Source of the DNA: an uncultured archaeon | GTDB lineage: Archaea > Asgardarchaeota > Jordiarchaeia > Jordiarchaeales > Jordiarchaeaceae | DNA length: 32,000 nucleotides | Reading direction: 5' to 3' | NCBI GenBank assembly: GCA_964510585.1 | Contig: CAZECW010000004.1 | Span: forward strand, 1-32,000 | Shown: positions 1-32,000 of the stretch, piece after piece | Position numbering within the stretch: position 1 is the first letter of the stretch | How the letters are laid out: each line of letters starts with the position of its first letter | Translations under genes and position numbers: made by a program | Notes under the pieces: model-generated | The model's database searches: none | The model's input: the letters and a program-made list of their open reading frames with translations, nothing else | What the model was told of the DNA's origin: nothing

Positions 1-270
1 AAGATGTGGTTTATTGTGATCCTTTTGTTGGGCTTGTTTTCAAGTTCTGGGTCTTGTTGCTTTTTGCACACGAAAATCTAGTTCGCTTGCGTCGATTTAA
101 GGAGTGCGGTGGCCCAAAACATATACTTTCCGTTTACGGTAAAAAGAAGCATTCAAACTATTTTTCAAGGCGAAATATTATAAATGAAAAGGGAGCAATA
201 TTGAAAGTGAAAAAGGTACAGATTCAGAATCACGTTAGGTTCACAACAAAAAGTGCAGGAGACGAACTGG

Positions 271-789
271 ATGGGTGAGGAACCCCGGGTTGTTAAAATT
301 TTGGTCACAGGACCTTACTCCTCTGGAAAAAGTACAGTGGTCAGCAAACTCTGCAAAGACGCAGTAAGTATAGATGCGCTTCAGACCACTGTTGGTTTTG
401 ATTTTGGTTCCAGATACGAGGAAGTCAATTTTTTGGATTTGAAGATTTTTGGAACCCCTGGACAAGAGAGGTTCAAATTTTTACAAGAGATTTTAGCTAA
501 GGGGAGTGCGGGTATTTTGTTAGTGGTGGATAGTACTTCTCCCGAAAATGTGGACTTAGCGAAAAATATTCTAGTGAGAATAAGGAAGGAGCTTTCAAAG
601 AAGGTGCCTGTTGTTATTCTCGCTAACAAACAGGATTTGGTAGGGGCTCTAAGCCCAGAGCAAGTTAGAAAAAGGATGGGAGTTTCACGCAATGTCCCGG
701 TCATAGGCACCGTGGCTCCAGAATCCATTGGTCTAAAAGAAGCTATTACAACTTTAATCAAACTAATGTTAAAGGCGGAAAAACAGTAG
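271..789 (+). CDS. Small Ras-superfamily GTPase (Arf/MglA/Rab-like)
   Basis: G1 GPYSSGKS, G2 TTVGFDF, G3 FGTPGQERF, G4 NKQD. ATG at 271 preferred over the GTG at 253. Confidence 0.9.
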   Translation: MGEEPRVVKILVTGPYSSGKSTVVSKLCKDAVSIDALQTTVGFDFGSRYEEVNFLDLKIFGTPGQERFKFLQEILAKGSAGILLVVDSTSPENVDLAKNILVRIRKELSKKVPVVILANKQDLVGALSPEQVRKRMGVSRNVPVIGTVAPESIGLKEAITTLIKLMLKAEKQ

Positions 790-868
790 ACGTAAATTGG
801 AACTATTACTTAATTATAAATTTTGTTCATAATAAGTTTTTATTGTGTAATTTTACTGTTTTTGGGTT

Positions 869-1564
869 CTATATTGCGGGTTTTCCACATTTTTTGCAGT
901 ACCTTGCTTTTGGGGGCAACCTTGATCCACAGTATATGCAGAAGGAAAATTCGTCGTCGTTTTCTGAGAATAGTGTGGTGCTTCCGTAGTTTTGTGGATA
1001 GTTTGATTCGTTTTGATTCATTTCTTCAGAGTGGTTAAAAAGGTCAGATATGGACTCGTTGTGGCTTCCTTTTTCTTTGGGAGTGGGTGGGATTGAGTTG
1101 TGCTCGGTGTTTTCTGCGTTTTCAAATAGGTCTGACGCTGTGATTGGTTTATTGCGGTAGGGGTATGGTTTGGCGGATTCTTTGGGCTCGTAGTATCGAG
1201 GCCCGAGATCATTGATGGTCAGACCTTTTGAGTATTCTATGAATTTATTGTGTAAGTATGTTTTTAATCGAAAATAGTCTTCTTTAGATAAGCCCAGTAG
1301 TTCGAGTGCTCTATCTCTGTTTTCGCATGGTTTTTCTAAGCTGCAGCAGTAAGCTAAGCTACCATAACAGGTGGTTGCCATTGCTTGTTCTTGTGGACTT
1401 TTAAATATGGGGGGTATACGGGCACCACCAATTATTAGGACGCTCCCCTCTTCTACCTTTATGTCTGCGAAGCCTTCTGTTATTAGAGCTTGTAAAACTT
1501 GGTTTGCAGGGTAGACTCTGCCGCCAATGACAATGAACCCCTCAGCCTTAGGCGCCCTTTCCAT
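869..1564 (-). CDS. Cys-rich protein: methanogenesis-marker-9-like domain, low-complexity linker, C-terminal double zinc ribbon
   Basis: TCYGSLAYCCSLEKPCENRDRALELLGLSKEDY resembles, from memory, the marker-9/COG4008 motif CFGSLxWCCKxxKPCxxRD. The C-terminus is CIYCGSRLPPKARYCKKCG. Confidence 0.65.
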   Translation of the reverse strand: MERAPKAEGFIVIGGRVYPANQVLQALITEGFADIKVEEGSVLIIGGARIPPIFKSPQEQAMATTCYGSLAYCCSLEKPCENRDRALELLGLSKEDYFRLKTYLHNKFIEYSKGLTINDLGPRYYEPKESAKPYPYRNKPITASDLFENAENTEHNSIPPTPKEKGSHNESISDLFNHSEEMNQNESNYPQNYGSTTLFSENDDEFSFCIYCGSRLPPKARYCKKCGKPAI

Positions 1565-1736
1565 GTGTATCCATCCAGAGTTTAAAATTATGTTTGAAAA
1601 CAGCTGTTTTAAACAATATTAACATTTTTACGCTTCAAATAGCGGTTCTTAAAATATTTTTTAATGTCCATATTAATAATTGTAAATGTTTTCCACGTAT
1701 ATTGGTTTAGCTAGTTTTTAATTAAAGACTTGACGT

Positions 1737-2267
1737 TCATCCGCAGGGTGCTTCGGAGAGAATTACTTCTTCCCTTTTTTTAGATGTTTTCCTTTTTCTG
1801 ACCGTATTTCTGTTGTTAATTTTTTCAGTTTTTCCCGATGGGCAGTTGTGCTTTTCGGGTAGTCTATGTTCGGCGCAGTAGTATCCGCCGCAGCGTTTAC
1901 ATTTGAAGGTTAGAGGAGTTATGGCTAGGCAGTAGTTGCAAGTTCCGCTGGCATATCCTAAGCGTGTCACCGTTATTTCTTCGAATTTCACATTTTTGCC
2001 CAAGAGGAGGTATAGTCTTATTAGGATTTTTTTCGCTATTTCTTCGCACTCCTCTTTAGAAATACGCTCGTCTGGAATTATTATGTTTATTTTATCTCCG
2101 TCCACGATGAGAGTGACGTCTACACTTCGTCCGTTGTGTTCTATGCTTCCCCGGGCAATATTTTGGCCAATAATACTTAAAGCCATTTCTGAGGTTAATC
2201 TCTGGAAGATTACTTGATTTAAACCATTAATTAGCGCCTGAAAAATTTGATTACTCATACTTTTCAC
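1737..2267 (-). CDS. AN1-type zinc finger protein
   Basis: CNYC-x7-CKRCGGYYCAEHRLPEKHNC matches the AN1 zinc-finger pattern. Confidence 0.85.
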   Translation of the reverse strand: MKSMSNQIFQALINGLNQVIFQRLTSEMALSIIGQNIARGSIEHNGRSVDVTLIVDGDKINIIIPDERISKEECEEIAKKILIRLYLLLGKNVKFEEITVTRLGYASGTCNYCLAITPLTFKCKRCGGYYCAEHRLPEKHNCPSGKTEKINNRNTVRKRKTSKKREEVILSEAPCG

Positions 2268-2524
2268 CCAAATTTAGCTCTTGAAATAAAAAAGCCACTT
2301 AAAGTTTATTAAGTAATCCCAAAAATATATCCCAACGCCTACGCAAAAATAAATTCTAGCTATTGGATTTTAGTTAAAATATTTTATTTACCTGTGCTAA
2401 CATGTTTTTCCATAAGAGCACAAACTTACATTAGTTGGGCTGTTTTTATGCCCACATCAAAAGTTTTAATATGTTAGGTTAGCAGATATTCTTTAGAGAA
2501 AAGTGAAAGGGGCTGTTAAAAGCG

Positions 2525-3316
2525 TTGTCCAGCAATTTTGAACTAACCCTGGCACGGGAAACACAACTAATGTATCAGAGAACTCGCGGTTTTGAGCCGG
2601 TTAAAGGCGATCTTACTCGTTGGAGAGGCGAGATCGCCGGTAGAGGCGAATTCCGAGGACTTAAATTTGAGGTGGAAATTAGAGTCCCGCCCACATTCCC
2701 AATGGATCCTCCCCAAGTGTACATGATTTCTCCTACTGAGCACCCTAATGTAGATATTGAAACGGGAAGGGTGCAACTGAATATTTTGGAGCATTGGAGA
2801 CCGGAGTACCACCTTTATCATGTAGTAAATACTCTGAAGGGTACTTTTGCGAGGATCCCTCCACGCCCAGCAACAAGTCGAGTTAGATTAGGAAAAGAGG
2901 CTCCCAAGGTGACTTTAACACTGGTTGGAAAAGAGGATAAGACTGAAGAGGGAGAAGTAATTAGCTCCGAGGCCGCTTCAGAATTATCTGGGATTGAGTC
3001 TGAAATCCAGAAACTTAGACGCTTGCTCCAGGAACGCGAGGAAGAAATAGCCATGCTACGTGGCAGATTGTCCGCTCACAATGTACCAGAAGTGGCTCAG
3101 GAAAGTGAGTCCACATCTCTTCCTGAAGATCCCGCTTTTCGTGAAGTTCTAGATGTTGAGAGTGAGAAAATAGCTATTGAGGACTTAATTAGAACCCTAG
3201 AAGAAAAATTTGAAGCGGGAGAAGTAGGTCCAACAGAGTATGCTAAGCTATATAAGAGATATAAGAAACAACTATACATAGTAAACAAGAAACTAGAGAA
3301 GCTTTCAGCTAAGTAA
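2525..3316 (+). CDS. vps23: ESCRT-I Vps23/Vps37-like subunit (UEV domain, coiled coil, steadiness-box-like C-terminus)
   Basis: UBC-fold motifs FPMDPPQV and HPNVD..GRVQL, with Gln where the E2 catalytic Cys would be, so a UEV. Followed by a coiled coil and a helical-hairpin C-terminus (IEDLIRTLEEKFEAGEVGPTEYAKLYKRY). First gene of the cluster. Confidence 0.85.
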   Translation: MSSNFELTLARETQLMYQRTRGFEPVKGDLTRWRGEIAGRGEFRGLKFEVEIRVPPTFPMDPPQVYMISPTEHPNVDIETGRVQLNILEHWRPEYHLYHVVNTLKGTFARIPPRPATSRVRLGKEAPKVTLTLVGKEDKTEEGEVISSEAASELSGIESEIQKLRRLLQEREEEIAMLRGRLSAHNVPEVAQESESTSLPEDPAFREVLDVESEKIAIEDLIRTLEEKFEAGEVGPTEYAKLYKRYKKQLYIVNKKLEKLSAK

Positions 3317-3339
3317 TCCGCGAGGATGGAGGATAAAAA

Positions 3340-4008
3340 ATGAAGAATGCAGAAAAATCCAGAGGGAAACAATTGAAGAACGACTTGGAAGAACATTTGG
3401 AGTTAGAGGCGGAACTGTACTCCTGCATAGCTACTCTGGATATGTTGGGTAAAAATTATGATAACGGTTTAATTGATGCCTCCACCTACAGCCGCCAAAT
3501 GAGAGCCTACATCCAAAAAATTATCGACGTACGTAAAAAGTTGGAAGAAAAAGGATTTGATCTATCCAAGTTTATAGAGCAGGAAAAAATCATAGAAAAT
3601 TATCCTAATGCAGCGGTGAAGCTGAGAATTGTTAAATCCGATGAAACTGTTATGAGACCAGAGGAAGAGATACCCTTAGAAATAGTTAAGTTTTCCCCAG
3701 CAAAACTAGCCACGGAAACAGCGGACCTTGTAACAAACTTCATCACATTAATAGACTGCGTCCAATTAGGAGACTACGCCCGGGTGGATAATATAGTCCC
3801 CATAATGGACGACATAATACTCCTCATGGAAAACTACACAGGACTGAATGACAAGAACTACTGGGTTTACAAAGAGATAACCGCTTGGCGTGACAAACTC
3901 AAAAACGAGCCTCCAGACCTTGTAATTGACTCCGAAGACGCCAAAAAGATAGAATATGACGCGGTAAGGTGGTTTAAAGACTTCCGCCAAAGAATAAGAC
4001 AATTATAG
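3340..4008 (+). CDS. vps28: ESCRT-I Vps28-like subunit
   Basis: AELYSCIATLDMLGKNY and NFITLIDCVQL resemble the Vps28 N- and C-terminal domain motifs. Directly downstream of the UEV gene. Confidence 0.85.
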   Translation: MKNAEKSRGKQLKNDLEEHLELEAELYSCIATLDMLGKNYDNGLIDASTYSRQMRAYIQKIIDVRKKLEEKGFDLSKFIEQEKIIENYPNAAVKLRIVKSDETVMRPEEEIPLEIVKFSPAKLATETADLVTNFITLIDCVQLGDYARVDNIVPIMDDIILLMENYTGLNDKNYWVYKEITAWRDKLKNEPPDLVIDSEDAKKIEYDAVRWFKDFRQRIRQL

Positions 4009-4025
4009 AAGAGGAGCCATAAAAG

Positions 4026-4760
4026 ATGGGGATACGGGAATTACGCGACAGGATGGAGAAAAAAAAGTACATGCAAAAAAAGGCCACAGAATTCAAACTG
4101 GAGGAAATAAAAAGCGACCTGGAAACTGCAACAGAAACAAAAGAGAAACTGGAAGAAATCGCTAGAAAATATGGAGTCATCATAGCCACCAGTCCCAAAC
4201 TCCAGGACGAAATTGAGAGAATCAGAAAACAGTACGGAATACCCAAAGAATCCATAATTACCCAAATAATTTCTGAAGAAGAAGTACTCAAAAAGGGAGC
4301 AATGGGAATAGGAACAAAAATCGACCACGAAAAACTGGGAATGCTACTCTACCAAAGAGCCCTTCTTAAACGCAAAGAAAATGGAGGAATAATGACCTTC
4401 GCGGAAGCCTACCTACTGACAAACACGGGAAAACTCGCCCAAAAACTAGAAAACAAAGACATTGAAAAAGCAGTAAAAATACTTGAGAAAAACAAACTCA
4501 TACCAGGAACACGCCAACTGAAAAGCGGAGTAAAAATAATAAGCTTCTTCCCAATAGAACTCACCGACGACCAAAACGAAGTACTAAGCATAGCAAGCAG
4601 AAGCGGAATCATCACCCTAGAAGAAATAATGCTAAAAACAGGTTGGACAAAAACCCGCGCACAAAACGTACTACAAACCCTAGAAGAAGAAGGTATAACC
4701 CGAAAAGACGAAAGCTACGCACACGGAGAAAAATACTACTTCCCAGGATTTATGCACTAA
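4026..4760 (+). CDS. vps22: ESCRT-II Vps22/36-like (EAP30 family) winged-helix protein
   Basis: N-terminal MGIRELR, NGGIMTF, and C-terminal winged helix (LTDDQNEVL..GWTKTRAQNVLQTLEEEG..YYFPG). Operon context. Confidence 0.8.
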   Translation: MGIRELRDRMEKKKYMQKKATEFKLEEIKSDLETATETKEKLEEIARKYGVIIATSPKLQDEIERIRKQYGIPKESIITQIISEEEVLKKGAMGIGTKIDHEKLGMLLYQRALLKRKENGGIMTFAEAYLLTNTGKLAQKLENKDIEKAVKILEKNKLIPGTRQLKSGVKIISFFPIELTDDQNEVLSIASRSGIITLEEIMLKTGWTKTRAQNVLQTLEEEGITRKDESYAHGEKYYFPGFMH

Positions 4761-4932
4761 AAAGTTCTCCAATCTCAGAAAAAGCTCTTCACAAATTTCT
4801 CTCATTTTCCAAAAAGCCAAACCAACCAGAAGACAACTGTGACACAAAAACCTTCCCTTTTTTCAAAATATTAGGAACACTTGAACTAGAAACCAGAATT
4901 TAAAAAAAAGAGGGGAGAGGGGATTTTCCGCA

Positions 4933-6663
4933 CTACTCTGGCGGAATTTCGGCATATATGGTAGCCATATCTATACCTATTCTCCTGTTGTGTGCATAGT
5001 ACGCTGCGAAGATTAAACCGCCCAGGCCGAATACGAACACGTTGAGTAGGAATCCCTGCAGAGCCAGTGCTCTTATGGCTGCAAATATTACGAAGGTTGT
5101 GCCGAAGAACGCTATGATACCAGCAATGGTGATGACGGGTATGCGGCCCACTTGCCACTTGAATCCTCTCTCGTAGATTTCTGGTTTAATGTATGGGAAC
5201 AGTATTGCTGCCATAGCTCCGAACCAGAGCATAGTTGTATCCATAACCACAGTATCAAAGGCTGCCATGAAGATGTCGAGTGATGAGAGCAGAACACCCG
5301 CAACGGCAACTATGGCTACTAGTGTGGTTGCCCAAACTGGGCTGTGCCATCTCTCACTAACCTCGGCAAACTTCACTGGGAATGTTCTGTCGAATGACCA
5401 TGCAAAGGTAGTTCTAGCAGCGGTGATAAGGAATGGTGGAATGTCGTTCATCAACCATAGGGCTCCCGCTATGGCAATTAGGAACGCGATAGGCCCTGAA
5501 GCGTATGGAACCTGTAGTGTTGCGTAGAATGGTAACTGGGTTCCTATAGGAGCTGGCCAGCTGGGAAGGGCCCATGGAGGTATCAGCGCCAGGTACATTG
5601 AGAGGTTGTCGCCCCATGCAGCTTGCAGGGCAGCGTATAGACCCGCGTATTCGGGGTTCATTGTGAGGGCCCATGTAATGTCGCTCTGAGCTTCTGCTGC
5701 GACGACGTACACGTTTGCGAAAAGTCCGCTGGTGTTTAGCGCCAGGAAGCTAATTCCAATATAGTATGCCGCAATTATTAGGGTTCCGTAGACTACAGAT
5801 ATTATCATGTTTCTGTTGGGTTCTTTCATCTCGCCGCCCACGAATGTGGATGCGGTGAACCCGATGTAAGCCCAGGTGAGCAGTGCTACTGCGCTGACTG
5901 TGTCATCCATTGGGGTGGTGGCAAGGATACCATTCCAATAGTGAGCGAGGGCTGCTTCAAAGTAGTTGTTGAATAGTCGGGTAAGGGCGTTGTCCAGCCC
6001 TTCACTTGTGATGAAGTCTATGGGGTTAGAGTAGGCTAGGGCGTAGTTGACCATGGCGTTGGCCGTGTTTCCAGTTATCAGGTAAAATATTGTGAAAATG
6101 CTTCCTATTGCTGAGATGATGAGCATGGCATTTAGTACTTTTCCAAAGATGTTTAGTCCAGCTACTGTGACTATGTAGAAGACCACCACCAAAATTATCC
6201 CCACTATTATACCGGCTTCTTTGGACTGCATCCAGGTACCTATCTGGAACAGCCCGTCTGTGGGGACTCGCCCAATGACTTGGAGTCCGAAGCCGAGGAA
6301 GGCGGTGTCCAGGAAGGCGATGATGCCGAAGGATAGTGCCACGGAGACCCACCAGACCCAGCTGCTTAGGAATCCTATGAAGGGACTCAGTGTTCGGCTG
6401 ATGTATACGTAGCCGCCGCCGGATCGGGGCATTGCTACTCCGAACAGGGCGAAGACAACTGCAGCGGATATGGCGGGTATTGCTCCTATGGCGAATGCCA
6501 GTGGTACGTTGGCCAGTGGAAGTGCCGCGGGCGTGTTTACTGAGTATTTGTTGATTCCTCCGCCGATGACGTTGCAGAGCACTATTGATAGGGCGGTGAA
6601 CCAGCCAATTTCACGTACTAGGCCTGTTGCATCTCTTGCGAAGGTTACCTTTTTTGCTCCCAT
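4933..6663 (-). CDS. APC-family amino acid/polyamine permease
   Basis: TFARDATGLVRE N-terminus, NVIGGGI, AMPRSGGGYVYISR, GGEMKEP, and about 12 or more hydrophobic segments. Confidence 0.9.
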   Translation of the reverse strand: MGAKKVTFARDATGLVREIGWFTALSIVLCNVIGGGINKYSVNTPAALPLANVPLAFAIGAIPAISAAVVFALFGVAMPRSGGGYVYISRTLSPFIGFLSSWVWWVSVALSFGIIAFLDTAFLGFGLQVIGRVPTDGLFQIGTWMQSKEAGIIVGIILVVVFYIVTVAGLNIFGKVLNAMLIISAIGSIFTIFYLITGNTANAMVNYALAYSNPIDFITSEGLDNALTRLFNNYFEAALAHYWNGILATTPMDDTVSAVALLTWAYIGFTASTFVGGEMKEPNRNMIISVVYGTLIIAAYYIGISFLALNTSGLFANVYVVAAEAQSDITWALTMNPEYAGLYAALQAAWGDNLSMYLALIPPWALPSWPAPIGTQLPFYATLQVPYASGPIAFLIAIAGALWLMNDIPPFLITAARTTFAWSFDRTFPVKFAEVSERWHSPVWATTLVAIVAVAGVLLSSLDIFMAAFDTVVMDTTMLWFGAMAAILFPYIKPEIYERGFKWQVGRIPVITIAGIIAFFGTTFVIFAAIRALALQGFLLNVFVFGLGGLIFAAYYAHNRRIGIDMATIYAEIPPE

Positions 6664-7266
6664 TTTTTAAGTCCTCCTTCCTAGATTGGACTTTCTTCTA
6701 AAATTTTTGTTTCACTTATATAAGATTATCTATTTACAATTGTATAGTACCACGGTAAAAGTCGAAGTGAACCAAAAAAGAGGAAGTATGGATTTATCCA
6801 AGGTGGATTAAGGAAATACCAAAGAAAATTTTATTTATCTTAGAAATTAAGACAAAAAAGATAATTTAACTAATAATATAAGAATAAGTCTTGTTGGCAG
6901 GGGAATTATATAAATAATTATTATTTGTAATTATTTACATAAATATTAATAACTTAATAAATATTTATATGTACCTAAAACATAACTAATAAGCTTAAAC
7001 CTTGAGAAAATTCAAAATTGTATATAGAGCAGAACAATTTTAACCCAATAAAAATTGTCGTAAGAATCCTGCTTGATGGACAAAACCGTTAAAAGAAAAA
7101 ACTAAACGTATAATCTTATAAACTAAGTGGTTTAGGCAAATAATTTTTAAATATAAACAAAAGCACATATAAGTCAATTAAACATCCCCCCCAAAAAAAG
7201 ACTCTAAAAAGGTAAGAAGATGGGAAATCCATCCCCAACAAAGGGAAACGCAACGTAGCAAAAACA

Positions 7267-10200
7267 GTGATTGAAATGGAAAATAGGAAAAAGGCATCAG
7301 CAATACTCATAATTTGCGTAATACTCTTCCTTACTACAGCCCTCATAGTTACCAACACAATACCTCTAACACTACCTCCCAGTCAGAATAATTCCCTACA
7401 ACTGAAGGAAAACGGAACTTATGCAACAATCCAAATAAATGGAATATATTACAATGTAACTTGGTTTGAAATAAGCAATGAAATCATAAATCAAACAATC
7501 GAGAACAGCGTCGTAGGCACAAATACTTACTATCTTAACATCACTTGGAACAATTATGTTAATCGTTCAGTTGTCATGTCCTTCAACACCACAAATGATA
7601 CAATATACTTCAATGGTGTCCAACTATACATAGGGTATAATAATTCTCCACCAGCCTTGAGGGTGGAGCTAAGAAACGGAACCCAACAGAACTCAAAATG
7701 GGTACCAAGCAACGAAACAATACTATATGAGGAATATAGCATTGACAATTTTACACAAGAGGCAAATTGGGCTACTTTGCTAAATGAGACATCTATACTA
7801 CTTGTTCCATCACACACTTATTTCTTACTGCTCAGGTTGAATGAAACCACAGGTGATGATAATAGTAGTTATTATTATTGGCGGTGTACTCCAGACACAG
7901 GTGATGATAGTGATGGTGTCGATGAAGGAATTGCCCTCGCCTTGGAATTTGAAGATGTAAGTGATTTAAATAACTCTGCTTTTTGGGCTGACTGCGCTGA
8001 TGATTATGATTGCTGGATGATTATGAATTTCACAAAGCTTCAATATACCCTAAGCCTACAGCTCCCTGTGAATTGGACGCTGAGTTATCTCATGGTGGAT
8101 GTTTTTAACAGCACTGGATCCTTCTTTTACCACATTTCGAATAGTATTTCGGGAAACATTACTGGGGGTACGGGAAGCTTCAACGTTACTCTGCCCGATG
8201 GCGATAGAATGTGTCTTGCAGTTATAAAATTTACAGAGATACGTCCAGTTTCATGGTTAACTGTAATTGAGGGTACTAGGAATTCTGATGGCTACGCACG
8301 AACCGTTGGAAACATGAGTGAAGCTCAAAGGTTCAGGTTGCCACATGACTCAAATAATCTCTCAATACAAATATTGATACGCAACACGGGTCTGAAGGAG
8401 AATCTCACAGCGGAGATATGGAATGCCACCTTCGTTGAATCAGTGGGGAGCTATAACCTAACTGGGAAAGTGGTTGATTTGGAGGTGCCATACTGGAACG
8501 TTACCTCAGACTATAATTGGCTAACACTCAACTTTGAAGGCTACTTCTCTGAAGGAGACTACTTTCTAGTAATACATACAAAAGATTGGGCGGGCGATCC
8601 AAGTAGCGGTCCATTTTATGATTGGGCAAGTCACACCAGCTTTTACGAGATTCCCCCATCGGAGGGCTACGAAATATGGACTTCAGAAAATAACCACAGC
8701 AATTGGAACTGGCAGGATATGCGAGATCCCTATGGTCACAGGTACTGGCACTGTATGAAGGTGGAGTCGTACAATTCAACAGACACAAGAAACATTAGCG
8801 TCTGGGTTAACGGTAAGCTGGTCGGTGACAATTGGGTGTGGAATGATACCGTTTGGATACCGGTACAAAAGACGCAGGGCGATAATGTTACCTTCACCCT
8901 AACAAGTAATATGGACTTTGAATACAGCTTAGACTATGATATTTATTACTATAATTATACCTATGATTTGAACAATGAAACACAATTCTATGTTAACGAT
9001 TACCCTATGAGCAACAGCACCCAAGGCTATTTCACCCAGATCTTTACCAGCAGCCAGCTGGGATACAACAGTAGCACGGGACTGGTCGAACTGACTTTCA
9101 AGGCTTGGAACATAACCAGTAAAGAGTGGATAAGCACAAGCGTTAACGCCACAATAAGCGCCTCAATGTACTACATAGAAAACGTTTCGGTATCATCTGC
9201 AACGGAACTAAACTATACCTATGTACATAGCAGTGACGCTGCCATTTCTCTATCACAAGAATCCCTATACATCGACTACTCCAACCTAAATGTATACGCA
9301 GTTAACACGGTTCAACTTAATGGAACAACCCTCCATGGCAACTGGACAGACAACACCCTAACCAATAAGATAACAGTACTCAAAAACGCATTTAACGACA
9401 CACAAATAGGACAAGAAATCTTGGCGGGGGACAATGTAACAATCACCGTAAACTTTTACTCTATAGTAAACATTGAATCCCCAACCCTACCCTACATTGG
9501 CGAGCAAGTCACACTAAACATTACAAATGTAGTCAACACGCCCGACTACTTGAACGTGACCATAATAAGACCCAATGGCACAATACAAACACTCAATGGA
9601 ACCAAACTAAATTATGAAAACTGGAGCGTTAATTTCACACCCGAAGAAACTGGCAAATACATCGCATCAATCACCACACAATCAACAGGCGGAAACATAA
9701 TAAGAAGAGAAGTAGCAAATCGAAGCGTAGAAAAATACTACTATGTATTCACCGTGTATCAATTAGGCTTGGGACTAAATAAGCCCGACATTGTCGCCGA
9801 GGAACCGCTAAGCCTAGGAATACCGTATAATTTGCAGATTTGGGTAAAATACTTACCCTTCAACTCCTCGGAAACCCCACAGGTTAATGTAAACAACATA
9901 ATAGTTCTCCTGAATGGCAGTAAAACAATAAATGACCCAGTGTTCAATAGTTTAACGGGGTTCTGGGAGCTCACAATAATCTGGACCAGCCTCGGCAACC
10001 TAAACATCACAGTGAACGTTACTGATGATAACGGTAGAACTGTCGTCGAAACTTTCATAGTCCAAGTGGTCTACCCAAAACCACCCTCACCTATACCAAT
10101 ATTATCATTAATGACAACATACGCAGCCATAGGTCAGTTTGATATAGACACACTGGCAAGAATCGCCACCATCGTATTCTGGCTACTAATAATAGTTCTC

Positions 10201-10269
10201 ATCTTTATACGCGTCTTTTATCCAGACACTCTAATCAAAATCCACAAAAAACTACTGAGAAAAACATGA
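7267..10269 (+). CDS. Large cell-surface glycoprotein, membrane anchored
   Basis: N-terminal basic plus hydrophobic segment, very dense N-x-S/T sequons, Pro-rich linker PKPPSPIP, C-terminal TM helix and basic tail. The start may be the ATG at 7276. Confidence 0.75.
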   Translation: MIEMENRKKASAILIICVILFLTTALIVTNTIPLTLPPSQNNSLQLKENGTYATIQINGIYYNVTWFEISNEIINQTIENSVVGTNTYYLNITWNNYVNRSVVMSFNTTNDTIYFNGVQLYIGYNNSPPALRVELRNGTQQNSKWVPSNETILYEEYSIDNFTQEANWATLLNETSILLVPSHTYFLLLRLNETTGDDNSSYYYWRCTPDTGDDSDGVDEGIALALEFEDVSDLNNSAFWADCADDYDCWMIMNFTKLQYTLSLQLPVNWTLSYLMVDVFNSTGSFFYHISNSISGNITGGTGSFNVTLPDGDRMCLAVIKFTEIRPVSWLTVIEGTRNSDGYARTVGNMSEAQRFRLPHDSNNLSIQILIRNTGLKENLTAEIWNATFVESVGSYNLTGKVVDLEVPYWNVTSDYNWLTLNFEGYFSEGDYFLVIHTKDWAGDPSSGPFYDWASHTSFYEIPPSEGYEIWTSENNHSNWNWQDMRDPYGHRYWHCMKVESYNSTDTRNISVWVNGKLVGDNWVWNDTVWIPVQKTQGDNVTFTLTSNMDFEYSLDYDIYYYNYTYDLNNETQFYVNDYPMSNSTQGYFTQIFTSSQLGYNSSTGLVELTFKAWNITSKEWISTSVNATISASMYYIENVSVSSATELNYTYVHSSDAAISLSQESLYIDYSNLNVYAVNTVQLNGTTLHGNWTDNTLTNKITVLKNAFNDTQIGQEILAGDNVTITVNFYSIVNIESPTLPYIGEQVTLNITNVVNTPDYLNVTIIRPNGTIQTLNGTKLNYENWSVNFTPEETGKYIASITTQSTGGNIIRREVANRSVEKYYYVFTVYQLGLGLNKPDIVAEEPLSLGIPYNLQIWVKYLPFNSSETPQVNVNNIIVLLNGSKTINDPVFNSLTGFWELTIIWTSLGNLNITVNVTDDNGRTVVETFIVQVVYPKPPSPIPILSLMTTYAAIGQFDIDTLARIATIVFWLLIIVLIFIRVFYPDTLIKIHKKLLRKT

Positions 10270-10421
10270 ATCCCCTCATTTTTTATTAATTGATAATGAT
10301 ATAAGAGATTTTGCACCCTCCTAATTTTGAGTCTGGGCCTTAGCCAATGATTCCGTAGTCCCGTACCTATATTTTTGGAGGGTTCAATAGAGAAAAGGAG
10401 GAATGGTGCGGAGGACGAGAT

Positions 10422-10452
10422 GTGTTCAGGGGGTAGCAGGCTACCACCGCCT
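10422..10452 (-). other. 31-nt BHB tRNA intron, T-loop position 58/59
   Basis: Central helix GUUC/GAAC with 3-nt bulges AA|A and AC|A, plus an internal hairpin GGUAG/CUACC. Removal restores the T-loop TTCAAAT. Confidence 0.9.
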
Positions 10453-10468
10453 TTGAACTCGTGTAGGC

Positions 10469-10498
10469 CTATGTGAACTCCCAGATAACTGGGGGTTT
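10469..10498 (-). other. 30-nt tRNA intron in the variable-arm loop (GUAG|GCC)
   Basis: Central helix GCGU/ACAU (3 of 4 pairs), bulges AG|A and AG|G, internal hairpin CCCAG/CUGGG. Removal restores the Leu variable arm. Confidence 0.82.
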
Positions 10499-10512
10499 CT
10501 ACGCCACAGGAG

Positions 10513-10543
10513 CTCTGATACGCGAGTGATTGGAAATCGCAAA
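10513..10543 (-). other. 31-nt canonical 37/38 BHB tRNA intron
   Basis: Central helix CUGA/UCAG with bulges GG|U and AG|C, closed by the anticodon stem CAGGA/UCCUG. Confidence 0.93.
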
Positions 10544-10560
10544 CCTCAGTCCTGCTCCAT

Positions 10561-10589
10561 GCCAGTCAAATCCCTGAGGGGACGACATT
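10561..10589 (-). other. About 29-nt D-loop tRNA intron (near 20b/21-21/22; boundaries uncertain by 1-2 nt)
   Basis: The insert must be removed to pair the D-stem TCCG/TGGA. Only a relaxed BHB can be drawn (AGGU/ACUG, 3 of 4 pairs). Confidence 0.75.
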
Positions 10590-10647
10590 TGACCTGGCTC
10601 GGAAACCTCCGCACATATATTGACAAAATAGGATTACACTGAACCAG

Positions 10648-10661
10648 TTTTTATAAGTTTC
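10648..10661 (-). promoter_or_regulatory. Candidate BRE/TATA box for tRNA-Leu(GAG)
   Basis: Minus strand reads GAAACTTATAAAAA about 36-49 nt upstream of the mature 5' end. Confidence 0.45.
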
Positions 10662-10882
10662 TATGATAGGTAACGATATGATGCGTTATGCCTGTATTTT
10701 TCGTGTTTTAAGGGGGATAGCATATTATTAAAAAATTTTTGGAACACCATTTTTTAAGGGGAAAGTTCAAAAGGAAAATGTATAAAAATTATAGTGCATA
10801 TCCATTTTGTGTGGTAGAATTCGTCTGAGCGTAACAATTTATTTAGGGTATTTGGAATGTGCAGGGATTTCCGAGTGGTCAA

Positions 10883-10903
10883 TACCCAGCTGTGGTTGGC
10901 TAT
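10883..10903 (+). other. 21-nt D-loop tRNA intron (21/22)
   Basis: Central helix GGUC/GGCU (with G-U pairs) and bulges AA|U and AU|A. Removal restores GGTCAAAGGAG. Confidence 0.82.
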
Positions 10904-10933
10904 AGGAGCTGGGCTTAGGACCCAGTGGCGTAG

Positions 10934-10965
10934 TGGTGTCGGTCTGTTTTGGTGGCGCCGCGTAA
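10934..10965 (+). other. 32-nt BHB intron in the variable-arm loop (GUAG|GCC)
   Basis: Central helix GCGU/GCGU (4 pairs including G-U), bulges AG|U and AA|G, intron helix GGUGUC/GGCGCC. Confidence 0.9.
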
Positions 10966-10982
10966 GCCTTCGCGTGTTCGAA

Positions 10983-11012
10983 AAGAGGCATCAGATTGAT
11001 GCAGCTCGATAG
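10983..11012 (+). other. 30-nt T-loop tRNA intron (59/60)
   Basis: Central helix UUCG/CGAU (3 pairs plus U-U), bulges AA|A and AG|U, internal hairpin GCAUCA/UGAUGC. Removal restores TTCGAAT. Confidence 0.85.
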
Positions 11013-11099
11013 TCACGCTCCCTGCACCAATTTTTAAAAGTGGGTATGTGCTCTGTTTATTTGGACTGTGTAGTCTTTATTTTTTGGGGTTTTTGTTTG

Positions 11100-11909
11100 A
11101 TGGTGGTTGTTTTGGATAAGCGTATTGATAGGATTGATCGCAAGATTGATAAGGGTAGGATTAAGAAGAAGCGTTCTGAGGATTTGGAGACGACGCAGGC
11201 GGTTATTGATAAGAGGACTGCTATGATTTTGTATGATTTGATTAATAGGGGTTATTTGGATAGTATGAAGGGGGTTGTGGCTTCAGGTAAGGAGTCGAAT
11301 GTTTATTGGGCGACTGCTGAGGAAAATGGGGTTACTCGAGATTTGGCGGTTAAGATTTATAGGACTTCGACTATGGATTTTAAGAGGATTTGGGTTTATA
11401 TTCAGGGGGATCCTCGCTTTACCAAGGTTAAGAGGGATACGCGTTCCATTGTTTATGCGTGGGCTGAGAAGGAGTTTAAGAATCTTAGGTTGGCGGATGA
11501 GGCGGGTGTTAGAGTTCCTAAGCCCGTTGTTTGGAGGGGTAACGTTCTTGTTATGGAGTTTATTGGTGAAAATGGAGTTTCTGCTCCTAGGTTGAGAGAG
11601 GCGATGGTTGAGGATCCGGAGCCTGTTTTCAAAATTGTTTTTGATTATGTTGTTAGGCTTTATGAGAAGGCGGAATTGGTGCATGCGGATCTTAGCGAGT
11701 ATAATATTTTGTACTGGGATGAGCCGGTAGTAATTGATGTTTCTCAAGCGGTTCTCCTAAGTCACCCTTTAGCATTAGATTTTTTGGCTCGTGATCTAAA
11801 GAATATTTTAAGATATTTTTCAAGTTTAGGGGTGGAGGTTCCCTCCCTAGAGGAAGCATATAAAAAAGTTACGGGTGAAGAATTGGTTTGGAGACAAGAG
11901 AGTTTATAA
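11100..11909 (+). CDS. rio1: RIO1 serine/threonine kinase
   Basis: VASGKESNVY, AVKIYRTS, HADLSEYNIL and VIDVSQAV. ATG at 11100 preferred over the ORF-track start at 11040. Confidence 0.95.
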   Translation: MVVVLDKRIDRIDRKIDKGRIKKKRSEDLETTQAVIDKRTAMILYDLINRGYLDSMKGVVASGKESNVYWATAEENGVTRDLAVKIYRTSTMDFKRIWVYIQGDPRFTKVKRDTRSIVYAWAEKEFKNLRLADEAGVRVPKPVVWRGNVLVMEFIGENGVSAPRLREAMVEDPEPVFKIVFDYVVRLYEKAELVHADLSEYNILYWDEPVVIDVSQAVLLSHPLALDFLARDLKNILRYFSSLGVEVPSLEEAYKKVTGEELVWRQESL

Positions 11910-12469
11910 AAGTTCCGAAAGAGCGGGTGGCAGTTATCATAGGTTCAAATGGACAGGTTAAATCCATGATTGAAAGGGAAACTAAAACAAGGCTAGACAT
12001 CAATAGTGAAGATGGCAGCATAGTTATCACTCCAACTGAGGAAACAGATGATCCTTTAGCGGTTTGGAAGGCTAGAGATATTGTGAGGGCTATTGGCAGA
12101 GGCTTCAGCCCCACAAGAGCCCTTAGACTCTTGGATGAGGGGGAACTGCTGGAAATTGTGGATCTCACACTTTTCACCAATAAATCTAAGAATTCTCTGA
12201 CCAGAATTAAGGGTCGGATTATAGGCGCCGGAGGAAAAACGAGAAAAATTATAGAGGAGATCAGCGGTGCCAATATATCAGTTTACGGGCACACAGTGGC
12301 CATAATAGGGAATGTTGAGCAGGGCAGAATGGCTAAGGAAGCGATAATGATGCTGATTAAGGGTGCCCCCCACTCAACAGTTTATAGTGTCCTCCAGAAG
12401 AGAAAAAGGGCCCAAAAGAGAAAATGGACCTCTTGGAAGACATTGGGAGAAAATCAAATCGGAAGCTAA
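11888..12469 (+). CDS. dim2: KH-domain pre-rRNA processing protein Dim2/Pno1
   Basis: Two KH GxxG motifs (IIGSNG, IIGAGGKTR) and KARDIVRAIGRGFSP. Follows rio1. Confidence 0.93.
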   Translation: METREFIKVPKERVAVIIGSNGQVKSMIERETKTRLDINSEDGSIVITPTEETDDPLAVWKARDIVRAIGRGFSPTRALRLLDEGELLEIVDLTLFTNKSKNSLTRIKGRIIGAGGKTRKIIEEISGANISVYGHTVAIIGNVEQGRMAKEAIMMLIKGAPHSTVYSVLQKRKRAQKRKWTSWKTLGENQIGS

Positions 12470-12470
12470 A

Positions 12471-12788
12471 TCAAATTCCCTTCAGATAACCATTATCCTC
12501 AAGCCACTTTGCCTGCCCTTTAGAGTATCTCCAAATTATATCCGCCCTGTCATCCTGAAAGTCCCAAGGGGCAACAATGACGACGTCACCTTCTTTGATC
12601 CAGACACGTTTCTTCATTTTTCCTCTTATTCTGCTGAGTCTAACTTTCCCATCGGTGCACTTTACTTGAAGGCGATCGTAGCCCATCATTTTGACCACTA
12701 TTCCAAGAATTTCGCCCTGTCTTGGAGTGCGAACCTTCCTAAATTCGCCTTCGTCTTCTTCTATGAGGTCTTTTTTCTTCGGTGTCAC
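12471..12788 (-). CDS. eif1a: Translation initiation factor aIF-1A
   Basis: RLSRIRGKMKKRVWIKEGDVVIVAPWDFQDDRADIIWRY. Confidence 0.96.
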   Translation of the reverse strand: MTPKKKDLIEEDEGEFRKVRTPRQGEILGIVVKMMGYDRLQVKCTDGKVRLSRIRGKMKKRVWIKEGDVVIVAPWDFQDDRADIIWRYSKGQAKWLEDNGYLKGI

Positions 12789-12892
12789 AATTTCAACCTT
12801 CTTTTAGTCCCTTAAGAATACGTTTCCGTTCTTTTAAAATTTCCTAAAGGACTGATGGGAATTGTTAGGTTTCCTAGAGGAGGTGTCGATTA

Positions 12893-13960
12893 TTAAGTTT
12901 CTGGTGAGAGGATGGTTATTTCTTCGTCTATTTTTATTGCTTGTACTATTTCTCCTTCTTTAAGGTTTGTGTGGGTTTGCTCCCTTTTTATTTCGGTTAT
13001 TTCGTATGTTTTTAGGTCCATTAGTTGGATGGTGTCTTTAGTTTTGGAAATTATGAGGTATTGTTTTGTTTCTGGTTTCCAGCTTTGTATTTCTGATTCC
13101 CAGAAGTCCTTGTACTGTATGATTTGTTTTTCTCCGGTTTTGGGGTTTTTTCCTATTATGTTGCCTTTTTCTATTTTTTCGAATATGAGGGTTTTGTCCA
13201 TTAATTGTATTATCTCGCCTGGCGTGAAGGAGGGGAGTCTCACTGATACTGATGTTGTTCCTTTCTTTTTTCCATCCTTCATTCCGGACAATTTGAACGA
13301 TTCTTGGATGTTTGCTCCCATTTGTTCTTTTGTGGATGTGGCAATGTTTTTCGCGAGTCCAGTTGAGCTAACGTAGAGGTCGAAGCCTTCTTTTTTCTCC
13401 TTTATTTGGGGTATGTACTCGTCTTTGTATCTTTCAGATTCGAGGGCTTTGTCTATTATTTGGTAGATTTGTTGTCTCTCTTCTTCGCTTATTCTGCCTC
13501 TTAGCCCTCTGAACTGGACTATGGCCTCGTAGGCGCCTTGCTTTTTCTTGGTGCAAATGCCGCAGGGTGAAGATTCGAGTTTTATGGTGACTTTGACTGT
13601 TTCACTGATGGTAGTATCGTTTTTTTTGGCGGTTATTAGAATTGGAACATCGATTTTTCCTGTTAATTCCACTTCTTCTGCTATTTGGGGTTGTATAATT
13701 ATTTCAAATTCTGGTGAGTGTTTTATGAAACGCGGTGAGTTCTGCTCTATTACTATCTCTAAGAATTCATTCGGGTTAAAGCTATTGGTTTGCACCCACT
13801 TTTTGGAAAGCTTGTAACTGTAACAGTGTGGGCAAATTCTCACTTCAAACTCATGTTTAACAGTGAATGGGGGATTCTTCTTGAGGTAACATGATTCACA
13901 GAGGTTTTCAATCAGAGGGGCATCTGTTTTTCCACATAGCGCACAGAATCTTTTTGTCAT
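12893..13960 (-). CDS. nmd3: NMD3 family ribosome biogenesis protein
   Basis: FCALCG..LCESC, ICPHC, CGIC and YEAIVQFR, plus a C-terminal OB/eIF5A-like region. Confidence 0.92.
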   Translation of the reverse strand: MTKRFCALCGKTDAPLIENLCESCYLKKNPPFTVKHEFEVRICPHCYSYKLSKKWVQTNSFNPNEFLEIVIEQNSPRFIKHSPEFEIIIQPQIAEEVELTGKIDVPILITAKKNDTTISETVKVTIKLESSPCGICTKKKQGAYEAIVQFRGLRGRISEEERQQIYQIIDKALESERYKDEYIPQIKEKKEGFDLYVSSTGLAKNIATSTKEQMGANIQESFKLSGMKDGKKKGTTSVSVRLPSFTPGEIIQLMDKTLIFEKIEKGNIIGKNPKTGEKQIIQYKDFWESEIQSWKPETKQYLIISKTKDTIQLMDLKTYEITEIKREQTHTNLKEGEIVQAIKIDEEITILSPET

Positions 13961-13987
13961 TTACATGTTACCTCATAAAGTATGAAT

Positions 13988-14305
13988 CTACATAATTACT
14001 TTTTGTGCGTGGGCTACGCCTTCAATTTTTATGATTCCTTGGGGGGGTATTAGTCCCTCAATTATGGCTTGGGAAACAATGTTGTTGCCAACTATGTTTA
14101 TTATGGTTCCCTGTTTGATTGCTGCTATGCCCTCCTCTATTGAGACCAGCTCACCACAATAAAATTCCTTTTTCACCTCTATTTTGAGCTTGCCTTCTCT
14201 AAAGGTTTTTCCCAATATATCCTCGTCGCAAACAGCAACCATAATTTCATTATTTACTCTCCTTATATGAAGGTAGACTCGCATCTTAAAGCTCTCCTTA
14301 CTCAT
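13988..14305 (-). CDS. DUF424 family protein
   Basis: MVAVCDEDILGKTF..V..EFY.GE and IINIVGNNIV. Start at 14305 or 14284 avoids an overlap with aIF2beta. Confidence 0.85.
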   Translation of the reverse strand: MSKESFKMRVYLHIRRVNNEIMVAVCDEDILGKTFREGKLKIEVKKEFYCGELVSIEEGIAAIKQGTIINIVGNNIVSQAIIEGLIPPQGIIKIEGVAHAQKVIM

Positions 14306-14330
14306 TATGGTAGGTGGCTTTAAAGCAACT

Positions 14331-14741
14331 CTATTGTATGGTTTTGATTGATGCTCTTGCTCCGCAGGCTTCACACACAAGGAAGTGGAATCTATCCTGT
14401 TTTTCAATGTGGGTGTCTGGCTTTCCACACTCGGAACAGAGAACGTAGGTGTGGGTGTATCTGGATATTAGTTCATCAAGAGCCTTGTTTGTAAACTTTC
14501 CCTGGAAAATCGCTCTCTGCCCTTCTATAATACCTGCGGTTGCCAACTCCCGCATAAGATACTTCATTAAGTGCTGAGGGTCTCTATTCAGAGCCGAAGC
14601 TATATCTCTAAAGTTTCTAACAATTGTCCTGTTTCCCTCAACAAAAATTACTGATTTGGGGATCTCAAATCTTTTGCGTTCAAAAACTTCAGGGGGTAAC
14701 TGTTGACGTGCTCTATCTAATAGACGCTCATAGTTTTCCAT
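14331..14741 (-). CDS. eif2b: Translation initiation factor aIF-2 beta subunit
   Basis: YERLLDRAR, NRDPQHLMKYLMRELAT and the zinc ribbon CSECGKPDT..CEACGA. Confidence 0.96.
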   Translation of the reverse strand: MENYERLLDRARQQLPPEVFERKRFEIPKSVIFVEGNRTIVRNFRDIASALNRDPQHLMKYLMRELATAGIIEGQRAIFQGKFTNKALDELISRYTHTYVLCSECGKPDTHIEKQDRFHFLVCEACGARASIKTIQ

Positions 14742-14761
14742 TACACAACCACCTCGAGTTT

Positions 14762-15433
14762 TTAGAGTTTCCTGTAAGTCTGAGGCCTAGGCTCATAAAT
14801 TGTTCCATCAGACAACAACTCTGTGAGGCCGGACTCTAATTCTTTAAGTGATAATCCAGTTTCCTTCTTTATGACTTGGAAATCCACTCCTTCACCTTCG
14901 TCAAATTTTTCGATAACTTCCATAATGCGGGTAATCTTACTGGCCAAGTCTTCTTCAGGTACAGTTTTATCTTCTTCAGATACTCCAATTTCTTCTTTTA
15001 GAGTACTAGTCTCACCTATAGGTTTTAACACCATTAACTCCAATTCTCTAACAATTTCCCAATTGGGATCATCAACATTTATAACAAGTTCTGGGACTAA
15101 ATAAACCTCGCCCCGATACTCTTTAACCTTACCGATAATGTCTACTATATCACCAATCTGAACCTTATTAATAGGGGAATTCTGATTCTTCCAGAACTTA
15201 GCCCTAATTGTTTCGGTACCGTCATCAATGGTAATGCTACCAAAGTCTGATTGAGAGCTGATAAACTTGTCGACCACAGTTCCCATAACCCTAGCCCTCT
15301 GAATCTCTAATCCTGAACCAGTAACAATAAACCGCCCATTAGGTTTTTCCACCCACTTACCATTAACCAGATCCGAAATGTGTACCTTATACGCGGTGGC
15401 CCTCTTTTTAATGATTCTACTCAACTCCATCAC
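14762..15433 (-). CDS. rpa2: Replication protein A subunit, RPA2/RPA32-like (OB fold plus C-terminal winged helix)
   Basis: RATAYKVHISDL, ITIDDGTETIRAKFW and the C-terminal GTIYEPRP. Confidence 0.85.
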   Translation of the reverse strand: MMELSRIIKKRATAYKVHISDLVNGKWVEKPNGRFIVTGSGLEIQRARVMGTVVDKFISSQSDFGSITIDDGTETIRAKFWKNQNSPINKVQIGDIVDIIGKVKEYRGEVYLVPELVINVDDPNWEIVRELELMVLKPIGETSTLKEEIGVSEEDKTVPEEDLASKITRIMEVIEKFDEGEGVDFQVIKKETGLSLKELESGLTELLSDGTIYEPRPQTYRKL

Positions 15434-15532
15434 TCTGAAAATTCCTTACAGTTTAACATCTTTATTCTACACATTCCAGAACGATTTCCAATAAGCATTA
15501 ATTTGGAATCTTAGGGGGTGGATTTTGAACGT

Positions 15533-16393
15533 TCAAAAAAACTGAACGCCATAAATTTTTTCTGGAAGTTCCTTGTTAACTTTCCAAAGTCTATCCTTTA
15601 AATCTTCTTGCTCTCTTAATTGATTTACCAACTTGGGTACAGATTTTGGTCCCAGCACCGCCCCCGGCCTCTTGGGATCATCAAGGTAATCAGTTTCGAG
15701 GAGGAAGCGGTCTCCCTCCTTAAACGCAGCTTCAACATTTTTCCTAGATGCAATTAGGGAGGGAAAAATTTTTTCGCGTTCACAGATTCTAATTAATGGT
15801 GGACAAAAATGCTTTATTACCCTACAGGGGCTCAAGTTAGATTTTCGTACCATGCCAGATAATTCAATTATTTCTTTTTCCCCTACACTTTCTGTATGAA
15901 GCTGTACCGCGCATCCACAATCCCTAGCCCTTCCAAGAGCGTAAAGTAATATTTCATTTGAGATTTCCCAAATTTCGGGACTTACCTGATAGTGAGGCCG
16001 CCCCACCTCCCCAATGGCTATCGCTCTCCCCTCCTCAATCCATTTTACCGCTATGTCCAAACCAGCACATATAAGCTCCTTGGCTTTTCTTATTTCCATT
16101 CCTCTATCTAACATCTGAGTTAGTTCAGCTGGGTGAACCCCTATGACACCATAGGCATAAATATTGAGAGACCTAATTTTTTCCACACAATCAGAAACAT
16201 AACTGTAACAGGTTTCATAATCTGAAGCCTTTGAAACAGTTACACCATAGCTCCACGAGGGCAGACAAACTATAATTAGGGCTGTACCCCCAGCTCTCTT
16301 GAATTCTTTTCCAATGTTCACAGGTCCAAGACCTTTAACTGGATTAATGTGCATATGGTTATCCGTGGCGGGAAAACTTTGCATATTCATCAC
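15533..16393 (-). CDS. TatD-family metal-dependent hydrolase
   Basis: DNHMH, IGEVGRPHY, QLHTE and LETDYLDDPKRPGAVLGP. Confidence 0.9.
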   Translation of the reverse strand: MMNMQSFPATDNHMHINPVKGLGPVNIGKEFKRAGGTALIIVCLPSWSYGVTVSKASDYETCYSYVSDCVEKIRSLNIYAYGVIGVHPAELTQMLDRGMEIRKAKELICAGLDIAVKWIEEGRAIAIGEVGRPHYQVSPEIWEISNEILLYALGRARDCGCAVQLHTESVGEKEIIELSGMVRKSNLSPCRVIKHFCPPLIRICEREKIFPSLIASRKNVEAAFKEGDRFLLETDYLDDPKRPGAVLGPKSVPKLVNQLREQEDLKDRLWKVNKELPEKIYGVQFF

Positions 16394-16626
16394 ACACGCA
16401 GCTATTCAAATTCTCTTGAAAATAGTAGCGCGAGAAAATTTAATATTTGTTATTTATCAGCATTTTTTACCAAACGTTTAAAACAGCCCTGTATCATCGT
16501 TCTGATAACGAGAACACGATTCCGAAGACATTTTTACATATGGGAATGTTTGTTCCAAAAGGTTCTTAAGAAAAAGTATTGTTGCTACCTAAAACAAGGT
16601 TACTTATTTGTTCGAGGTGGTAGAGT

Positions 16627-18636
16627 TTGAGTAGGATGCTGATTACTTCCGCGTTGCCCTACGCTAATGGTGACCTTCACATAGGACATGTTTCCAGCAC
16701 ATATATTCCCGCTGACGTCTATGCGAGATTTTGCAGATTAAAAAAACACGACGTGGTTTTTGTATGTGGAAGCGACGACCACGGGACACCAATTTCAGTT
16801 GCAGCACGCGAAGCAGGACGCACCCCCCTCGAACATGTGGATTATTATCGCGAAAGACAACTAAATGATCTTAAAGCATTAAACATAAGTTTTGATAACT
16901 ATTATAAAACTCACAGCGAAGAAAACCGAGAAATAACAGAATACTTTCTCCTAAAACTGAGGGAAAAAGGCTACATCTACCAGAAAGAAGTGAACGAGTT
17001 CTACTGCGAGAAGGACAAAACCTACCTTCCCGATAGAATGATAAAAGGCACCTGCCCCCACTGCGGAGCAGAAGACCAGTACAGTGATGCATGCGAAGTT
17101 TGTGGAAGAACAATTGAACCAGGAGAAATACTTAAGCCCTACTGCATTCTATGCGGCAATCCTCCAGTAACCAAAAGGGAGAAACACTTCATATTCAAGC
17201 TCAGCGTATTTTCCGAGAGATTATACCAATGGTTAACATCGGACAAAACAGGTAAAAACTTTCCTAGAGATGTTGTAAACTACGTACTTCAATGGATAAA
17301 ATCGGGACTCCAAGACTGGGACATCACCCGAGAGGACTACTGGGGATTCAAACTACCATACCCTGATGCAAAGGAAAACCAATACGTGTATGTATGGTTC
17401 GATGCACCCATAGGGTACATAGCTTCCACAATTAATTGGTGTAGAAAAAATAAAGCAAACTGGGAGGATTACTGGAAGAGGGAAGATAGTTTCATCACTC
17501 ATTTCATTGGTAAGGATATAATATACCACCACTTTCTTTTTTGGCCAGCCATGCTTATGGGAACCGAGGAAATAACGCTCCCCAAAAAATATGTGGTGAA
17601 CGGATACCTCACCCTCGAAGGTTTAAAGATGAGCAAAAGCCGAAAATGGCTGATTCCCCTAAACTACATTTTGCAAAAATACCCGGCAGATTATGTAAGA
17701 TTTTATCTGGCCTTCAAAGCCGCAAACACCATAAAAGACAATAACTTCAGCTGGGAAGAATTTCAAGAAAGAATAAACGGAGACCTTGTGGACAACATTG
17801 GAAACTTCATCCATCGAATTCTCCACTTCATCAACAACCGATACGACAGCAAAATACCAGAACCCTCAGATTTCGACGAACAGGACAGAGAATTTATCCA
17901 ATTAATTCAAACCGCCCCCGACGAACTCGCCACATATTATGAAGAATGCGACCTCTCAAAAGCCATCAAAAGAATAATCGAACTCTTCAAATTTGCCAAC
18001 AGCTACTTCTCAGCAAAAGAGCCCTGGAAAACCATAAAGGAAAACCCTAAACAAGCAAAAAATGCACTCTACCTCTGCGCCAACTTCCTCCTCTCATCAT
18101 CCATACTCCTTTATCCAATAATACCCCAATCAGCAGAAAAACTCCAAAAACTACTAAAGATAAAACCTGAAAATTGGGACACCGCAAAAGAGCTCCTACT
18201 AAAACCCGAACACCAAATCCAGAAAGCAGAACCCCTATTTGAAAAAATTCCAAAAGAAGAAATAATAAAAGAAATAGAAACACTAAAACAACAAACAGAA
18301 CAAGCAGGAAAAAAAGTAGAAGTAGACATCAGCGAATTTAACAAGCTAGACATAAGAATAGGAGAAATAATCTCCGCAAAACAACTACAAGGAGACTTAA
18401 TCCACATAATTGTTAAAACAGAACCCAACAGGCAAGTAAACATAGTAGGCAAACTCGGAGGAAACTACAAACCCCAAGAACTATATGGTAAAAAAGTGAC
18501 AGTGATAACAAATCTGAAACCAAAAAAAGTTCAAGGAATACTATCAGAAGGCATGCTCCTAGCAGCAATAGACGGAGAAAAGATATCACTAATAGTACCA
18601 GACAAGGATATCGAAACGGGAAGCAAGGTTAAATAA
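16627..18636 (+). CDS. metG: Methionyl-tRNA synthetase with C-terminal tRNA-binding domain
   Basis: TSALPYANGDLHIGH, zinc knuckles, YVWFDAPIGY, KMSKS and a C-terminal Trbp111-like domain. Confidence 0.97.
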   Translation: MSRMLITSALPYANGDLHIGHVSSTYIPADVYARFCRLKKHDVVFVCGSDDHGTPISVAAREAGRTPLEHVDYYRERQLNDLKALNISFDNYYKTHSEENREITEYFLLKLREKGYIYQKEVNEFYCEKDKTYLPDRMIKGTCPHCGAEDQYSDACEVCGRTIEPGEILKPYCILCGNPPVTKREKHFIFKLSVFSERLYQWLTSDKTGKNFPRDVVNYVLQWIKSGLQDWDITREDYWGFKLPYPDAKENQYVYVWFDAPIGYIASTINWCRKNKANWEDYWKREDSFITHFIGKDIIYHHFLFWPAMLMGTEEITLPKKYVVNGYLTLEGLKMSKSRKWLIPLNYILQKYPADYVRFYLAFKAANTIKDNNFSWEEFQERINGDLVDNIGNFIHRILHFINNRYDSKIPEPSDFDEQDREFIQLIQTAPDELATYYEECDLSKAIKRIIELFKFANSYFSAKEPWKTIKENPKQAKNALYLCANFLLSSSILLYPIIPQSAEKLQKLLKIKPENWDTAKELLLKPEHQIQKAEPLFEKIPKEEIIKEIETLKQQTEQAGKKVEVDISEFNKLDIRIGEIISAKQLQGDLIHIIVKTEPNRQVNIVGKLGGNYKPQELYGKKVTVITNLKPKKVQGILSEGMLLAAIDGEKISLIVPDKDIETGSKVK

Positions 18637-18929
18637 CCAAAAAACCGAAAAACCAATCCACCTCCAACTATAATCAAAAATTCAAGATTACACCAACTTT
18701 CGACACAACATCCATGAATAGGAGCTTACCCAGTTTATTCCCAAATCAAAAAACTTTACTTTCAGCAGCTCCTCTCCTCCCAAAGACCCACCTGCTACCT
18801 AAAAGATAAAACTACTCATCACCCATCATGAAAGTTTTTCATCGTCAAAAAAACACAACCAAAGAATTCGCAAAAGTGAATAAGGAAGGAATGATTTCAA
18901 AAACAAATCGTAATCGAGAATATTGAAAA

Positions 18930-19850
18930 TTATACCCATTCTTGGAAAACAACACTGGAATGGGTATCAATGATATCCTCTATTTCAAAAATTTTCAGTA
19001 AAAGCTGGTTATAATGCCTAATATCCTTAACCCTAACTACAGCCATTAAGCCATACTCCTCGCCAGTCCGATAAATGCTACGCACCTCATCAAACTCGCA
19101 CAATTTTTTAGCCACGGAAAGATAGGCTCTGGGATCTACACTAATTTCTAAATAGAACTTTGCATCCAAACCAATGGCAGAAAAGTCCACTTTTGCGGTA
19201 TGACCAATAATTACATCTTCACTTCGAAGTTTGGAAATTTTCCTAGAAACTACGGATTGCGAAACACCCAGCCTCCTAGCCAACTCTGTTTGAGAATAAG
19301 GCATAGGACTGGTCTGCTGTCTAAGGAGGCTAAGCAGCTTCCAATCAAAATCAGAAACAGGGTAATAATCGATTTTCGAGTCGGGAACAACAAATCCAGA
19401 CTCTTTAAACGTGGTCAAAATCTCCACTAAACGATACTTCTTAAACCTTGAAACCACCATCAAGCGATCAAGCCCAGAAAGAAATGAAGAAAAATCCGAA
19501 GGAAACCTGAACCGGTACAAACCCAAAAGAGAAAACTCCCCCGAAATTCCATCCAACACTTGAATCTGAGGAAGACCTAACAGGCCCCTAACCACATCAT
19601 ACTCGTGAGGATTCGTCTTAACAAAAAGAAAAATACTACGATCAAATAATATCTTCAAGGGATTCAAAATAACAGAATACCCCCTCAAAACTCCCCTCTC
19701 AAACAACCCATTAATCACCCTAGCAACATAATTTCGGCTTTTCCCCAGCCTCTCCGCCAAATTCTTCACACCGAGAGAAGAATCCTTCAACAAAAGATTC
19801 AAAACCGCCTCTTCCAAAGCATCTAACCGCATAAAAACCACACAAAACAA
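18930..19850 (-). CDS. Tandem (double) Lrp/AsnC family transcriptional regulator
   Basis: Two HTH plus effector-domain repeats (LAERLGKSRNYV.. and ELARRLGVSQSVV..). Confidence 0.85.
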   Translation of the reverse strand: MFCVVFMRLDALEEAVLNLLLKDSSLGVKNLAERLGKSRNYVARVINGLFERGVLRGYSVILNPLKILFDRSIFLFVKTNPHEYDVVRGLLGLPQIQVLDGISGEFSLLGLYRFRFPSDFSSFLSGLDRLMVVSRFKKYRLVEILTTFKESGFVVPDSKIDYYPVSDFDWKLLSLLRQQTSPMPYSQTELARRLGVSQSVVSRKISKLRSEDVIIGHTAKVDFSAIGLDAKFYLEISVDPRAYLSVAKKLCEFDEVRSIYRTGEEYGLMAVVRVKDIRHYNQLLLKIFEIEDIIDTHSSVVFQEWV

Positions 19851-19949
19851 GCCGATTTAAAAGCAAATTATGACAAACAATATATATAAACTTTATAAGT
19901 TTACCCCACAAGAAGAAAAACAAAAACACCACAATGGGAGAAAAAAATT

Positions 19950-21320
19950 ATGGCACAAACACAAAAAGGAGATAAGTACGAAGTCAAAGACCTAAAACTA
20001 GCACCAGGCGGACGAGCAACAATCGAATGGGCAGAATCAAGAATGCCCGTACTTATGCAAATAAGAAAAAGATTCCAAAAAGAAAAACCACTCAAAAACA
20101 CCATAGTAGGAGCATGCCTCCACGTAACAAAAGAAACAGCGGTACTTGCAAAAACTCTAAAAGCTGGAGGAGCAGAAGTCTACCTTTGCGCCTCAAATCC
20201 CCTATCAACACAAGACCATGTAGCCGCGGCACTAGTAGAAGAAGGAATAAACACATTCGCTTGGAAAGGCATGGACTACGAAGGCTACTACCGAGCAATA
20301 GCCAACGTTATTAAAGGAGAACCGAACATCACACTAGACGACGGCGCCGACCTAGTATCAACCCTAATCAAGCTAAAAAGAGGAGAAACTGGCGAGGAAA
20401 TCAAAATAGTCAAGAAAATTCTCGGAAGCCGTACAGACTGGGCGGACAAAGTATGGGCCGGAGCCGAAGAGACCACAACCGGCGTAATCCGCCTCAGAGC
20501 CATGGCAAAAGATAACGTGCTATTATACCCAATTATAGCTACAAATGATACCCCCACGAAATGGGAAACATAAACACCACCCGTGTTTAAGCCCAAATTT
20601 GACAACTTGTGGGGAACTGGACAAAGCACCATAGACGGTATACTAAGAGCAACAGCAGACCTCATCGCGGGCAAAATTTTTGTAGTTGCAGGATACGGTC
20701 ACTGCGGTAGGGGTGTAGCGCTAAGAGCAAAGGGACTAGGAGCGAGAAGAGTCATCATCTGTGAAATAAATCCCCACCGAGCACTAACAGCCGCCTTAGA
20801 GGGCATGGAAGTAATGCCCATGAGCGAAGCCGCTGAGGTAGGAGACATTTTCGTAACCGCCACGGGATGCAAGAATGTTATAAATGCTGAACATATGAAA
20901 AAGATGAAAAACGGGGCAGTAATGTGTAACACAGGCCACTTTAATGTGGAAATAAATATACCTGATTTGGAAAAAATAAGCGTCAGCAAGAGAGAAATAA
21001 GACCACTAGTCGATGAGTACACACTGGAAGATGGAAGAAAAATCTATCTGCTCGCCCAAGGCAGGCTCGTGAATCTTGCATGTGCCGAAGGACACCCAAG
21101 CGAAGTTATGGACATGAGCTTTTCGGATCAGGCTTTGGCTGTGGAGTGGATTGTTAAGAATAAGGATAAGCTGTCTGGGATGGGTAGTGTGGTTTTGGAT
21201 ATTCCTGAGGAGATTGATAGGACTGTTGCAGAGTTGAAGTGTAAGGCTATGGGTCTTAGATTGGATGTTTTGACCCCAGAACAGGAAGCGTATTTGTCAG
21301 GTTGGGCTGAAGGAACCTAG
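19950..21320 (+). CDS. ahcY: S-adenosylhomocysteine hydrolase, join(19950..20567,20598..21320), 446 aa after splicing
   Basis: [27 protein letters not shown] and LAQGRLVNL. The two ORF-track pieces are in the same frame, and removing 30 nt restores [18 protein letters not shown]. Confidence 0.93.
20568..20597 (+). other. 30-nt BHB intron in ahcY mRNA
   Basis: Central helix UGGG/CCCA, bulges AA|A and AA|U, intron stem UAAACAC/GUGUUUA. Contains an in-frame TAA. Confidence 0.88.
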
Positions 21321-21469
21321 TTCTTACTTTCCTATTTTTATTTTTGTTTGTGTTTTTGGTGGCTTTTTGTGGGTCTTTGGCTTTTTGGTTTTTTGTTATT
21401 GCGGAGTTCAGTCTTTATTGGGGCTTTTTTCTCTTTAAAATTGATAAAGAAGCTCTAGTTGGCTTGCCT

Positions 21470-21796
21470 TTAAAGTAGGAATAGAAGTGTTATTGGGGTA
21501 GGGTTCTGGGTTAGCCATTGGTTTACTAGCTGGTGTAGGTAGATTCCTATGTATTGGGTTACTCCGCCCGAAATTTCGATGATTATGGGGATAATAAGGT
21601 GCCACTTGGAGGAAACTCCTATTAGGAGGAGGCTTATCATTATTCCTACTAGGTAGGAGAGACGGTGGTGTGAGATGGTGAGCAGTGCTAGGTTCAGGAC
21701 GAGCATACCTACTCCAATCATTAGTAGTATGCCAAAAATTGTGTTGAGCAGATTATAGGTCAGAGGGTTGGTAAGAAGCCAGTAAACATCTATCAT
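21470..21796 (-). CDS. Hypothetical small membrane protein
   Basis: 108-aa hydrophobic ORF filling the ahcY-tyrS gap, with GAGAGGA upstream of the ATG. No family recognised. Confidence 0.5.
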   Translation of the reverse strand: MIDVYWLLTNPLTYNLLNTIFGILLMIGVGMLVLNLALLTISHHRLSYLVGIMISLLLIGVSSKWHLIIPIIIEISGGVTQYIGIYLHQLVNQWLTQNPTPITLLFLL

Positions 21797-21976
21797 GGGG
21801 ATCCTCTCTATTGTATTTTTGTGAAGGAAAGGATATGAACCCCGCGAAAATTAAAAGGCTTGGTTTCATTTTTTGGGGATGTAGGAAAGTTTTAATTACG
21901 TTTTTATGATTAGGTTCTGCAGATATTTATTTGGCAGTTGATTGTTGATGTTTGTGGTTGGATGTTGATGATAATT

Positions 21977-21982
21977 GGAGGA
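21977..21982 (+). promoter_or_regulatory. Shine-Dalgarno site of tyrS
   Basis: GGAGGA ends 7 nt before the ATG at 21990, which supports the upstream exon as the true start. Confidence 0.7.
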
Positions 21983-21989
21983 GAATCTG

Positions 21990-23108
21990 ATGGATACTGA
22001 AGAAAAGGTTCAGCGTGTCTTACGTGGCTTGAGTGAAGTTATCACTGTCGAGGATCTACGGAATTTATTTGAGGTAGACAACCACCCTAAGGCTTACATA
22101 GGTGTTGAGCCTTCTGGATAAACCTTTTAGGCTTTCTAGGGTTCCAGAATATTTCATTTGGGCTGGGTGGTTTGGGCTTGGAAGGTTCAGGATTTGATTC
22201 TTTGCGATGTGGATATGCATGTTCTCGAAGCAACTTGGCATGCGAAGATTAACGACAAATTTGGTGGAAACATGAATACCATACACACCTGTGCAAAGTA
22301 CATTGAACACTGTTTACAAGCGTTGGGTGTAGATATTAGCAGGGTTCATTTTCCAAAGGCTGAGGATCTTATGGATAGTTTGGATTATTGGGCGACAGTG
22401 ATAAACATTGCTAAAAACACTACGCTGGCCCGCATTAAGAGAGCTATGAGCATAATGGGCCGCAAAGTAGATGATGCGGAATCTGATTATTCAAAAACAC
22501 TTTATCCTTGCATACAGGTAGCTGACATCTTATACGCCGGTTTTAAGCTGTGTCTGGGCGGAACCGACCAGAGAAGAGCTCACATATTGGCGAGGGAGTT
22601 GGCTCCTAAGTTCGGCTTGGATTGGAAGCCGGTAGCTATTCACACACCTCTCCTCATAGGCCTAGAGGGATTATCAAGGATGGAGTTTGAGGATATGAGC
22701 GAGGATGTTTTAATGGAGGCCAAGATGTCGAAATCCAAACCTCAAACAGCAATTTTTATACATGATAAGCCAGAGGAAATTAGGAGTAAAATTTCTGCTG
22801 CTTTTTGCCCACCGAAACAGGTAGAATTCAATCCAATAATGGAAATAAATAGGCTTCTTCTCTTTTCCAGAGAAGGTTTTACTCTTCATGTAGAACGTGA
22901 GGAAAAATTTGGAGGAGATATAGATTTTGAGAGCTTTGATGAATTGAAATCTGCTTACAGCGCCGGTAATCTTCATCCTCTGGACTTGAAACGGGCTACT
23001 GCGGAGGCCCTCATTGAACTGTTGAAAAATGTTAGGCAACATTTTGAAAAGAATAGTGAAGCCCGTAACCTTTTGGAAACATTAAAAAAGGCTACAGTAA
23101 CCCGGTGA
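21990..23108 (+). CDS. tyrS: Tyrosyl-tRNA synthetase, join(21990..22119,22150..23108), 362 aa after splicing
   Basis: Exon 1 MDTEEKVQRV..KAYIGVEPSG joins to give PSGLFHLGW (HIGH motif). Also YPCIQVADI, GGTDQRRAH and KMSKS. Confidence 0.93.
22120..22149 (+). other. 30-nt BHB intron in tyrS mRNA
   Basis: Central helix CUGG/CCAG, bulges AU|A and AA|U, intron helix AACC/GGUU. The unspliced frame has three stops (TAA, TAG, TAG). Confidence 0.9.
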
Positions 23109-23216
23109 CAAACTTTATCGCGTAGAAGTGTAAGAAAACTTTATTTTGTTCGGCTTTTAACATTGTGTTCAAGAGAGTTTGTCATTTGTTTTCCTTTGCT
23201 GATTGGATGGCTGATT

Positions 23217-23642
23217 ATGCCCTGTAACAATTTGCATGAAGAATTGGAACAGTTTATATCAAAGCTTAGAACAATCTCTGAAAACGGTACCCCCATTATT
23301 GTGGAGGGCTATAAGGATGAGAGAAGCTTAAGAGAACTAGGGGTTCGAGGAATAATTCTTAGATTATCTGGAAGAAAACTCATAGAAGTCGCTGAAGAAC
23401 TTGCCAATTATGAGGATTTCCTGATTCTAACCGACTTTGATCGCAAAGGACAAGATATGGCGCTGCGCCTCTTGAAGTATCTAGATCACCACAAGGCAGA
23501 GTTAACGCTGAGTTTCAGGAGAAGATTTAAAAATTTAACCTCAAAAGTCACCTGCGCCATAGAAGGATTAGCATCCTCATATTTCACTCTTCAAAACCAA
23601 AACAATAAAAACATGGAATTCAAAGTTGAAAAATTCTTTTAA
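23217..23642 (+). CDS. Small stand-alone Toprim domain protein (RNase M5-like/COG1658)
   Basis: IIVEGYKDERSLRELG and LILTDFDRKG. ATG at 23217 preferred. Confidence 0.85.
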   Translation: MPCNNLHEELEQFISKLRTISENGTPIIVEGYKDERSLRELGVRGIILRLSGRKLIEVAEELANYEDFLILTDFDRKGQDMALRLLKYLDHHKAELTLSFRRRFKNLTSKVTCAIEGLASSYFTLQNQNNKNMEFKVEKFF

Positions 23643-23786
23643 TGACAAATGGGAGAAAGACATAATTATATCCGAAAGTACGTTAATGTTGAAAATGGTA
23701 CGTCATTATGTTAAAGCTTAATTAAATAAACAATCACTCTTACAAAATTTCAATCATAACACACTTTTATTACCTTATTTCATTAT

Positions 23787-23794
23787 GGAGGTGA
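23787..23794 (+). promoter_or_regulatory. Shine-Dalgarno site of dnaG
   Basis: GGAGGTGA ends 7 nt before the ATG at 23802. Confidence 0.75.
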
Positions 23795-23801
23795 CGCTTA
23801 T

Positions 23802-25040
23802 ATGGTTAATCGAAATGAGTTTAGCACAACAAAGTACATTATAAAAGCTAAAATAGAAGTAGACGGAGTTGTTGAAAAACCAGACGTTGTGGGAGCAATA
23901 TTTGGACAAACCGAGGGGTTGCTGGGCTCTGAACTTGACCTGCGTGAGCTACAGAGAACTGGGCGAATAGGGAGAATAAAAGTTACAATAGAGTCCCATG
24001 GAGGCAAATCAACGGGAACGGTAATAATTCCCTCAAGCCTTGACAAAGTAGAAACTGCAATGCTAGCAGCTGCTGTGGAATCCGTCGACAGAGTAGGACC
24101 ATGCACTGCTCATGCAACCTTAGAGATAATCGAAGATGTACGAGAGGTTAAAAGAAGAAAGATAGTTCAGAGAGCAGCAGATATTATAAGAAAATGGTCC
24201 GAAGAAGTGTCGCCTGAAAGTCAACAACTCACAGACGAGGTTTTGGATGCAGTTCGAGTAGCTGAAATCACTAAGTACGGTCCTGAAGAACTACCAGCGG
24301 GACCAGCCATAGACAGCTCTGACGATATAATAATAGTTGAAGGGCGGGCGGATGTTCTTAATCTTTTGAGATGCGGCTACAAGAACGTTATAGCGATGGA
24401 AGGAACAAGTATACCAAAGACTATAATCGATCTTAGCAAGAAAAAAACGATCACGGCCTTTCTAGATGGGGATAGGGGAGGAGACCTGATTTTGAAGGAA
24501 TTACAGCAAGTAGCGGATATAGATTATGTGGCCCGCGCCCCTCCAGGAAGGGAAGTTGAAGAACTCACCCAAAAGGAAGTGGTTAAGGCTCTGAGAAACA
24601 GACTGCCTGTAGAGCAATTAGAAGCGGAAGAACCCAAAAAGAAGGAGAAGGAAAAGGAGAAAAGAAAAGAGCAGGAAAAAGAAGAGAAAAAGGAAAGAGG
24701 GTGGGAAGAAAAAAAACCCAAAAGGACTGAAATTCCTCCCAAAATTAAGCTTCCAGAACAGATTCTAAACTACCTGCCTAACATAAAAGCCTCAAATAAG
24801 GCTATACTTTTAGGGAAAAACTTGGAATTAATGGAGGAAATGGATGTATCTTCGTTGGCAGAGCGCCTGAAAGAAGTGGGCTCGGTTAGAGTTATCATTT
24901 TTGATGGAATTATTACTCAGAGGTTGGTAGACCTAGCTCAGGATAAAGGGGTGGAGTATATTTTAGGGGTAAGACAAGAGAATGTTACAAAGAAACCCTT
25001 AAATCTAAAGATTGTAGAGTTCAACGAGGTAATAACTTAA
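23802..25040 (+). CDS. dnaG: Archaeal DnaG (exosome-associated primase-like protein)
   Basis: [39 protein letters not shown] and a charged linker. Confidence 0.96.
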
Positions 25041-25079
25041 AAATTTGGACCCAGTTAGAAACTGTAGGGTGAGAAATTT

Positions 25080-26201
25080 TTGAAGGAAAAAAGTGAAAAG
25101 ATTCGACATATTTCTACTTCCGTTCGTGAAGAGCCTTTAAAAAAGAAGGAACGAATGCAATATCTTTCCGTGGTGGAGCTGCAGCCATCAGGTTTTCCTT
25201 TCCGGCTTGTGGGAGAGGAGCCCCCTATAGCCTTATTGACCGACGACGCTGAACTGTTCCAAGCGTATGCTAGGGAACAGTGGGCTGGTATTTGTGTTAA
25301 GAAGGGGGATTACCTATTTGACCAACTAGTTTTCCCAGATTTCGCCTTTAAAGTTTCCGACGCTCAGCCAGCTCGGGGAAGAATAGGTTTTTCCACACGT
25401 TTCATTCTTAAGAGGAAACCCTTCAGTGAGGAGAAGAGACCGTCAATTCGTTTTTCAGATGTTATAGGTCAAAACGAAGCCAAAAGCAAGTGTCTGATAA
25501 TCAAAAAATACTTGGAAAATCCGAAAGCTTTTGGAGACTGGGCGCCGAGAAACATTCTTTTCTATGGGCCTCCAGGAACGGGGAAAACAATGCTGGCTCA
25601 AGCACTGGCTAACGAAACAAATGCACCCTTCTATTTAATTAAATCCACAGATTTGATAGGAGTTAATGTTGGTGACGCTTCAAGAAGAATACACTCTGTT
25701 TTCAAAATAGCATCAGACAATGCGCCTAGCGTCATATACCTCGACGAAATTGACGCTATAGGGTTAGACCGCAGCTTCCAAAACATAAGAGGGGACGTAT
25801 CAGAGGTAGTTAATGCTTTGTTGGGGGAGCTGGATGGATTAACCGCGAATTTTGGCGTAGTATGTATAGGAGCTACAAATAATCCAGTCATGTTAGATAA
25901 GGGGATCAGAAGCAGATTCGAAGAAGAAATCGAGTTCAAACTTCCCAACGCTGAAGAACGGGAACAAATCCTTAGACTCTACATATCAAAAATGCCTTTG
26001 CCGGTAAAGGCAGACATTAAAAAGATAGTTAGAAACACTGAAGGCTTCTCTGGTAGAGACCTTAAAGATAAAATCCTTAAAGCAGCGCTCCACAAAGCCA
26101 TACTTCAAGAGGAAAAATGTGTAACACAAGACATAATAGACGCCATACTTAAACAACTCAATGACAAGTCGCCAAAAGAAAAACCCAAAATGTTCACTTA
26201 A
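25080..26201 (+). CDS. AAA+ ATPase (archaeal COG1223-like)
   Basis: WAPRNILFYGPPGTGKT, YLDEIDAI and SRFEEEIEF, with an N-terminal YAREQW.G...GDYLFD motif. Confidence 0.9.
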   Translation: MKEKSEKIRHISTSVREEPLKKKERMQYLSVVELQPSGFPFRLVGEEPPIALLTDDAELFQAYAREQWAGICVKKGDYLFDQLVFPDFAFKVSDAQPARGRIGFSTRFILKRKPFSEEKRPSIRFSDVIGQNEAKSKCLIIKKYLENPKAFGDWAPRNILFYGPPGTGKTMLAQALANETNAPFYLIKSTDLIGVNVGDASRRIHSVFKIASDNAPSVIYLDEIDAIGLDRSFQNIRGDVSEVVNALLGELDGLTANFGVVCIGATNNPVMLDKGIRSRFEEEIEFKLPNAEEREQILRLYISKMPLPVKADIKKIVRNTEGFSGRDLKDKILKAALHKAILQEEKCVTQDIIDAILKQLNDKSPKEKPKMFT

Positions 26202-26257
26202 ATATTTAAATTGTTAAACCCCAAAAGGTCTATAAACTGTTTTCTACAGGTTAACAG

Positions 26258-26809
26258 GTGCAAGCCTTGAAAATCATCGGCCTTGTGGGAATGCCGGGCA
26301 GTGGAAAAACATTAGCAGTAAATGTAGCAAAAAGCTTGGGTATACCTGTAATATCAATGGGAGACATGGTTCGGGAGGAGGTAAAATCAAGGGGCCTAGA
26401 AGAAACACCTGAAAACGTAGGCTATGTATCTAAGGATTTGAGGGAAAAGGAAGGCCCCCAAGCTGTTGCCCAAAGGACACTCGCCAAAATTAAGAAGGAG
26501 AAGGCCCCCGTGATTCTTGTTGAGGGAATTAGAAGCCTCCAGGAGATAGAGTTATTCAAGACATTCACTTCCGACTTCACACTAATCGCTATACATTCAT
26601 CGCCCAAAACCCGTTACCGACGTTTAATTGAAAGAGGGCGGTCGGATGATGCCAAGGATATCAGAATCTTTCAGGAAAGAGACCTCAGAGAAATAAATTA
26701 TGGAATAGGATCGGCAATCGCTCTTGCAGATTACATGATAGTAAACGAGGGCAGCGAATCAGAACTGATGAGAAAAGTTCAAACAATTCTAGAGGAGATA
26801 ATGCAATGA
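26258..26809 (+). CDS. UPF0200 family P-loop kinase (dephospho-CoA kinase-like)
   Basis: GLVGMPGSGKT, SMGDMVRE and RGRSDD..RD.RE..YG. Confidence 0.88.
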   Translation: MQALKIIGLVGMPGSGKTLAVNVAKSLGIPVISMGDMVREEVKSRGLEETPENVGYVSKDLREKEGPQAVAQRTLAKIKKEKAPVILVEGIRSLQEIELFKTFTSDFTLIAIHSSPKTRYRRLIERGRSDDAKDIRIFQERDLREINYGIGSAIALADYMIVNEGSESELMRKVQTILEEIMQ

Positions 26810-27237
26810 TAGAATTGGAAATCGAGACCCCAGTATACCCCACTGAGAGTAGAGACAAGGTGGAAAAAGCTCTAAAATCCGTCGTGGACACAACCTACAC
26901 TTTTTCAGAAGGTGTTGGAGTGAAGTTTCTTCACGGCAAAGCTCAAGGTCTGGAGGGACTTGTGAAACTTCATCAACGCCTAAGGGAGCAACTCATAGTT
27001 GAATCGGCAAGAAAAATTTTGGTAAGAAACATAGTTGGAAATACAGTAACATTCTACCTACACAAACAGGCAGCCTTTATGGGAAAAATACACTTCTGCC
27101 AACCAGAATCGGAATCCCCGATGGGGGCCATAAAAATAACAATAACAAGCAACAACATAGGGGAACTTGTGGACTGGCTTGCGCCAAAAACTGTTGAGGG
27201 TAAGCCTTTAGAGAGGCCTCCACCAACAGACTGTTAA
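26806..27237 (+). CDS. UPF0201 (DUF54) putative RNA-binding protein
   Basis: VYPTESRDKVEKAL, LHKQAAFMGKI and ESPMGAI. Overlaps the UPF0200 gene by 4 nt. Confidence 0.88.
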   Translation: MIELEIETPVYPTESRDKVEKALKSVVDTTYTFSEGVGVKFLHGKAQGLEGLVKLHQRLREQLIVESARKILVRNIVGNTVTFYLHKQAAFMGKIHFCQPESESPMGAIKITITSNNIGELVDWLAPKTVEGKPLERPPPTDC

Positions 27238-27254
27238 AAAGGGAAGAAATAAAA

Positions 27255-28061
27255 GTGGTAGGCATAAAACTAGGCGTCTCAACTATGCCCTTTATAAAAA
27301 GTCACTTCGACGAAATTGTGAAAACAATTGAAAACATTCCAGAAAATTTAGAATTGGACTGTTGTGAAATCATTGAGGAGGGGTTTCATTTTTTAAACTC
27401 AGAACGAATAAAAATGCTAAAGAATGCCGCTTCAACATCCAAAATAAGTTATACAGTCCACGCTCCCTTCGCAGGGATCAATTTGGCTTCGCCAGAGCCT
27501 CTCCAATCGGTTCTGCTAGATTTCATGGATAAGTCACTTGAAAGGAGCTACACCTTAGAGGCTGAAATATTTATAGTGCATCCGGGGCTGCTTTCACCCT
27601 TCACGATTCACTTCCCCGAATTAGCTTGGCATAGCCTAAAAAACGCAATAAGGCACCTATGTAAGCTTTCAGACGCTTTGGGCTCTCCTAAAATTGCAGT
27701 TGAAAATATGGCGCCACCCTATCCTTTTCTGGTTTCTCAAAGTCAAGATGTAGAGAGGCTGTTTCAAGAACTTGAAGATTGTGAATTTGGTTTGTGCTTG
27801 GACATTGGACACGCTCAAAAATCAGGGGGAGTGAAAACCTTTCTTAAGCATGTGGAACAGTACGTAACACATGTGCATGCTCATGATAACATTGGGGATA
27901 AGGATGCTCACCTGCAAGTTGGAAAGGGAACCGTTGATTGGAAATACGTTGTCAGCACGCTTAAAAAACTAAATTTTAGAGGATACATTGTTGTTGAGAA
28001 TACTACCTTAGACGATGCTTACGATAGTATACGCTTTTTAAAAACAATTATTAACCGCTAG
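27255..28061 (+). CDS. Sugar phosphate isomerase/epimerase-like TIM-barrel protein
   Basis: VHAPF..INLAS, VENM, CLDIGHA, HVHAHDN..DAHL and VVE. Confidence 0.88.
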   Translation: MVGIKLGVSTMPFIKSHFDEIVKTIENIPENLELDCCEIIEEGFHFLNSERIKMLKNAASTSKISYTVHAPFAGINLASPEPLQSVLLDFMDKSLERSYTLEAEIFIVHPGLLSPFTIHFPELAWHSLKNAIRHLCKLSDALGSPKIAVENMAPPYPFLVSQSQDVERLFQELEDCEFGLCLDIGHAQKSGGVKTFLKHVEQYVTHVHAHDNIGDKDAHLQVGKGTVDWKYVVSTLKKLNFRGYIVVENTTLDDAYDSIRFLKTIINR

Positions 28062-28073
28062 GTTTTCTCGGTA

Positions 28074-28976
28074 CTAGTCCAAAACTATCTCCATAAGGTC
28101 TTCTCCCAAGATGCTGTTGTGAAAAACTTTTTTAGCTTGTTCCAAAAGTTCGTTGGAGTTTTTGTATCTTGAACTTATATGGGTGAGAATCAATTTTTGC
28201 ACCCCCGCTTCTTTAGCCACTTTTGCGGCTTGGGTGGTTGTGGAGTGCTTTGTCTCTACTGCCTTTTCTTCTAAGTCTTCTCCATAAGTGCTATCGTGTA
28301 TTAGGATAGTGGCGCCTCTACTTATTCGTTTAACTGAGTCGCAGGGGGGAGTATCTCCTGAATAAACGATTTTTCTTCCAGGTCTTGGAGGATCCACCAC
28401 TTGGTTTGGCTCTATCCTTCTCCCATCTGGGAGTGTAACTTTTTCACCATATTGTAATTTTTTCCATAGGGGGCCCATAGGTATTCCTAAAGCTCTAGCT
28501 TTTTCAGGATGGAATTTACCTGGCCTATCCTTTTCGATAAAGGCAAAGGCAAAAGAATTGTTGTGCTCTGTTTTGGCACATTCAACCGTGTAGAGGCTCG
28601 TCTCACATACTACCCCCTCAGTAACCTCTTTAATATGCACGTTAAATGTGAGAGTAAATTCCACTGTCGTCTTTATGGCTTTAACGAAATCAGCAATGCC
28701 TTTTGGACCAAATATGTGGAGGGGTTTCTCCCGATTCATGAGCGAAAGTGTTTGCAATATTCCGGGGATACCCATTATATGGTCTCCGTGAAGGTGGGTG
28801 ATAAAAATTTTGTTAATTCTGCTCACACTTAAATTTGCCTTCTCCATCTGTCTTTGTGTTCCCTCCGCACAGTCGAACAAAATAATTTCTCTATTTATTT
28901 TTACGGCGATTGCCGGAAGGTTTCTATCAGCAGTAGGCATTCCGCCAGAAGTTCCCAGCAATATGATTTTCAGCAA
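28074..28976 (-). CDS. rnz: Ribonuclease Z (tRNA 3' endonuclease)
   Basis: LGTSGGMPT, FDCAEGTQ, THLHGDH, the GP-rich exosite, YSGDT, HDSTY and LTHISSRY. Confidence 0.96.
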   Translation of the reverse strand: MLKIILLGTSGGMPTADRNLPAIAVKINREIILFDCAEGTQRQMEKANLSVSRINKIFITHLHGDHIMGIPGILQTLSLMNREKPLHIFGPKGIADFVKAIKTTVEFTLTFNVHIKEVTEGVVCETSLYTVECAKTEHNNSFAFAFIEKDRPGKFHPEKARALGIPMGPLWKKLQYGEKVTLPDGRRIEPNQVVDPPRPGRKIVYSGDTPPCDSVKRISRGATILIHDSTYGEDLEEKAVETKHSTTTQAAKVAKEAGVQKLILTHISSRYKNSNELLEQAKKVFHNSILGEDLMEIVLD

Positions 28977-28979
28977 CTT

Positions 28980-30011
28980 TCATTTCCTCAGCACTATAAT
29001 TTGGCGTGTTAAACTCTTGTGTACCGGTATCAAATGTTTTTCTATTATTCGAAAACTTGTTCCCAAAATAGATTCGTCAACATTGACTGTTAAGGGGGTG
29101 CCCATACAGATGTATCCTGCTGAACTAGATAGTTTATCTAATTCCTGTAAGAAGAATTCAATTAGTTTTTCGGGGCGGACGCCTTTGGTGGAGGCCGATC
29201 CTCCGTAGGGTGGATCCGTTGCTATGCTGTCAAATTGGTTGAGGGGGAGGTGTTTGGCGTCTGAAAGTATAATGTTCCAGTTGACTATGTTGAAGTGTAG
29301 GAGATTCCTTTTTGCACCTTTAACCATTTTTTTGTCTATGTCGGAACCTATGGTTTTGCAACCCATGAGGCCCGCCTCAATTAGAAGACCTCCTGCTCCA
29401 CAGAATGGATCCAAGAAGACTCCTTTGGGTCGAGCTCGAGAGAGATTAACCATAGCTCTGGCGAGATGGGGATTCATGGAACTGGGAATAAAAAAAGGCC
29501 TGAATTTTGCCTTCCTGAGACCTAAAGCTTTCCTTTCGGATTCCCTGACACTTATCCCAAACAGGAATATGTCTTCCGTTAAAACGCCATAAAATAACTT
29601 GTCAGGATTTTCAAGATTGGCCCTTGCCCCCACCCTCCTATGAATGAGGGCGCCAATTTCTTTTTCTAAAAGAAGTGAGCTCACTTCCGGTGAATAATTT
29701 TTTATGCGTTTCACTCTAACGGCAAAGGTTTCTTTGGCTGAGATGTGTTTCTGAAAATCTACGTCTCGAAGTGAAGCCATTATCTGGTTGAAGTCTGCTT
29801 CACATTTAAGCAGTGAAATGCAGCATCTATGAACCATTGCGGCACGCTCAGCTATTCTTTGGCAACTCTCCTCCTCTGCTTTCAAAAGTAGTACTTGGTC
29901 ATATTTTTCTGCTTTGTAGTCCATGTTCAGGCTTTCAAGGATTGCTAAGCACTCAGCAGCAGCTATTGTTTTGGTTTCTCCAGATAGAATGTAAAAATGG
30001 TTTTTAATCAC
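28980..30011 (-). CDS. trm11: tRNA (guanine-10-N2)-methyltransferase, THUMP plus methyltransferase domains
   Basis: THUMP TFAVRV, RPFF.P.SMNPHLARAMVNL, LDPFCGAGG and TDPPYG. Confidence 0.92.
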   Translation of the reverse strand: MIKNHFYILSGETKTIAAAECLAILESLNMDYKAEKYDQVLLLKAEEESCQRIAERAAMVHRCCISLLKCEADFNQIMASLRDVDFQKHISAKETFAVRVKRIKNYSPEVSSLLLEKEIGALIHRRVGARANLENPDKLFYGVLTEDIFLFGISVRESERKALGLRKAKFRPFFIPSSMNPHLARAMVNLSRARPKGVFLDPFCGAGGLLIEAGLMGCKTIGSDIDKKMVKGAKRNLLHFNIVNWNIILSDAKHLPLNQFDSIATDPPYGGSASTKGVRPEKLIEFFLQELDKLSSSAGYICMGTPLTVNVDESILGTSFRIIEKHLIPVHKSLTRQIIVLRK

Positions 30012-30895
30012 TCTTTTAACGCCTCAGCGATAATAGGAGCTACGGACACTAAGCTAACATCGCTAGGAACTGTGTCGGTTGCAATTATTTCAGTTACTCC
30101 TGCATTAAGAATCCTAAACCGGGAGTCCCCCACCAAGATGGCGTGAGTGCATGCGGCATAAATTTTAGCGGCGCCTTGATTTTTGGCAATTTCGATGGCT
30201 TTAACCATGGTTCCGCCAGTACTGATAATGTCATCCACTACGACCACATCGCGGTTGATGACATCAATTTCTCTACTCTTGGTTTCGATTTCACCTGTGT
30301 GTTTATCTCTAAACTTGCTGAGAACCACATATTCAGCGCCTAAAAATTCTGCAAGACTTTTAGCCCTATTCATAGCTCCTTCGTCTGGGGAGATAATGAC
30401 AGGTTTCGTCAGTTTATACTTGTTTAAGTATTCGCCCAGAAGGGGAATAGCGCTTAAGTCTCTTACGGGAATACTGAGATAATCAAAAAGTCTCTTGTTA
30501 TGAATATCGACTGTTAGTATTTCGTCGGCTCCCGCATTCTGAATTATTTTACAAATTATTTTTCCACTCACCGCTTCGCCGGGAAGAAATCTTTTGTCTT
30601 GGCGGGCGTAAGCAAAATAGGGAATAACTGCGGTAACCTTTGATACACCCAATTCTTTTAGAGTTTCAATTATGAAACAGAGCTCAACTATACCTTGATC
30701 AGGGTTCGGGGGTATCGTGGATTGAACCACAATAGCGTGGCGGTTTTTTGGCTCCTCTTTAATTCTAATGTATTTCTCGCCGTCTGGGAAGGTCTTAAAC
30801 TCAATGGGAATAGCTCCACATTTTAAACATCTAGAGATACGCAGACCCAAGAGTTGCGAACTAGGACCAGGCACTACTACTTTTTCGAGCAACAT
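30008..30895 (-). CDS. prs: Ribose-phosphate pyrophosphokinase
   Basis: FPDGE, PYFAYARQD, SPDEGA and VVDDIISTGGT. Confidence 0.96.
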   Translation of the reverse strand: MLLEKVVVPGPSSQLLGLRISRCLKCGAIPIEFKTFPDGEKYIRIKEEPKNRHAIVVQSTIPPNPDQGIVELCFIIETLKELGVSKVTAVIPYFAYARQDKRFLPGEAVSGKIICKIIQNAGADEILTVDIHNKRLFDYLSIPVRDLSAIPLLGEYLNKYKLTKPVIISPDEGAMNRAKSLAEFLGAEYVVLSKFRDKHTGEIETKSREIDVINRDVVVVDDIISTGGTMVKAIEIAKNQGAAKIYAACTHAILVGDSRFRILNAGVTEIIATDTVPSDVSLVSVAPIIAEALKE

Positions 30896-31133
30896 TCATC
30901 AACTCTTCTCTAAACACATCTACTCAATTTTCTAAAAAGCTCCGTTTAACAGGGGATAACTCACAAATATTTAAAGGCTGTTTATCTTTATTCCAGAGAT
31001 ATTAAAAATATTTTAGGTCAAATAAGCTCAGAAAAATATGTATATAATATCAAATTTTGAACGGCGGCAAATCTGGTTCCAATATCTTAAAAGTTAGAAA
31101 GTGTATATGTATCTAGAAAAAGTTCCAATTTTG

Positions 31134-32000
31134 GTGAAACTTTTGCTAAAGGAAACAATGATTTACGAGAAGCTTGATAATAACATGGTAAAATGTGGGA
31201 TTTGCCCCCACCGCTGTCTAATTAAACCCGGAAAGAGGGGAAAATGTAAAACAAGAGAAAACATAGATGGAGTTCTCTACTCCCTTGTTTATTCCTCAAT
31301 ATCTGCTATGGCTAATGACCCTATTGAGAAAAAACCTCTGTTCCACTTTTATCCAGGAAGCACCGCATTTTCTATATCAACGGTGGGATGTACTTTTCAT
31401 TGCCACCACTGCCAAAACTGGAGCATCTCTCAGGCAGAGCCCGAATCTGGCTTAACTAGAGAGTTTTCACCAGAAGAAATTGTCTCAGCAGCTAAGAAAA
31501 GTGGTAGCCGTTCTATCGCATACACCTATAATGAGCCCTTCGTTTTCTACGAATTCGTCTACGATACTGCAAAGATTGCACATAAAAACAACATAAAAAA
31601 TATTCTAGTTACAAACGGGTATGCTACACCTGAGGCCATAGAAAAAATAGCTCCCCTAATAGATGCAGCAAACATTGATGTGAAAGCGATGAGCGAGGAA
31701 TTTTACAGAGAGATATGTGGGGCGCGGCTTCAACCAGTATTGGACGCCGTCCTTCTTATGAAGGAGAAGGGCATTCATATAGAAATTACTTATCTTATAA
31801 TCCCTCAGAAAAATGATAGCGTAGATGAGATAAAGAAATTTGTAGAATGGGTGAAGGGCAATTTAGGACTGGATGTACCTATCCATTTCTCCAGGTTTTA
31901 TCCCCATTACAAAATGAAAAATCTTAGCCCCACCCCAGTTCAAACAGTTATCAAAGCTAGAGAAATTGGGCAAAAAGCAGGACTGCACTACGTCTACTGT
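31134..32000 (+). CDS. AmmeMemoRadiSam-system radical SAM enzyme (partial, runs off the window)
   Basis: CGICPHRC, DPIEKKPLFHFYPG, GCTFHCHHCQNWSISQ, YTYNEP and HFSRFYP. The frame is open to the window end. Start at GTG 31134 or ATG 31107. Confidence 0.9.
   Translation, partial: MKLLLKETMIYEKLDNNMVKCGICPHRCLIKPGKRGKCKTRENIDGVLYSLVYSSISAMANDPIEKKPLFHFYPGSTAFSISTVGCTFHCHHCQNWSISQAEPESGLTREFSPEEIVSAAKKSGSRSIAYTYNEPFVFYEFVYDTAKIAHKNNIKNILVTNGYATPEAIEKIAPLIDAANIDVKAMSEEFYREICGARLQPVLDAVLLMKEKGIHIEITYLIIPQKNDSVDEIKKFVEWVKGNLGLDVPIHFSRFYPHYKMKNLSPTPVQTVIKAREIGQKAGLHYVYC

Follow-up and report, generated by a model that had tools for sequence, protein, structure and literature searches.

In 2021 the stated limit for archaeal tRNA genes was up to three introns (PMC8450103), and tRNA-Glu(UUC) of Pyrobaculum calidifontis, one of the Thermoproteales, is a described gene with three (PMC4390854, PMC8450103). 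For the complete genome of a Freyarchaeia archaeon, Leu GAG has been tabulated with three introns by tRNAscan-SE and four by R2DT, and Arg(TCT) and Ile2(CAT) are also tabulated there with four (Valentin-Alvarado 2024, PMC11291895, Supplementary Data 4). A preprint of October 2026 describes up to five intervening sequences in one gene, gives 2.0–2.4 per gene for Freyrarchaeaceae/Jordiarchaeaceae, and points out that inserts in the D-arm are often missed by annotators (Goswami et al., bioRxiv 10.64898/2026.10.13.758758).

We analysed a stretch of 32,000 nucleotides (here called the window) from an Asgard archaeon genome. A first-pass annotation of the window had proposed a cis-encoded tRNA-Leu(GAG) gene with four bulge-helix-bulge (BHB) introns, and this proposal is borne out by the spliced cloverleaf, compact homologues, conservation, the splicing enzymes, the single copy and the assemblies. 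The annotation also gave up to three introns as the known limit, which was correct for its time (PMC8450103; the tRNAscan-SE 2.0 paper and reviews agree). Its suggestion that four may exceed what is known is out of date, given the genes tabulated in 2024 and the preprint. We are confident that the gene is the sole functional copy of tRNA-Leu(GAG) in a hot-spring Asgard archaeon belonging to the Freyarchaeia/Jordarchaeia genus, with four BHB-type introns that would be cut out by EndA and the exons joined by RtcB. What we show directly is how the gene is built, the cloverleaf of its spliced form, exons that are conserved where introns drift, the geometry of the BHBs, the enzymes and the single copy.

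Gene anatomy and the predicted spliced tRNA

The gene lies on the minus strand of the window at 10404..10612, with its 5' end at 10612 and its encoded CCA ending at 10404. Read from 10612 to 10404 it begins with GCGGAGG and finishes with CCUCCGC-A-CCA. Its 209 nt consist of five exons and four introns of 29, 31, 30 and 31 nt, so removing the 121 intronic nucleotides leaves an 88-nt tRNA. These are exactly the figures of the first-pass annotation, which had given 209 nt, about 121 of them intronic, and an 88-nt class II product with CCA. The introns interrupt the tRNA at 22/23, at 37/38, in the variable-arm loop and at 58/59, and the deleted blocks in gene coordinates are 26–54, 70–100, 115–144 and 161–191.

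All of the following parts are on the minus strand. Exon 1 (10588..10612, tRNA positions 1–22) holds the 5' strand of the acceptor stem, U8, the 5' strand of the D-stem and the D-loop, and corresponds to an exact BLAST block, 1–25, of the spliced form. Intron 1 (10559..10587, 29 nt) follows at 22/23, the boundary between D-loop and D-stem, and has an HBh' motif. Exon 2 (10544..10558, positions 23–37) supplies the 3' strand of the D-stem, the 5' strand of the anticodon stem and the anticodon loop through G37, with the anticodon GAG at 10545–10547; in other Asgard genomes this exon is contiguous with exons 1 and 3. Intron 2 (10513..10543, 31 nt) is at the canonical 37/38 site and uses the anticodon stem as its outer helix. 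Exon 3 (10499..10512) runs from position 38 into the variable-arm loop and was placed by ARAGORN on the spliced form together with BLAST of the exon. Intron 3 (10469..10498, 30 nt) sits in the variable-arm loop with a relaxed BHB. Exon 4 (10453..10468) carries the 3' part of the variable arm, the 5' strand of the T-stem and the T-loop through A58. Intron 4 (10422..10452, 31 nt) interrupts the T-loop at 58/59 with an hBHBh' motif, and exon 5 (10404..10421, positions 59–76) completes the gene with the end of the T-loop, the 3' strands of the T-stem and the acceptor stem, A73 and CCA.

ARAGORN called the spliced 88-mer as tRNA-Leu(gag) at full length. The spliced form has a 7-bp acceptor stem, a 3-bp D-stem with G13.A22, a 5-bp anticodon stem with the loop CU-GAG-GC, and the T-arm ACGAG/UUCAAAU/CUCGU. 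It has the features of a class II tRNA-Leu, with a 14-nt variable region (GGC/GCC stem), A73 and the anticodon GAG. When we read along the spliced sequence, U8, A14, G18G19, U33, G37, U54U55C56, A58 and the G53-C61 pair were all kept. The unspliced gene was missed by ARAGORN in the window and by Rfam, both at the gathering score and at E<=10 in the 800-nt neighbourhood; the first-pass annotation had warned that standard finders may miss it.

Two other kinds of interrupted gene were considered. We rejected a split or permuted tRNA gene because the five exons are colinear, on one strand and within 209 nt. Group I and group II introns have a ribozyme core of hundreds of nucleotides. The inserts here are 29–31 nt and Rfam found no match to them even at E<=10, so we rejected these intron types as well.

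Splicing motifs and the position of intron 3

To assign cut sites, we applied the BHB rule: the helix has 4 bp, a bulge of 3 nt comes next, and the cut falls after the second bulge base. Intron 1 gives an HBh' motif with a fully paired central helix (GUCA/UGGC, 4/4), bulges AA|U and AU|G and an inner helix of 4 bp, and the outer helix is absent. Intron 2 gives an hBH motif with central helix CUGA/UCAG (4/4), bulges GG|U and AG|C and an outer helix of 6 bp. Intron 4, which carries a 7-bp hairpin, has the hBHBh' arrangement with GUUC/GAAC (4/4), bulges AA|A and AC|A, and flanking helices of 2 bp each. The motif of intron 3 is relaxed: its central helix GCGU/ACAU pairs at three of four positions, with a C.A mismatch, and its flanks are weak. 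As a background, canonical-class BHBs appear at about 0.5% of boundaries drawn at random from the window or from the shuffled gene, compared with about 15% for relaxed ones. The motifs of introns 1, 2 and 4 belong to the canonical class and are therefore individually significant, whereas the motif of intron 3 on its own is not.

Forming all four BHBs together gives -43 kcal/mol, whereas the minimum-free-energy fold reaches -87 kcal/mol and lacks the BHBs of introns 1, 3 and 4. For the motifs to form, proteins would therefore have to bind or the RNA would have to fold during transcription. We regard the low score of the BHB fold as a caveat and not as counter-evidence to splicing. Being local and free of overlap, the four motifs can coexist on one RNA.

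The exact cut site of intron 3 is ambiguous, and its placement here is our reading of the sequence. A TAG repeat at this intron allows four pairs of cuts that yield an identical product. A different product would come from the other register, in which the four introns are genuine but intron 3 is cut as 31 nt (gene 112–142, window 10471–10501) and the result is an 87-nt tRNA with a variable-arm loop one base shorter (GGC-GAG-GCC). We think this is possible, although it is clearly the less probable of the two. It has a fully paired central helix (GUGG/UCAC, 4/4) and a 2-bp outer helix in the window's genome. In the alignment we read this register as 4/4 in four of five full-length copies from the genus, where the 30-nt register pairs 3/4 in four of the five, and ARAGORN calls the 87-mer as Leu(gag) too. 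However, the central and outer helices of the 31-nt register take up positions 41–43 of the anticodon stem, which is the outer helix of intron 2. The 87-nt product would also have a variable region one base below that of every compact Asgard tRNA-Leu(GAG) that we examined (all 14 nt), while the 30-nt register matches the 14-nt variable region of the compact genes at 13 positions. Further, as we read the sister-family sequence, it has a 4/4 helix only in the 30-nt-type register. In Candidatus Jordarchaeum madagascariense there is a 4/4 helix at the intron 3 site. We favour the 30-nt register by a comfortable though not decisive measure because it reproduces the conserved UGGCGUAGGCCU variable arm; it predicts UGGCGUAGGCCUAC as the junction of exons 3 and 4 in the mature tRNA.

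Conservation, copy number and splicing machinery

Several tests of the gene make no use of the BHB motifs. A pattern search among 201 Asgard genomes found tRNA-Leu(GAG) genes that are uninterrupted from the D-loop to the variable arm, one family of which has a single mismatch to the spliced sequence. The spliced product aligns without gaps to a fully compact 88-nt Asgard gene, with 72/88 identity. We also aligned the unspliced 209-mer globally to four compact genes, using no BHB information, and obtained insert blocks at 26–54, 69–99, 112–141 and 161–191. Given boundary repeats of 1–3 nt, we take these blocks to be the four proposed inserts.

We compared the gene with orthologues in the GTDB genus of the window, from Candidatus Jordarchaeia archaeon RPF2, Candidatus Freyarchaeota archaeon SQRJ_82 and Candidatus Jordarchaeum madagascariense EB_bin_7. 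The exons of RPF2 are identical to those of the window gene at 88/88 positions and its introns differ at 11/121, indels included (Fisher p = 0.003). The SQRJ_82 exons are likewise 88/88 identical and the introns differ at 20/122, again with indels included (Fisher p = 1.4e-5). Intron divergence in these two sister species is thus 9–16%. Compensatory changes are found in the central helix of intron 1 (GC>GU, UG>UA), the inner helix of intron 4 (GU>CG, GC>AU) and the hairpin of intron 3 (CG>UA, GC>AU). From these comparisons, the exons appear to be under purifying selection while the introns drift with their pairing preserved.

The Ca. J. madagascariense orthologue (locus L007, 1502–1679, minus strand) is missing exactly the insert at 37/38 (CUGAGG|CUUCUG) and keeps the other three. 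We read it as a natural intron-less allele at the predicted 37/38 junction. Its 58/59 intron is common to the Freyarchaeia genome and is unrelated to that of the window gene except for six bases, which make up the central helix and bulge. Across the genus series, intron 2 can be precisely absent, intron 4 replaced in place, and the D-arm intron 13 nt or 29 nt long. This series points to intron loss and in-place replacement inside one genus, with exons that stay frozen while introns drift, vanish or get replaced at the same site.

In both the sister family and a more distant Asgard family, tRNA-Leu(GAG) has a variable-arm-loop intron at the same site or at most 1 nt away. The site is either ancient or was hit repeatedly. 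The distant family also has a 58/59 intron, and the D-arm introns are at different positions. When the four introns plus flanking sequence were compared by BLAST with the whole genome and with one another, nothing rose above chance, and we see no sign of recent copying of these introns between genes. A hot-spring relative (run X5, about 93% identical) reads UC instead of CU at window 10548–10549, which are anticodon-loop positions 32–33, so that U33 would become C. At window 10516, the intron base that pairs here, the same relative has a matching A>G. The two differences may reflect compensation within the central helix of intron 2, or they may come from misalignment next to indels.

The genome, a metagenome-assembled draft, has 217 contigs totalling 3.78 Mb and is 96% complete. 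The first-pass annotation had allowed that an intact tRNA-Leu(GAG) might lie elsewhere with this copy decayed; we found no second tRNA-Leu(GAG) in the genome with ARAGORN, BLAST of the exons, a search for the compact pattern or a scan for anticodon arms. Upstream of the gene there is a TATA-like box, TTATAAAA (10649..10656, minus strand), at -44 to -37 from the mature 5' end, and flank alignment puts it in a block that is kept in all five genus members. We take this box to be a putative promoter, which would imply a leader of about 14 nt. Directly after the CCA is a pyrimidine/T-rich tract, UUCCUCCUUUUCUCU (10389..10403, minus strand), which is kept in sister species and may be the terminator. 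A divergent tRNA-Leu(TAG) gene lies 248 nt from tRNA-Leu(GAG), at window 10861–11029 on the plus strand. Its 169 nt include three inserts, of 21, 32 and 30 nt, in the D-arm, variable-arm loop and T-loop, and none at 37/38; ARAGORN calls its spliced 86-mer as Leu(tag). The two genes have the variable-arm and T-loop intron sites in common.

It is very improbable that the gene is a decaying pseudogene whose inserts are junk that is never removed. The unspliced gene does escape the standard finders, and the lineage does have dead copies, since the published sister genome contains another Leu(GAG)-like copy with a truncated 5' end. Against this, the exons are identical in three species while the introns have diverged, every stem and conserved tRNA position is intact, the upstream promoter block is conserved, and this is the sole tRNA-Leu(GAG) found in a 96%-complete genome. 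Misassembly, which the first-pass annotation had also named, we consider practically negligible: although the source is a metagenome-assembled draft of 217 contigs, in which a chimeric or mis-joined contig could occur, four separate hot-spring studies yielded contigs of 1–89 kb that run unjoined across the gene, and assemblies of three other species have the same architecture. Three of the four hot-spring contigs are letter-identical across the gene, and one of them may be the window's own source. Among JGI metagenome contigs, neither the 25-nt 5' exon nor the 20-nt 3' end had an exact match.

Cutting of relaxed and non-canonical motifs is done by an (alpha-beta)2 EndA with the L1/CSL loop or by an epsilon2 enzyme. 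The genome has two EndA paralogues (PF01974), on contigs C157 and C126. One is alpha-like, matches the A. pernix EndA chain 3P1Z_B with E = 2.8e-45, and has the Tyr/His/Lys triad as well as a lysine aligned to K44 of the Crenarchaea-specific (L1) loop. The other is beta-like and has no catalytic His. This pair fits an (alpha-beta)2 broad-specificity arrangement, with the subunit assembly a prediction, and enzymes of that type have been reported for Asgard archaea (PMC5829648). The ligase RtcB is also present (PF01139, 578 bits). Its gene (contig C58:3702-5036, plus strand) is interrupted within the conserved LPD|AHQGYG motif by a 30-nt in-frame insert that includes a TGA stop. This insert (locus L010, 1561–1590) has a canonical BHB, with CCCG/CGGG and bulges ACA and AAG, and deleting it restores ...VTLPDAHQGYGFPIGG. 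RtcB, the ligase for BHB splicing, thus itself appears to require BHB splicing.

Taking these parts together, we propose that the conserved TATA promoter would drive a precursor of about 225–240 nt, in which each insert of about 30 nt folds locally with the flanking exon bases into a bulge-helix-bulge motif. A heterotetrameric (alpha-beta)2 EndA, with the broad-specificity loop on its catalytic subunit, would then cut two bases into each 3-nt bulge, and RtcB would ligate the five exons. Transcription, the actual cuts and their order are what we infer here. Since no motif overlaps another, the introns would not have to leave in a fixed order. Only after removal of introns 1 and 4 could the D-stem, the T-stem and the elbow between D-loop and T-loop form.

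It is also conceivable, but unlikely, that the lineage combines active site-specific intron turnover with feedback from splicing capacity. Such feedback would rest on two points: the only tRNA for CUC/CUU would need four EndA/RtcB cycles, and the RtcB mRNA has a BHB-type intron. If it were true, the decoding of two leucine codons and the supply of the ligase would be gated by splicing capacity.

The tRNA set of the genome and described systems

In the same search, the Rfam tRNA model found 7 genes above threshold in this genome and 40 in a less interrupted 2.3-Mb Asgard genome. We did an anchored census, which required a 7-bp acceptor stem, U8, G53-UUC, C61 and CCA and was followed by alignment to compact references. 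It recovered 24 tRNA genes with 50 inserts, 0–4 per gene (mean 2.1), and one gene that is uninterrupted. These counts are a lower bound, as the census passes over genes interrupted in the acceptor stem or the early T-loop and counts adjacent introns as one. No gene in the census is longer than tRNA-Leu(GAG), and in no other were four inserts resolved separately. Insert blocks of 43–63 nt occur in Ser-GGA, Tyr and a 208-nt gene; each block may conceal two adjacent or nested introns, so the maximum in the genome could exceed four. Such blocks are in the very long tRNA genes at C209:16414-16621 (minus strand, 208 nt), C18:26649-26821 (plus strand, 173 nt) and minus-strand index 25607–25790 of contig C4 (184 nt). 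Matching the end sequences of the 38 published Freyarchaeia tRNA genes to this genome was too noisy, because paralogues share ends, and was dropped in favour of the census. The tRNA sets of such genomes are badly under-called.

Our mean of 2.1 inserts per gene compares with about 2.0–2.4 for the interrupted tRNA genes of Freyrarchaeaceae, Jordiarchaeaceae and Atabeyarchaeaceae in the preprint of Goswami et al., which concerns the same lineage and phenomenon. That preprint is a census and does not describe the window gene. It leaves open how introns arrive and depart (bioRxiv 10.64898/2026.10.13.758758), and for this question the window gene and its four sister orthologues form a compact natural series.

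The Thermoproteales are like the window's genome in having non-canonical BHB sites, an (alpha-beta)2 EndA with the L1 loop and its conserved lysine, and tolerance of the relaxed HBh' form. They are a different phylum, and their reported maximum is three introns per gene. They also have described intron families, whereas we found no related intron copies in the window's genome. The window gene offers strict, HBh' and relaxed motifs on one RNA, which makes it a convenient substrate for an Asgard EndA.

The closest described gene is Freyarchaeia tRNA #24 (SRVP_Freyarchaeota_curated_circular, 1888074–1888267), which is in the same GTDB genus. The published coordinates 1888074–1888267 (Leu GAG) and 1887836–1887665 (Leu TAG) delimit exactly those genes in G006, the complete Freyarchaeia genome. 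A second Leu(GAG)-like copy is found in that genome 830 nt downstream of the annotated one, at G006:C1:1888899-1889092 (about 1464–1657 of locus L005). Its exons are nearer to those of the window gene and its introns are at the same sites, but it has neither the 5' acceptor strand nor the promoter, and it is absent from the published tRNA table. We believe that it is probably a 5'-truncated duplicate; another reading is that its 5' exon is supplied in trans or lies at a distance. A GCGGAGG heptamer about 290 nt upstream of the truncated copy was rejected as evidence for a long intron or split gene, as it is the end of a small ORF and within chance expectation.

Like the window gene, the annotated Freyarchaeia Leu(GAG) is paired divergently with tRNA-Leu(TAG), has the conserved promoter block and has introns at the same four sites. 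Unlike it, 17 of the 88 exon positions differ, including covarying pairs in the acceptor stem and T-stem, the D-arm intron is 13 nt instead of 29 nt, and the T-loop intron is unrelated in sequence save for the bases that pair with the exon. From synteny and the promoter we conclude that the window gene is the orthologue of this tabulated four-intron gene, and the four-intron state was already known. The window gene is a well-documented example of that state, not a new kind of gene or a record, and the motif-independent tests argue that a single essential tRNA can carry four introns of the endonuclease type.

Follow-up and report, generated by a model that had tools for sequence, protein, structure and literature searches.

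In an Asgard archaeon (Jordarchaeia/Freyarchaeia), two essential genes, those for S-adenosyl-L-homocysteine hydrolase (ahcY) and tyrosyl-tRNA synthetase (tyrS), are each split by a short insert, as are nearly all tRNA genes of this archaeon. We estimate with a probability of about 90% that both inserts are archaeal bulge-helix-bulge (BHB) introns, of the same class as those in the adjacent tRNA-Leu genes, and that they are cut out by EndA and the exons joined by RtcB. The mRNAs of this archaeon would very probably need cutting and re-joining before translation. Both genes lie in one window, the whole 32,000-nt stretch of DNA that was analysed, which belongs to a metagenome-assembled draft genome of ~3.8 Mb in 217 contigs with an estimated contamination of 4.8%.

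Inserts in the tRNA-Leu, ahcY and tyrS genes

Our analysis revealed nine inserts in the window, four in tRNA-Leu(GAG), three in tRNA-Leu(UAG), one in ahcY and one in tyrS (Table 1). All nine had been reported by the initial annotation, and all were present at the lengths it had stated. Its observation was thereby fully confirmed. The strict BHB test, which demands 4/4 central pairs and 3-nt bulges, was passed by 7/9 of the inserts, while the variable-arm intron of tRNA-Leu(GAG) and the T-loop intron of tRNA-Leu(UAG) scored 3/4 each in the register that yields the mature tRNA. Among the tRNA introns of the window, 5/7 thus score 4/4 central pairs and 2/7 score 3/4.

Table 1. Positions of the split genes, their exons and their introns in the window.
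Feature	Position	Strand	Motif or supporting evidence
tRNA-Leu(GAG) gene, encoded CCA, four introns	10404..10612	-	ARAGORN after insert removal
tRNA-Leu(GAG) T-loop intron, 31 nt	10422..10452	-	GTTC/GAAC, bulges AAA + ACA, 4/4 pairs
tRNA-Leu(GAG) variable-arm intron, 30 nt	10469..10498	-	3/4 central pairs in mature-tRNA register
tRNA-Leu(GAG) anticodon-loop intron, canonical 37/38, 31 nt	10513..10543	-	CTGA/TCAG, bulges GGT + AGC, 4/4
tRNA-Leu(GAG) D-loop intron, 29 nt	10559..10587	-	GTCA/TGGC (one G-U), bulges AAT + ATG
tRNA-Leu(UAG) gene, encoded CCA, three introns	10861..11029	+	ARAGORN after insert removal
tRNA-Leu(UAG) D-loop intron, 21 nt	10883..10903	+	GGTC/GGCT (two G-U), bulges AAT + ATA
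tRNA-Leu(UAG) variable-arm intron, 32 nt	10934..10965	+	GCGT/GCGT, bulges AGT + AAG, 4/4, h' 4/4
tRNA-Leu(UAG) T-loop intron, 30 nt	10983..11012	+	3/4 central pairs, relaxed motif
ahcY exon 1	19950..20567	+	Pfam AdoHcyase positions 1-216 of 299, E 2e-47
ahcY mRNA intron, 30 nt, contains TAA	20568..20597	+	TGGG/CCCA, bulges AAA + AAT
ahcY exon 2	20598..21320	+	AdoHcyase_NAD E 3e-56; AdoHcyase positions 216-286
tyrS exon 1, ends GVEPSG	21990..22119	+	tblastn vs intron-less homologues
tyrS mRNA intron, 30 nt, three in-frame stops	22120..22149	+	CTGG/CCAG, bulges ATA + AAT, h' 4/4
tyrS exon 2	22150..23108	+	NCBIfam NF006330 356.9 bits (cut-off 220); Pfam tRNA-synt_1b

Neither ARAGORN nor Rfam called a tRNA in the raw window without insert removal. 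Removing the inserts in the BHB register gave cloverleaves that were accepted by ARAGORN, which called an 88-nt tRNA-Leu(gag) after four inserts had been taken out and an 86-nt tRNA-Leu(tag) after three. The variable arm GGC-GUAG-GCC of the former was regained by removal of its variable-arm insert, whose exact limits are uncertain, as TAG occurs at each end, and the 7-nt T-loop of the latter by removal of its T-loop insert. A plus-strand reading of 10404-10613 gave no tRNA; tRNA-Leu(GAG) is on the minus strand. No intron-less copy of tRNA-Leu(GAG) was found by blastn in a genome of the sister genus (G006). Only 7 tRNA matches were detectable genome-wide with Rfam, which together with the three and four introns per tRNA of the window fits the intron-rich tRNAs already published.

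The ahcY exons before and after the insert form one reading frame, and splicing in silico gave TPTKWE-FDNLWG (here and below, a hyphen between residues marks the junction), the same sequence as in homologues that lack the intron. In tyrS, the insert falls between EPSG and HLG, the latter belonging to the class I signature motif. Splicing in silico gave EPSG-LFHLGW, where homologues read LFHVGW or LFHIGW. Predicted junction peptides of the spliced mRNAs include TPTKWEFDNLWG and GVEPSGLFHLGW. Both inserts contain stop codons, as initially annotated, and both have a canonical BHB with a 4-bp helix, all Watson-Crick, and two 3-nt bulges. The outer exon-exon helix of tyrS is weak, with 1/4 pairs beside the bulge.

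The same geometry was found in five other mRNA introns of the genome, each of which, like those of ahcY and tyrS, has four Watson-Crick pairs and two 3-nt bulges starting with A. A cut after the second base of the bulge gives the homologue junction residue for residue in all seven genes (TKWE-FDN, EPSG-LFHLG, LPD-AHQGYG, YPI-TPQT, IW-KKEY, KPTM-SYV, and FGG-KGGVGKT). In 6/6 in-frame stop-containing inserts, a strict BHB sits at the place defined by homology; the background of this strict motif is 7.4e-4 of random position/length pairs in the host genome.

Conservation, splicing enzymes and proposed mechanism

The ahcY and tyrS introns were present in all six genomes of the genus, one of them a closed 3.58-Mb chromosome, and were not found in any other genus searched. 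Intron length in ahcY was 30, 30, 30, 27, 29, and 29 nt in the six genomes; among the same genomes it was 30 or 31 nt in tyrS, 33 or 28 nt in the gene of POR-alpha, 24-27 nt in that of MoaE, and 30 or 29 nt in rtcB. The mRNA introns had been described as exactly 10 codons long, which is right for this genome but not for its relatives (27, 29, and 31 nt). As the lengths differ by non-multiples of 3, the inserts cannot be translated. Length indels were confined to the hairpin loops and the flanking codons were conserved, and the split genes were kept in the six genomes at 80-98% protein identity. The helices were invariant or changed on one side with pairing kept: across the six close genomes only wobble-preserving single changes were seen, and no double compensatory change. 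Intron positions were largely lineage-specific. In a relative (G005), the 29-nt intron of ArsA was precisely missing at the predicted boundaries, so that this allele is the predicted spliced form.

Two full-length EndA paralogs, scoring 108 and 80 bits, are encoded in the genome, and each has both an N and a C domain. One matches the catalytic half of two-unit EndA models and the other matches the structural half; judged by sequence, the two may form an (alpha-beta)2 assembly. They are found in the regions C157:27039-27287 and C126:19921-20181 of the draft genome (G000). RtcB is also encoded (578 bits).

In the mechanism that we propose, the 3' end of exon 1 would base-pair with the 3' end of the intron in the primary transcript, giving the 4-bp helix, with the two 3-nt bulges flanking it on opposite strands and the rest of the intron folded as a hairpin. 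A heterotetrameric (alpha-beta)2 EndA would cut past the second base of each bulge in vivo, and RtcB would ligate the end bearing the 2',3'-cyclic phosphate to the one bearing the 5'-OH, by which the reading frame would be regained. Full-length enzyme would be made from the spliced mRNA only. The introns of ahcY and tyrS are two of at least ten such introns in this genome, and the population extends into the sister genus.

Further mRNA introns, RNA data and alternative explanations

Ten mRNA introns were verified in the genome, in ahcY, tyrS, rtcB, alba, porA (POR-alpha), moaE, an arsA-type ATPase gene, hypD, ppsA, and rpl44e. We aligned split genes to the intact homologues of the whole 2.14-Mb sister-genus genome and scored the BHB geometry. 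This comparison, which the initial annotation had suggested, was positive and yielded seven robust mRNA introns, and three further ones were re-derived separately. All ten have canonical BHB ends, mostly with strict motifs, are conserved across the genus, and are 27-33 nt long. At least three mRNA introns were found in the sister genus, which is of the same order. Most of the verified introns lie in central genes, namely tyrS and rpl44e (translation), ahcY (methyl cycle), Alba (chromatin), and rtcB, the gene of the splicing ligase. A bias toward conserved motifs may reflect nothing more than homology-based detection and the requirement that the exon half of the motif be stable.

Fourteen further candidates from the BHB-plus-blastp search proved by local tblastn to be continuous genes, except ArsA, and HSP pairs in differing frames mostly reflected subunits that are fused in one case and separate in the other, or else noise. 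A reference-free census, which combined the strict BHB with the fusion of two open frames and hexamer coding potential, gave a small excess at 28-30 nt only; any signal is drowned by neighbouring genes and alternative frames, and no genome-wide count was drawn from it. The proposal that the tRNA machinery splices mRNAs is supported by the ten introns verified, but "routinely" is too strong a word for ten in a genome of ~3.8 Mb. The suggestion that many apparent pseudogenes are intron-containing genes likewise goes beyond these ten.

The RNA contigs contained no ligated exon junction of ahcY or tyrS; the runs contain small shares of these genes. For the ahcY of the window there were three runs, each with a small share only, and for the ahcY locus of G005 no RNA run was listed. 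Contigs from two runs labelled metatranscriptomic (X10 and X11) carry both introns unspliced. These runs were flagged as probably DNA, and the contigs are therefore no evidence either way on splicing. In X12, a true RNA run, a circular tyrS contig was the only one touching exon-exon or exon-intron junctions. This RNA-Seq contig is a 219-nt cycle (22120..22338); its join begins at the very position of the predicted 5' cut in tyrS, a weak hint of cutting at this site. Its 3' end fits no BHB, and simple intron excision does not explain it. In the fold of 22095-22365, 22120 and 22338 were not paired by a BHB.

Could the genes be pseudogenes or assembly artefacts with chance insertions? Gene callers do meet in-frame stops in them, and the genome is a draft of many contigs (217) with some estimated contamination (4.8%). 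Against this, the inserts recur in six independently assembled genomes including the closed chromosome, exons are conserved while loops vary, strict BHB motifs stand far above their background at the homology-defined inserts, and each search of the draft (G000) for tyrS, ahcY, and rtcB gave one match only. The probability of this explanation is close to nil. It is also very improbable that the ribosome hops the insert by translational bypassing or recoding and the mRNA is never cut, as in phage T4 gene 60, where the ribosome hops a 50-nt gap. The inserts would suit such bypassing in being short hairpins with stop codons near the 5' end, in essential genes. By inspection, there are no matched take-off and landing codons at their flanks, and a separate hop would be needed for each of ten unrelated genes. 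The inserts also share their 4-bp helix and 3-nt bulge geometry with the adjacent tRNA introns, which no ribosome can bypass, and the position of the junction follows from the BHB motif with single-base precision.

A further explanation accepts cutting by EndA but takes it chiefly as a switch or decay signal, with the introns serving as regulators in conditional splicing like that of HAC1/XBP1 or in mRNA destruction like yeast TSEN-initiated decay. Both outcomes have been described for this enzyme family (review PMC10485636). The location of most verified introns in central genes, including the ligase gene rtcB, whose mRNA would depend on RtcB protein for its own maturation, would agree with it, as would the stable circular by-product with exon sequence seen for tyrS. 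G005 does without the ArsA intron, and intron positions are lineage-specific, as neutral gain and loss would give; both points argue against regulation as the chief role, which we regard as unlikely.

We only tentatively extend our preferred reading, in which the inserts are BHB introns spliced by EndA and RtcB, to such mRNA splicing as a regular expression layer in Jordarchaeia/Freyarchaeia, on which tens of core genes may depend, with RtcB, whose gene carries an intron of this kind, controlling its own mRNA and stable exon-containing circular RNAs left behind; this is possible but somewhat doubtful. If true, split protein genes and a spliceosome-independent cut-and-ligate pathway for mRNA were already present in archaeal relatives of eukaryotes. 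A tie to eukaryogenesis is speculation.

Relation to known splicing systems

By 2023, archaeal endonuclease-mediated mRNA splicing was known from two genes, cbf5 and HVO_1309, and more were deemed likely (PMC10485636). The cbf5 pre-mRNA intron is found in Crenarchaeota (Aeropyrum, Sulfolobales, and Desulfurococcales) (Watanabe 2002, Yoshinari 2006, Yokobori 2009 (PMC2738675)). It resembles the introns described here in being short, BHB-type, located in an archaeal coding sequence, gained and lost by lineage, and processed by an (alpha-beta)2 endonuclease with religation, steps that here are predicted. However, it concerns one gene per genome in another phylum and has a relaxed motif, whereas here at least ten genes of an Asgard archaeon have mostly strict motifs. 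The cbf5 gene was not among the ten intron genes of this genome; the TruB_N match in the genome ran without an internal stop over profile positions 17-149.

The HVO_1309 mRNA of Haloferax volcanii is an EndA substrate (PMC7714728; reviewed in PMC10485636). This archaeal mRNA likewise has a BHB at which the tRNA splicing endonuclease cuts before the ends are joined again, as we predict here, but it stands alone as a case, and the enzyme is of the alpha'2 type. The HVO_1309 site is near the 5' end and is not known to split a conserved catalytic motif.

In eukaryotes, HAC1/XBP1 mRNA is cut in a stress-regulated manner by the endonuclease Ire1 at a pair of stem-loops and joined by a tRNA ligase, which in animals is RtcB. 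The initial annotation had offered it as the parallel, but the closest one is the crenarchaeal cbf5 pre-mRNA intron, whose endonuclease is of the same family. The likeness to HAC1/XBP1 is the protein-catalysed, spliceosome-independent loss of a short mRNA intron with joining by a tRNA ligase, which here is predicted; the difference is the predicted use of a tRNA splicing endonuclease and a BHB rather than Ire1 and a stem-loop pair. PF06479, the Ire1 nuclease domain, had no match here, yet it was silent in all 14 control genomes too, so that the missing match carries no information.

The richness of this lineage in tRNA introns is already published: 92-95% of the tRNA genes of Freyarchaeia and Atabeyarchaeia contain introns (Valentin-Alvarado 2024, PMC11291895). 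The tRNA introns of these groups (PMC11291895; bioRxiv 10.64898/2026.10.13.758758) and of Thermoproteales are multiple and non-canonical. The introns described here resemble those of Freyarchaeia and Atabeyarchaeia in lineage, in length (~20-32 nt), in motif and in the enzymes predicted for them, and the two tRNA-Leu genes of the window exemplify the type. The mRNA introns differ in that their removal regains a reading frame rather than a cloverleaf. Neither of these two papers mentions introns in protein genes, and we found no published description of introns in Asgard mRNAs.

A single Asgard genome thus has at least ten BHB introns in core genes, including those of an aminoacyl-tRNA synthetase and of the RNA ligase that would join the exons. 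Protein-only mRNA splicing becomes testable in close relatives of the eukaryotic ancestor, and rtcB, through its intron, provides a simple self-referential circuit that can be studied. Gene callers split or truncate intron-bearing genes, which can therefore look broken or missing, and genes miscalled in this way may skew metabolic reconstructions and marker-gene estimates of completeness for Asgard MAGs. In the same way, tRNA finders overlook nearly all tRNAs in this genome.

Stop-containing inserts in ahcY and tyrS

Analysis of the two split protein-coding genes revealed that both carry a 30-nt insert. In ahcY (AdoHcy hydrolase) it contains a TAA, lies after profile position 216 and is flanked by the same frame on both sides, and in tyrS (TyrRS; NF006330, 356.9 bits) it contains three stops and falls between EPSG and HLG, the latter belonging to the class I signature motif. 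Intron-less homologues showed 10-residue gaps precisely at both sites in tblastn, where they read TKWE-FDN and EPSG-L(F/H/M)H, respectively. A strict search for the bulge-helix-bulge motif (BHB; four of four central pairs and two 3-nt bulges), independent of this alignment, gave one solution of the right length per site. With cutting after bulge base 2, the predicted splice products would read TKWE|FDNLWG and EPSG|LFHLGW. The initial annotation had described these mRNA inserts as 30 nt long, stop-containing and BHB-bounded, and they are present in that form.

The genus is represented by six genomes, each with stop-containing inserts at both sites; in the 24 other genera searched no such insert was found, and the genes are continuous. 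Each gene gave a single match per search in G000, the genome whose contig C4 begins with the 32-kb window. The aligned insert measures 30, 30, 30, 27, 29 and 29 nt in ahcY, and 30 nt (31 nt in one genome) in tyrS, length changes that a translated segment would not tolerate. The differences, indels included, are confined to the hairpin loops, and the 4-bp helices are invariant. Changes in the hairpin stems are one-sided only and preserve pairing, with no double compensatory change in the intron helices among these six close genomes, a shallow sample. The ahcY gene of G005, the closed chromosome of a same-genus relative (C1:1875988-1877601), is recovered as four separate matches (residues 1-185, 177-216, 202-387 and 384-456), a sequence pattern that suggests additional interruptions beyond the one common with the window.

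Census of mRNA introns

The reference for the census was the whole of genome G006 (2.14 Mb; other genus of the same order, ahcY continuous), whose open frames were compared with G000 (3.78 Mb, 217 contigs, 96% complete) by tblastn. A second route consisted of a BHB-first scan, a blastp check across the junction and local re-alignment against false hits. A comparison of split genes with intact homologues, with BHB geometry scored against shuffled controls, had been proposed in the initial annotation; seven introns were left after both routes, those of ahcY and tyrS included. Each of the seven has a central helix of four Watson-Crick pairs and bulges starting with A, and the strict motif occurred at all six in-frame inserts detected from homology alone, its background rate being 7.4e-4 of random position/length pairs. 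Their lengths differ across the genus by non-multiples of three. The ArsA intron is absent in G005 exactly at the predicted boundaries (...GGTGG|CAAAGG..., GGKGG still encoded), and this intron-less allele is, in sequence, the natural equivalent of the predicted spliced product.

The G006-based census did not contain hypD, ppsA and rpl44e, and seven is therefore a lower bound. Ten mRNA introns were verified in G000, rpl44e as an insert alone, for which the strict BHB filter listed no motif. The reverse census of G006 gave at least three BHB-bounded inserts with stops, which indicates that mRNA introns are not limited to one genus.

Location and form of the mRNA introns and tRNA-Leu genes (C, contig of the genome named)
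Feature	Genome	Position	Strand	Length (nt)	Details
ahcY intron	G000	window 20568-20597		30	helix TGGG/CCCA, bulges AAA and AAT
tyrS intron	G000	window 22120-22149		30	helix CTGG/CCAG, bulges ATA and AAT
rtcB intron	G000	C58:3762-3791		30	
POR-alpha intron	G000	C72:43796-43828	minus	33	
MoaE intron	G000	C140:43123-43149		27	
Alba intron	G000	C20:52144-52173		30	
ArsA/Get3-type ATPase intron	G000	C157:45009-45037	minus	29	
hypD intron	G000			28	helix CGGG/CCCG, junction KFVHICG|THEQ
ppsA intron	G000			29	helix GAGG/CCTC, junction SASAED|LPGASFAGQQETY
rpl44e in-frame insert	G000			33	between GYGSQPK and PIQKRFAKTTKK
Alba paralog	G006	C2:123972		27	same KPT|M site
Protein reading ...WAYFRK|YYPDWAPP...	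G006	C3:304891		27	
Small GTPase-like protein	G006	C1:996248		30	
tRNA-Leu(UAG)	G000	window 10861-11029			86 nt after taking out 21-, 32- and 30-nt inserts
tRNA-Leu(GAG)	G000	window 10404-10612	minus		88 nt, accepted by ARAGORN after removal of four inserts

tRNA-Leu genes and splicing enzymes

No tRNA was detected in the unspliced window by ARAGORN or Rfam, even with E up to 10, and Rfam gave only seven tRNA matches in the entire genome. The insert lengths first read from the window (31, 30, 31, about 29, 21, 32 and 30 nt) form the identical series on the plus strand, and that observation stood in all particulars except the strand of the first tRNA, Leu(GAG), which is minus. Reading the RNA at its locus on the plus strand yielded no tRNA. 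The tRNA-Leu(GAG) introns lie in the D-loop (29 nt), the anticodon loop (position 37/38; 31 nt), the variable arm (30 nt) and the T-loop (31 nt). Among the seven tRNA introns, five show 4/4 central pairs with 3-nt bulges, and two are relaxed (3/4 pairs). Both genes encode a 3' CCA (window 10404; 11026-11029), and their D-loop introns share a position, after GGUCAA(A). Introns have been reported in 92-95% of Freyarchaeia/Atabeyarchaeia tRNA genes, more than half with several (PMC11291895), and were counted anew in a 2026 preprint (bioRxiv 10.64898/2026.10.13.758758).

G000 encodes two full-length paralogs of EndA, the tRNA-splicing endonuclease. Against two-unit EndA models, the first half is matched by one paralog, which also has a weak match to beta-subunit models, and the second half, the catalytic one, by its partner. 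By sequence, the pair fits an (alpha-beta)2 enzyme, a type with a broad substrate range assigned to Asgard and TACK archaea (PMC5829648). RtcB, the ligase expected to join the exons, is also encoded, and its own gene is interrupted by a BHB intron directly before the conserved AHQGYGFPIGG motif; this intron is present in all six genus genomes and was not found in the other genera searched. Fresh RtcB would hence need pre-existing RtcB, a possible feedback loop. In two other Asgard genera (G013 C38:129362-132358; G034 C1:1558207-1561179) RtcB lies within an open frame of ~1000 aa, in which about 1.5 kb separates its N-terminal from its C-terminal part, an interruption that looks like an intein and not a BHB intron.

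RNA evidence and known archaeal mRNA introns

For the ahcY locus of G005, no run with RNA was found. Small shares of the window's ahcY were found in three runs, two probably DNA and one true RNA-Seq (X12). The contigs of the two probably-DNA runs carry both introns, and no contig of X12, with its small ahcY share, crosses a spliced ahcY or tyrS junction. One X12 contig (249 nt, depth about 26, identical first and last 30 nt) runs through 22150-22338 and then 22120-22179, a closed 219-nt cycle (22120..22338; 73 codons) consisting of the tyrS intron and the first 189 nt of exon 2. Its join begins exactly at the predicted first base of the intron (22120), as would be expected if a 5'-OH left by EndA were sealed by an RtcB-type ligase; the other end, 22338 in exon 2, has no BHB partner in the fold of the region. 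This gives no more than a hint that the tyrS 5' site is cut in vivo, as the cycle is seen in one contig, and that from a relative. The splicing interpretation in the initial annotation is well supported by comparative evidence, but not yet by RNA.

Among archaeal mRNAs, BHB introns have been described in cbf5 of Crenarchaeota (PMC2738675) and in HVO_1309 of Haloferax, and a 2023 review (PMC10485636) gives their count as 'at least two archaeal genes'. The mechanism of the present introns is the known cbf5-type; what is new is the lineage in which they occur, how many genes per genome carry them, their strict mini-intron form and the presence of one in the gene for the ligase. Introns in protein-coding genes are unmentioned in PMC11291895 and in the 2026 preprint, and no report of BHB introns in Asgard protein genes was found in the full-text literature searched, whose coverage is incomplete, so that novelty is unproven.

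The methionyl-tRNA synthetase of the window has 94-95% identity with MAGs named Candidatus Jordarchaeia and 82% with CP147778 (Candidatus Freyarchaeota SRVP19_Freyarchaeia-1, the G005 chromosome). This places the host among the Asgard archaea, in the Jordarchaeia/Freyarchaeia group. At 6112-6130 the window also matches, weakly (E 7.9), the 5' end of sR32, an archaeal family of C/D-box sRNAs (UGAGAUGAUGAGC...), and this segment could be an unannotated C/D sRNA.

Follow-up and report, generated by a model that had tools for sequence, protein, structure and literature searches.

The ahcY gene, which encodes S-adenosylhomocysteine (SAH) hydrolase, lies on the forward strand of a 32,000-nt stretch of DNA from an uncultured archaeon of the Jordiarchaeia; this whole stretch, referred to below as the window, belongs to contig C4 of an assembly of 3.78 Mb in 217 contigs that is 96% complete, and its DNA occurs in hot-spring metagenomes. 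A preliminary, sequence-only reading had described ahcY as split by a TAA codon carried by a 30-nt insert, and the reading frame behaves accordingly: it is open from the ATG at 19950 to the TAA at 20571-20573, then open again in the same frame to the TAG at 21318-21320. The features of the locus, with the basis of each in brackets, are listed below.

19950-21320, forward strand: whole ahcY gene (ORF frame and homology)
19950..20567, forward strand: ahcY exon 1, 206 codons, with the 3' end ...TKWE (ORF, Pfam and dN/dS)
20562..20565, forward strand: 5' arm UGGG of the central 4-bp helix, in exon 1 (MFE fold; invariant in six species)
20566..20568, forward strand: 5' bulge AAA, predicted cut after 20567 (geometry; the cut restores frame and motif)
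20568..20597, forward strand: predicted BHB intron of 30 nt (orthologue gap; congeners; insert of genome G010)
20569..20591, forward strand: inner helix h' (20569-77 with 20583-91) and its 5-nt loop at 20578-82 (fold; pairing in six species)
20571..20573, forward strand: in-frame TAA within the predicted intron, in the 5' arm of the inner helix (kept in 6/6 species)
20592..20595, forward strand: 3' arm CCCA of the central helix, at the 3' end of the predicted intron (MFE fold; six-species alignment)
20596..20598, forward strand: 3' bulge AAU, predicted cut after 20597 (geometry; junction)
20598..21320, forward strand: ahcY exon 2, 240 codons and TAG, starting with FDN (Pfam and dN/dS)

Exon 1 corresponds to positions 1-216 of the Pfam AdoHcyase profile (PF05221; E 2e-47) and exon 2, from its third residue, to positions 1-162 of AdoHcyase_NAD (PF00670; E 3e-56), the product scoring 203 and 188 bits, respectively, both above the curated cut-off. 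When the TAA was translated through in the query, the best matches in a collection of 5.8 billion proteins had 73% identity and were named Jordarchaeales and Promethearchaeota, and the collection held no full-length AhcY protein of the host genus. The best solved structure was PDB 7r39 (E 5e-140). Relative to this read-through product, all 14 aligned Asgard and TACK orthologues, as well as 7r39, lack exactly 10 residues between TKWE and FDN, which is the 10-codon gap that had been anticipated relative to intronless orthologues; orthologues retaining a 10-residue insertion in which a sense codon replaces the TAA were looked for and not found. In silico removal of the insert yields a protein of 446 residues in which the K-x-x-F-D-N hinge motif is intact. 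The lysine and aspartate of this motif, which the sequence-only reading had placed among the catalytic residues, are the counterparts of Lys186 and Asp190 in the mammalian SAHH, which indeed contact the substrate ribose at its 3'-OH and 2'-OH, Lys186 serving as acid/base (PMC4647836). No second copy of ahcY was found in the host genome or in those of its congeners.

The proposed fold comprised a helix of UGGG with CCCA, bulges AAA and AAU, and a 7-bp stem; both the helix (20562-65 with 20592-95) and the stem (20571-77 with 20583-89) are contained in the MFE fold of the site. The additional pair C20569-G20591 brings the inner helix to eight of nine positions paired, A20570/A20590 being the mismatch. 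The outer, exon-exon helix h consists of just A20560-U20600 and A20561-U20599 and, because it is limited to these two A-U pairs, the motif is a relaxed BHB (HBh'-like, with both bulges) that falls short of the textbook form. The topology is that of tRNA introns at position 37/38, each bulge standing 3' of a helix strand; scanning the window for tRNAs and Rfam families gave no matches. The overall folding energy of the site is ordinary (z = -1.5) and uninformative as a significance test. The in-register BHB geometry, by contrast, is unusual: when the insert was shuffled 2,000,000 times, the in-register 4-bp helix never appeared together with eight or more of the nine inner pairs, and it appeared together with six or more 201 times. 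Cutting after the second base of each bulge had been expected to join TGG GAA to TTT GAC, and deletion of 20568-20597 does so, giving AAA TGG GAA/TTT GAC AAC and restoring TKWE/FDN in the protein (slashes here and below mark junctions or predicted cuts). Owing to the A runs, three registers are equivalent for this deletion, with one of which the BHB rule coincides.

The insert is present at the identical site in six of six species of the genus, with lengths of 30, 30, 30, 29, 27 and 29 nt, and would, if translated, shift the frame in two of them. Its core, UGGGAAAC...GCCCAAAU (UGGG-AAA...CCCA-AAU), is invariant across the six species despite exon dS values of up to 1-3. The central helix is paired in 100% of cells and the inner helix in 92.5%, the latter reaching nine of nine pairs in two congeners, G001 and G002; the A/A mismatch of the host is replaced by A-U in G002 and by G-C in G001. 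Every stem change among the six species (such as U-A to U-G or A-U to G-U) is compatible with pairing, and the hairpin loop differs freely in sequence and length. Formal covariation in the stem was not significant, the single double-sided pair found among these six close sequences being equalled in 84 of 500 shuffles. Both exons are under strong purifying selection, with dN/dS relative to congeners of 0.05-0.10 for exon 1 and 0.005-0.045 for exon 2, at exon dS values of 0.26-0.45 to close species and of at least 1 to G001 and G002.

The ahcY gene of G001, the congener with a complete single-contig genome, contains three BHB inserts, two of which are absent from the other five species and are either recent gains or losses in those species. 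The ahcY site was searched in 201 Asgard genomes, and interruptions in this region were found only in the host genus, in genome G010 (genus g3 of the sister family) and in family f20. The additional inserts are as follows.

L007:2126-2181, reverse strand: extra insert of 56 nt in G001 ahcY (CCGG-AA/U...CCGG-AA/U; restores TTTG/IVR)
L007:1318-1508, reverse strand: extra insert of 191 nt in G001 ahcY (CCAG-UG/A...CUGG-UA/A; restores HPS/EVMD)
L025:2221-2243: insert of 23 nt in G010 ahcY, at a position identical to that of the host
L036:345-376, L037:345-376 and L038:346-377: inserts of 32 nt in ahcY of family f20 (genomes G050, G058 and G065)

The 191-nt insert of G001 is long enough to hold more than a hairpin. 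The insert of G010 shares the UGGG-AAA...CCCA-AAU core with the host genus and has an unrelated interior, and ahcY is intact, with 447 residues, in four genomes of genus g2 of the same sister family. The structure of the insert is thus kept in evolution while its sequence and its length (23, 27, 29 or 30 nt) vary. In family f20, the insert sits 6 nt downstream of the host site, has the form UUCG-AU/U...CGAA-AA/A, and its removal restores FD/NVYGTGQ. The f20 genes of G050, G058 and G065 carry another interruption directly upstream of the ETTTG motif.

Together, the results from the congeners, from selection on the exons and from the other lineages exclude a pseudogene, an artefact or a tolerated in-frame insertion as explanations for ahcY, and make a split gene very unlikely. 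In this last scenario, a 207-residue N-terminal fragment (...TKWET) and a 245-residue C-terminal fragment initiated at the GTG at 20583 (MFKPKFDN...) would assemble into the enzyme, with the hairpin playing a part in translation coupling or in the stability of the mRNA. The TAA and the in-frame GTG located 9 nt downstream are both kept in six of six species, and both halves of the gene are under purifying selection, as would suit two functional fragments. Nevertheless, the two codons are kept because they lie in the two helix arms, and no Shine-Dalgarno-like sequence precedes the GTG. A single hinge motif would be divided, its substrate-contacting K and D ending up on different fragments with 1 + 5 foreign residues added at the break; the 23-nt insert of G010 has no comparable in-frame GTG arrangement; G001 would require four ahcY fragments; and two separate polypeptides leave unexplained why cuts placed by the BHB rule restore the consensus exactly. 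We therefore grant the split gene a slim chance of being correct.

A marginally smaller chance attaches to removal or skipping of the insert without EndA and RtcB, through ribosomal bypassing (hopping) or another RNA-processing nuclease. Such routes are favored by the fact that neither an enzyme assay nor RNA links the site to EndA. Against them, the geometry is exactly that of an EndA substrate (4-bp helix, two 3-nt bulges, second-base cuts), and inserts ranging from 23 to 191 nt share one architecture within ahcY. Regarding bypassing in particular, the take-off codon GAA and the landing codon AAA differ, and to our knowledge no ribosomal bypassing system is known in archaea. Finally, an ahcY pseudogene or assembly artefact with an incidental hairpin, as suggested by an in-frame stop in a single-copy gene that annotation pipelines would call broken, has a negligible probability given that the insert recurs in the independent assemblies of six species, including a complete single-contig genome, and in several metagenome runs, that dN/dS is 0.005-0.10 on both sides of it at dS values reaching at least 1, and that a genome 96% complete has no second ahcY.

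The machinery that splicing would require is represented in the host genome. A profile search recovered two genes with the EndA domain (PF01974), in the regions of C157:27039-27287 and C126:19921-20181. The best PDB match of one is the catalytic alpha subunit of Aeropyrum pernix (3p1z_B; E 3e-45), with which it aligns gap-free through the N-terminal GQPL..KP stretch, which we take to be the crenarchaeal specific loop. The second paralogue has a serine at the position of the histidine in KEHS of Methanocaldococcus jannaschii EndA (1a79), presumably the catalytic one, and because of this replacement it looks like a structural beta subunit. RtcB (PF01139) is encoded by a single gene (578 bits). 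By these matches, the genome encodes a crenarchaeal-type alpha/beta EndA together with RtcB. Asgard archaea have been reported to possess an (alpha-beta)2 EndA with an L1 loop, an enzyme type that acts on relaxed motifs, and relaxed HBh'-like motifs have been reported to require (alpha-beta)2 or epsilon2 enzymes (PMC5829648). The putative alpha and beta pair fits the type reported for Asgard archaea.

The sequence-level predictions of the intron reading all held, namely the orthologue gap, the insert lengths, the core, selection, copy number and the presence of EndA and RtcB, and we consider it highly probable that the 30-nt insert of ahcY is a BHB mRNA intron spliced by these two enzymes. In the proposed mechanism, UGGG at the end of exon 1 would pair with the intron-terminal CCCA in the pre-mRNA to form the 4-bp central helix. 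The heteromeric (alpha-beta)2 EndA would then cut between 20567 and 20568 and between 20597 and 20598, after the second base of each bulge. RtcB would ligate the exons and probably circularise the excised intron. The ligated mRNA would be translated into the 446-residue S-adenosylhomocysteine hydrolase, with its T-K-W-E-F-D-N active-site/hinge motif intact.

Inserts similar to that of ahcY were found in four other genes of the host genome (G000).

C58, about 60-90 nt into the RtcB match starting at 3702 (L015): rtcB insert of 30 nt with an in-frame TGA
22120-22149 of the window (motif 22114-22152): tyrS insert of 30 nt with three in-frame stops, just 5' of the HIGH motif
C187:67020-67051 (L041:421-452): insert of 32 nt in pcm, encoding protein-L-isoaspartate O-methyltransferase (QTISAP/HM)
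C18:27688-27718 (L040:989-1019), reverse strand: cbf5 BHB insert

The rtcB insert has the form CCCG-AC/A...CGGG-AA/G, and its removal restores LPD/AHQGYGFPIGG. As rtcB encodes the presumed exon ligase, the ligase would be needed for its own production. The tyrS insert (CUGG-AU/A...CCAG-AA/U), whose removal restores EPSG/LFHLGW, is kept in six of six species with a length of 30 or 31 nt and has a different interior in G001. In pcm, the Pfam PCMT profile is matched at positions 3-59 before the insert and 61-208 after it. Because the cbf5 insert stands at the position described for crenarchaeal cbf5 introns, the predicted intron of this gene thus occurs in Asgard archaea too.

A genome-wide census combined BHB geometry with interrupted reading frames, using mirror geometry and decoy pairing as controls. 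It gave no excess on open-frame criteria alone (2389 real candidates versus 2467 and 1960 in the controls) or with a codon-usage filter (10946 versus 11240 and 8200), because chance motifs across ordinary gene boundaries swamp the signal. An excess was confined to the strict tail of the census (introns up to 80 nt long, inner runs of 7 or more pairs), which comprised 33 candidates versus 16 and 15 in the controls and includes ahcY, pcm and cbf5. We regard it as an evenly balanced proposition that mRNA splicing by EndA and RtcB is pervasive in intron-rich Asgard archaea, affecting dozens of genes per genome, with up to three introns per gene, and imposing a tRNA-type splicing step before translation.

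At the RNA level, assembled contigs were examined, and three RNA-labelled runs contain parts of the window. No contig from these runs bridges the ahcY junction 20567/20598. A contig of runs X14 and X15 spans the ahcY insert ungapped; these runs, labelled metatranscriptomic, are probably DNA. RNA run X19 covers ahcY at 20241-20471 and 20740-21229, that is, only the flanks of the junction. A 249-nt contig of the same run, with a depth of 25.8, reproduces 22120-22338 in circularly permuted order, corresponding to a circle of 219 nt. One end of this circle, 22120, coincides exactly with the base at which the tyrS intron is predicted to begin. No BHB was found at the other end, 22338; a second tyrS intron at 22338/22339 was considered and rejected, since no intron exists there in any of the five congeners. 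The circle agrees with an EndA cut at the predicted tyrS 5' site followed by ligation and may have arisen in this way, other origins being possible.

Independently of the insert, strand composition flips sharply within ahcY exon 2, at about 21050-21100 of the window. A+C account for 74% of third codon positions up to the switch and G+T for 81% beyond it, the flank at 19800-19950 is 51% A and that at 21300-21450 is 52% T, and GC skew passes from -0.27 to +0.27. By the bacterial rule, this looks like the polarity switch of a replication origin. In the complete congener genome, ahcY is located at 1.88 of 3.6 Mb. Bidirectional replication has been reported for related Asgard archaea (PMC11291895).

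The closest known system is the BHB intron of cbf5 pre-mRNA in Crenarchaeota (Watanabe 2002; Yoshinari 2006; Yokobori 2009, PMC2738675). Like the predicted ahcY intron, it is short, lies in coding sequence, splits the codons of a catalytic motif and is bounded by a BHB or relaxed BHB. Its hosts, like the present genome, have a heteromeric EndA, and in both cases some copies are in frame and others are not, with patchy gain and loss among relatives. Unlike cbf5, ahcY codes for a metabolic enzyme, its host is an Asgard archaeon, it has up to three introns in one species, and several more genes are split in the genome; furthermore, splicing of cbf5 was demonstrated by experiment, whereas that of ahcY is predicted here from sequence. 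In Jordiarchaeia/Freyarchaeia and Atabeyarchaeia, 92-95% of tRNA genes are interrupted, with non-canonical and multiple introns (PMC11291895; bioRxiv 10.64898/2026.10.13.758758), and no mention of mRNA or cbf5 introns was found in these two sources. These tRNA introns resemble that of ahcY in being short, BHB-bounded and repeatedly gained and lost, but their substrate is tRNA, whereas that of ahcY is an mRNA whose junction is constrained by the reading frame. Archaeal pre-rRNA BHB sites share the motif and the endonuclease/ligase pair, and their excised pieces are circularised; however, they release and circularise rRNAs, whereas removal of the ahcY insert restores a coding frame. In the literature searched, no description of Asgard mRNA BHB introns was found, and cbf5 was the only archaeal protein-coding gene cited with an endonuclease-spliced intron, a 2025 splicing-endonuclease paper included. 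The mechanism is known from cbf5, while the host gene ahcY and the Asgard phylum are new. The ahcY intron is likely one of a far greater number of introns, so far undescribed, in the protein-coding genes of intron-rich Asgard archaea.

Protein-gene BHB introns would therefore reach beyond cbf5 into central metabolism and show dynamic gain and loss in the closest prokaryotic relatives of eukaryotes; the phenomenon appears wider than cbf5 because two families share the ahcY intron, a third lineage has a nearby site and one congener has three. Annotation pipelines will label such genes as pseudogenes or split genes, so that SAH hydrolase, TyrRS and RtcB, among others, will be missing in error from metabolic reconstructions. 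Intron gain itself becomes testable, since two families have unrelated interiors at one shared site and a sister genus precisely lacks the insert.

For the host, whose sole ahcY copy is interrupted, SAH hydrolase can almost certainly be produced only if the mRNA is cut and rejoined, and gene expression may depend on tRNA-splicing capacity. Should mRNA splicing prove pervasive in these archaea, it would include the essential genes tyrS and cbf5 and the ligase gene rtcB, the expression of core metabolism would be tied to the tRNA-splicing machinery with rtcB caught in a self-dependent loop, and these organisms would be the first prokaryotes in which a protein enzyme removes introns from protein-coding genes in substantial numbers.

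What the first reader, a model, noticed from the sequence alone, without database searches (positions are those of the whole stretch)
22113..22157. BHB intron immediately before the HIGH motif of tyrS, a normally essential gene
Seen: the ORF track starts tyrS at 22158, but an SD-led exon from 21990 encodes the N-terminus up to YIGVEPSG. A 30-nt insert (AAACCTTTTAGGCTTTCTAGGGTTCCAGAA) creates three in-frame stops. It folds as central helix CUGG/CCAG with bulges AU|A and AA|U and intron helix AACC/GGUU. BHB cleavage joins GGA T to TA TTT CAT, giving PSGLFHLGW. The structure-predicted cut sites independently give the family-typical motif. If this is the only TyrRS, viability requires splicing.
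Basis: partly seen in the sequence, partly recalled or inferred. Interest (0 to 1): 0.95.

Follow-up and report, generated by a model that had tools for sequence, protein, structure and literature searches.

The report
tRNA-type mini-intron splitting Asgard tyrS
The only tyrosyl-tRNA synthetase gene of this Asgard (Jord/Freyarchaeia) archaeon is interrupted, one codon before its catalytic HIGH motif, by a conserved 30-base intron of the kind normally cut out of archaeal tRNAs, so this essential enzyme can be made only if its mRNA is spliced; published examples of such protein-gene introns are limited to one gene (cbf5).

Summary
tyrS consists of exon 1 (21990-22119), a 30-nt insert with three in-frame stops (22120-22149) and exon 2 (22150-23108). 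Cutting after the second base of the two 3-nt bulges flanking the CUGG/CCAG helix gives EPSG-L-FHLGW, the sequence of intronless Asgard homologues.

The insert occurs at the same base in every close relative on record. I read nine distinct variants, and about 50 related database proteins are all N-terminally truncated. Its length is 30 or 31 nt, which rules out read-through. The loop varies, the motif core is invariant, and the junction codon stays Leu (UUA or CUA). Both exons evolve as coding sequence. The 96%-complete genome has one tyrS, a two-subunit EndA and RtcB.

One public contig carries the joined form GGAT|TATTT, but I could not tell whether it is cDNA or DNA, so there is no direct RNA proof. 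The motif is relaxed: it has no outer helix and is not the minimum-energy fold.

This scan had already noted BHB introns in tyrS and other genes on other DNA; the papers I could search report only cbf5.

The parts
21977..21981 (+). Shine-Dalgarno-like GGAGG, 8 nt upstream of the tyrS start codon
   Evidence: Read directly. GGAGG is present in the six species aligned.
21990..22119 (+). tyrS exon 1: 43 codons (MDTEE...AYIGVEPSG) plus the first base (U) of the junction Leu codon
   Evidence: It matches NCBIfam NF006330 TyrRS profile positions 1-43. pN/pS is 0.17-0.4 at pS 0.3-0.7, the same as exon 2.
22114..22117 (+). 5' strand of the 4-bp central helix (CUGG), made of Ser and Gly codon bases
   Evidence: Invariant in 9 variants. 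The third positions of Ser42 and Gly43 never vary, although only 10 of 46 comparable codons are invariant.
22118..22120 (+). 5' bulge A-U-A; predicted EndA cut between 22119 and 22120
   Evidence: The bulge is A[U/C]A in all variants, and the U/C change keeps the junction codon Leu. Cutting after the second bulge base follows the rule stated for cbf5 in PMC2738675.
22120..22149 (+). 30-nt BHB-type intron carrying in-frame TAA, TAG and TAG
   Evidence: Present at the same base in all relatives, 30 or 31 nt long, with a variable loop and constant ends.
22121..22125 (+). 5' strand of the inner intron helix h' (AACCU)
   Evidence: It pairs with 22139-22143. 98% of alignment cells are paired, and changes are one-sided only (A-U to G-U; U-G to C-G or U-A).
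22139..22143 (+). 3' strand of the inner intron helix h' (GGGUU)
22144..22147 (+). 3' strand of the central helix (CCAG), intronic
   Evidence: Invariant in 9 variants. The same CCAG ends the Thermoproteota tyrS introns.
22148..22150 (+). 3' bulge A-A-U; predicted EndA cut between 22149 and 22150
   Evidence: Invariant. The joined form seen in run X1 starts exon 2 exactly at 22150.
22150..23108 (+). tyrS exon 2: the last two bases of the Leu codon, then FHLGW...KMSKS...TVTR and the TGA stop
   Evidence: It matches TyrRS profile positions 45-339 with E 1.9e-108. The HIGH-equivalent FHLGW lies at 22152-22166 and KMSKS at 22722-22736.

Best explanation
tyrS of this Jordarchaeia/Freyarchaeia (Asgard) archaeon is a two-exon gene, and its 30-nt intervening sequence is an archaeal bulge-helix-bulge (BHB) intron of the relaxed HBh' type.

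Proposed mechanism:
1. In the pre-mRNA, exon bases CUGG pair with the intron's 3' CCAG to form the 4-bp central helix. An intron hairpin (AACCU/GGGUU plus an inner stem) forms the second helix.
2. The bulges AUA and AAU each lie 3' of their helix strand.
3. The two-subunit (alpha-beta)2 splicing endonuclease EndA cuts after the second base of each bulge, at 22119/22120 and 22149/22150.
4. RtcB joins the exons, giving GGA-UUA-UUU-CAU.
5. The spliced mRNA encodes a 362-aa TyrRS reading EPSG-L-FHLGW.
6. Ribosomes on unspliced mRNA stop at the UAA and release a 43-aa peptide.

Shown here: the insert and its coordinates; its conservation with 30/31-nt length variation; that the predicted junction matches intronless homologues; that tyrS is single-copy; that EndA and RtcB genes are present; and that a joined nucleic-acid form exists in one public contig.

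Inferred: cleavage by EndA, ligation by RtcB, and any regulatory role.
For: (1) Junction. The TyrRS profile covers positions 1-43 in exon 1 and 45-339 in exon 2. The spliced product YIGVEPSGLFHLGW matches intronless Heimdall-type and metagenomic homologues, which read YIGVEPSGLFH[VI]GW.

(2) Conservation.
- Nine distinct variants come from independent assemblies: GTDB species of the genus, JGI metagenomes and Logan contigs.
- All have the insert at the same base, and it is 30 or 31 nt long. In the 31-nt variants exon 2 is out of frame unless exactly the BHB-defined piece is removed.
- The last base of exon 1 is U or C, giving UUA or CUA, both Leu.

(3) Constraint pattern.
- CUGG-A[U/C]A-AA[A/G]CC...GGUU-CCAG-AAU is invariant while the loop diverges.
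- The third positions of Ser42, Gly43, Leu44 and Phe45, which are the exon parts of the motif, are invariant. Only 10 of 46 comparable codons are.

(4) The gene is alive.
- pN/pS is 0.17-0.4 in exon 1, against about 0.15 in exon 2.
- KMSKS is intact.
- No conserved start codon exists for exon 2. The TTG at 22158 is ATA or ATT in other species, and the GTG at 22167 is GCG in three.

(5) Necessity. PF00579 hits only this gene and a TrpRS gene in the 96%-complete genome.

(6) Machinery.
- Two EndA paralogues are present. One is closest to the Aeropyrum pernix catalytic subunit 3p1z_B (E 2.8e-45). The other is divergent and has no visible catalytic His.
- Asgard archaea are reported to have (alpha-beta)2 EndA with the loop that confers broad specificity (PMC5829648).
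- RtcB is present.

(7) Lineage context. 92-95% of the tRNA genes of three complete genomes (two Atabeyarchaeia, one Freyarchaeia) carry introns, many at non-canonical sites (PMC11291895).

(8) Joined form.
- In run X1 a 1610-nt contig reads ...GGTGTTGAACCTTCTGGAT directly followed by TATTTCAT at 22150.
- By its 30-letter loose end and its count of three mismatches in the 41 laid bases, it fits the exon flanks of locus L059 at about 70 of 71 bases. The DNA of L059 has the 31-nt intron.
- It fits the BHB register (Leu) and excludes the register one base upstream (GGA|AUA, Ile).

(9) No full-length close relative exists among gene calls. All roughly 50 members of the ten nearest clusters are 128-347 aa.
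Against: - There is no RNA-level proof. No RNA run holding the locus was listed, and the run with the joined form is labelled metatranscriptomic but is probably DNA (its contigs reach 86 kb). The joined form may therefore be an intron-less strain rather than cDNA.
- The BHB register is 2.2-3.4 kcal/mol less stable than a slid, non-productive register.
- The outer exon-exon helix is missing.
- The two helices show no double-sided compensatory changes, only invariance and one-sided changes. The structure is therefore supported by conservation, not covariation.
- BHB-like geometry alone yields false positives in this window.
- The RtcB gene needed for ligation is itself interrupted in this genus.
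Confidence: 0.87

Rival explanations
1. Translational bypass (hopping, as in phage T4 gene 60). The ribosome takes off at GGA, skips the hairpin and resumes downstream, and the RNA is never cut.
For: GGA is followed directly by a stop (UAA) in the window and several relatives, and the skipped piece is a stable hairpin.
Against: - There is no matching GGA or GGN landing codon at the 3' end (CCAGAAUAUUU).
- In four variants the codon after GGA is CAA, not a stop.
- Landing after the insert would lose the Leu that all homologues have.
- The geometry and cut sites follow the BHB rule exactly.
- A joined nucleic-acid form exists.
- The same genus and genome show similar inserts in other genes.
Confidence: 0.03
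2. RNA-level removal by something other than EndA and RtcB, for example a different nuclease and ligase pair that recognises the hairpin.
For: The BHB register is not the minimum-energy fold, the outer helix is missing and helix covariation is absent. The RtcB gene is itself interrupted.
Against: - The cut positions required by the protein coincide with the rule of cutting after the second bulge base, both here and in four Thermoproteota tyrS introns whose hairpins differ completely.
- cbf5 introns also have mostly unconventional BHBs, and they are cut by hetero-oligomeric EndA (PMC2738675).
- No other archaeal system is known to remove 20-35-nt pieces (my own knowledge).
Confidence: 0.05
3. 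tyrS is a pseudogene, or is split into two polypeptides (a 43-aa peptide plus a ~316-aa protein), and the TyrRS function is supplied otherwise.
For: Annotation pipelines call only a 302-323-aa protein. MAGs are incomplete (96%).
Against: - Both exons are under purifying selection at near-saturated synonymous divergence.
- There is no conserved start codon or SD for exon 2, and such a product would lack part of the HIGH motif.
- No second tyrS was found in the genome. The closed genome CP147778 carries the same interrupted gene, but I did not search it for a second copy.
- The insert ends are conserved better than synonymous sites.
Confidence: 0.02
4. Assembly or sequencing artefact.
For: None beyond the fact that the window comes from a MAG.
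Against: The same insert is found in more than ten independent assemblies from different studies and habitats, including a closed long-read-validated genome, and it shows natural sequence variation.
Confidence: 0

Closest known systems
cbf5 pre-mRNA intron of Crenarchaeota (Aeropyrum, Sulfolobales, Desulfurococcales; Watanabe 2002, Yoshinari 2006, Yokobori 2009 = PMC2738675)
   Same: - A short intron without an ORF inside a protein-coding sequence.
- It sits within a codon of a catalytic motif. In cbf5 the boundary lies in the codon of the catalytic Asp; here it lies in the codon before HIGH.
- The BHB is mostly unconventional or relaxed, and the cut falls between the second and third bulge bases.
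- The host has a hetero-oligomeric EndA.
- The intron carries stops, so splicing is obligatory.
- The distribution is patchy and lineage-specific.
   Different: - A different gene (an aminoacyl-tRNA synthetase) and a different phylum (Asgard).
- Splicing of cbf5 is proven by cDNA and in-vitro cleavage, whereas here it is inferred.
- Here the intron appears to be one of many in mRNAs of the same genome. ahcY and rtcB I saw myself; others come from unverified scan notes.
Non-canonical BHB introns of archaeal tRNA genes (Marck and Grosjean 2003; Thermoproteales; three complete Atabeyarchaeia and Freyarchaeia genomes, PMC11291895)
   Same: The size (about 20-35 nt), the hairpin shape, the 4-bp helix with 3-nt bulges, the relaxed HBh' forms and the same presumed enzymes. 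The lineage is exceptionally rich in them (92-95% of tRNA genes in those three genomes).
   Different: The host RNA is an mRNA, so the exon half of the motif is made of codons, and splicing must keep the reading frame and precede translation. A covariance model of the tyrS intron finds no sequence-related copy elsewhere in the genome.
tyrS inserts of Thermoproteota genomes
   Same: The identical nucleotide position (after the first base of the Leu codon following E[PC]SG). The same CUGG/CCAG central helix and AUA 5' bulge. The spliced product reads G-L-[MV]-H.
   Different: The intron bodies are unrelated and 21-34 nt long. The host TyrRS is only 44-47% identical and sits on the far side of a 99/95-supported branch from the Jord/Frey clade, whose sisters are intronless. 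I did not study these loci in depth.
Phage T4 gene 60 translational bypass
   Same: GGA followed by a stop codon and a hairpin inside an essential coding sequence.
   Different: There is no matching landing codon, the stop is absent in several variants, the length varies between 30 and 31 nt, and BHB geometry and a joined nucleic-acid form are present.

Membership tests
Archaeal BHB intron (EndA/RtcB-spliced) | A 4-bp central helix flanked by two 3-nt bulges on opposite strands, each 3' of its helix strand | tested here: met
   CUGG/CCAG with the bulges AUA and AAU. All elements are invariant in 9 variants except the middle base of the 5' bulge, which is U or C. Caveat: a slid register without the second bulge is 2.2-3.4 kcal/mol more stable.
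Archaeal BHB intron (EndA/RtcB-spliced) | Cutting after the second base of each bulge yields the functional mature RNA | tested here: met
   The product is GGA-UUA-UUU-CAU, in frame and free of stops. It fills exactly the one missing profile position with Leu, the residue of the nearest intronless homologues. It works for both 30-nt and 31-nt variants.
Archaeal BHB intron (EndA/RtcB-spliced) | Flanking helices: the inner h' (intron-intron) and the outer h (exon-exon) of the strict hBHBh' motif | tested here: not met
   h' is present (4-5 bp, 98% of cells paired). The outer helix h is absent: at most one U-A pair, and its exon base varies between U, C and A. The site therefore fits only the relaxed HBh' class, not the strict motif.
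Archaeal BHB intron (EndA/RtcB-spliced) | The host encodes a splicing endonuclease able to cut relaxed motifs, and an RtcB ligase | tested here: met
   There are two EndA paralogues. One is closest to A. pernix 3p1z_B and the other is divergent and lacks a visible catalytic His. RtcB is present, although its gene carries its own insert. The (alpha-beta)2 type with the L1 loop is reported for Asgard archaea (PMC5829648).
Archaeal BHB intron (EndA/RtcB-spliced) | Spliced RNA, or the excised (circular) intron, is observed | tested here: inconclusive
   One 1610-nt contig of run X1 carries the exact joined form, but the library is probably DNA. No RNA run holding the locus was listed.
Archaeal BHB intron (EndA/RtcB-spliced) | Compensatory base changes support the helices | tested here: inconclusive
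   No pair changes on both sides: 7 of 9 pairs never vary and 2 vary on one side only. The inner loop stems differ between variants but remain foldable.
cbf5-type pre-mRNA intron (protein-coding BHB intron) | It lies inside a protein-coding sequence, has no ORF of its own, interrupts a conserved motif and must be removed to give a functional protein | tested here: met
   The three in-frame stops, or a frameshift in the 31-nt variants, make removal obligatory.
T4 gene 60-type translational bypass | Matching take-off and landing codons flank the gap, with a stop directly after the take-off codon | tested here: not met
   There is no GGA or GGN landing codon, and the stop after GGA is replaced by CAA in four variants.

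The most novel reading that the evidence does not exclude
The Ser-Gly-Leu site of tyrS (UCUGGAU|UA) may be a recurrent landing site for mobile BHB mini-introns. They would be gained independently in Asgard Jord/Freyarchaeia and in Thermoproteota (and, per unverified scan notes, DPANN). A plausible route is reverse splicing guided by pairing of the intron's 3' CCAG with the exon's CUGG, followed by fixation at codons too conserved to drift.

In Jord/Freyarchaeia this would be part of a genome-wide mRNA-splicing regime that includes the ligase's own mRNA (rtcB). Synthesis of core enzymes would then depend on, and possibly be tuned by, the tRNA-splicing machinery in the closest prokaryotic relatives of eukaryotes.
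Probability: 0.3. Interest if true: 0.9.

Novelty: new member of a known kind. Interest (0 to 1): 0.78.

Why it matters
In the papers I could search, cbf5 of Crenarchaeota is the only archaeal protein-coding gene shown to need BHB splicing. An obligatory intron in the single tyrS of an Asgard lineage extends this in three ways. It shows that mRNA splicing by the tRNA-splicing machinery can be essential for viability. It places split protein genes in the archaeal group closest to eukaryotes. It also exposes a systematic annotation error, because every public TyrRS of this genus is called 40-60 residues too short and without its full HIGH motif.

The same position is hit in a distant tyrS clade, and rtcB is interrupted too. 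Together these make questions of intron mobility, site preference and self-dependence of the splicing system directly testable.

Tried and rejected
- **RNA evidence.** Two searches for sequencing runs listed no RNA holder for the window or for the Freyarchaeia genome locus.
- **Sequence-related copies.** A covariance model of the intron (R1) finds only the tyrS site in the own genome; the next hit has E 0.04. A 3-mismatch pattern search of the window finds only the site itself. The intron is therefore not a member of a repeated sequence family, and the noted resemblance to the tRNA-Leu variable-arm intron (10404-10612) is not supported.
- **Covariation.** No double-sided changes were found.
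- **Thermodynamic support.** The z-scores of the local fold are modest (-1.6 to -3.6), and the MFE register is not the productive one.
- **Alternative junction one base upstream** (GGA|AUA, Ile). It is in frame in all variants, but it is rejected by the homologues' Leu and by the joined contig.
- **Other BHB-geometry hits in the window.** 451-480 lies in a GTPase DxxGQ motif and is rejected. 12702-12731 lies in a junk-looking ORF and was not pursued.
- **Full-length close relatives.** None was found in the protein collection.
- **Not run.** Structure prediction and complex prediction were not needed.
Full report
**What is in the sequence.** An SD-like GGAGG (21977-21981) precedes an ATG at 21990. 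The frame reads MDTEEKVQRVLRGLSEVITVEDLRNLFEVDNHPKAYIGVEPSG and then meets TAA at 22119-22121, TAG at 22128-22130 and TAG at 22137-22139. It continues in the same frame as (I)FHLGWVVWAWK... through KMSKS (22722-22736) to TGA at 23106-23108. The longest plain ORF starts at TTG 22158, inside the HIGH-equivalent motif. The NCBIfam TyrRS model NF006330 matches exon 1 at profile positions 1-43 and the downstream part at 45-339. The gene is therefore complete except for exactly one residue, with about 30 extra bases in between.

**The BHB reading.**
- CUGG (22114-22117) pairs with CCAG (22144-22147), and AACC(U) (22121-22125) with (G)GGUU (22139-22143).
- The bulges AUA (22118-22120) and AAU (22148-22150) each lie 3' of their helix strand, as the motif requires.
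- Cutting after the second bulge base is the rule quoted for cbf5 in PMC2738675. It removes 22120-22149 and joins GGA-U to UA-UUU-CAU, giving EPSG-L-FHLGW.
- Intronless homologues read YIGVEPSGLFH[VI]GW (Heimdall-type and three metagenomic sequences) or EP[ST]GL[MV]H (Hermod-type, Acidilobaceae). The cut sites predicted from structure therefore give the family-typical residue.
- A register one base upstream would also be in frame but would give Ile. It is disfavoured by the homologues and excluded by the joined contig described below.

**Limits of the structural argument.**
- The productive register is not the minimum-energy fold. In all nine variants a slid helix, UCUGGA/UCCAGA with a single UAA or CAA bulge, is 2.2-3.4 kcal/mol more stable.
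- There is no outer exon-exon helix, so this is a relaxed HBh'-type site. That is the class cut by (alpha-beta)2 and epsilon2 endonucleases, and it is typical of cbf5 introns.
- The same geometry with Watson-Crick pairs only and a 30-nt spacer occurs five times on the + strand of the window. One instance lies in the DxxGQ motif of a small GTPase and is certainly not an intron.
- Structure alone would therefore not carry the claim.

**Comparative evidence, which does carry it.**
- The organism belongs to the Jordarchaeia/Freyarchaeia group of Asgard archaea. Its nearest records are Candidatus Jordarchaeia and Freyarchaeota MAGs, Ca. Jordarchaeum madagascariense and the closed genome CP147778.
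- All five other species of the genus held in GTDB have the frame closed at the same place. Forty more distant Asgard genomes have open frames of 322-403 aa.
- I read nine distinct variants from GTDB genomes, JGI metagenomes and Logan contigs. The insert starts after the same base in all of them and is 30 nt long in five variants and 31 nt in four.
- In the 31-nt variants exon 2 is out of frame, so stop-codon read-through cannot explain the gene. Only removal of exactly the BHB-defined piece restores the frame.
- The last exon-1 base is U or C. Read unspliced, this changes UAA to CAA. Read spliced, it is a synonymous UUA/CUA Leu change.
- The string CUGG-A[U/C]A-AA[A/G]CC...GGUU-CCAG-AAU is constant while the loop between the h' strands differs in sequence and length.
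- Synonymous divergence between these species is high (pS 0.3-0.75). Both exons are under the same purifying selection: pN/pS is 0.17-0.4 for exon 1 and about 0.15 for exon 2.
- Of 46 degenerate codons with an invariant amino acid in the first 88 codons, only 10 have an invariant third position. Four of these are the consecutive codons Ser42, Gly43, Leu44 and Phe45 that form the exon parts of the motif.
- Helix pairs show no double-sided compensatory change, so I claim conservation, not covariation.

**Rivals.**
- *Split protein.* This is unlikely because exon 2 has no conserved start. TTG 22158 is ATA or ATT in other species, and GTG 22167 is GCG in three.
- *Pseudogene.* This is excluded by the selection pattern and by gene number. 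PF00579 finds only this gene and a gene that NCBIfam identifies as TrpRS in the 96%-complete genome.
- *Translational bypass.* It lacks a landing codon, and its stop is missing in four variants.
- *Artefact.* This is excluded by more than ten independent assemblies.

**Machinery.**
- The genome encodes two EndA paralogues.
- The 192-aa protein has the Tyr/His/Lys pattern and is most similar to the catalytic subunit of the A. pernix heterotetramer (3p1z_B, E 2.8e-45).
- The 198-aa protein is more divergent and I see no catalytic His in it. This fits the (alpha-beta)2 type with the specificity-broadening L1 loop reported for Asgard archaea (PMC5829648).
- RtcB is present.
- In three complete genomes (two Atabeyarchaeia, one Freyarchaeia), 92-95% of tRNA genes carry introns, often several per gene and at non-canonical sites (PMC11291895). 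That paper does not mention introns in protein genes.

**A joined form.**
- I laid two hot-spring runs on the locus. They gave contigs with the intron (depth about 10-13).
- In run X1 there was also a 1610-nt contig (depth 64) whose last 41 bases lie on 22150-22190. The sequence just before 22150 reads AGGCCTATATTGGTGTTGAACCTTCTGGAT. This is exon 1 joined directly to exon 2 at the predicted bond.
- By its 30-letter loose end and its count of three mismatches in the 41 laid bases, it fits the exon flanks of locus L059 (and L084) at about 70 of 71 bases. The DNA of L059 has the 31-nt intron.
- The library is labelled metatranscriptomic, but its contigs reach 86 kb and the tool rates it as probably DNA. 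I cannot say whether this is cDNA of a spliced mRNA or the genome of a very close strain that has lost the intron precisely.
- Either way the junction exists in nature exactly as predicted, and no microhomology at the borders would explain such a precise deletion.
- The contig's other end falls near the position of the ahcY insert. I leave this unexplained.

**Beyond the finding.**
1. In a sample of 301 genomes from the phylum of an Acidilobaceae MAG (Thermoproteota), several tyrS frames close just upstream of the HIGH motif.
   - I fetched four of them. They carry inserts of 21, 33, 34 and 33 nt after the very same base, with the same CUGG/CCAG helix and AUA bulge but unrelated hairpins. They splice to G-L-[MV]-H.
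   - In a maximum-likelihood tree the Jord/Frey clade is sister to intronless Heimdall and Hermod sequences (98/98). The Thermoproteota intron clade lies across a 99/95 branch.
   - This means either independent gain at one site or deep ancestry with many losses. The sample is small and I did not test the alternatives formally.
2. rtcB of this genome has a 30-nt insert with an in-frame TGA in the PDxH metal-binding motif (L056:1561-1590).
   - Its central helix is CCCG/CGGG and its bulges are ACA and AAG. Removing it gives PDAHQGYG.
   - The gene is interrupted in all six genomes of the genus and intact in seven relatives outside it.
3. ahcY, directly upstream in the window, is split into two ORFs that abut in the profile.

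**Relation to earlier notes from this scan.** Earlier AI notes from this scan report BHB introns in tyrS of Bathyarchaeia, Aenigmarchaeota and another Asgard genome, and in other genes of this genome: ahcY, a radical SAM gene, selD, queE, ppsA, hypD, kae1 and rpl44e. I treated them as leads. I tested the Thermoproteota tyrS claim and looked partly at ahcY. The others are untested here.

**What is known.** In the literature I could search, BHB introns inside archaeal coding sequences are documented for cbf5 only, and no paper links Jord/Freyarchaeia or other Asgard archaea to mRNA introns.

**Verdict.**
- This is a real, conserved, obligatory intervening sequence in an essential gene. It is most likely (0.87) a relaxed BHB intron removed by EndA and RtcB.
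- It is a new member of the cbf5 kind rather than a new kind.
- Its interest lies in the host lineage, the essential gene, the recurrence at one site and the apparent genome-wide spread.
- Public annotations of this TyrRS (for example WXG42442.1, which starts MFHIGW) miss exon 1.

Noticed in passing
L056:1561-1590 (G000 contig C58, rtcB): The RtcB RNA-ligase gene has a 30-nt insert with an in-frame TGA inside its conserved PDxH metal-binding motif. The central helix is CCCG/CGGG and the bulges are ACA and AAG. Removing the insert gives LPDAHQGYG. The gene is interrupted in all 6 genomes of the genus and intact in 7 relatives outside it. The ligase presumed to join spliced exons would thus need splicing of its own mRNA.
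   Followed up: partly
L096-L099 (G282:C11, G288:C70, G159:C4, G044:C3): Four Thermoproteota genomes carry 21-34-nt inserts in tyrS after exactly the same base (UCUGGAU|), with the same CUGG/CCAG helix and AUA bulge but unrelated hairpins. Their TyrRS is only 44-47% identical and forms a distant clade in the tree.
   Followed up: partly
window 20556-20600: The adenosylhomocysteinase gene is split into ORFs 19950-20573 and 20583-21320, which abut in the ahcY profile. A short insert carrying TAA sits at the conserved TK..KFDN site. An earlier scan note calls it a 30-nt BHB intron; I did not resolve its exact borders.
   Followed up: partly
window 10404-10612: ARAGORN finds no tRNA in the whole window, yet a first-reader note places a four-intron tRNA-Leu(GAG) here. 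My geometry scan gives a 42-nt BHB hit at 10514-10555. It shows no sequence similarity to the tyrS intron.
   Followed up: partly
run X1, contig laid on window 22150-22190: A 1610-nt contig with the exon 1-exon 2 joined form of an L059-like relative. Its far end would fall near the position of the ahcY insert. Whether it is cDNA or an intron-less strain is unresolved.
   Followed up: partly
window 451-480: A perfect Watson-Crick BHB-like geometry (ATTT/AAAT with GAACC/GGTTC) lies inside the DxxGQ switch II motif of a small GTPase gene (253-789). It is a false positive and shows that geometry alone is not evidence.
   Followed up: yes
public records of the genus (e.g. WXG42442.1, MEM2133779.1): All deposited TyrRS proteins of Jord/Freyarchaeia are annotated as 302-323 aa. 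They start within or after the HIGH motif, or are read through the 31-nt insert in the wrong frame (336 and 347 aa). Exon 1 is never joined.
   Followed up: yes
window 23163-25040 and loci L084-L091: A small Toprim-domain gene and a DnaG-like primase gene follow tyrS in the window (ORFs). A Toprim-domain gene follows tyrS in the relatives' contigs, so part of this gene order is conserved.
   Followed up: no
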